DNA from: a virus | Taxonomy: Duplodnaviria > Heunggongvirae > Uroviricota > Caudoviricetes | Reading direction: 5' to 3' (one strand) | Virus record (IMG/VR): IMGVR_UViG_2711768000_000002 | Length of the DNA stretch: 7,721 nt | Shown: positions 1 to 7,721 of the stretch, one piece after another | Layout: each line of letters opens with the position of its first letter | How positions within the stretch are numbered: position 1 is the first letter of the stretch | Made by a program: the position numbers and the translations under genes | The notes under the pieces: model-generated | Databases searched by the model: none | Told to the model about the DNA's origin: nothing | What the model saw: only the letters and a program-made list of their open reading frames with translations

Positions 1-108
1 CTCCAATGACTAGTCTAAAAACTAGTATTAAGACTATCACTTATTTAAGTGATACTGGTTGTCTGGAGATTCAGGGGGCCAGTCTAGTAAGGCTGCGAGA
101 GGTGAATA

Positions 109-275
109 ATGTCGCCATCATTACGCAAGGCTGTTGCAGTTGCTATTGGTGGCGGGGCTGTTGCTATAGCATCTGTGTTAATCACTGGCCCAGGTGGTAA
201 CGATGGTCTGGAAGGTGTCAGCTACATACTATACAAAGATATCATTGGTGTATGGACTGTATGTCACGGACACAC
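109..275 (+). CDS. SAR-type phage endolysin (T4-lysozyme-like muramidase, P21 R21-like), 5' portion only; 3' end lost in the N-run
   Basis: ATG at 109 preceded by GAGAGG (97-102). Translation [55 protein letters not shown] has a Gly/Ala-rich weakly hydrophobic N-terminal segment (signal-anchor-release type) followed by the E35...D44...T50 spacing that I recall as the catalytic triad of phage P21 R21-like lysozymes. The ORF runs into N at 276. Confidence 0.85.
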
Positions 276-575
276 NNNNNNNNNNNNNNNNNNNNNNNNN
301 NNNNNNNNNNNNNNNNNNNNNNNNNNNNNNNNNNNNNNNNNNNNNNNNNNNNNNNNNNNNNNNNNNNNNNNNNNNNNNNNNNNNNNNNNNNNNNNNNNNN
401 NNNNNNNNNNNNNNNNNNNNNNNNNNNNNNNNNNNNNNNNNNNNNNNNNNNNNNNNNNNNNNNNNNNNNNNNNNNNNNNNNNNNNNNNNNNNNNNNNNNN
501 NNNNNNNNNNNNNNNNNNNNNNNNNNNNNNNNNNNNNNNNNNNNNNNNNNNNNNNNNNNNNNNNNNNNNNNNNNN
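276..575. other. Run of exactly 300 N (assembly gap or masked bases)
   Basis: Directly visible in the sequence; all ORF-track proteins containing X stretches are artefacts of this run. Confidence 0.99.
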
Positions 576-875
576 CAGCGTGATGCTGATGCACTCGATG
601 CTAAATACACGAAGGAGTTAGCTGATGCGAAAGCTGAAAATGATGCTCTTCGGCGCAAGCTTGATAATGGTGGTCGGGTGCTCGTCAAAGGAAAATGCCC
701 TGTGCCATCCTCAGCCGAAACCTCCAGCGCCTCCGGCATGGGCAATGATGCCACCGTCGAACTCTCTCCAGTTGCTGGACGAAACGTTCTCGGTATCCGG
801 GACGGAATCATCAGCGACCAGACAGCATTGAGAATGCTTCAGGAGTACATCAGGATCCAATGCCTTGGGGGGTAG
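576..875 (+). CDS. Rz: Rz-type i-spanin, C-terminal portion (5' end lies in the N-run)
   Basis: Frame-0 translation after the gap, QRDADALDAKYTKELADAKAENDALRRKL..., closely matches the lambda Rz motif (..RDVAALDAKYTKELADAKAENDALR..) as I recall it. Stop TAG at 873-875. An embedded +1 frame lipoprotein gene (Rz1) is the hallmark arrangement. Confidence 0.85.
   Translation, partial: QRDADALDAKYTKELADAKAENDALRRKLDNGGRVLVKGKCPVPSSAETSSASGMGNDATVELSPVAGRNVLGIRDGIISDQTALRMLQEYIRIQCLGG
625..831 (+). CDS. Rz1: Rz1-type o-spanin outer-membrane lipoprotein, embedded in the +1 frame of Rz
   Basis: MRKLKMMLFGASLIMVVGCSSKENALCHPQPKPPAPPAWAMMPP...: signal peptide with lipobox (VVGC), then a proline-rich segment (PKPPAPPAW) resembling lambda Rz1. 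AAGGAG at 611-616 lies 8 nt upstream of the ATG. The gene sits wholly inside Rz in another frame. Confidence 0.8.
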   Translation: MRKLKMMLFGASLIMVVGCSSKENALCHPQPKPPAPPAWAMMPPSNSLQLLDETFSVSGTESSATRQH

Positions 876-963
876 CGGTAATTTTACTCATTATCCTTCA
901 AATCAGATTCTGTTGTCAGAGGAATGGGGGAAGCTGGATTCGCAAGAGCTTTTTATGGGCAGT

Positions 964-1473
964 TTAGCTAAAAAAAGGCAACACGAAGCTAAAACTACCA
1001 ACATAAAGTGCTGACCAGCTAGCAGCTGAAATCAGACTCACTGTATACACTTTCACTGGATGAAGTTGCAACATTCCTGCCACCAAAGGAGCAATATAAC
1101 GCAGCACGGCGATAAAGCGCGAAGTGAAAAGTATTGACACAGAGTTATTTTGCAACTGAAGGCGAACCCGTTCTATTGTATTGGAACGGCTTGATATTAT
1201 ACATGCAAGTTGAGGGATATGCCCAATTATTATACCAAGATGGTAATTAACGATAGTACCGCACCATGCGCCACTCATGACCGTGATTCCAGCTTCCCAT
1301 GGTGAAAGAGTCGTCTTGCTGACTGTAATTACAGTGGCCATCATAATTGATGCTGGTGGCAATATCGCCGAAATGAGTAAAGTGGATTTTGTGAACGCTA
1401 TTATAAAAAGAAGCCCCCATAGGCGATATGGATGAAGTACAAAATAGTTCATCAAAGCATTTATCCACTCCAT
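964..1473 (-). CDS. DedA-family inner membrane protein (SNARE-associated/DedA-like), AT-rich moron on the opposite strand
   Basis: Translation contains GAWCGTIVNYHLGIIIG and FTSRFIAVLRYIAPLVAGM, resembling the conserved DedA motifs (E. coli DedA GDAVNYTIGRLFG and ARFVPIVRTFAPFVAGM as I recall), plus several hydrophobic helices. The ORF track starts at a TTG (1476); I prefer the adjacent ATG (1471-1473), which has AAGGAAAG upstream on the - strand. Sampled 60-bp blocks are ~37% GC here versus ~62% in the head genes. Confidence 0.7.
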   Translation of the reverse strand: MEWINALMNYFVLHPYRLWGLLFIIAFTKSTLLISAILPPASIMMATVITVSKTTLSPWEAGITVMSGAWCGTIVNYHLGIIIGHIPQLACIISSRSNTIERVRLQLQNNSVSILFTSRFIAVLRYIAPLVAGMLQLHPVKVYTVSLISAASWSALYVGSFSFVLPFFS

Positions 1474-1526
1474 CAATGTCTTTCCTTCTGTGAATTTTTC
1501 TTTGCTATTTAACCGTGATACGACTT

Positions 1527-1556
1527 AATTTAGGCTTAAACACCTTACATTTACAA
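1527..1556 (-). promoter_or_regulatory. Candidate sigma70-like promoter for the DedA-family gene (-35 TTGTAA, about 18-bp spacer, -10 TAAATT on the - strand)
   Basis: Hexamers read by eye from the reverse complement of 1527-1556, about 55-85 bp upstream of the ATG; no other support. Confidence 0.2.
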
Positions 1557-1670
1557 GGTACTCCTGTGGGGGGCCCTGCCACGGAGCGTCGCAGGAGTGA
1601 GTGATGAGGAAGAATTAAAGCAACCTATTGTGACAGGCAGCGATAACAGTAAATCACAGGAAGCATAATC

Positions 1671-2435
1671 ATGGCAAAACCGGACTGGGAGGCCATCGAA
1701 TCGGCATACCGGGCCGGAGTCCTTAGCCTCCGTGATATAGGCGAGAAATACGGCGTTACAGAAGGGGCTATCAGGAAGAGGGCCAAAAAGCTTGGTTGGG
1801 CACGCAGTGGCGGTACGCAGGTTTGCAAAAATGGTACGCAAAAAAGGAAAGTGCGTACCAGCAGAAAGCCTGCCATTACTGGCCTTACACAAAAAAGTAC
1901 GCAACTAAAAACAGAATCTACACCGGATACGAAACCGATACGCGGAATGCGTACCGATCCCCCGACTAACCCATTCCAACCCGGTAACCAGCAGGCATTA
2001 AAACACGGTGGTTATGCCCGTCGCCTTCTGCTCAAAGATGAGGTGATAGAGGACGCTAAAGCGTTGACGCTCGAGGACGAATTATTTCGCCTTCGTGCTA
2101 ACAACCTTGTCGCTGCAGAGAATATTGGTCGGTGGTTGGTGTCGCTGGAAGATGCTAATGGGGACCAGGAAAGGAAGATGCTGATTGAAAATATCAGCGC
2201 CGCCGAGAAAGCAATGATGCGCAATACAGTTCGTATTGAGTCCATCGTTGGCACGCTTGCGACGGTAGGAAAAATATTTGCTGATACAGCCTACCGCAAG
2301 GCCGCCACTGATAAGGTGTCTCTGGAGGCTGATCGTCTTCGCCGTGATGCAGGTATTGATGATGGCAATGGAGAGCGTGACCTCAATGACTTCTACTCTG
2401 ACATCCAAACCGACGCTGAATCCGGCTTTACGTAG
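1671..2435 (+). CDS. Phage terminase small subunit (TerS) with N-terminal HTH and an unusually long C-terminal region
   Basis: AGGAAG 6 nt upstream of ATG 1671. The N-terminus MAKPDWEAIESAYRAGVLSLRDIGEKYGVTEGAIRKRAKKLGW is an HTH-like DNA-binding segment, followed by NPFQPGNQQALKHGGY, a motif I associate with small terminase subunits. It sits immediately upstream of the large terminase. Stop TAG at 2433-2435. Confidence 0.75.
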   Translation: MAKPDWEAIESAYRAGVLSLRDIGEKYGVTEGAIRKRAKKLGWARSGGTQVCKNGTQKRKVRTSRKPAITGLTQKSTQLKTESTPDTKPIRGMRTDPPTNPFQPGNQQALKHGGYARRLLLKDEVIEDAKALTLEDELFRLRANNLVAAENIGRWLVSLEDANGDQERKMLIENISAAEKAMMRNTVRIESIVGTLATVGKIFADTAYRKAATDKVSLEADRLRRDAGIDDGNGERDLNDFYSDIQTDAESGFT

Positions 2436-3789
2436 TTTCTGGACTATGCGGGCACGTAACAAAGTGCTTTATGGTGGTCGGTCATCGTCAAAATCATGGG
2501 ATGCCGCTGGCATTGCCATATTTCTGTCGAATAAATACACCCTGCGTTTTTGTTGTGCCCGTCAGATCCAGAATAAAATCGAAGAGTCGGTGTATACCCT
2601 GCTCAAAATTCAGATAGACAGGTTTGGTCTGCGGCACCGTTTCCGTATTCTGAACAACAAAATCATTAACCGGGTTACTGGCTCGGAATTTGTTTTTTAT
2701 GGATTATGGCGCAACATCGAAGAAATTAAGTCACTGGAGGGGATCGATGTGTTGTGGCTGGAAGAAGCCCACGCACTGACGGAATACCAGTGGAAAATTC
2801 TGGAGCCAACGATCCGTAAAGAGGGTTCGGAATGCTGGTTCATATTCAACCCCGGACTTGTTACTGATTTCGTCTGGCGCAACTTCGTTGTTGATCCGCC
2901 CGAAGGCACTCTCATCCGCAAAATTAACTATGACGAAAATCCGTTTCTGTCTGACACCATGCTTAAGGTTATCGACGCGGCGCGACGCCGTGATCCGGAT
3001 GGTTTTAAACATGTGTATGAGGGCGTTCCGGAGTCTGATGATGATGCGGCAATCATCAAACTGTCTTGGATAGAAGCCGCAGTGGATGCGCACAAAACGT
3101 TAAATTTCGAACCCAGTGGAAGAAAGCGTATTGGCTTTGACGTGGCTGACAGTGGTACAGATAAGTGCGCTAACGTTTACCGTCACGGATCCGTTGTTTT
3201 CTGGGCCGACGAATGGAAGGCCAAAGAAGATGAATTACTGAAGAGCTGCCAGCGTACTTATCAGGCGGCGCTGGAGCGTGAAGCAGATATTGTTTACGAC
3301 TCTATCGGTGTTGGTGCGTCTGCCGGTGCTAAATTCTCTGAAATTAACGCTGACCGGAAGAGCGAGAACGCATACGCGCGACGTGTGAATTACCAGAGGT
3401 TTAACGCCGGTGCTGGTGTGCATGAGCCAGATGACGAGTACAACGGCATCCCCAACAAAGACTTTTTCGCAAATCTTAAGGCTCAGGCATGGTGGCTGGT
3501 GGCTGACCGTTTCAGAAATACGTTTAACGCCATTAACAACGGAGAACAGTATCCTGTGGATGAGCTGATCAGCATAGATTCTCGTTGTCCGTTGCTTGAA
3601 AAGCTGAAACTGGAACTGACAACACCTCATCGTGATTTCGACCGTAACGGACGTGTGATGGTCGAAAGTAAAAAAGACCTCGCAAAACGCGAGATACCGT
3701 CACCAAACGTTGCTGATGCATTCATTATGGCCTTCGCGCCAATCGATACATCGCTGGATATCTGGGAACAGCTGGGGAGACAGGCCTGA
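2386..3789 (+). CDS. Phage terminase large subunit (TerL; ATPase plus nuclease)
   Basis: Walker A-like LYGGRSSSKSWD near the N-terminus, Walker B-like VLWLEEAH, and an acidic C-terminal nuclease-type region. The ORF is open from 2278; start chosen at ATG 2386 (GGAGAG at 2370-2375) so the TLNPALRSFW segment is retained. ATG 2359/2362/2368 and 2446 are alternatives. Stop TGA at 3787-3789 overlaps the portal ATG (tgATG). Confidence 0.85.
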   Translation: MTSTLTSKPTLNPALRSFWTMRARNKVLYGGRSSSKSWDAAGIAIFLSNKYTLRFCCARQIQNKIEESVYTLLKIQIDRFGLRHRFRILNNKIINRVTGSEFVFYGLWRNIEEIKSLEGIDVLWLEEAHALTEYQWKILEPTIRKEGSECWFIFNPGLVTDFVWRNFVVDPPEGTLIRKINYDENPFLSDTMLKVIDAARRRDPDGFKHVYEGVPESDDDAAIIKLSWIEAAVDAHKTLNFEPSGRKRIGFDVADSGTDKCANVYRHGSVVFWADEWKAKEDELLKSCQRTYQAALEREADIVYDSIGVGASAGAKFSEINADRKSENAYARRVNYQRFNAGAGVHEPDDEYNGIPNKDFFANLKAQAWWLVADRFRNTFNAINNGEQYPVDELISIDSRCPLLEKLKLELTTPHRDFDRNGRVMVESKKDLAKREIPSPNVADAFIMAFAPIDTSLDIWEQLGRQA

Positions 3790-5255
3790 TGGCACGAAAC
3801 AAACAAGCCCTGCGGCGAACTGTGCAGGCCACAGCTGATGGTTATGAGAATTTTATTGCCCGCGTAGGGATGCAGACACCTAACCAGCACTCAGCATCCA
3901 CCTACCGGGCTAATTTCACCAGTCGTAACCGCATGCTGGTGGAATGGTCCTATCGTTCATCCTAGATCATCGGCGAAGCAGTCGATGCTATCCCGGATGA
4001 TATGACCCGCAAAGGCATTCGCATCACTTCGGAAATTGATGCAAAAGATCGTGGCATTCTCGAATCACAACTGGATGAGTTGCAAATCTGGGATGCGCTG
4101 AATGACGTGCTGAAATGGTCGCGCCTCTACGGCGGCGCGGTGGGTTTCATCATGATTGAGGGGTAGGCACCAATGACCCCGCTGCGACCCGAAACCATCG
4201 GTAAGGGCAAGTTTAAGGGGATTCTCCCGCTCGACCGCTGGATGGTCGACCCGGCACTGACCCGCCGCATTAAAGATATGGGGCCGGACCTGGGTAAACC
4301 TGAGTTTTACGATGTGGTGACCACAGCAACGGGAATTCCTGCCTGGCGCATTCATCACAGTCGCCTGATTCGCTTTGATGGCGTCACGTTGCCATTTCAG
4401 CAGAAGATGACCGAGAACGAATGGGGAATGTCGGTTGTAGAGCGTATCTGGGATCGTCTTACCGCGTTCGACAGCGCTACTGTCGGCGCGGCGCAGCTGG
4501 TCTACAAGGCGCATTTGCGTACCTACAGCGTGGAGAAGCTACGCGAGCTTATCGCACTTGGTGGTCCTGCGTATGAAGCGTTGCTGAAGAATATCGACCT
4601 GATTCGACAGTTCCAGAGTAATGAAGGCATGACGCTCATGGACTCGCGGGATAAGTTTGAAACCCATCAGTACAGCTTCAGTGGTCTGGATGACATCCTT
4701 TCGCAGTTTGTAGAACAGATTAGTGGCGCTGTTGGTATCCCACTGGTGCGGTTGTTCGGACAGTCCCCGAAAGGATTTTCTACCGGTGATGCAGACCTTG
4801 CCAACTATTACGATCGCATCAGTTCGTTGCAGGAGAGGCGTTTACGTCTTCCGGTGCGGCGGATACTGGACATCATGCATCGTTCGGAACTTGGCAAGCC
4901 GCTGCCGGACGATTTCACGTTTGAGTTTAACCCGCTCTGGCAAATGTCTGATGTCGATCGCTCAACGGTGGCGTTAAACACCACCAACGCAATCAGTACG
5001 GCGCTGGGTGATGGTCTGATGACACTGAAAGCCGCTATGACTGATTTGCGAGAAAATTCTGACGTAACCGGCATCGGGGCATCCATTACCGACGAGGACA
5101 TCGAGAATGCCGAAGATGAAGCGCCGCCCGGCATCGGCGAACCTGATGACGAACCGCAGGAGCCGTCAGGCGGAAATCCGGTATCGAACCAGCCTACGCA
5201 GGATAGCGAGGGCGGTCGGAGACATCGTAAATGGTCGCTACGATGGTTCAAATGA
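3789..5255 (+). pseudogene. Phage portal protein gene interrupted by two in-frame TAG (amber) codons at 3963-3965 and 4164-4166; otherwise a continuous 489-codon frame
   Basis: ATG 3789 with GGGGAGA 8 nt upstream. Frame 0 translates MARNKQALRRTVQATADGYENFIARVGMQTPNQHSASTYRANFTSRNRMLVEWSYRSS*IIGEAVDAIPDDMTRKGIRITSEIDAKDRGILESQLDELQIWDALNDVLKWSRLYGGAVGFIMIEG*APMTPLRPETIGKGK... and continues as the 360-aa ORF 4173-5255. All three segments are in one frame and look coding. Its position between TerL and a MuF-like gene is the canonical portal position. Confidence 0.75.
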
Positions 5256-5889
5256 CAGTATCACGGAAATTATTGCGGCGCTGGAGCGTTACAGTGAAAT
5301 CATCACCCCCTGGGCGACAAAGGTCGCGGAAAACTTTACTGCGGACCTAACCCGGCAGAACGAGAAAGTTTGGCGGCAACACAGCAAGAACATCAGTCGC
5401 GAGCTCCGCAATCTTGTGGAAAGCGCTCCTGTGGGCCAGGTGATGCAATCCATCATCGCCGAACAGGTCAAGTACATCAAATCTCTGCCTCTCGAGGCCG
5501 CAGACAGGGTGTACGACATCCAGAACAAAGCGATAGAGGCTGTTGTCACCGGTGGTCGGGCGGAGCAGTTTGCTAAAGAGATTGCATCTACCGGCGATGT
5601 TGCTAAGTCTAGGGCCGATCTGATTGCCCGAACGGAACTGGGAAGAGCAACGGGCGCGCTGGATATGGCCCGAGCGATAGCTATTGGCTCGGATGGTTAT
5701 ATTTGGCGTACAGCCGATGATGGCGATGTCCGAGATTCCCACGATCACATGAAAGGTAAATTCGTCCGCTGGGATTCACCTCCAACTTTGGACGGCATGA
5801 CCGGCCACGCGGGCGAGCTGCCAAACTGCCGCTGCTATAAAGAGATCGTGTTTGTTCGCGTTCCATTCGCAATGAAAAGGGCAGCATAA
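5107..5889 (+). CDS. Phage head morphogenesis protein, Mu gpF / SPP1 gp7 family (minor head protein)
   Basis: C-terminal region ...WRTADDGDVRDSHDHMKGKFVRWDSPPTLDGMTGHAGELPNCRCY matches the conserved Mu F-like domain signature (His pair and CRC) as I know it, and the gene follows the portal as in SPP1-like head modules. GAGGA lies 8 nt upstream of ATG 5107; ATG 5116 and 5146 are alternative starts. The 5' end overlaps the portal 3' end in another frame. Confidence 0.8.
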   Translation: MPKMKRRPASANLMTNRRSRQAEIRYRTSLRRIARAVGDIVNGRYDGSNDSITEIIAALERYSEIITPWATKVAENFTADLTRQNEKVWRQHSKNISRELRNLVESAPVGQVMQSIIAEQVKYIKSLPLEAADRVYDIQNKAIEAVVTGGRAEQFAKEIASTGDVAKSRADLIARTELGRATGALDMARAIAIGSDGYIWRTADDGDVRDSHDHMKGKFVRWDSPPTLDGMTGHAGELPNCRCYKEIVFVRVPFAMKRAA

Positions 5890-5892
5890 CCC

Positions 5893-7721: not shown

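What the first reader, a model, noticed from the sequence alone, without database searches (positions are those of the whole stretch)
8..54. Cluster of AT-rich dyad symmetries, including an operator-like 9+2+9 palindrome, upstream of the endolysin gene
Seen directly: the palindrome GACTAGTC (8-15), ACTAGT twice (9-14 and 21-26), an imperfect 26-bp dyad (11-36, 11 of 13 pairs matching) and a 9-bp inverted repeat with a 2-bp spacer, TATCACTTA-tt-TAAGTGATA (35-54). The outer TATCAC...GTGATA halves resemble lambdoid repressor/Cro operator half-sites. Such dense symmetry in about 50 bp suggests a binding site for a dimeric HTH regulator or a structured RNA element controlling late or lysis gene expression.
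Basis: seen in the sequence. Interest (0 to 1): 0.4.

Follow-up and report, generated by a model that had tools for sequence, protein, structure and literature searches.

The report
Left end of insertion sequence IS2
The cluster of palindromes is not a phage control region: it is the well-studied left end of the mobile element IS2, carrying IS2's own promoter and repressor-binding site, which has jumped into the tail of a prophage holin gene just upstream of the endolysin gene.

Summary
They do not belong to the prophage. Window 1-86, read on the minus strand, is nucleotides 86-1 of insertion sequence IS2. It matches about 20,800 places in 4,678 of 5,426 complete E. coli genomes, many of them at 100% identity. 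In an annotated copy examined directly it lies immediately 5' of the IS2 transposase gene. Homology to related prophages and phages (pinholin tail and SAR endolysin) starts only at base 87.

The 9+2+9 palindrome is IS2 nt 33-52. It straddles the inner edge of the 42-bp left inverted repeat. It contains the published docking site TAAATAA of the IS2 repressor OrfA (InsA), an HTH protein reported to dimerise. It also overlaps the weak extended -10 promoter P_IRL (TGaTAGTCT), which fires away from the endolysin gene. The 26-bp dyad and the ACTAGT repeats cover the rest of that promoter and the orfA 5' leader.

So "operator for a dimeric HTH protein" is essentially right. "Lambdoid-like operator controlling lysis genes" is wrong. 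In 14 IS2-group left ends the dyad is kept, with two symmetric compensatory changes. This is already known biology and of low interest. The window is bounded by IS2 on the left and IS1 on the right, and the prophage is decaying.

The parts
1..86 (-). Left end of IS2, nt 86-1 (IS2 coordinate = 87 minus window position). The window starts 5 nt short of the orfA ATG.
   Evidence: Window 1-90 gives 20,770 matches in 4,678 of 5,426 E. coli genomes, many at 100% identity. In an annotated copy (L001) it lies directly 5' of 'IS3-like element IS2 family transposase'. In L001 the terminus TAGACTGG is fixed by a 5-bp target duplication, ATTAC.
45..86 (-). IRL, the 42-bp left terminal inverted repeat of IS2 (cleavage domain plus transposase-binding domain). 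Window 81-86 (TAGACT on the minus strand) is the terminal hexamer that serves as the -10 of the minicircle-junction promoter Pjunc.
   Evidence: IRL length and domains are from PMC3299598. The TA-3' terminus as a Pribnow box of Pjunc is from PMC3219604. Sequence.
35..54 (.). Perfect 20-bp palindrome TATCACTTA-NN-TAAGTGATA (IS2 nt 33-52): the operator of the IS2 repressor OrfA/InsA. One arm (window 46-54, IS2 33-41) is the innermost part of IRL and also occurs in IRR. The other arm (window 35-43, IS2 44-52) is its inverted copy just inside IRL.
   Evidence: IS2 39-48 is protected and TAAATAA is named as the OrfA docking site (PMC3299598). IRR carries only one copy, TTATCACTTAA. The dyad is kept in 14 IS2-group left ends, with two symmetric double changes.
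41..47 (-). [quoted passage not shown]
   Evidence: PMC3299598, section 6. Sequence.
31..39 (-). TGaTAGTCT (IS2 nt 48-56): the weak extended -10 promoter P_IRL, which drives orfA/orfAB on the minus strand, away from the endolysin gene.
   Evidence: [quoted passage not shown] A consensus -35/-10 scan finds nothing, which fits a promoter without a -35. TAGTCT is invariant or nearly so in relatives.
11..36 (.). Imperfect 26-bp dyad (IS2 nt 51-76). Its outer arms are the -10 hexamer TAGTCT and an inverted copy, AGACTA. It spans the inferred transcription start (about window 23-25) and the 5' leader.
   Evidence: The arms are 94% symmetric across 14 relatives but show no both-sided changes. The start-site position is inferred from the position of the -10.
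9..26 (-). The ACTAGT...ACTAGT pair (IS2 nt 61-78), including GACTAGTC at window 8-15. As RNA on the IS2 sense strand it is predicted to form a 7-bp hairpin just 5' of the orfA Shine-Dalgarno sequence. No function was found in the papers read here.
   Evidence: MFE fold of IS2 1-117. 91.7% of cells are paired in 14 relatives, with no compensatory changes.
1..4 (-). GGAG, the Shine-Dalgarno sequence of IS2 orfA. The ATG lies 5 nt beyond the window edge.
   Evidence: L001 sequence and CDS start.
87..91 (+). GTAAG, the presumed right-hand copy of the 5-bp target-site duplication.
   Evidence: The uninterrupted allele reads ..gacaagcGTAAGgctgcg... IS2 made a 5-bp duplication in L001. The other copy lies outside the window, so this is inferred.
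87..109 (+). The 3' remnant of the class II (pinholin) holin gene: last codons ..(R)KAARGE plus the stop TAA at 107-109, which overlaps the endolysin ATG by one base.
   Evidence: Alignment with the intact locus L002, annotated 'class II holin family protein' followed by rrrD.
109..621 (+). SAR endolysin gene (rrrD-like). Bases 276-575 are masked as N in the window.
   Evidence: annotated lysozyme RrrD / SAR endolysin in the hits.

Best explanation
Window 1-86 is the left end of a copy of insertion sequence IS2 (IS3 family). It has inserted, with its transposase genes on the minus strand, into the last codons of a prophage pinholin gene, 22 bp upstream of the SAR endolysin start codon. The symmetries are IS2's own control region. 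The perfect 20-bp palindrome (IS2 nt 33-52) straddles the inner boundary of the left inverted repeat. One arm is the transposase-binding block shared with the right inverted repeat. The other arm is an inverted copy that overlaps the TG and the first bases of the weak extended -10 promoter P_IRL (TGaTAGTCT). The small IS2 protein OrfA/InsA (N-terminal HTH, coiled-coil dimerisation region) binds here. By occupying the site it shuts off P_IRL and competes with the OrfAB transposase for IRL, which keeps transposition low. The remaining dyads (TAGTCT/AGACTA and ACTAGT twice) lie over the -10 hexamer, the transcription start and the 28-nt leader of orfA. Shown by others: OrfA binding and footprint at nt 39-48, P_IRL at nt 48-56, and Pjunc formed from the IRL terminus. 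Shown here: identity of the window with IS2, the breakpoint at 86/87, and conservation of the dyad among relatives. Inferred: that an OrfA dimer reads the two arms as half-sites; that the copy is full length, with the window breaking at a repeat; and that the element has no role in controlling lysis genes.
For: Window 1-90 matches 20,770 places in 4,678 of 5,426 complete E. coli genomes (3,725 of them on plasmids), many at 100% identity and in unrelated contexts. In L001 the match abuts the start of the annotated IS2 transposase, and the element has 5-bp direct repeats. Prophage and phage homology starts at window 86-87 in every listed phage hit and nearly all listed genome hits. The intact allele shows the insertion point inside the holin tail. 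The literature, using the same numbering, gives IRL as 42 bp, nt 39-48 as protected, TAAATAA as the OrfA docking site, and TGAT 48-51 as the start of the extended -10 P_IRL (PMC3299598). It also gives an OrfA HTH and a dimerisation region at residues 58-105 (PMC3219604), and Pfam finds HTH_Tnp_1 at E=1.8e-19. IRR holds only the single half-site TTATCACTTAA. In relatives with 82-95% OrfA identity the dyad stays at the same place, abutting TAGTCT. The Aeromonas element has CCTCTTAA-c-TTAAGAGG, with T.A to C.G and A.T to T.A changes on both arms.
Against: The window holds only 86 nt of the element, so a full-length IS2 and the second copy of the target duplication cannot be seen. The primary papers on InsA binding (Hu 1994; Lei & Hu 1997) and on P_IRL (Lewis 2004) were not available. 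The operator assignment therefore rests on a later paper that cites them, and that paper describes a 7-10-bp site, not the whole dyad. Conservation of the two arms is confounded. One arm is also part of the transposase-binding domain of IRL and the other overlaps the promoter. Symmetric covariation would equally fit a DNA or RNA hairpin. In ISEc27-like and Rahnella relatives the centre of the dyad varies in sequence or is 1 nt shorter.
Confidence: 0.93

Rival explanations
1. A prophage operator, related to lambdoid CI/Cro operators, that regulates late or lysis gene expression upstream of the endolysin.
For: The outer hexamers TATCAC/GTGATA equal the outer part of the lambda operator half-site consensus (established knowledge). 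The site lies 55-74 nt upstream of the endolysin ATG.
Against: The sequence is absent from all related phages and prophages, whose homology starts at window 87. It is present in thousands of non-phage contexts as part of IS2. There is one site only, with no second copy or half-site elsewhere in the window. The site is 20 bp rather than 17 bp. It lies in the lysis region, not in an immunity region.
Confidence: 0.01
2. The dyads act mainly as RNA structure on the IS2 sense strand. In transcripts that enter from outside or start at the junction promoter, two hairpins (IS2 33-52 and 61-78) scaffold a pairing of IRL nt 19-23 (CUCCA) with the orfA Shine-Dalgarno sequence (UGGAG, nt 82-86). This silences translation, whereas the short P_IRL transcript escapes. 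The logic is the same as described for IS10 and IS50 (established knowledge).
For: The MFE and centroid folds of IS2 1-117 contain exactly these three helices, with z = -2.3. The isolated 20-mer hairpin has z = -3.3 on the IS2 strand. Both-sided changes keep pairing in the 33-52 helix.
Against: The hairpins are AT-rich and weak, at about -7 kcal/mol. The SD pairing holds in only 80% of cells and is lost in the Aeromonas and RM10740 elements. The 61-78 helix shows no compensatory changes. There is no Rfam family. The junction-promoter transcript, which must be translated, would also carry the inhibitory pairing. The covariation is explained equally well by a symmetric protein site.
Confidence: 0.15
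3. The palindrome serves transposition chemistry rather than repression. It would be an extended binding or bending site for the OrfAB transposase, or for a host factor, that makes IRL the recipient (target) end in figure-of-eight formation.
For: OrfAB-GFP itself strongly protects nt 39-48 of IRL but gives a different pattern at the inner end of IRR (PMC3299598). The second arm exists only at IRL.
Against: The same paper attributes that protection to the site where OrfA competes. The preparations used were mixtures of OrfA and OrfAB. This reading complements the operator explanation rather than excluding it.
Confidence: 0.25
4. Chance clustering of short palindromes in AT-rich intergenic DNA.
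For: One perfect 9-nt-arm inverted repeat somewhere in a 7.4-kb shuffled window occurs in 22% of shuffles.
Against: The frequency is 0.56% in the local 86 nt. The block is conserved, many copies at 100% identity, in about 20,000 copies, and nt 47-80 are nearly invariant in relatives whose coding DNA is only about 83% identical.
Confidence: 0.01

Closest known systems
IS2 (IS3 family, IS2 group) left end: IRL, OrfA/InsA operator and promoter P_IRL
   Same: Window 1-86 is identical to annotated IS2 copies, apart from a common polymorphism: G instead of A at IS2 nt 31, window 56. IRL, the TAAATAA docking site, the extended -10 TGaTAGTCT and the orfA SD are all in their published positions (PMC3299598).
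   Different: Nothing in the sequence itself differs. Only the insertion site is particular, in the tail of a pinholin gene. None of the 5,426 complete E. coli genomes searched has IS2 at this junction.
Lambda-type CI/Cro operators (OR/OL)
   Same: A dyad-symmetric site for a dimeric HTH repressor that overlaps a promoter, with outer hexamers TATCAC...GTGATA.
   Different: The site is 20 bp rather than 17 bp. It is a single site rather than a tandem triplet. It lies in an insertion sequence rather than an immunity region. The bound protein is a transposase-derived HTH_Tnp_1 protein rather than a CI/Cro fold. The resemblance is a 6-mer coincidence.
IS1 InsA and the truncated IS30 transposase: autorepression by binding to a terminal inverted repeat that overlaps the transposase promoter
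   Same: A small protein that shares the transposase's DNA-binding domain sits on the left end, represses the resident promoter and competes with the transposase (PMC3299598 for IS30; PMC8944449 and PMC12428005 for IS1 InsA).
   Different: The IS families and folds differ. In IS2 the site is a subterminal palindrome made of the inner IR block plus an inverted copy. According to PMC3299598, the OrfA of the related IS911 does not act as a repressor.
ISEc27-like and other IS2-group elements (Klebsiella, Citrobacter, Rahnella, Providencia, Aeromonas; the E. coli RM10740 element)
   Same: The same left-end architecture: terminal TAGACTGGCCCC, a dyad abutting a TAGTCT-like hexamer, then a leader containing ACTAGT. 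The RM10740 element also sits in the tail of a class II holin gene, in the same orientation.
   Different: The centre of the dyad varies (TAAGTT, TAAATT, or 1 nt shorter). In the Aeromonas element the arms have changed symmetrically.

Membership tests
IS2 (IS3 family) left end | Terminal sequence of IRL (5'-TAGACTGGCCCCCTGAATCTCCAGACAACCA.TATCACTTAA, 42 bp) at a sharp boundary with unrelated flanking DNA | tested here: met
   Window 45-86 on the minus strand. It is identical to L001, whose end is fixed by the 5-bp repeats ATTAC. The homology breakpoint with prophage DNA is at 86/87.
IS2 (IS3 family) left end | Multi-copy, context-independent occurrence adjacent to the IS2 orfA/orfAB genes | tested here: met
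   20,770 places with a median of 3 per genome, on chromosomes and plasmids. Annotated 'IS3-like element IS2 family transposase, programmed frameshift' starts 6 nt beyond the match.
IS2 (IS3 family) left end | orfA and orfB with a -1 frameshift, the right inverted repeat, and a 5-bp target duplication at both ends of this particular copy | not testable with these tools
   The window ends at IS2 nt 86, so the body of the element and the other junction are not in the data. GTAAG at 87-91 occurs once in the intact allele, which is consistent with a target duplication.
OrfA/InsA operator overlapping P_IRL | The sequence at IS2 nt 39-56 (TTAAATAAGTGATAGTCT) identical to the experimentally footprinted site and extended -10 promoter | tested here: met
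   Window 31-48 on the minus strand reads exactly this. Positions as given in PMC3299598.
OrfA/InsA operator overlapping P_IRL | Binding by OrfA and repression of transcription | not testable with these tools
   Taken from the literature (Hu 1994 and Lei & Hu 1997, as cited in PMC3299598). The primary papers were not available.
Lambdoid CI/Cro operator | A 17-bp pseudo-symmetric site | tested here: not met
   The site is 20 bp, so the TATCAC and GTGATA hexamers are 3 bp further apart. The lambda consensus is taken from established knowledge.
Lambdoid CI/Cro operator | Several tandem sites next to a repressor gene in the immunity region, conserved among related phages | tested here: not met
   There is a single site, with no other copy or half-site in the window. 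It is absent from related phages and prophages. It lies between holin and endolysin remnants.
Known structured RNA family (Rfam) | A match to a curated covariance model | tested here: not met
   No match with E of 1 or less in window 1-275 on either strand.

The most novel reading that the evidence does not exclude
Two small points are not excluded and were not found in the papers I could read. (1) The real OrfA operator may be the whole 20-bp dyad, read by an OrfA dimer that uses the same half-site the transposase reads at both ends. Its 2-nt centre exists in two mirror states (AA and TT) within single genomes, as if the centre were flipped by hairpin-mediated micro-inversion. (2) The two hairpins, together with a pairing of IRL nt 19-23 with the orfA Shine-Dalgarno sequence, may silence translation of transcripts that read into IS2 from outside.
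Probability: 0.2. Interest if true: 0.25.

Novelty: already known. Interest (0 to 1): 0.07.

Why it matters
It matters mainly as a correction. A feature that looks like a phage lysis operator is in fact the promoter and operator end of an insertion sequence, so it says nothing about how this prophage controls lysis. For annotating this locus, the useful facts are these. The pinholin gene is disrupted 5 codons from its end. The endolysin gene is separated from its operon by a presumed 1.3-kb IS2, read antisense. The portal gene carries stop codons. An IS1 bounds the fragment on the other side. Together these describe a decaying prophage in an IS-rich genome. The IS2 left end itself has been studied since the 1980s and 1990s.

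Tried and rejected
(1) Lambdoid-operator idea. I searched the window for further copies of the 20-mer (up to 3 mismatches) and of the half-site (up to 1 mismatch). None was found beyond the two arms themselves, and related phages lack the sequence. Rejected.

(2) Consensus sigma-70 promoter and intrinsic-terminator scan of 1-275. There were no hits. This does not detect extended -10 promoters, so it is uninformative about P_IRL, but it argues against an outward promoter or terminator acting on the endolysin.

(3) Rfam scan of 1-275 at E of 1 or less. Nothing.

(4) RNA folding of both strands. The hairpins are modest (z -1.6 to -3.3). They are not enough to prefer an RNA role over the documented protein site.

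(5) Reading the primary papers (PMC179535, PMC321474). They are not held in the library.

(6) Looking for the same IS2-holin junction in complete E. coli genomes. None was found. The four records covering at least 80% of window 1-275 are IS2 upstream of essD or, in RM10740, a different IS3-family element.

(7) Covariation test for the second dyad. It is conserved but shows no both-sided changes, so the test is uninformative.

(8) I considered that the fragment might be a solo IS2 end. The data cannot exclude this. However, the window also ends 83 nt into an IS1, which is the pattern expected of an assembly broken at repeated, complete IS copies.

Full report
**Observation.** The first 60 bases of the window read ctccaatGACTAGTCtaaaaACTAGTattaagacTATCACTTAttTAAGTGATActggtt.
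- GACTAGTC at 8-15.
- ACTAGT at 9-14 and 21-26.
- An imperfect palindrome spanning 11-36.
- A perfect 9-bp inverted repeat with a 2-bp spacer at 35-54.

The 9+2+9 repeat is the only perfect inverted repeat of that size in the window. A repeat of that kind appears somewhere in 22% of shuffled windows, but in only 0.56% of shuffles of the local 86 nt. The full 20-mer pattern never appears in 200 shuffles.

**What it is.** A megablast of window 1-275 against 5,426 complete E. coli genomes returned 25,860 places, including 3,740 on plasmids. That is the signature of a mobile element.
- The listed phage hits, and nearly all listed genome hits, to the holin/endolysin region begin at window base 86-87.
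- Window 1-90 alone gives 20,770 places in 4,678 genomes, many at 100% identity, inside unrelated genes.
- In one such place (L001) the match lies directly upstream of the CDS annotated 'IS3-like element IS2 family transposase, programmed frameshift'. The ATG is 6 nt beyond window position 1.
- That copy is flanked by a 5-bp direct repeat, ATTAC. This fixes the IS2 terminus at TAGACTGG, which corresponds to window base 86.

Window 1-86, read on the minus strand, is therefore IS2 nucleotides 86 to 1 (IS2 coordinate = 87 minus window position). The only difference from the canonical sequence is a common polymorphism, G for A at IS2 nt 31.

**Where it sits.** In an uninterrupted, 99.5%-identical prophage (L002) the sequence is ..ttcaaaataagagaagacaagcGTAAGgctgcgagaggtgaaTAATG. 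This is the end of a 71-codon class II holin (pinholin) gene, whose stop overlaps the start of rrrD, a SAR endolysin. In the window, IS2 ends immediately before GTAAG (87-91).
- The element is therefore inserted in the holin tail, 22 bp upstream of the endolysin ATG at 109.
- Its transposase genes point away from the endolysin.
- GTAAG is presumably one copy of the 5-bp target duplication. The other copy lies outside the window.
- No complete E. coli genome in the collection has IS2 at this junction.
- Strain RM10740 has a different IS3-family element in the same holin tail, in the same orientation.

**Mapping the symmetries onto published IS2 anatomy.** Lewis et al. 2012 (PMC3299598) use the same numbering and give the following:
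- IRL is 42 bp.
[quoted passage not shown] The docking site is TAAATAA. This cites Hu et al. 1994 and Lei & Hu 1997.
- TGAT at 48-51 is the start of the weak extended -10 promoter P_IRL, which drives orfA/orfAB.

In window coordinates:
- IRL is 45-86.
- TAAATAA is 41-47 (minus strand).
- TGaTAGTCT is 31-39 (minus strand).
- The 20-bp palindrome (IS2 33-52) is centred on the OrfA docking site. It spans the IRL inner boundary and overlaps the TG and the first two bases of the -10 hexamer.
It spans the inferred transcription start.
- The ACTAGT pair and GACTAGTC lie in the 28-nt orfA leader, just 5' of the Shine-Dalgarno GGAG (window 1-4).
- The IRL terminus TAGACT (window 81-86) is the Pribnow box of the junction promoter formed in IS2 minicircles (PMC3219604).

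**Mechanism.** OrfA carries an N-terminal HTH (Pfam HTH_Tnp_1, E=1.8e-19). It also has a dimerisation region at residues 58-105 (Lei & Hu, as cited in PMC3219604). The IS2 right end carries a single copy of the block TTATCACTTAA, whereas the left end has that block followed by its inverted copy. The RM10740 element shows the same arrangement with its own half-site: TGTATCTTAA at both ends, plus an imperfect inverted copy at the left end.

The most economical reading is as follows. The HTH shared by OrfA and OrfAB recognises TATCACTTA. At the left end, two such half-sites in inverted orientation allow an OrfA dimer to sit over the promoter. Bound there, it blocks RNA polymerase and competes with the transposase. 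The binding and repression are taken from the literature. Dimer-on-dyad recognition is my inference.

**Test with relatives.** I collected left ends from IS2-group elements whose OrfA is 82-95% identical. I aligned 14 distinct ones.
- The stretch IS2 47-80 is nearly invariant, even where the surrounding DNA is only about 83% identical.
- The core of the dyad (five pairs) stays symmetric in 13-14 of 14 sequences.
- Two positions change on both arms together: T.A to C.G in Aeromonas, and A.T to T.A in Aeromonas and RM10740. The Aeromonas site is CCTCTTAA-c-TTAAGAGG.
- No shuffle reached the observed covariation score.
- The sample is small. Symmetric covariation cannot separate a protein dyad from a hairpin.
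- The centre of the dyad varies (TAAGTT, TAAATT, or 1 nt shorter in Rahnella).
- The second dyad is conserved but shows no informative changes.

**RNA alternative.** On the IS2 sense strand the 20-mer folds to a hairpin of -7.6 kcal/mol (z = -3.3). The whole 117-nt left end folds (z = -2.3) into two hairpins plus a pairing of IRL nt 19-23 with the Shine-Dalgarno sequence. This recalls the protection against read-through transcripts known for IS10 and IS50. Several points count against it:
- The Shine-Dalgarno pairing is only 80% conserved.
- The main promoter starts downstream of the first hairpin.
- Rfam has nothing there.

I keep it as a minor rival.

The guess 'binding site for a dimeric HTH regulator' is essentially right. 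The attribution to the prophage, to lysis control and to lambdoid operators is wrong:
- The site is absent from related phages.
- It is unique in the window.
- It is 20 bp, not 17 bp.
- It controls a promoter on the opposite strand.

**Consequences for the locus (inferred).** The holin loses its last five residues and would read into IS2. The endolysin keeps its own ribosome-binding site but is separated from the late operon by the presumed 1.3-kb IS2, which is read antisense. No promoter-like or terminator-like site facing the endolysin was found.

**Context.**
- The window ends (7639-7721) with the first 83 nt of IS1. The 7.7-kb piece is therefore bounded by two insertion sequences, as expected for a short-read contig broken at repeats.
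- Between them lie Rz1 and a minus-strand DedA-family gene.
- These are followed by the large terminase, portal, Mu-F-like head morphogenesis protein, DUF2213 and cement protein genes.
- The portal reading frame has two in-frame stop codons.
- A 99.8%-identical prophage with an intact holin-endolysin junction exists in E. coli FDAARGOS_944 and VL40.

**Verdict.** The feature is the already-known left end of IS2. Interest is low.

Noticed in passing
window 7639-7721: The window ends with the first 83 nt of IS1 (GGTGATGCTGCCAACTTACTGATTTAGTG...), which matches about 73,000 places in E. coli genomes. Prophage homology stops at 7638. The fragment is thus bounded by IS2 on the left and IS1 on the right, probably a contig broken at repeats in an IS-rich (Shigella-like) genome.
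   Followed up: yes
window 44-45 (spacer of the palindrome); loci L011-L073: Among true IS2 copies the 2-nt spacer of the 20-bp palindrome occurs as AA or TT, read in IS2 orientation. The TT form is the exact reverse complement of the whole 20-mer. Both states coexist within S. flexneri SFBU1023 (3 AA, 21 TT) and E. coli ECMA0423 (2 AA, 18 TT), and all four combinations with a linked A/T site at IS2 nt 87 are seen. This looks like a flip of the hairpin centre or gene conversion. The window's copy is AA.
   Followed up: partly
window 3789-5255: The portal (DUF1073 / Phage_portal_3) reading frame carries two in-frame stop codons (codons 59 and 126). A 99.8%-identical prophage has an intact 489-codon gene. 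This points to prophage decay or to sequencing errors.
   Followed up: partly
window 964-1476, minus strand: A 170-aa DedA-family / VTT-domain membrane protein gene lies antisense between the lysis genes and the terminase genes. It looks like a moron and is also annotated in the related prophage of FDAARGOS_943.
   Followed up: no
window 276-575: 300 bases inside the endolysin gene are masked as N. The 109-621 ORF listed by the ORF finder runs through them, so it cannot be checked for integrity.
   Followed up: no
L010 (E. coli RM10740) 200-1600: A different IS3-family element (left end TGAGCTGGCCCCCTGAAATACC...) sits in the tail of the homologous class II holin gene, in the same orientation. 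About 10 bp (ctgcgagagg) appear duplicated at its two ends. This may be an insertion hot spot for IS2-group elements and an unusually long target duplication.
   Followed up: partly
L048, L051, L056, L074, L077: Perfect or near-perfect IS2 or ISEc27-like copies occur on tiny contigs in assemblies labelled Streptosporangium, Paenisporosarcina, Lamprocystis, Brevibacterium and a Collinsella MAG. These are most likely E. coli or cloning-host contamination of those assemblies.
   Followed up: no
L001 1970-2086 minus strand (IS2 nt 1-117); window 64-68 and 1-5: In the predicted fold of the IS2 left-end RNA, IRL nt 19-23 (CUCCA) pair with the orfA Shine-Dalgarno sequence (UGGAG, nt 82-86). This could sequester the ribosome-binding site in transcripts that enter from outside. 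Conservation among relatives is only 80%.
   Followed up: partly

Follow-up and report, generated by a model that had tools for sequence, protein, structure and literature searches.

In phage 21, Q-antiterminated late transcription yields a pinholin, a SAR endolysin that is exported by Sec and stays inactive while tethered to the membrane, and the Rz/Rz1 spanin. Triggering of the pinholin collapses the membrane potential, upon which the SAR domain exits the bilayer and the enzyme refolds into its active form. The phage 21 cassette (S21, R21, Rz/Rz1) and the essD-rrrD-rzpD cassette of DLP12 in K-12 contain the same gene families as the locus described here, in the same order and with the same TAATG overlap between holin and endolysin. 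The likeness extends to a PF04971 holin, its ...KAARGE tail, the SAR segment, an E35/D44/T50 arrangement in the endolysin and an Rz1 gene placed inside Rz. Compared with phage 21 and DLP12, the holin of the present lineage is cut by IS2 after codon 66 and starts as the MYQMEK type, not MKSMDK, and the endolysin carries P41L, D127Y and R136C. Known IS2 insertions, such as IS2A in K-12 yaiX and those in the gal operon, involve the same 1,331-bp element, a 5-bp duplication and a two-ORF transposase. Polarity on downstream genes is the classical IS2 phenotype, for example in the gal operon insertions. PMC12095673 includes one polar gal insertion among its references. The insertion described here differs in having hit a prophage holin gene, where polarity would be expected by analogy. 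More broadly, disruption of prophage genes by insertion sequences is a hallmark of Shigella genomes.

The window, that is, the whole stretch of DNA analysed, comprises 7,721 bases, of which exactly 300 are N (276–575). A sequence-only reading of positions 1–275 had described a SAR endolysin starting at 109 with no holin gene in the 108 bp before it, and had left three possibilities for the holin: a structured intergenic region in between, a position further upstream, or absence of the gene. That span stops where the N run begins, leaving most endolysin codons unreadable in the window. We consider it very probable that the pinholin gene in a lambdoid, phage-21-type cassette of a cryptic Shigella sonnei prophage was hit near its 3′ end by a transposing IS2, and that the lysis genes survive as a relic that is likely silent or poorly expressed.

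Bases 1–86 are the outermost 86 nt at the left (IRL) end of IS2, on the minus strand and read from the inside of the element outwards. Compared with our IS2 reference, the IS2A copy annotated in E. coli K-12 (1,331 bp), they form the reverse complement of nucleotides 1–86, with identity at 85 of 86 positions and the sole mismatch at window base 55. Window base 86 corresponds to IS2 nucleotide 1 and window base 1 to nucleotide 86; only these 86 nt of the element fall inside the window, and the start of transposase orfA (IS2 nucleotide 92, minus strand) lies 6 nt past its left edge. A three-way alignment of the window, an intact junction and an IS-interrupted rrrD locus splits cleanly into 1–86 and 87–275, and bases 1–86 align with the annotated IS3-family/IS2 end in E. 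coli 2018-01-1CC. A megablast comparison with phage records and with 5,426 complete genomes of E. coli aligns normal holin–endolysin junctions to the window solely from base 87 on, while the query 1–275 has up to 42 matches per E. coli genome, plasmids included, across the same 5,426 genomes. IS2 is found near related genes elsewhere too. E. coli 2018-01-1CC (L001, 2683–4516) carries it 84 nt into rrrD, in the SAR-coding part, within a Rac-like region beside trkG, and E. coli HCM-22C-2 (L019, 1267–2900) carries it ~190 bp upstream of a holin that is followed by a tail-fibre gene in place of the endolysin.

The same stretch was scanned for regulatory features. A permissive Rfam search returned no match for 1–275, a sigma-70 promoter scan found no promoter-like site in 1–275 or in the whole IS2 of the IMG/VR contig L004, and an intrinsic terminator scan of 1–275 found no terminator-like site. 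In the scans of 1–275 and of the whole IS2 of L004, the only two terminator-like sites occurred at chance frequency and lay within the holin body. These scans therefore lend no support to a regulatory spacer or to an outward IS2 promoter. The study in PMC12095673 tested only the right end of IS2. The open frame at 6–200 (frame 3) is the only long one in this stretch but has no support as a gene; we rejected it because it begins antisense in the IS2 leader and its overlap with the endolysin is in a different frame. In the IMG/VR contig L003 it reaches further into IS2.

Immediately beyond the element, bases 87–109 (plus strand) are what remains of the 3′ end of a class II holin (pinholin) gene of the P21-S type, collinear with intact junctions from base 87. 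They begin with the final two nucleotides of codon R65, continue through K66-A-A-R-G-E71 and end in the TAA stop at 107–109. Frame 2 of 86–109 accordingly translates as S-K-A-A-R-G-E-stop, with K-A-A-R-G-E at 89–106. Two statements about bases 1–108 hold in part. Frames 1 and 2 do both contain stops, but not throughout, as frame 2 stays open from roughly base 53 and ends in the holin tail; and 1–108 does lack a complete holin ORF, but the last holin codons are present at 87–109. The TAATG overlap is kept, the holin TAA sharing a base with the endolysin ATG (109–111), and in intact relatives a gene annotated 'class II holin family protein' overlaps the endolysin start by one base, without a spacer. 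The sequence-only reading had been staked on there being no holin ORF adjoining 109. A holin tail and stop do overlap the endolysin ATG, but they are merely the last 23 nt (87–109) of the gene.

The exact IS2/holin junction string occurs in two IMG/VR contigs, L003 (IMGVR_UViG_2526164617_000009) and L004, both 100 % identical to bases 1–275. It is absent from a genome collection with one genome per species, in which Shigella is presumably filed under E. coli. In both contigs the order is holin body (...GAAGATAAGCGTAAG), the element TGGATTTGCCCC...GGGGGCCAGTCTA, GTAAG, GCTGCGAGAGGTGAATAATG and the endolysin. GTAAG stands on both sides of the element as a target-site duplication, and its right-hand copy lies at window bases 87–91. 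The element measures 1,331 bp, is 99.2–99.6 % identical to IS2A and carries its transposase on the strand opposite the lysis genes. Its assignment to IS2 rests on full-length identity, the 5-bp duplication and two transposase ORFs (an HTH OrfA and a DDE/rve OrfB); the ORFs of the L003 element match PF01527 HTH_Tnp_1 and PF00665/PF13683 rve, and RefSeq labels the same element type 'programmed frameshift'. IS2 thus separates holin codon 66 from codon 67 and displaces codons 1–66 upstream by 1,331 bp plus the 5-bp duplication.

Removing IS2 and one GTAAG yields a 216-nt gene encoding a 71-residue holin, its sequence taken from the relatives and from window bases 92–109. The reconstructed protein falls into Pfam PF04971 ('Bacteriophage P21 holin S', 1.5e-35) and has two hydrophobic segments, the strongest at residues 36–54, and a charged C-terminal tail. 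A small pinholin upstream, which the sequence-only reading had suggested looking for, is found in the relatives as a P21-type holin body. Met1 and Met4 are both present (MYQMEK...) in L004 and in ten complete chromosomes (L008–L017), like the S21 start pair, and by analogy both starts may be used. The frame does not run uninterrupted up to the endolysin but is cut by IS2 after codon 66, and the holin is a disrupted representative of the P21 pinholins. The interrupted ORF encodes 94 residues, made up of 66 native residues and 28 residues read from the right end of IS2 (WICPYISRHLLSLNPLQARCRRYSRGER, net charge +5). L003 has A5 versus A6 at holin codons 5–7, which is a frameshift unless the homopolymer was misread in sequencing.

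The endolysin assignment of the sequence-only reading stands in full. Bases 109–275 (plus strand) encode the first 55 codons of a SAR endolysin of the R21/RrrD type, a GH24 T4-like lysozyme, as judged from the ORF and from PDB and Pfam matches. Basic residues R6 and K7 precede a Gly/Ala/Ser-rich, weakly hydrophobic SAR segment at residues 8–26 (nt 130–186, plus strand). Calculated from simple residue scales rather than with a trained predictor, this segment is 58 % G/A/S/T with a mean Kyte-Doolittle value of 2.22 and a Hessa sum of +0.65 kcal/mol, a marginal insertion energy like that of the RrrD/R21 segment (63 %, 2.11 and +0.78 kcal/mol). The catalytic residues E35 (nt 211–213), D44 (nt 238–240) and T50 (nt 256–258), all on the plus strand, have the Glu-8aa-Asp-5aa-Thr spacing, and the 55 visible residues differ from RrrD at 6 positions. 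Relatives identical over 1–275 supply the full-length protein, which matches PDB entries 4ZPU (RrrD), 3HDE and 3HDF (R21) at E values of ~1e-104 and supports the P21-like system well; in one identical relative it matches PF00959 Phage_lysozyme at 1.1e-43. Given its near-identity to R21, the enzyme is probably exported by Sec, held by an uncleaved membrane tether and released on depolarisation. A Shine-Dalgarno-like GAGAGGTG at 97–104 (plus strand), read directly in the sequence, has the same spacing to the ATG as in intact relatives and presumably serves as the ribosome-binding site.

The ten complete chromosomes were found through the exact sequence of the window's 254-residue terminase-small-subunit-like protein. 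All ten contain bases 1–275 at 100 % and bases 576–7721 at 99.97–100 % identity, and in each of them the two IS2 junctions and the 94-residue holin::IS2 ORF recur. One, CP019689, is Shigella sonnei 75/02 (PMC5447701), and the nine others are probably S. sonnei as well. Since these chromosomes are identical over the window, the source genome probably also carries a full IS2 and the holin body upstream; an IS2-mediated deletion in the source strain is a conceivable alternative.

The same chromosomes show what the N run stands for. From the counterpart of base 275 to that of base 576, 498 nt intervene in all ten and in E. coli VL40, and the run (276–575, masked or a gap) is therefore not length-preserving, so that coordinates past 575 are 198 nt short. 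It conceals endolysin codons 56–165 (110 codons) and approximately the first 58 codons of Rz. We also considered the 198-nt shortfall as a true deletion in endolysin and Rz, which is less likely given 498 nt in 10 of 10 chromosomes that are 99.97–100 % identical on both sides. At its left edge the window lies in IS2, at its right edge in IS1. In an exact protein look-up, the longest contig containing the 254-residue protein was 5–10 kb in 4,258 of 5,111 index blocks. The window is what short reads typically yield for this locus, a contig cut off on each side by a multicopy insertion sequence, and because short-read assemblies break at IS2 and IS1 the holin was invisible to the sequence-only reading.

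Upstream of the holin, the chromosomes fall into two variants. In the first (seven of the ten, and L004), an IS110-family element ends ~10–14 bp before the holin ATG (~5257–6690 in L008, L010, L011, L013 and L015–L017; ~1830–2300 in L004), with no Q-like gene within the 6.7 kb upstream that was covered. In the second (L009, L012 and L014), a Q-like gene, a tRNA-Met, an IS3-family element and a poly-G tract precede the holin; the tract varies from about G9 to G11 between genomes and lies just before the holin start (~6660–6690). The contig L003 (1–2500 and ~4700) shares the IS2 junction but departs from the window in the 3′ half of Rz, where identity is just 94 %. Next to it comes another kind of terminase small-subunit gene, which we take to be lambda Nu1-like and which is cut by another IS. 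This arrangement points to prophage–prophage recombination later than the IS2 insertion.

Downstream of the endolysin lies a two-component spanin. The 3′ part of the Rz i-spanin gene occupies 576–875 (plus strand; 156 codons and PF03245 Phage_lysis in relatives), and the Rz1 o-spanin lipoprotein gene (625–831, plus strand; PF06085 Rz1, 3.8e-21), with an intact VVGC lipobox, is nested in it in another frame, the Rz frame ending at 875. Rz1 is identical to the copy in E. coli VL40 (NZ_CM177011.1), and Rz is intact in all ten chromosomes. VL40 and FDAARGOS_944 carry a sister prophage 99.5–99.8 % identical to the window over 87–7638 and matching it in gene order from endolysin through cement protein. 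Unlike the window lineage, VL40 is free of IS2 and IS1, its holin is continuous, its portal gene is undamaged and its capsid and tail genes are present; this intact prophage comprises holin, endolysin, Rz, DedA-family, terminase, portal, head and tail genes. The DedA-family (VTT domain) membrane protein is encoded at 964–1476 (minus strand), between the spanin and terminase genes, and looks like moron-type cargo; its protein sequence is identical to the VL40 copy. The 254-residue protein (1671–2435) occupies the position of the terminase small subunit, lacks a recorded Pfam match and is called 'hypothetical' in VL40. The 3′ end of its gene overlaps the start of a PBSX-type large terminase by ~50 nt.

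Further along, the prophage has plainly decayed. The portal gene (DUF1073 / Phage_portal_3; 3789–5255) is split into three ORFs by the nonsense mutations W59* (base 3964) and Q126* (base 4164), relative to the 99.8 % identical intact copy in VL40. Homology to VL40 stops at 7638, and the last 83 nt (7639–7721, plus strand) are what we take, from the known IS1 terminus, to be the end of IS1; an IS1 transposase follows in the chromosomes. The element begins 4 nt after the ATG (7635–7637) of the major-capsid (DUF2184) gene. Beyond IS1, the complete chromosomes continue with host genes (a lactonase, a LysR-type regulator and aconitase), and the capsid and tail genes have thus been deleted. With two portal nonsense mutations and the capsid and tail genes removed at IS1, the prophage cannot make particles; it is a decaying remnant.

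In its ancestral form the cassette would have worked in the phage 21 mode, depolarisation by the pinholin releasing and activating the SAR endolysin. At present, transcription into the endolysin and spanin genes would have to cross 1.3 kb of mostly untranslated, antisense IS2, where Rho-dependent polarity is to be expected. Only the last holin codons and the stop still adjoin the endolysin ATG, with the endolysin keeping a ribosome-binding site of its own. The region of the late-gene regulator, for its part, appears to have been separated or replaced upstream by further IS elements. Polarity across IS2, the lack of an outward promoter-like site and a regulator that is cut off or absent together suggest that the cassette is poorly expressed or silent, and the endolysin–spanin genes are most likely a weakly expressed or silent relic. 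Where the Q gene remains (3 of the 10 chromosomes), Q-modified polymerase would be expected to resist termination and read through.

SAR endolysins such as P1 Lyz and R21 can lyse slowly without a holin. It is worth asking whether the split cassette still functions or has been domesticated, the holin fusion forming pinholes, the endolysin and spanin being expressed by read-through of IS2 and the host keeping the whole as a lysis or release module. The fusion ORF is intact in 10 of 10 chromosomes, as is Rz, and the endolysin, whose ribosome-binding site is retained, is an intact 165-residue ORF in 9 of 10, the exception (L017) being a frameshifted 187-residue version. Truncations of the S21-68 C terminus to K56 still form pores, and fusions there are tolerated (bioRxiv 10.1101/2021.04.20.440580). 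Because the tail past K56 is dispensable in S21-68, the truncated holin may not be inactive, and by analogy the holin::IS2 fusion may still form pores. Against a functional module, the endolysin differs from that of VL40 by three nonsynonymous changes (P41L, D127Y and R136C) and no synonymous one (L012, 8241–8738), including an Asp conserved in distant solved lysozymes (D127), and in one strain it is frameshifted. P41L, at a variable position, is visible at window base 230, and D127Y and R136C are hidden under the N run; the L013 endolysin retains D127 and R136. The regulator region is moreover IS-separated or absent in the chromosomes examined, IS2 offers no outward promoter-like site, and the portal gene of the same remnant carries nonsense mutations. 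Finally, at 14 differences in ~7.3 kb, about 1 kb staying intact is expected by chance. A functional or domesticated cassette is therefore unlikely. Selection keeping the lysis genes intact was considered separately and set aside; the data are too few, and the three nonsynonymous against zero synonymous changes in the endolysin point the opposite way.

A second insertion of this kind raises the question of a landing site. In E. coli RM10740 (L018, NZ_CP043821.1, 1509–3100), an IS3-family element lies in the last codons of the holin, in the same orientation and ~14 bp downstream of the position used here, again with the endolysin ribosome-binding site retained. This element is only ~69 % identical to IS2, however, and lies in another prophage, with a 15-bp direct repeat (CTGCGAGAGGTGAAT) in place of 5 bp; the holin there is extended by LFLPPYFQTGVVS. 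The RM10740 insertion is an independent event. Two different elements ~14 bp apart and in the same orientation, in S. sonnei and in E. coli RM10740, are the basis for regarding the last codons of P21-type holins as a recurrent landing site of IS2-group elements, where silencing of lysis is tolerated or selected and the fusion still forms pores. We regard this as improbable, and the near-coincidence may reflect a preferred target or merely the large number of genomes sampled. If such a landing site does exist, insertions there would uncouple the pinholin from the SAR endolysin with both proteins essentially intact.

The other explanations can be set against the disrupted pinholin gene more briefly. 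A contig that starts and ends in multicopy repeats is prone to misassembly, and the IS2 end could in principle be a chimeric contig end that hides an intact holin. Both junctions and the 5-bp duplication nevertheless recur in ten finished chromosomes and two independent contigs, making an assembly artefact very improbable. Equally improbable is a holin that is truly absent, with the SAR endolysin acting without one: the window has no complete holin ORF, but the 3′ end is present at 87–109 and the first 66 codons lie upstream of IS2 in 12 of 12 junction-sharing sequences (10 chromosomes and 2 contigs). Of the three options in the sequence-only reading it is the holin further upstream that proved correct, codons 1–66 lying beyond IS2 in every complete chromosome containing the window. 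As for bases 1–108 as a structured, intergenic regulatory spacer that would part the endolysin from a distant holin, the short palindromes read by eye in 1–86 (ACTAGT..ACTAGT and ATCACTTA..TAAGTGAT) belong, with the terminal inverted repeat, to an IS2 left end that is identical at 85 of 86 positions, present in many copies per genome and bordered by a target-site duplication, and with no Rfam family, promoter-like or terminator-like site in 1–275 and no spacer in intact relatives this reading has next to no probability.

The disrupted pinholin gene illustrates how a neighbouring gene that seems absent at a contig edge can merely reflect a contig broken inside a multicopy IS, and a few codons of the 'missing' gene may persist beside the IS end. 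For the organism itself, IS disruption of prophage genes in Shigella is already well known, and the arrangement is already contained in many finished public chromosomes. The biological weight of the insertion is accordingly small, and it represents an ordinary form of prophage decay.

Follow-up and report, generated by a model that had tools for sequence, protein, structure and literature searches.

Why should a gene for a small membrane protein lie between the lysis and packaging modules of a tailed phage, on the strand opposite to both, and what could it do there? The locus that raises this question lies in the window, that is, the whole stretch of DNA analyzed here (7,721 nucleotides of IMG/VR virus record IMGVR_UViG_2711768000_000002; Caudoviricetes). 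An earlier note on this DNA had described a 169-aa open reading frame (ORF) on the minus strand between Rz/Rz1 and TerS, with its own Shine-Dalgarno sequence. ORF calling, together with Pfam and PHROG assignments of the neighbors, bears out this arrangement, and a Shine-Dalgarno sequence is indeed present:

964..1476, minus strand: short DedA/VTT-family membrane protein gene (ORF, Pfam, PGAP, dN/dS, AF2 model)
1487..1483, minus strand: Shine-Dalgarno sequence AAGGA, spaced 6 nt from the TTG and 9 nt from the ATG (read from the sequence)
576..875, plus strand: Rz, C-terminal part, left flank (Pfam Phage_lysis, 72.9 bits)
625..831, plus strand: Rz1, embedded in Rz (Pfam, 75 bits)
1671..2435, plus strand: TerS, right flank (PHROG 370, E 7.5e-95; PGAP coordinates transferred from L001)
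2386..3789, plus strand: TerL, PBSX-type, overlapping TerS by 50 nt (Pfam Terminase_3, TIGR01547)

The start of Rz is masked by Ns in the window and was reconstructed from an identical contig (L091). Translation from the TTG at 1476 yields a protein of 170 residues and translation from the ATG at 1473 one of 169, ending at a TAA stop codon (966..964); at identical coordinates, PGAP annotates a 'DedA family protein' (WP_011069285.1; six complete E. coli genomes). The region had also been called AT-rich, at ~37% versus ~62% GC in sampled blocks. It is AT-richer than its surroundings, but the contrast amounts to about 10 GC points rather than 25: the gene has 41.8% GC (GC3 38.2%), compared to 52.3% in the window outside the insert delimited below and 53–55% in the head genes. 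GC content in 200-nt windows is 0.39–0.44 at the insert versus 0.50–0.60 elsewhere, and the GC3 of 38% in the gene compares with 50–61% in the surrounding phage genes.

The gene is a moron, a self-contained piece of cargo with its own predicted promoter. It forms a discrete insert of deviant composition that is absent from a related phage and present in unrelated backbones. The alignment with Klebsiella phage ST16-OXA48phi5.2 (MK448230) ends at the stop codon of Rz and picks up again at the TerS ATG, and the slot of that phage holds only a 138-nt ORF. In a blastn comparison with a Citrobacter youngae prophage (L003), only positions 954–1548 of the window matched (82% over 595 bp). Two nested units can thus be delimited:

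876..1665: whole insert relative to the related Klebsiella phage, ~790 bp, 42.3% GC
954..1548: minimal mobile unit, comprising the coding sequence (CDS), 10 bp downstream and 75 bp upstream, including the box and −10 hexamer listed below

The Citrobacter youngae prophage carries the 595-bp unit in the identical slot and orientation, within a backbone whose terminase is of the lambda GpA type and whose lysis cassette is a different one, with a GH19 endolysin; occurrence of the unit in the same slot of this unrelated prophage shows that the moron is mobile. In addition, a 99% identical copy of the gene (locus L089) adjoins another packaging module, and the content of the slot varies among other phages having this Rz gene. 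The parallel that had been drawn with lambda also proved correct. In lambda, this slot is taken by bor, likewise on the strand opposite to its neighbors; bor, too, is a single gene set between conserved modules, has expression signals of its own and departs from its surroundings in base composition. It differs in encoding an unrelated outer-membrane lipoprotein, whereas the gene studied here encodes a predicted inner-membrane protein of DedA fold behind a predicted response-regulator-type promoter.

A repeat search of the cassette returned short chance repeats only, without att-like or IS-like ends. A tblastn search of 50,697 deposited phage genomes retrieved no member of the short-DedA subfamily defined below; its distant DedA matches, at 24–30% identity, came from a 290-kb Salmonella Infantis contig filed among phages, from six 'phage' records that were short, unannotated or incomplete, and from two metagenome-phage records of Acinetobacter. 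A match on a C. freundii 'plasmid', considered as a phage-plasmid, was rejected as a chromosome-like fragment. A literature search for a prophage or Shigella DedA returned no relevant report, one apparent 'DedA' match being the name of a village, Dedacun.

Assignment of the protein to the DedA family stands, while its assignment as a canonical DedA protein does not. The HMM search that the earlier note had called for gave a match of residues 41–161 to the Pfam VTT domain (VTT_dom, PF09335) with an E-value of 9.2e-14 and 52.4 bits, above the gathering cut-off of 33.9 bits, and the domain is present in 21 of 21 homologues. On the other hand, the protein failed the NCBIfam equivalog for YqjA/YghB-type DedA proteins (NF008102; 31 bits, cut-off 236) and those for the C55-P transporter UptA (NF052604 and NF052605; 19.9 and 16.3 bits, cut-offs 250 and 300). 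With scores this far under the cut-offs, it is an orthologue of neither YqjA/YghB nor UptA. Among the PHROGs, it matches a single family, whose function is unknown (E 3.4e-07).

Upon alignment with five E. coli K-12 DedA paralogues, R119 and R125 fall on YqjA R130 and R136 (UptA R112 and R118); S42 corresponds to YqjA S52 and W153 to UptA W146. The essential arginine pair, which in the DedA family lies in the second re-entrant hairpin, is invariant in alignment A1 and kept in 18–20 of 20 subfamily members and in 36 of 37 outgroup sequences. The membrane-embedded acidic pair, which YqjA/YghB need for their function, is replaced: all 20 subfamily members have a lysine (K29) at the position of YqjA E39, which is Glu in 35 of the 37 outgroup sequences, and an alanine (A41) at that of YqjA D51, and the last transmembrane (TM) helix of the aligned E. 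coli K-12 proteins is missing. YabI-type proteins are also devoid of D51, so that loss of the acidic pair is compatible with superfamily membership. Its replacement nevertheless separates the subfamily from every characterized DedA member, all of which have the essential glutamate, and the subfamily is small and sharply delimited. The next-best matches among 1.84 billion representatives, YabI-type DedA proteins and DedA-PAP2-LssY_C fusions, score ~85 bits versus at least 127 bits for the subfamily. Features in common with the subfamily are the VTT domain, the arginine pair, the tryptophan and, in most of these proteins, the absence of the YqjA D51 aspartate; they differ in keeping the glutamate, in their identity of only ~20–27% and in their greater length, with an extra TM at the C-terminus or a fusion to PAP2 phosphatase domains.

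An AF2 model based on a 57-sequence alignment is all-helical with a pLDDT of 86.6 (a 13-sequence input reached only 54.7), and its helix breaks at residues 31, 36–40 and 119–121 coincide with the expected hairpin sites. The helix pattern fits the order TM1, hairpin, TM2, amphipathic helices, hairpin, TM3. Sequence and fold searches of the PDB returned no homologue (none at E ≤ 0.001) and no solved DedA structure for comparison; the best viral fold matches, giant-virus VTT proteins, were weak (E 0.4–0.8). We conclude that the gene encodes a predicted inner-membrane protein of DedA/VTT fold, with three TM segments and two hairpins, that belongs to a distinct short subfamily.

Members of this subfamily are chromosomal in Enterobacter, Kosakonia, Citrobacter, Morganella, Proteus and Arsenophonus, and most of the 70 loci in species-representative genomes have a non-phage context. 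The Kosakonia copies, 72% identical, are flanked by an EF-G paralogue and an L,D-transpeptidase gene. The orthologue adjoins an MgtE-family gene in ~25 Enterobacter species, Lelliottia and Huaxiibacter (divergent in all three genera) and in Arsenophonus (tandem), and in Morganella it abuts corA (convergent, 10 bp apart); Arsenophonus endosymbiont genomes of 0.85–0.93 Mb still hold the gene. The gene was thus taken by a lambdoid prophage from a Citrobacter/Kosakonia/Enterobacter-like bacterial chromosome, the unit being copied from the chromosome of other enterobacteria together with its own predicted promoter.

The plausible promoter of the earlier note survives in altered form. A simple sigma-70 scan detected no consensus promoter upstream of the gene, but the region holds a conserved activator-type box and a candidate −10 hexamer:

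1540..1524, minus strand: direct-repeat response-regulator box TTTAAG-CCTAA-ATTAAG, one mismatch to the PmrA/BasR box YTTAAK-N5-YTTAAK
1542..1537, minus strand: PhoP half-site TGTTTA, overlapping the direct-repeat box
1512..1507, minus strand: candidate −10 hexamer TTAAAT, 11 nt from the box, at a position conserved in orthologues

The box patterns were validated on E. coli K-12, in which the PmrA pattern matched eptA with no and arnB with one mismatch, and the PhoP pattern (PhoP box, 12-nt spacing) matched phoP and mgtA with none; the window box thus scores like that of arnB. It is the sole PmrA-type match in the window at up to one mismatch (0.27 expected; p=0.004 within the 120-nt upstream region), but it is a single site, and a match of equal quality turns up somewhere in about one fifth of shuffled windows. 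The layout resembles that of the arnB and eptA promoters, where a direct-repeat box likewise takes the place of the −35 element: box and −10 hexamer are separated by 11 nt in the window and by about 10–13 nt in arnB/eptA, whose hexamers were placed by eye. A −10 hexamer T[T/C][A/T]AAT occurs at equal distance from the start codon in the Citrobacter, Enterobacter, Lelliottia and Huaxiibacter copies, and the window copy has one extra base between the half-sites as compared to the Citrobacter copies. A reading of the window box as a PhoP box was rejected in favor of the PmrA-type reading, since its three mismatches to the PhoP consensus are not significant: the window has 25 sites of this quality. 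Nor does the window copy have the distal box, a perfect PhoP match, that is seen in Enterobacter.

A terminator scan and folding of the flanks revealed no intrinsic terminator after the gene, and folding of 876–965 and 1549–1600 on both strands gave nothing beyond shuffled sequences (z −1.5 to +1.3). A GC-rich imperfect hairpin near 1559–1599 was considered as a terminator and rejected, and an Rfam search of the entire window (E ≤ 1) returned no RNA family.

The Enterobacter orthologues carry PhoP boxes rather than PmrA boxes. Perfect PhoP boxes number 22 in 1.12 Mb of loci, compared to 0.79 expected, and each of the 22 belongs to Enterobacter, where it precedes the gene by ~100 nt on the same strand. 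No PmrA/PhoP-type box was found upstream of the Kosakonia, Arsenophonus, Morganella and Proteus orthologues, and regulation is therefore not uniform across the subfamily. In a colistin-selected E. hormaechei mutant, genes for an MgtE protein (N5F16_08425), a DedA protein (N5F16_08430) and an SDR (N5F16_08435) are up 19.6-fold, 23.1-fold and 3.1-fold, respectively, the Enterobacter orthologue being induced alongside the arn operon (PMC10434160); that report ascribes the mutant to an mgrB deletion. The mgtE-DedA-SDR order matches that in our loci, and it is on gene order, not on sequence, that we equate N5F16_08430 with the orthologue. Based on the perfect PhoP box and the mgtE neighbor in Enterobacter, and on the published induction in the mgrB mutant, these chromosomal orthologues probably belong to the PhoPQ response to low Mg2+ and cationic peptides. 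The PhoP-regulated regulator LmiA of O-island 119 in E. coli O157 (PMC7667037) is an example of a horizontally acquired gene under PhoP/PmrA control; for the present gene, such control is predicted.

We read the gene as an envelope-stress-regulated lysogenic-conversion gene, an explanation to which we assign an about even chance and in which the biochemical function is only inferred. Lysogenic conversion was one of three roles proposed in the earlier note, and it is favored because the gene elsewhere is chromosomal and a probable member of a stress regulon. In the prophage copy, the near-consensus PmrA/BasR-type box would stand in for the −35 element, and a lysogen would transcribe the gene apart from the phage late operon once the PhoPQ/PmrAB (BasSR) circuits are on. 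By analogy with other DedA proteins, and with lower confidence, the protein may then assist the passage of an anionic lipid through the inner membrane, for which the undecaprenyl-phosphate carrier is the likeliest candidate, and so might aid the remodeling of lipid A and the envelope driven by these circuits. Shigella or E. coli would thereby gain a ninth DedA paralogue, of an otherwise missing type, amounting to a lysogenic conversion of envelope stress tolerance.

The analogy draws on several characterized members. B. thailandensis DbcA, K. pneumoniae DkcA and Enterobacter DedA(Ecl) are colistin-resistance DedA proteins, and the subfamily studied here shares with such proteins a link to the polymyxin/PhoPQ response, through the induction of its Enterobacter orthologue. 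The gene dedA(Ecl) was reportedly defined by Huang et al. in 2019. A DedA protein is required for colistin heteroresistance in Enterobacter (PMC7771540). The C55-P flippases B. subtilis UptA and P. aeruginosa PA4029 bind or flip C55-P via an arginine pair, and polymyxin resistance requires PA4029 (PMC11474028, PMC12893004). The protein studied here shares their fold family and keeps the C55-P-binding arginine pair of UptA, and fusions to PAP2 lipid-phosphate phosphatases are frequent in its nearest outgroup. It differs in that UptA E32, the partner of R118, is a lysine throughout the subfamily. As the R118–E32 interaction in UptA supports C55-P binding and YqjA function depends on E39 and D51, the exchange of Glu for Lys, which would abolish an interaction of this type, suggests that the transport mechanism or the substrate may differ. 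Moreover, UptA, PA4029, DbcA, DkcA and DedA(Ecl) are not known to be phage-borne.

The same chromosomal contexts could be taken to mean that the subfamily works with the Mg2+ channels MgtE and CorA, for instance by aiding or modulating divalent-cation uptake when Mg2+ is limiting, and that the prophage copy helps the lysogen to grow at low Mg2+ instead of recycling lipid carriers. Adjacency to mgtE in Enterobacter, Lelliottia, Huaxiibacter and Arsenophonus and to corA in Morganella, as well as the joint induction with mgtE in E. hormaechei, point in this direction, as do the rescue of K. pneumoniae YqjA/YghB phenotypes by Mg2+/Ca2+ (PMC10846249) and the requirement of Xanthomonas XdfA for growth at low Mg2+ (PMC10470534). 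However, the rescue of DedA mutants by Mg2+ has been explained as indirect, via membrane polarization (PMC10846249), and the linkages to mgtE in Enterobacter and Arsenophonus may share ancestry, leaving only about two independent associations. The phage cassette is without a Mg2+ transporter gene, the Kosakonia, Citrobacter, Proteus and reduced Arsenophonus copies do not lie beside one, and replacement of an acidic residue by Lys makes a cation-binding site less likely. We consider this explanation possible but unlikely.

The CDS is intact in 19 of 19 loci, spanning at least eight different decay states, in which holin, Rz, TerS, TerL and portal genes are variously IS-hit, deleted or stop-containing. 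Two loci have IS elements within ~200 bp on both sides, with the CDS and promoter spared. Ratios of dN/dS are 0.08–0.33 over all pairs, 0.14–0.24 for the gene versus its homologues and 0.24 between two phage-borne copies, and at least 1000 contigs from S. flexneri, S. sonnei, S. dysenteriae and E. coli encode the exact protein. All of the prophage copies examined are defective; as the surrounding prophage is dead, the gene would now behave like a domesticated host gene.

These data bear on a further alternative, namely that a small, harmless gene rides along silently, e.g. as H-NS-repressed AT-rich DNA, with no benefit to the lysogen. The defective state of all examined prophage copies would suit such a passenger, as would the rarity of the gene among complete E. 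coli genomes (6 of 5426), the lowest GC3 among its relatives (38% versus 41–54%), the extra base between the half-sites, and three variants within Shigella/E. coli that are all amino-acid changes. Intactness in decayed prophages is weak evidence against it, because a 510-bp target is small and may evade IS hits by chance. Against this stand the number of decay states and the IS-bracketed loci, the abundance of the exact protein, the dN/dS of 0.24 between the phage-borne copies and the conservation of promoter elements along with the CDS, and we regard a functionless passenger as rather improbable.

A function directed at phages, by blocking entry of superinfecting DNA or tuning holin triggering through membrane energetics, possibly in heterodimers with host DedA proteins, is very improbable: although an inner-membrane protein sits here beside the lysis cassette, in a slot used elsewhere for exclusion or conversion genes, and DedA proteins dimerize and influence the proton-motive force (PMC10846249), the gene is antisense to the late operon, which precludes its co-expression with the lysis genes, it survives where these are destroyed, the deposited phage genomes hold no subfamily member, and the absence of a PADLOC defense-model match at E ≤ 1, together with a family made up mostly of ordinary chromosomal genes, even in phage-poor reduced endosymbionts, provides nothing for the superinfection exclusion or lysis timing proposed in the earlier note.

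Beyond the reading as an envelope-stress-regulated conversion gene, one may speculate that Lys-for-Glu short DedA proteins constitute an unrecognized functional class of partners in the Mg2+-limitation response, controlled by PhoPQ/PmrAB, genetically linked to MgtE/CorA and kept even by endosymbionts with 0.9-Mb genomes. In this class, K29, R119 and R125 would form a charge-reversed core that takes up an anion or a phosphorylated lipid with no coupling to protons, and the phage-mobilized member, rewired from PhoP to PmrA, would have become a fixed, domesticated determinant of CAMP or low-Mg2+ tolerance in Shigella/E. coli, in an intracellular pathogen. Taken as a whole, we hold this extended proposal to be doubtful.

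DedA proteins are emerging as lipid-carrier flippases behind polymyxin resistance, with no settled structure or mechanism. The subfamily offers a natural experiment in this regard, as it carries a Glu-to-Lys exchange at a residue that YqjA cannot do without and that matters for C55-P binding by UptA. If the gene is silent, it is one further annotated accessory gene in a dead prophage; if it is expressed and functional, it would represent a phage-mobilized DedA and a horizontal route of envelope-stress tolerance into Shigella.

The window encodes on its minus strand, between Rz/Rz1 and TerS, a short membrane protein that an earlier note had placed in the DedA family. Indeed, the protein matches Pfam VTT_dom/DedA with 52.4 bits (gathering score 33.9), and the position, strand and Shine-Dalgarno sequence described for the gene are confirmed.

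Features of the window around the DedA-family gene.
964..1476, minus strand: DedA-family ORF, TTG start, 170 aa (169 aa from the ATG at 1473)
6 nt upstream of the TTG (9 nt upstream of the ATG): Shine-Dalgarno sequence AAGGA
1540..1524, minus strand: candidate PmrA/BasR-type box TTTAAG-CCTAA-ATTAAG, one mismatch
Lysis side, plus strand: lysozyme fragment, among the upstream genes
Lysis side (5' neighbour region), plus strand: Rz (Pfam Phage_lysis, 72.9 bits)
Lysis side, plus strand: Rz1, embedded in Rz (75 bits)
Packaging side: TerS (PHROG 370, E 7.5e-95)
Beyond TerS: PBSX-type TerL, then head genes

The slot is, as had been proposed, that of lambda bor, which lies at the same place, on the opposite strand. 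The AT-richness noted earlier is real, but the contrast amounts to about 10 points of GC (gene 41.8%, surrounding insert 42.3%, rest of the window 52.3%) rather than the 25 suggested by sampled blocks. The gene is already known as an annotation, PGAP calling the identical gene 'DedA family protein' in 6 of 5426 complete E. coli genomes; a literature search for it found no paper.

The gene is a moron: together with its candidate promoter, it passed from the chromosome of an enterobacterium into at least two or three phage backbones, where it occupies the lysis-terminase slot. Klebsiella phage ST16-OXA48phi5.2 has Rz and TerS in common with the window, yet homology ends at the Rz stop codon and restarts at the TerS ATG, so that about 790 bp (876..1665) represent an insert; the slot of this phage holds nothing but a 138-nt ORF. 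A Citrobacter youngae prophage carries a 78%-identical copy, again on the opposite strand between lysis and packaging genes, in a different backbone (other holins, a GH19 endolysin, a lambda-type GpA terminase). The sole DNA common to the window and the C. youngae prophages is 954..1548, a cassette made up of the CDS, the 75 bp before it and the 10 bp after it. Viral contig L089 bears the same cassette (99%) beside a different packaging module. The slot holds unrelated small genes in other phages with this Rz gene, and a search of 50,697 deposited phage genomes turned up no member of the subfamily.

Decayed prophages keep the DedA gene, and the window's own prophage is dead. Window 1-86 is 100% identical to the terminus of an IS2 copy interrupting TerL in E. 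coli FDAARGOS_943 (L001 21960-22045) and directly adjoins the 22-nt 3' end of the holin gene (87-108), which places an IS2 inside that gene. Relative to the intact L001 copy, the DUF1073 portal gene (3789-5255) has two in-frame stops, 3963-3965 (W59*) and 4164-4166 (Q126*), both common to three other contigs (L091, L092, L098). In place of the 300-N run at 276-575, viral contig L091 (IMGVR_UViG_2671180821_000008), otherwise 100% identical, has 498 nt; the run conceals the Rz start and the greater part of the lysozyme gene, and real coordinates downstream of it are 198 higher than those of the window. Other copies have decayed through IS2 in TerL, IS600/IS911 insertions or head-gene deletions, or consist of the cassette alone between IS elements. 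Across the 19 loci, the DedA CDS is everywhere intact and shows three single-residue variants; the identical protein is encoded on at least 1000 contigs from S. flexneri, S. sonnei, S. dysenteriae and E. coli.

On two Shigella-type contigs (L102 6598-9876, L101 6427-10461), the cassette survives with only short TerS/Rz fragments adjacent; inverted copies of an IS3-family element bracket it on L102 in a composite-transposon-like arrangement, and IS3-family and IS110-like transposase genes flank it on L101. This prophage family also carries a four-tRNA cluster (Ile, Arg, Thr, then Gly or Val; L001 17827-18137, L018 7218-7524) with the Q-like antiterminator region on one side and the lysis genes on the other; at this position, the related Klebsiella phage has Asn, Phe, Thr and Arg tRNAs.

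Homologues are few and sharply delimited: 1.84 billion representatives yielded 4761 DedA-like proteins and only 12 clusters at E<=1e-30. Among species-representative genomes, chromosomal homologues occur in Kosakonia (72% identity), Citrobacter (57-78%), about 27 Enterobacter species (about 50%), Lelliottia and Huaxiibacter, Arsenophonus (about 40%, including 0.85-0.93 Mb endosymbiont genomes), and Morganella and Proteus. The C. youngae prophage excepted, Citrobacter and other chromosomal copies lie in non-phage contexts. The gene is under purifying selection (pairwise dN/dS 0.08-0.33; 0.24 for the two phage copies). Arsenophonus endosymbionts (L063, L077, L082-L085; 0.85-0.93 Mb) keep it despite strong genome reduction, which speaks for a subfamily function of housekeeping grade. 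An 82-kb C. freundii 'plasmid' filed as circular (L017; pRHBSTW-00902_4, NZ_CP056259.1) holds icd, rluE, mnmA, purB and phoPQ and is probably a chromosomal fragment or misassembly; its DedA gene lies beside DinI, next to icd, a known prophage attachment region.

Alignment with E. coli YqjA, YghB, DedA, YabI and YohD indicates that the subfamily keeps R119/R125 (YqjA R130/R136), S42 (YqjA S52) and W153 (UptA W146), replaces YqjA E39 by Lys and D51 by Ala, and stops short of the last transmembrane helix. At the E39 position (57 sequences), Lys is found in 20 of 20 members and Glu in 35 of 37 nearest outgroup proteins. In YqjA, E39/D51 and R130/R136 are reported to be essential (bioRxiv 10.64898/2026.09.20.752871); in UptA, the arginines bind C55-P and E32 pairs with R118 (PMC11474028), a pairing that cannot exist in the subfamily because Glu is replaced by Lys. 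The window protein falls far below the NCBIfam equivalog cut-offs for YqjA/YghB-type DedA and UptA. The closest proteins outside the subfamily are YabI-like, with frequent fusions to PAP2 lipid-phosphate phosphatases; many of them (P0041-P0171, e.g. P0044) are 630-730-aa fusions of an N-terminal DedA with PAP2 and LssY_C domains, hinting at phosphorylated-lipid substrates for that branch. An AF2 model (57-sequence alignment) is confident (pLDDT 86.6), and its predicted helix pattern is compatible with three transmembrane helices and two hairpins; PDB sequence and fold searches returned no solved DedA structure for comparison. With lower confidence, we suggest that the protein moves an anionic lipid, for instance C55-P, across the inner membrane and thereby aids envelope remodeling.

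The main rival, a role in Mg2+ homeostasis, draws on published DedA-Mg2+ links (PMC10846249, PMC10470534) and on the orthologues' linkage to mgtE/corA. The DedA gene and an MgtE-family gene are divergently oriented in Enterobacter, Lelliottia and Huaxiibacter (L027-L055, about 7600-8000); in Arsenophonus (L056-L060) the DedA gene precedes mgtE, and in Morganella (L069-L081) it abuts convergent corA, 10 bp apart. 

Regulation provides the main new lead. In Enterobacter, the shared mgtE-DedA intergenic region contains a perfect PhoP box. Scanning 1.12 Mb of fetched loci for [TG]GTTTA-N5-[TG]GTTTA gave 22 perfect boxes versus 0.79 expected by composition, all 22 about 100 nt upstream of the DedA gene, on its strand, in Enterobacter. 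The supplement of PMC10434160 lists MgtE (N5F16_08425), DedA (N5F16_08430) and SDR (N5F16_08435) as 19.6-, 23.1- and 3.1-fold up in a colistin-selected E. hormaechei ST89 mutant, whose lesion is an mgrB deletion according to the abstract; gene order is identical in the fetched E. hormaechei loci. Enterobacter colistin heteroresistance requires a DedA, which may be this or another paralogue (PMC7771540). Among the envelope genes listed as most induced in the E. hormaechei mgrB mutant is YfaZ (PMC10434160); upstream of E. coli K-12 yfaZ (L109), at about -127 relative to the start codon, lies the hybrid direct repeat TATTTAAGAAGTATTTAGT, with two mismatches to the PhoP box and one to the PmrA box.

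Closer to the gene is a second direct repeat, followed after 11-13 nt (12 nt in most copies) by a T[T/C][A/T]AAT hexamer; both are conserved in Enterobacter, Citrobacter and phage copies and travel with the cassette. In the window, this element is the candidate PmrA-type box, the sole such site (0.27 expected; p=0.004 within the upstream 120 nt), 11 nt from a TTAAAT hexamer. Read as a PhoP box, its match is not significant. The consensus strings scanned were those of the literature; on E. coli K-12 controls, the PmrA pattern matched eptA with no and arnB with one mismatch, and the PhoP pattern matched phoP and mgtA with none, at 12-nt spacing to the -10. We infer with moderate confidence that the gene is transcribed in the lysogen from a PmrA/PhoP-type activator-dependent promoter. 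What separates the phage copy in Shigella/E. coli from those of Enterobacter mirrors the arn (pbgP) promoter, where direct PhoP control is described as lost in the E. coli/Shigella/Salmonella lineage and kept in Klebsiella (PMC2565834). In L089 (about 7930-8000), a 1-nt deletion changes the candidate -10 from TTAAAT to TTAATA and creates a longer reading frame upstream (192 aa).

The superinfection-exclusion and lysis-timing roles raised in the earlier note are unlikely for a gene whose family is mostly non-phage, which has no PADLOC match, runs antisense to the late operon and survives where lysis genes are destroyed. The gene joins known kinds, namely DedA proteins, morons and stress-regulated horizontally acquired genes, with a core substitution that is unusual and a predicted regulation that can be tested.

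What the first reader, a model, noticed from the sequence alone, without database searches (positions are those of the whole stretch)
3789..5255. Portal gene is open for 489 codons except for two in-frame amber (TAG) codons
Seen directly: frame 0 from ATG 3789 to TGA 5255 has exactly two stops, both TAG (3963-3965 after ..EWSYRSS; 4164-4166 after ..FIMIEG), with no frameshift and coding-looking sequence on both sides. Most likely these are recent nonsense mutations (for example TGG or CAG to TAG transitions) in a decaying prophage. Alternatives are amber suppression by a host or phage suppressor tRNA, or sequencing errors. Both lesions being the same stop codon, both in the first quarter of the gene, with neighbouring genes intact, merits a second look.
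Basis: partly seen in the sequence, partly recalled or inferred. Interest (0 to 1): 0.65.

Follow-up and report, generated by a model that had tools for sequence, protein, structure and literature searches.

The report
Dead portal gene in Shigella prophage remnant
The two in-frame TAG codons are real nonsense mutations (Trp59 and Gln126 to stop) in the portal gene of an insertion-sequence-truncated prophage remnant carried by every Shigella sonnei copy examined, which is ordinary gene decay.

Summary
Frame 1 of 3789-5255 is open for 489 codons except TAG at 3963-3965 and 4164-4166. The gene is a portal: Pfam Phage_portal_3 E=3e-106, PHROG portal E=1e-174, and a match to the solved Pam3 portal.

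Three E. coli prophages are 99.8% identical and carry an intact 488-aa portal, with TGG and CAG at the two sites. Each TAG is therefore a single G:C>A:T transition.

The window is 100% identical to Shigella sonnei chromosomes such as 53G. It is an IS-bounded contig: an IS2 end at 1-86, which interrupts the holin gene, and an IS1 end at 7639-7721, which cuts the major capsid gene after 4 nt. Chromosomal genes follow, so this locus has no capsid or tail module.

The truncated products occur in over 2,500 assembly blocks, so sequencing error is excluded. I found no CUA-anticodon tRNA in the window or within 10 kb.

The lineage-specific changes are 3 synonymous, 7 missense and 2 nonsense, which fits neutral decay. 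Two stops, both TAG, is within chance (P about 0.05-0.11 for two or more stops; TAG is 56% of transition-derived stops).

This is an ordinary pseudogene whose fragments are already annotated publicly. One item stays open: whether S. dysenteriae shares the second stop.

The parts
1..86 (-). Terminal 86 bases of an IS2 copy inserted in the 3' end of the phage holin gene.
   Evidence: 100% match to the IS2 annotated in FDAARGOS_943 (annotation). In S. sonnei chromosomes the full IS2 (transposase on the minus strand) lies here, flanked by a 5-bp GTAAG duplication, so it is a simple insertion.
87..109 (+). Last 23 bases of the class II holin gene. Bases 87-91 (GTAAG) are the IS2 target-site duplication.
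   Evidence: Aligns to L003 11314-11336, the holin 3' end.
109..275 (+). 5' part of the endolysin gene (RrrD-type lysozyme), which runs into the N-mask. It carries the lineage-specific P41L change at 230.
   Evidence: Annotation of relatives, Pfam Phage_lysozyme in the source genomes and the substitution table.
276..575 (.). Run of 300 N that stands for 498 real bases: the rest of the endolysin gene and the start of Rz. Both genes are open in the unmasked genomes.
   Evidence: Window 275 corresponds to L008 5905 and window 576 to L008 6404. The 7,919-bp draft contig L022 equals the window plus 198 bases.
576..875 (+). 3' part of the Rz-type lysis gene, with the lineage-specific A60D change at 583.
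964..1476 (-). DedA-family membrane protein gene. It is cargo on the opposite strand and carries only a synonymous change.
   Evidence: Annotation WP_011069285.1, Pfam VTT_dom.
1671..2435 (+). Terminase small subunit gene. It is open, with one synonymous change.
   Evidence: phrog_370 terminase small subunit, E=7.5e-95.
2386..3789 (+). Terminase large subunit gene. It is open, with one synonymous change.
   Evidence: Pfam Terminase_3, E=3.9e-38; PBSX-family terminase annotation.
3789..5255 (+). Portal gene, now a pseudogene. It is 488 codons plus a stop, with three lineage-specific changes: W59*, Q126* and A308V.
   Evidence: Pfam PF06381, E=3.3e-106 on the intact orthologue; phrog_146 portal, E=1.4e-174; Pam3 portal 8hds, E=2.2e-37.
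3963..3965 (+). First amber codon: TGG>TAG (G>A at 3964), Trp59>stop.
   Evidence: L002, L003 and L004 all have G at this base. L023 and L024 read TGG. The Trp is conserved in the Pam3 portal alignment.
4164..4166 (+). Second amber codon: CAG>TAG (C>T at 4164), Gln126>stop.
   Evidence: L002, L003 and L004 all have C at this base. L023 and L024 read CAG.
5146..5889 (+). Head-morphogenesis (Mu F-like) gene. It is open and overlaps the portal 3' end by 110 nt.
   Evidence: Pfam Phage_Mu_F, E=1.9e-18; annotation.
5893..7113 (+). DUF2213 gene, a head maturation protease or scaffold-like protein. It is open, with the S403N change at 7100.
   Evidence: Pfam DUF2213; PHROG head maturation protease families.
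7117..7623 (+). Capsid cement / minor capsid gene (E217 gp24 / Pam3 gp6 type). It is open.
   Evidence: Pfam Phage_cement and XM1_gp53_minor_capsid.
7635..7638 (+). First 4 bases (ATGA) of the major capsid (DUF2184) gene. The rest of the gene is missing at this locus.
   Evidence: L003 DUF2184 starts at 19060, which is window 7635. Similarity to all relatives ends at 7638.
7639..7721 (+). Terminal 83 bases of IS1. In the genome it is followed by chromosomal genes rather than phage genes.
   Evidence: 100% match to annotated IS1A copies. This stretch matches in 5,329 of 5,426 E. coli genomes. Downstream genes are lactonase, LysR, aconitase-family and pectinesterase. DNA after IS1 does not match the relatives' capsid gene.

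Best explanation
The window is a prophage remnant in the chromosome of Shigella sonnei. The ancestor was a lambdoid-early / Pam3-E217-like-head myovirus prophage that is still intact in some E. coli. In the S. sonnei lineage it lost the ability to make particles. IS2 landed in the holin gene. An IS1-associated rearrangement removed the major capsid gene and everything downstream from this locus. With selection on the structural genes gone, point mutations accumulated at random. Two of them were ordinary G:C>A:T transitions that turned Trp59 (TGG) and Gln126 (CAG) of the portal into amber stops. Translation now ends after 58 residues, so no portal ring can form. The 54-aa and 360-aa downstream ORFs are by-products of gene calling, not genes. 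Shown here: the identity of the gene, the ancestral codons, the IS boundaries, the absence of capsid and tail genes at the locus, presence of both TAGs in all sampled S. sonnei copies, and a substitution pattern with no sign of purifying selection. Inferred: the order of events and the neutrality of the two stops.
For: Two TAGs in an otherwise open 489-codon frame. The portal identity is supported by Pfam PF06381 (E=3.3e-106), with the fragments mapping collinearly at profile positions 24-76 and 84-355, by phrog_146 portal (E=1.4e-174), and by the solved Pam3 portal 8hds (E=2.2e-37), in which Trp59 is conserved. Three 99.8%-identical E. coli prophages have an intact 488-aa portal, WP_000113499.1, with G at 3964 and C at 4164, which gives TGG>TAG and CAG>TAG. 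The window is 100% identical to S. sonnei chromosomes, including HE616528.1; that accession is used as an S. sonnei reference in the literature, and the products are named as S. sonnei proteins. IS2 sits at 1-86 with a GTAAG duplication, IS1 sits at 7639-7721 four bases into the capsid gene, and chromosomal genes follow. There are 12 lineage-specific substitutions: 8 G:C>A:T, with 3 synonymous, 7 missense and 2 nonsense. P(at least 2 stops) is 0.05-0.11, and TAG accounts for 56% of the stops such transitions can create here. Neither TAG 81-mer occurs at 100% identity in 5,426 complete E. coli genomes. Sister copies decay independently by other lesions. Nonsense mutations, deletions and IS are the documented routes of Shigella genome degradation (PMC7373316).
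Against: Two stops among 12 changes, both in one gene, is slightly more than the average expectation (P about 0.05-0.11 for at least two stops, times 0.18 for the same gene), although these are post-hoc statistics. S. dysenteriae Sd197/1617 has a 360-aa ORF that starts at the same Met129. If its lesion is the same CAG>TAG, the history is more complex than private decay within S. sonnei. I did not scan the whole S. sonnei genome for a suppressor tRNA, or for the missing capsid and tail genes, which an IS1-mediated inversion could have moved elsewhere.
Confidence: 0.93

Rival explanations
1. Amber suppression: a host or phage suppressor tRNA reads both TAGs, so a full-length portal is still made and the gene is conditionally functional.
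For: Both stops are the same codon. The flanking coding sequence has so far acquired only one missense change. Relatives carry a tRNA cluster upstream of the lysis genes.
Against: There is no tRNA in the window. Within 10 kb in S. sonnei there is at most one tRNA, with a CAT anticodon. The relatives' cluster has CAT, TCT, TGT and TCC anticodons, none of them CUA. All close relatives have sense codons at both sites. The holin gene is IS2-disrupted and the capsid gene is cut after 4 nt, with no tail genes at the locus, so a read-through portal would have nothing to assemble with. TAG is simply the commonest product of G:C>A:T nonsense transitions here, at 56%.
Confidence: 0.01
2. Sequencing or assembly error: the true sequence has sense codons at one or both sites.
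For: Each lesion is a single-base difference from close relatives.
Against: Identical TAGs occur in nine independently assembled chromosomes and four IMG/VR contigs. The exact 360-aa and 54-aa truncated products are indexed in 2,576 and 2,758 assembly blocks. Separate submitters have annotated them as S. sonnei proteins, including UniProt Q3Z426.
Confidence: 0.003
3. Selected inactivation: loss of the portal was favoured in Shigella, for example to stop a leaky prophage from killing its host. The early stops would then be adaptive, possibly convergent or shared between S. sonnei and S. dysenteriae.
For: Two of 12 lineage-specific changes are stops, both early in one gene. S. dysenteriae has an ORF starting at the same Met129, with its own private substitutions and without A308V. 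An exact 125-aa product (W59 intact, ending at G125) exists on 3 contigs, consistent with a stepwise history in which TAG2 came first.
Against: The statistics are within chance and post hoc. A second stop adds nothing once the first exists. The IS lesions alone already disable lysis and capsid formation. Related copies in E. coli are broken by many different lesions in different genes, as drift predicts. S. flexneri, and one S. dysenteriae-labelled fragment, keep W59, and S. flexneri keeps Q126. I never saw the S. dysenteriae lesion itself.
Confidence: 0.05

Closest known systems
Portal proteins of the Pfam PF06381 (Phage_portal_3, formerly DUF1073) / TIGR01555 HI1409 family, with solved examples Pam3 (8hds) and E217 gp19 (8fvh)
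   Same: The profile match is far above threshold. The gene sits directly after the large terminase gene and before the Mu F-like, protease/scaffold and cement genes. Trp59 is conserved in Pam3.
   Different: The reading frame is broken at codons 59 and 126, so no functional portal can be made. The orthologue WP_000113499.1 in E. coli is intact.
Pseudogenes and IS-bounded prophage remnants of Shigella genomes (genome degradation as described by Hawkey et al. 2020, PMC7373316)
   Same: IS1 and IS2 form the boundaries, an IS-associated event removed adjacent genes, and nonsense mutations sit in the genes left behind. The lesions are present in every sampled genome of the species.
   Different: Nothing of substance. 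This is one more instance of the pattern, and I did not find this locus discussed in the papers I searched.
Laboratory amber (sus/am) mutants of phage head genes, propagated on supE/supF hosts
   Same: TAG codons created by G:C>A:T transitions at Trp and Gln codons, which is the classic spectrum.
   Different: This copy sits in thousands of natural clinical isolates, in a prophage that also lacks capsid and tail genes at the locus. I found no suppressor tRNA nearby.

Membership tests
Phage portal protein, Pfam PF06381 Phage_portal_3 (DUF1073; TIGR01555 HI1409 family) | Profile match above the curated threshold | tested here: met
   The intact orthologue scores 355 bits against a cut-off of 33.8. 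Window fragments score 40.0 bits (54 aa) and 274.5 bits (360 aa). TIGR01555 scores 255 bits against a cut-off of 196. phrog_146 portal, E=1.4e-174.
Phage portal protein, Pfam PF06381 Phage_portal_3 (DUF1073; TIGR01555 HI1409 family) | Sequence homology to portals with a solved dodecameric structure | tested here: met
   Pam3 portal 8hds, E=2.2e-37 over residues 15-413. Also 9jlf, 9l01, and E217 gp19 (8fvh, 9b41). I did not predict a fold, because sequence evidence was sufficient.
Phage portal protein, Pfam PF06381 Phage_portal_3 (DUF1073; TIGR01555 HI1409 family) | Position in the head module, immediately downstream of the large terminase gene | tested here: met
   The terL stop overlaps the portal ATG at 3789. 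The Mu F-like, DUF2213 and cement genes follow.
Phage portal protein, Pfam PF06381 Phage_portal_3 (DUF1073; TIGR01555 HI1409 family) | Uninterrupted reading frame encoding the full protein | tested here: not met
   TAG at codons 59 and 126. It is a pseudogene of this family, not a functional member.
Pseudogene in a defective prophage | In-frame stops where close orthologues have sense codons | tested here: met
   TGG and CAG in L002, L003, L004, L023 and L024. No 100% match to either TAG 81-mer in 5,426 E. coli genomes.
Pseudogene in a defective prophage | Lesions are real and heritable, i.e. seen in independent assemblies | tested here: met
Pseudogene in a defective prophage | Other essential phage functions lost at the locus | tested here: met
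   The holin gene is split by IS2. The capsid gene is cut after 4 nt by IS1, and chromosomal genes follow. I could not check whether the missing genes survive elsewhere in the genome.
Pseudogene in a defective prophage | Relaxed selection on the remaining genes | tested here: inconclusive
   9 non-synonymous changes (including the 2 nonsense) against 3 synonymous equals the neutral expectation of roughly 3:1. Twelve substitutions are too few for a formal test.
Suppressor-dependent (amber-recoded) phage gene | A tRNA with a CUA anticodon in the phage or host | tested here: not met
   None in the window, none within 10 kb in four S. sonnei chromosomes, and none in the relatives' tRNA cluster. 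The whole host genome could not be scanned with these tools.
Suppressor-dependent (amber-recoded) phage gene | TAG retained at the same positions in viable relatives | tested here: not met
   The four Escherichia phages at 98% DNA identity have this gene annotated as one uninterrupted CDS, and their product aligns end to end with the intact protein at 98.8% identity. All prophage relatives have sense codons.

The most novel reading that the evidence does not exclude
The second stop (Gln126>TAG) may be older than S. sonnei and shared with S. dysenteriae type 1, whose 360-aa ORF starts at the same Met129. That would mean either that an already-defective prophage segment moved between Shigella lineages by recombination, or that portal knock-out arose convergently under selection during the parallel host adaptation of Shigella.
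Probability: 0.06. Interest if true: 0.3.

Novelty: already known. Interest (0 to 1): 0.06.

Why it matters
It matters very little biologically. This is a textbook example of how a prophage dies in a genome undergoing IS expansion and reductive evolution.

It has two practical consequences.

First, the three ORF fragments are deposited as separate 'bacteriophage proteins' in UniProt and NCBI. At least one PHROG 'family of unknown function' (phrog_28295) has a 54-position profile that matches exactly the piece between the two TAGs. Pseudogene debris is therefore seeding protein-family databases.

Second, the window shows that a short contig ending in IS fragments should be read as a repeat-bounded draft contig before any gene-level oddity in it is interpreted.

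Tried and rejected
1. **Vector idea.** From memory, the last 83 bases looked like the pACYC184/p15A region, which suggested an engineered plasmid with deliberate amber mutations. I rejected this. The stretch is the IS1 end that pACYC184 also carries. It matches in 5,329 of 5,426 E. coli genomes and annotated IS1A copies.

2. **Source genome in the species-representative collection.** The TAG1 51-mer found nothing. A degenerate site-2 pattern found only S. flexneri SFBU1023 and E. coli ECMA0423, both with sense codons.

3. **Single-TAG intermediates.** IMG/VR scans for each TAG returned the same four contigs, all carrying both TAGs and all 100% identical to the window. The metagenome scan for TAG2 found nothing.

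4. **S. dysenteriae DNA.** The N-terminal homologue search returned only fragment clusters, none clearly from Sd197.

5. **Exact-sequence tests of hypothetical products.** The 125-aa product (stop at codon 126, W59 intact) exists on 3 Logan contigs. The 123-aa alternative does not exist.

6. **Not done.** I did not run structure prediction or fold search, because sequence evidence for portal identity was already decisive.
Full report
**1. The observation**

Translating window 3789-5255 in frame gives 489 codons. There are exactly two internal stops, both TAG. One is at 3963-3965 after ...EWSYRSS and the other at 4164-4166 after ...FIMIEG. The terminal TGA is at 5253-5255. Mechanically the frame falls into ORFs of 58, 54 and 360 aa. 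The description is accurate.

**2. What the gene is**

The intact orthologue matches Pfam PF06381 (Phage_portal_3, formerly DUF1073) with E=3.3e-106 over residues 55-402. The window's 54-aa and 360-aa fragments hit the same profile collinearly, at positions 24-76 and 84-355, so they are pieces of one gene.

- PHROGs gives phrog_146 'portal protein', E=1.4e-174.
- NCBIfam gives TIGR01555, the HI1409 family.
- The solved Pam3 portal (8hds) matches at E=2.2e-37, and E217 gp19 (8fvh) also matches.

The neighbours fit a head module:

- terminase small subunit (phrog_370) and large subunit (Terminase_3) upstream;
- a Mu F-like head-morphogenesis gene, DUF2213 (protease/scaffold-like) and a cement/minor-capsid gene downstream.

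**3. Where the window comes from**

The two ends are not phage DNA.

- **Left end.** Window 1-86 is a 100% match to an IS2 end.
- **Right end.** Window 7639-7721 is a 100% match to an IS1 end. This stretch is why 5,329 of 5,426 E. coli genomes 'match' the window. I first suspected a p15A cloning vector from memory; that was wrong, because the shared sequence is IS1.

An exact-sequence look-up of the 360-aa product found it in 2,576 assembly blocks. Ten chromosomes were shown, including HE616528.1. Six of them are 100% identical to every unmasked base of the window.

HE616528 is used as a Shigella sonnei reference in the literature. The three fragments are deposited as S. sonnei proteins, for example UniProt Q3Z426_SHISS.

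A 7,919-bp draft contig (L022) has the same content. The window is therefore effectively a whole repeat-bounded contig. Its 300-N run (276-575) replaces 498 real bases, which hold the rest of the endolysin gene and the start of Rz. Both genes are open in the unmasked genomes.

**4. State of the prophage**

- **IS2.** It is a simple insertion with a 5-bp GTAAG duplication, 18 bases before the end of the holin gene.
- **IS1.** It begins after the 4th base of the major capsid (DUF2184) gene; the ATG is at 7635.
- **Beyond IS1.** The DNA does not match the relatives' capsid gene. The next genes are a lactonase, a LysR regulator, another IS1, an aconitase-family protein and a pectinesterase. From memory this is the pgl-ybhD...ybhJ-ybhC backbone of E. 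coli; I did not test that.

In the intact relatives about 12 kb or more of capsid, neck, tail and baseplate genes follow at this point. The S. sonnei copy is a remnant that cannot build a particle from this locus.

**5. What the TAGs were**

Three E. coli chromosomes (FDAARGOS_943, FDAARGOS_944 and VL40) are 99.8% identical to the window. They annotate the portal as one intact 488-aa protein, WP_000113499.1.

Ungapped comparison shows G at 3964 and C at 4164 in all three. The changes are therefore TGG(Trp59)>TAG and CAG(Gln126)>TAG, each a single G:C>A:T transition.

Two further species-representative genomes also read TGG and CAG: S. flexneri SFBU1023 and E. coli ECMA0423. Neither TAG-bearing 81-mer occurs at 100% identity in 5,426 complete E. 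coli genomes, although 275-335 of those genomes carry the region.

Trp59 is conserved as far as the roughly 30%-identical Pam3 portal. Gln126 also aligns with a Gln there, but is not conserved in the 9jlf portal.

**6. Is the pattern more than chance?**

Using the unmasked chromosome, the S. sonnei lineage has 12 private substitutions in 7,750 bp. Eight are G:C>A:T transitions.

| Class | Count |
|---|---|
| Synonymous | 3 |
| Missense | 7 |
| Nonsense | 2 |

A ratio of 9 non-synonymous to 3 synonymous is what unconstrained DNA gives. Twelve events are too few for a formal test.

Of all G:C>A:T transitions possible in these genes, 4.8% create a stop, and 56% of those stops are TAG.

| Quantity | Value |
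|---|---|
| P(at least 2 stops), 8 transitions | 0.054 |
| P(at least 2 stops), all 12 changes | 0.11 |
| P(both stops TAG) | 0.31 |
| P(both stops in one gene) | 0.18 |

These are post-hoc figures. None of them calls for a special mechanism. 'Both amber' is simply the likeliest outcome of this mutation spectrum on Trp and Gln codons.

**7. Alternatives**

- **Sequencing error.** This is excluded by replication across thousands of assemblies and several technologies.
- **Suppression.** ARAGORN finds no tRNA in the window. Within 10 kb in S. sonnei there is at most one tRNA, with a CAT anticodon. The relatives' cluster reads CAT, TCT, TGT and TCC. I could not scan the whole genome. The point is moot, however, because the locus lacks capsid and tail genes and has a broken holin gene.
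- **Engineered amber mutant.** This is excluded, because the allele sits in natural isolates.
- **Selected inactivation.** This cannot be strictly excluded. A second stop is redundant, though, and sister copies are broken by unrelated lesions. FDAARGOS_943 has IS2 in terL and an internal stop in the Mu F-like gene. E. coli genomes hold frameshifted portal pieces. That is the signature of drift.

**8. An open thread**

The 90%-identity cluster of the 360-aa product contains a 360-aa protein from S. dysenteriae Sd197 and 1617 (P0003). It starts at the same Met129. It has four private substitutions and keeps the ancestral Ala308.

Three pipelines call that start rather than Met72 or Met1, so a stop or disruption probably lies just upstream. 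It could be the same CAG>TAG.

Other observations bear on this:

- A 103-aa N-terminal partial named for both S. flexneri and S. dysenteriae keeps Trp59, and the S. flexneri partials keep Gln126.
- An exact 125-aa product (Met1-Gly125 with Trp59) exists on three Logan contigs. The 123-aa alternative does not exist.

That suggests genomes exist with only the second stop, so Q126* probably preceded W59*. This is inference; I never saw the DNA.

**9. Comparison with what is known, and verdict**

The gene is a pseudogenised member of the PF06381 portal family. The locus is a typical IS-bounded prophage remnant of a Shigella genome. In such genomes, deletions, nonsense mutations and IS are the documented routes of degradation, and reference chromosomes carry 229-348 IS copies (PMC7373316).

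The fragments are already in public annotation. The finding is real but ordinary.

Noticed in passing
window 276-575: The 300-N run is not length-preserving. It replaces 498 real bases (L008 5906-6403) that hold the rest of the endolysin gene and the first 57 codons of Rz. Both genes are open in the real genome. The hidden stretch contains three more S. sonnei-specific missense changes: endolysin D127Y and R136C, and Rz C18R.
   Followed up: yes
window 1-86 and 7639-7721: The window begins inside IS2 and ends inside IS1, so it is a repeat-bounded draft contig. The 7,919-bp contig L022 equals the window plus the 198 bases compressed by the mask. The right end resembles the pACYC184 backbone only because that vector carries an IS1 fragment.
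   Followed up: yes
portal residues 72-125 (window 4002-4163); PHROGs phrog_28295, phrog_12751, phrog_15615: PHROGs contains 'families' that are pieces of this portal. phrog_28295 (unknown function) is a 54-position profile that matches exactly the ORF between the two TAGs, with E=2.4e-40. Pseudogene fragments seem to have seeded protein families there, and also UniRef entries, one of which is named 'Alpha/beta hydrolase'.
   Followed up: partly
RefSeq annotation of orthologues (e.g. NZ_CP029371.1, NZ_CP148474.1): The same DUF1073 portal protein is named 'anti-CBASS protein Acb1 family protein' in some RefSeq records and 'DUF1073 domain-containing protein' in others. Pfam, PHROGs and solved structures all identify it as a portal. 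The Acb1 label looks like a naming artefact.
   Followed up: partly
S. dysenteriae Sd197/1617 protein P0003 (ABB62211.1); Logan protein P0114: S. dysenteriae has a 360-aa portal ORF starting at the same Met129 as in S. sonnei, with its own private substitutions. An exact 125-aa product (W59 intact, ending at G125) exists on 3 Logan contigs. A stop at codon 126 shared with S. sonnei, or a parallel one, is possible. I could not reach the DNA.
   Followed up: partly
L002 (E. coli FDAARGOS_943) 10595-15434: A 99.8%-identical sister prophage is decaying by different lesions. It has IS2 inside the large terminase gene and an internal stop in the Mu F-like head-morphogenesis gene, while its portal is intact.
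   Followed up: partly
L028 (IMGVR_UViG_2734482572_000004) 7645-7804: This contig is 100% identical to window 576-7721, but the 5' part of its endolysin gene is only 88.75% identical to window 116-275. Its left arm therefore differs, either through recombination with another lambdoid prophage or through mis-assembly.
   Followed up: no
window 964-1476, minus strand: A DedA-family membrane protein gene sits on the opposite strand between the lysis and terminase genes. It is typical phage cargo (a moron). It carries only a synonymous change in S. sonnei and may be the one gene in the remnant still in use.
   Followed up: no
window 5146-5255: The Mu F-like head-morphogenesis gene, as annotated in relatives, overlaps the last 110 nt of the portal gene in another frame. 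Gene callers disagree on its start, giving either 247 aa or 152 aa.
   Followed up: no

What the first reader, a model, noticed from the sequence alone, without database searches (positions are those of the whole stretch)
5107..5255. Out-of-frame overlap of at least 110 nt between the portal 3' end and the MuF-like gene 5' end
The MuF-like frame has no ATG, GTG or TTG between the portal stop (5253-5255) and deep inside the gene; the only starts are ATG 5107, 5116 and 5146, all within the portal coding region in a different frame. The portal C-terminus here is an acidic, probably disordered tail that ends in an odd basic stretch (RRHRKWSLRWFK). This is either a genuine long overlap, which is unusual, or the trace of an ancestral frameshift near the portal end.
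Basis: seen in the sequence. Interest (0 to 1): 0.35.

Follow-up and report, generated by a model that had tools for sequence, protein, structure and literature searches.

The report
Conserved portal–MuF gene overlap
The last 149 bases of a phage portal gene also encode, in another reading frame, the start of the next head-assembly gene; this double use is real and is the normal arrangement in this phage family, not a defect of this copy.

Summary
The MuF-like frame is open from 5068. Its only canonical starts before GTG 5416 are ATG 5107, 5116 and 5146, all inside the portal ORF, which stops at 5253-5255, and in its +1 frame.

The overlap is genuine and ancient, not a frameshift scar. There is no difference from an intact 99.9% relative anywhere between 4712 and 7099. 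MuF homology to distant phages begins at residue 19 (nt 5161), 95 nt inside the portal. Of 123 non-redundant related junctions, 116 have MuF in the +1 frame and 112 have the conserved MuF core overlapping the portal.

Both frames show selection:
- The MuF start (ATG 5107, GAGGA 8 nt upstream) is kept while the portal residue there varies among N, D, H, Y and S.
- The portal's terminal Trp in ...LRWF is invariant while the MuF residue there varies among D, P, A and H.
- The most variable codon phase switches from portal to MuF at about 5140-5170.
- Stop codons are avoided in the portal frame.

The most likely overlap is therefore 149 nt. RefSeq annotates 110 nt, and several phage records truncate MuF.

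In this window the module is a fossil: the portal carries two in-frame TAG codons and IS1 truncates the prophage. This is an ordinary arrangement for the family and a clean example of dual coding.

The parts
3789..5255 (+). Portal gene (PF06381 / DUF1073 family, 488 codons). In this window it is a pseudogene, with in-frame TAG at 3963-3965 (TGG in relatives) and 4164-4166 (CAG in relatives).
5085..5120 (+). Portal motif ITDEDIENAEDE, the last motif conserved across the family. Its purine-rich codons carry the MuF ribosome-binding site.
5094..5098 (+). GAGGA Shine-Dalgarno-like sequence, 8 nt upstream of ATG 5107. The GAG codon is kept in 66 of 86 non-redundant long-overlap loci.
5107..5109 (+). 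Best-supported MuF start codon. In 70 of 86 non-redundant long-overlap loci the portal codon here is AAT, GAT, CAT or TAT (giving ATG) or AGT (giving GTG), and never NAC in those 70.
5107..5889 (+). MuF-like head morphogenesis / minor capsid gene (260 codons, PF04233 at aa 137-243), in the +1 frame relative to the portal.
5107..5160 (+). Basic 18-residue MuF leader (MPKMKRRPASANLMTNRR). The same bases encode the acidic portal linker (NAEDEAPPGIGEPDDEPQE). The internal ATGs 5116 and 5146 are not conserved.
5161..5252 (+). Part of the conserved MuF core (SRQAEIRYRTSLRRIARAVGDIVNGRYDGSN) that lies inside the portal ORF. Variation here has MuF-frame periodicity.
5229..5255 (+). Conserved portal C-terminal motif KWSLRWFK plus the TGA stop. 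W 5244-5246 is invariant in 90 of 90 non-redundant long-overlap loci.
5107..5255 (+). The dual-coding overlap itself: 149 nt (110 nt if ATG 5146 is used, as RefSeq PGAP annotates).

Best explanation
This is a genuine, evolutionarily conserved same-strand overlap of two head-module genes of a SEN34-like (Brunovirus-like) prophage. On the late mRNA, ribosomes translating the portal read through 5107-5252 in frame 0. This produces an acidic linker followed by a conserved Trp-rich basic C-terminus (...RKWSLRWFK). Other ribosomes initiate independently at ATG 5107 in the +1 frame, using the GAGGA at 5094-5098 that lies within the portal's conserved ITDEDIENAEDE motif. They make the MuF-like protein, whose basic 18-residue leader and first 31 conserved core residues are encoded by the same 149 nt. 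Shown here: homology of both products across the overlap, conservation of the start codon and of the portal terminus against variation in the other frame, the switch of codon phase, and stop avoidance. Inferred: that initiation actually occurs at 5107; that the overlap keeps MuF translation low relative to the portal (SPP1 gp7 is present at 1-2 copies per capsid); and that it locks a cognate portal/MuF pair together against recombination. In this particular window the arrangement is an inherited relic, because the portal has two amber codons and the prophage is cut by insertion sequences.
For: 1.
2. The window is identical to the intact relative NZ_CP065613 over 4712-7099, so there is no local indel.
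3. tblastn and alignment show that MuF homology to Klebsiella phage ST405-OXA48phi1.2 (51%), Acinetobacter Ab105-1phi (45%), Bordetella IFTN9 (41%) and Klebsiella KpV52 (24%) begins at window residue 19-20, i.e. nt 5161. In KpV52 muf is not next to a portal and starts MSRQTELNY.
4. Among 123 non-redundant junctions, 116 have MuF in the +1 frame and 112 have the MuF core overlapping the portal. The best-supported starts give overlaps of 139-170 nt in 87 loci and 50-99 nt in 20. The median leader is 18 codons.
5. At the start site the portal codon is AAT 51, GAT 14, CAT 2, TAT 1 or AGT 2. The portal residue varies while ATG/GTG is kept.
6. The portal Trp is invariant in 90 of 90 loci. It is built from MuF GAT|GG in Enterobacterales and from CCT, GCT or CAT|GG in 63-67% GC hosts, so the MuF residue varies while the T is kept.
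7. The most variable codon phase is portal position 3 up to about 5140, mixed over 5125-5170, and MuF position 3 from about 5155. Wobble variation is depressed in the overlap (Fisher p = 3e-5 for MuF position 3 and 1.5e-7 for portal position 3).
8. Synonymous resampling of MuF codons leaves the portal frame open for 49-52 codons in only about 1-7% of trials in most enterobacterial lineages; the simulated median is mostly 10-22 codons.
9. RefSeq PGAP already annotates a 110-nt overlap in the E. coli relatives fetched; the module is present in 382 E. coli genomes.
Against: No direct evidence of translation initiation at 5107 is available here (no ribosome profiling or N-terminal proteomics). ATG 5116 (chosen by some gene callers, giving 257-aa database entries) and ATG 5146 (PGAP) cannot be excluded as used starts in the E. 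coli subclade. The leader region 5107-5160 shows no clear MuF-frame periodicity. The resampling test has no power in high-GC hosts (p 0.25-0.66), and the lineages are not phylogenetically independent. Seven of the 123 junctions have an overlap of 4 nt or less, or none, so the overlap is not obligatory. The AlphaFold model of MuF was of low confidence in the N-terminal half.
Confidence: 0.85

Rival explanations
1. The overlap is real but shorter: MuF initiates at ATG 5146 (110 nt, as PGAP annotates) or ATG 5116 (140 nt).
For: PGAP annotates the 5146 equivalent in L001 and L002. Database entries of 257 aa correspond to 5116 and entries of 244-248 aa to 5146 or a nearby TTG. MuF proteins of KpV52 and IFTN9 as annotated start within 1-2 residues of the conserved core, which is closer to 5146.
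Against: ATG 5116 and 5146 are missing in SEN34, and Klebsiella ST405-OXA48phi1.2 has no start codon at all between the 5107 equivalent and the core. Neither has a Shine-Dalgarno sequence at proper spacing. The 5107-equivalent ATG/GTG is kept across changes of the portal amino acid. An 18-codon basic leader is also present in lineages with an ATGA-type junction.
Confidence: 0.12
2. Only the MuF frame is functional in 5161-5252. The portal's last 30 or so residues would be tolerated read-through with no function of their own.
For: Variation in 5161-5252 has MuF-frame periodicity. YDGS in MuF is retained in Yersinia phage YP3, where the portal ends earlier. Portal tails end earlier in the Acinetobacter and Pseudomonas clades.
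Against: The portal Trp is invariant in 90 of 90 loci and is maintained by T-ending MuF codons, including the rare CCT in 64-67% GC hosts, while the MuF residue changes. Stop avoidance in the portal frame has p about 0.01-0.07 in most enterobacterial lineages. MuF wobble variation is halved in the overlap. A hydrophobic/basic C-terminus also occurs in non-overlapping relatives (L088 ...LIRRLFRRR, L075 ...FFKRLLR).
Confidence: 0.1
3. A programmed +1 ribosomal frameshift joins the portal to MuF as a fusion protein, so no internal start is needed.
For: MuF lies in the +1 frame in 116 of 123 junctions, so a +1 shift anywhere in 5068-5252 would fuse the two products.
Against: A start codon with a Shine-Dalgarno sequence is conserved under selection. 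The sequence around the portal stop is not conserved between clades (WFK*, WFKR*, WFTGKR*, WRSRRSADD*). There is no portal-MuF fusion among the top 120 MuF homologues. No RNA structure signal was found. Some lineages place MuF in the other frame with an ATGA junction.
Confidence: 0.03
4. A recent frameshift, sequencing error or indel in this locus extended the portal or displaced the MuF start.
For: The locus is decaying: two amber codons in the portal and IS1 at 7639.
Against: There are no differences from the intact relative in 4712-7099. The same overlap length (149-152 nt) is present in the E. coli, Salmonella SEN34, Hafnia yong1 and Klebsiella phage records fetched, and related loci occur in 382 E. 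coli genomes.
Confidence: 0.01

Closest known systems
SPP1 gp6 (portal) / gp7 (MuF-family) pair, and the general 'muf immediately downstream of portal' rule (Jamet et al. 2017, PMC5576092)
   Same: The gene order portal then MuF within the packaging/head module is the same. The MuF domain PF04233 is present. From the paper: gp7 binds the portal and is present at 1-2 copies per capsid.
   Different: The paper does not describe a long out-of-frame overlap of the two genes. Here the MuF leader and 31 core residues are encoded inside the portal ORF. The portal is of the PF06381/DUF1073 type (nearest solved structure: Pam3 portal 8hds, E 2e-37), not the SPP1 type.
Salmonella phage SEN34 (Brunovirus) and related E. 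coli, Hafnia and Klebsiella myovirus-type prophages
   Same: The head module is the same (TerL, DUF1073 portal, MuF, DUF2213, cement protein), at 82-99.9% nucleotide identity. The 149-152 nt overlap is identical in position.
   Different: This window's copy is defective: two amber codons and IS truncation. The SEN34, yong1, 689R2, ST405-OXA48phi1.2 and Ab105-1phi records annotate the MuF start downstream of the portal stop, which removes about 34-81 conserved residues; the IFTN9 record starts at a GTG 4 nt past the stop, which removes the conserved leader.
Rz/Rz1-type embedded genes of lambdoid phages (established knowledge)
   Same: Two proteins are read from the same strand in different frames, both are functional, and the pair is conserved across phages. 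An Rz1-like ORF embedded in +1 also sits in this window at 625-831.
   Different: Rz1 lies entirely inside Rz. Here only the 3' end of one gene and the 5' end of the next overlap.
holD/rimI overlap in Enterobacteria (Palleja et al. 2008, PMC2478687)
   Same: A conserved co-directional overlap with both protein termini conserved.
   Different: [quoted passage not shown] That survey judged all 715 co-directional overlaps of more than 60 bp in 338 prokaryotic genomes to be misannotations. This overlap is 149 nt, lies in a prophage, and passes the orthologue-length criterion for both genes.

Membership tests
Phage portal protein, PF06381 (Phage_portal_3 / DUF1073) | Match to the family profile above the gathering score | tested here: met
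   274.5 bits against a cut-off of 33.8 for 4173-5252. The fragment 4002-4163 also matches (40 bits).
Phage portal protein, PF06381 (Phage_portal_3 / DUF1073) | Intact open reading frame of orthologue length (488 aa) | tested here: not met
   There are two in-frame TAG codons, at 3963-3965 and 4164-4166, where relatives have TGG and CAG. In this window the portal is a pseudogene.
Phage Mu F-like head morphogenesis / minor capsid protein, PF04233 | Match to the family profile above the gathering score, and position directly downstream of a portal gene | tested here: met
   68 bits against a cut-off of 29.6. Gene order is shown. The context rule is taken from PMC5576092.
Genuine dual-coding same-strand gene overlap | Both protein termini encoded in the overlap are conserved in orthologues, with no length anomaly | tested here: met
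   The MuF N-terminal core aligns from residue 19 down to homologues at 24% identity. The portal terminus ...LRWF is conserved in 90 of 90 loci.
Genuine dual-coding same-strand gene overlap | Selection visible in each frame at the expense of the other | tested here: met
   The start codon is kept while the portal residue varies. The Trp codon is kept while the MuF residue varies. The codon phase switches and wobble variation is depressed. Stops are avoided in the portal frame.
Genuine dual-coding same-strand gene overlap | Both products shown to be translated from the overlap | not testable with these tools
   This needs ribosome profiling or proteomics of an intact relative.
Programmed ribosomal frameshift fusion | A conserved slippery or shift site, with no independent start for the downstream frame | tested here: not met
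   The stop context differs between clades. An ATG with GAGGA is conserved. No fusion proteins were found and there is no structure signal.
Frameshift or indel artefact at the portal 3' end | An indel or substitution relative to intact relatives within 5100-5255 | tested here: not met
   There are zero differences from NZ_CP065613 in 4712-7099. The alignment with four relatives has no gaps in the overlap.

The most novel reading that the evidence does not exclude
The overlap may be more than compact packing. The portal's acidic linker with its Trp-rich basic C-terminal peg, and MuF's basic leader with its first helix, are encoded by the same bases. The opposite charges follow from the frame relationship: GAN codons in frame 0 read as ANN or RNN in frame +1. 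These two segments could be the physical contact between portal and MuF. The overlap would then act as a genetic lock that forces the two interacting surfaces to co-evolve and to be inherited together in mosaic phage genomes.
Probability: 0.1. Interest if true: 0.55.

Novelty: new member of a known kind. Interest (0 to 1): 0.3.

Why it matters
Practical value:
- It fixes the MuF start for a widespread prophage head module. The module is present in 382 of 5,426 complete E. coli genomes and in many other Proteobacteria.
- Several deposited phage annotations cut conserved N-terminal sequence from MuF to avoid an overlap, by up to about 80 residues.

Conceptual value:
- It is a well-supported counter-example to the rule of thumb that co-directional overlaps of more than 60 nt are annotation errors.
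- It gives reciprocal signatures of selection in both frames, which makes it a useful test case for methods that detect dual coding.

It does not reveal a new kind of system.

Tried and rejected
- RNA folding of 5060-5180 and 5000-5300 gave z-scores of +0.56 and -0.21. There is no sign of a structure that hides or exposes the MuF start.
- A PDB sequence search with MuF, as a single sequence and as a profile, found only a designed helical bundle, which is spurious.
- AlphaFold2 of MuF with a 30-sequence alignment gave mean pLDDT 52. Only the C-terminal MuF domain (about residues 190-250) was confident, so the model says nothing reliable about the leader or first helix. I did not run a fold search on it.
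- I looked for natural portal-MuF fusions among the top 120 of 808 MuF homologues and found none. One 388-aa entry with PF09950 plus PF04233 from a 2-kb contig was not pursued.
- The similarity 'PTxDS' between overlapping and non-overlapping portal tails was considered as possible homology. I rejected it as chance or convergence in low-complexity tails, because the DNA segments cannot be homologous in both arrangements.
- The codon-resampling test is uninformative in high-GC hosts.
- The literature searches found no description of this overlap.

Full report
**Observation**

The finding is accurate at the stated coordinates. The portal frame (positions = 0 mod 3) ends ...QDSEGGRRHRKWSLRWFK with TGA at 5253-5255. 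The MuF frame (= 1 mod 3, i.e. +1) is open from 5068. It contains ATG at 5107, 5116 and 5146, and then no ATG, GTG or TTG until GTG 5416, which is MuF residue 104.

Pfam places 4173-5252 in PF06381 (Phage_portal_3, E 1.3e-81). The domain ends near nt 4995, so the last 86 or so residues are a tail. 5107-5886 falls in PF04233 (Phage_Mu_F, E 1.5e-18, residues 137-243).

**Context**

The window is the lysis-plus-head part of a SEN34-like (Brunovirus-like) prophage. Its contents are:
- lysis genes, with an N-masked stretch at 276-575;
- a DedA gene on the minus strand;
- a small-terminase-like ORF, and TerL;
- the portal, 3789-5255;
- MuF, 5107-5889;
- a DUF2213 protein, 5893-7113;
- a cement protein, 7117-7623.

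The closest complete relative is E. coli FDAARGOS_944 (NZ_CP065613), which is collinear with window 87-275 and 576-7638 at 99.5-99.8% identity; 276-575 is masked. It differs at only a dozen positions. Two of them turn portal codons into TAG: 3964 G>A (TGG to TAG) and 4164 C>T (CAG to TAG). None of L001, L002, L011, L012 or L091 shares these changes.

Homology ends at 7638, where an IS1 end begins. The first 86 nt are also unrelated to the prophage. The copy in this window is therefore a decaying remnant. Between 4712 and 7099, however, it is base-for-base identical to the intact relative, so nothing local has created the overlap.

**Where MuF homology begins**

A tblastn search of the 260-aa ORF against 50,697 phage genomes found 480 records. 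In distant relatives the alignment begins at query residue 19-20. These are Klebsiella ST405-OXA48phi1.2 (51%), Acinetobacter Ab105-1phi (45%), Bordetella IFTN9 (41%) and Klebsiella KpV52-like phages (about 24%).

In KpV52 the muf gene is not next to a portal gene. It starts MSRQTELNYYRQLKQVAR, which aligns with window SRQAEIRYRTSLRRIARAV. Residue 19 is nt 5161, so 95 nt of conserved MuF coding sequence lie inside the portal ORF. A start after the portal stop is therefore impossible for a full-length protein. In this window none is available anyway.

**How general the overlap is**

I fetched 170 related loci from annotated phage and E. coli records, one-genome-per-species GTDB contigs, and IMG/VR. 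In each I located the portal stop, the MuF frame and the position of the MuF core. Among 123 non-redundant junctions:
- 116 have MuF in the +1 frame;
- 112 have the conserved core itself overlapping the portal;
- 90 have a core overlap of 85 nt or more.

Taking the start codon that leaves a leader of 8-30 codons (median 18), the overlap is 139-170 nt in 87 loci and 50-99 nt in 20. The first group is made up of Enterobacterales and the Cupriavidus/Ralstonia group. The second is made up of Acinetobacter and Pseudomonas. In seven loci it is 4 nt or less, or the genes do not overlap. Of those seven, L066, L075, L077, L087 and L088 have ATGA-like junctions, four of them with MuF in the other frame; in L065 and L157 the genes are separated by a gap.

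The overlap is thus the normal state of this portal/MuF module. The few non-overlapping lineages still carry a basic leader of about 18 residues ahead of the core.

**Which start codon**

ATG 5116 and ATG 5146 are not conserved. SEN34 has lost both. Klebsiella ST405-OXA48phi1.2 has no start codon between the 5107 equivalent and the core.

ATG 5107 arises from the portal codons AAT|G (Asn-Ala) within the family-wide portal motif ITDEDIENAEDE. In 70 of 86 non-redundant long-overlap loci the portal codon at this site is AAT (51), GAT (14), CAT (2), TAT (1) or AGT (2). It is never the synonymous NAC in those 70. The portal residue therefore drifts among N, D, H, Y and S, while an in-frame ATG (or GTG) for MuF is kept.

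The preceding GAC GAG GAC supplies GAGGA 8 nt upstream (5094-5098), and the GAG codon is used in 66 of 86 loci. The Photorhabdus group instead uses an ATG 9 nt further upstream, also inside the motif. Burkholderiales start further into the tail.

I therefore take 5107 as the start, giving 149 nt of overlap, with about 0.75 confidence in that sub-claim. PGAP's choice of 5146 (110 nt) and the 257-aa database entries that use 5116 remain possible for the E. coli subclade.

**Selection on both frames**

Four lines of evidence bear on this.

1. Codon phase. I used 51 non-redundant sequences with at least 64% MuF identity.
   - Upstream of the overlap, variation sits on portal position 3. The mean minor-allele fraction is 0.277, against 0.054 and 0.026 for the other two positions.
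   - Downstream, it sits on MuF position 3 (0.308, against 0.093 and 0.044).
   - In 30-nt windows the dominant phase is portal position 3 up to about 5140. All three phases vary in 5125-5170, and MuF position 3 dominates from about 5155.
2. Depressed wobble variation. It is reduced in the overlap for both frames:
   - MuF position 3 is variable at 21 of 30 sites, against 131 of 135 outside the overlap (p = 3e-5).
   - Portal position 3 is variable at 31 of 49 sites, against 127 of 133 (p = 1.5e-7).
   - It is already reduced in 5065-5140 around the ribosome-binding site.
3. The portal terminus. In Enterobacterales the portal ends [W/F/G]xLRWF(K/KR/TGKR), and in the Cupriavidus group QWLSAWRSR.... 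The second Trp is invariant in 90 of 90 non-redundant loci.
   - It is spelled by the last base of one MuF codon plus GG of the next.
   - In Enterobacterales these are GAT(Asp)|GGT.
   - In hosts of 63-67% GC they are CCT(Pro), GCT(Ala) or CAT(His)|GGC.
   - The MuF residue changes, and a rare T-ending codon is used, so that the portal Trp survives.
   - This is the mirror image of the start-codon result, and it shows that the 'odd basic stretch' is a selected portal feature.
4. Stop avoidance. I resampled synonymous MuF codons using each gene's own codon usage. The portal frame stayed open for the observed 49-52 codons in only about 1-7% of trials in most enterobacterial lineages, with simulated medians mostly 10-22 codons. 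The test has no power in high-GC hosts, and the lineages are related, so I treat it as supporting evidence rather than proof.

**Mechanism**

Shown:
- two conserved proteins share 149 nt in frames 0 and +1;
- a conserved start codon and Shine-Dalgarno sequence lie inside the portal ORF;
- both frames are constrained.

Inferred:
- MuF is made by independent internal initiation on the late polycistronic mRNA, while portal-translating ribosomes run through the site.
- This may hold MuF synthesis below that of the portal. From Jamet et al. 2017 (PMC5576092), SPP1 gp7 binds the portal and is present at 1-2 copies per capsid.
- The shared DNA makes it hard to separate a cognate portal/MuF pair by recombination.

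There is no RNA-structure signal (z = +0.56 and -0.21).

The acidic portal linker and the basic MuF leader are two readings of the same purine-rich bases (GAA GAT GAA GCG / A AGA TGA AGC G). This invites the speculation that the two segments contact each other, but nothing here tests it.

**Rivals**

- A recent frameshift or indel is excluded by the identity to intact relatives and by the breadth of conservation.
- A programmed +1 frameshift fusion is unsupported. The start is conserved, there is no conserved shift site or stop context, there are no fusion proteins among the top 120 homologues, and some lineages use the other frame.
- 'Only MuF matters and the portal tail is tolerated read-through' is contradicted by the invariant Trp, the stop avoidance and the depressed wobble variation. 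It keeps some weight, because the Acinetobacter and Pseudomonas portals end earlier and because Yersinia phage YP3 lacks the tail.

**Comparison with what is known**

muf genes lie directly downstream of portal genes as a rule (PMC5576092). No paper found here describes this overlap.

Palleja et al. 2008 (PMC2478687) judged all 715 co-directional overlaps of more than 60 bp in 338 prokaryotic genomes to be misannotations. They named holD/rimI (32-56 bp) as the longest real one. By their criterion, orthologue length, this prophage overlap is real for both genes.

In dsDNA viruses overlaps of more than 50 nt are common in annotations: 61% of genomes have at least one (Schlub and Holmes 2020, PMC7017920). 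The phenomenon is therefore of a known kind.

Annotation is inconsistent. PGAP gives 110 nt. Database entries have 257, 244-248, 202-205 or 176 aa. The SEN34, yong1, 689R2, ST405-OXA48phi1.2, Ab105-1phi and IFTN9 records place the start after the portal stop, which removes conserved residues.

**Verdict**

The overlap is genuine, most likely 149 nt, conserved and dual-coding. It is the ordinary arrangement of this family, and in this window it sits in a defective prophage. Interest is modest: it is a clean, well-supported example with practical annotation consequences, but not a new kind of system.

Noticed in passing
window 3963-3965 and 4164-4166: Two in-frame amber (TAG) codons interrupt the portal gene. 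Relatives have TGG and CAG at these sites. Both are G:C to A:T transitions, and they were absent from all five closest loci checked, so the portal here is a pseudogene.
   Followed up: yes
window 7639-7721 and 1-86: Homology to the intact prophage stops at 7638, where an IS1 end begins; the IS1 family transposase annotation lies under thousands of E. coli matches. The first 86 nt are also foreign to the prophage and look like an IS end (IS2-like from memory, not verified). The prophage is a remnant bounded by insertion sequences.
   Followed up: partly
window 276-575: A run of 300 N lies across the lysozyme (RrrD-like) gene and into the start of the downstream lysis (Rz-like) gene. It is a mask, not real sequence.
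   Followed up: no
window 625-831 within 405-875: An Rz1-like ORF is embedded in the +1 frame of the Rz-like lysis gene. It begins MRKLKMMLFGASLIMVVGCSS, a lipoprotein-type signal. This is a second out-of-frame overlap in the same window, of the classical lambdoid kind.
   Followed up: no
window 2386-2435: In the relative's RefSeq annotation the small-terminase-like ORF (window 1671-2435) and TerL (annotated start equivalent to 2386) overlap by 50 nt. I did not examine this overlap.
   Followed up: no
window 5845-5889, compared with L003 and L005: The MuF C-terminus differs between this E. coli lineage (...EIVFVRVPFAMKRAA) and the SEN34 and yong1 lineage (...EIVFPNPHSYLA). This suggests an indel or replacement at the 3' end of muf.
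   Followed up: no
L003 (SEN34), L004 (689R2), L005 (yong1), L006 (ST405-OXA48phi1.2), L008 (Ab105-1phi), L009 (IFTN9): The deposited phage annotations start MuF downstream of the portal stop, cutting conserved N-terminal sequence (about 34-81 residues in five records). In IFTN9 the annotated GTG start removes a leader motif (TLDKRHRRNPV) that is conserved in Burkholderiales and Pseudomonas prophages.
   Followed up: partly
L007 (Yersinia phage YP3) and L019 (Apirhabdus apintestini): These are exceptions to the rule. In YP3 the portal ends at ...GDPVSK* and is followed at once, in the same frame, by a MuF that lacks the leader and the first part of the core (MLAIANQIG...). In L019 the MuF frame is broken. 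Both look like secondary deletions or frameshifts.
   Followed up: no
PDB hits of the portal: The nearest solved portals are much longer than their portal-homologous part: Pam3, 8hds, 621 aa; and a 'gp19 Portal', 9b41, 765 aa. The nature of the extra C-terminal regions was not examined. A MuF profile did not match them.
   Followed up: partly
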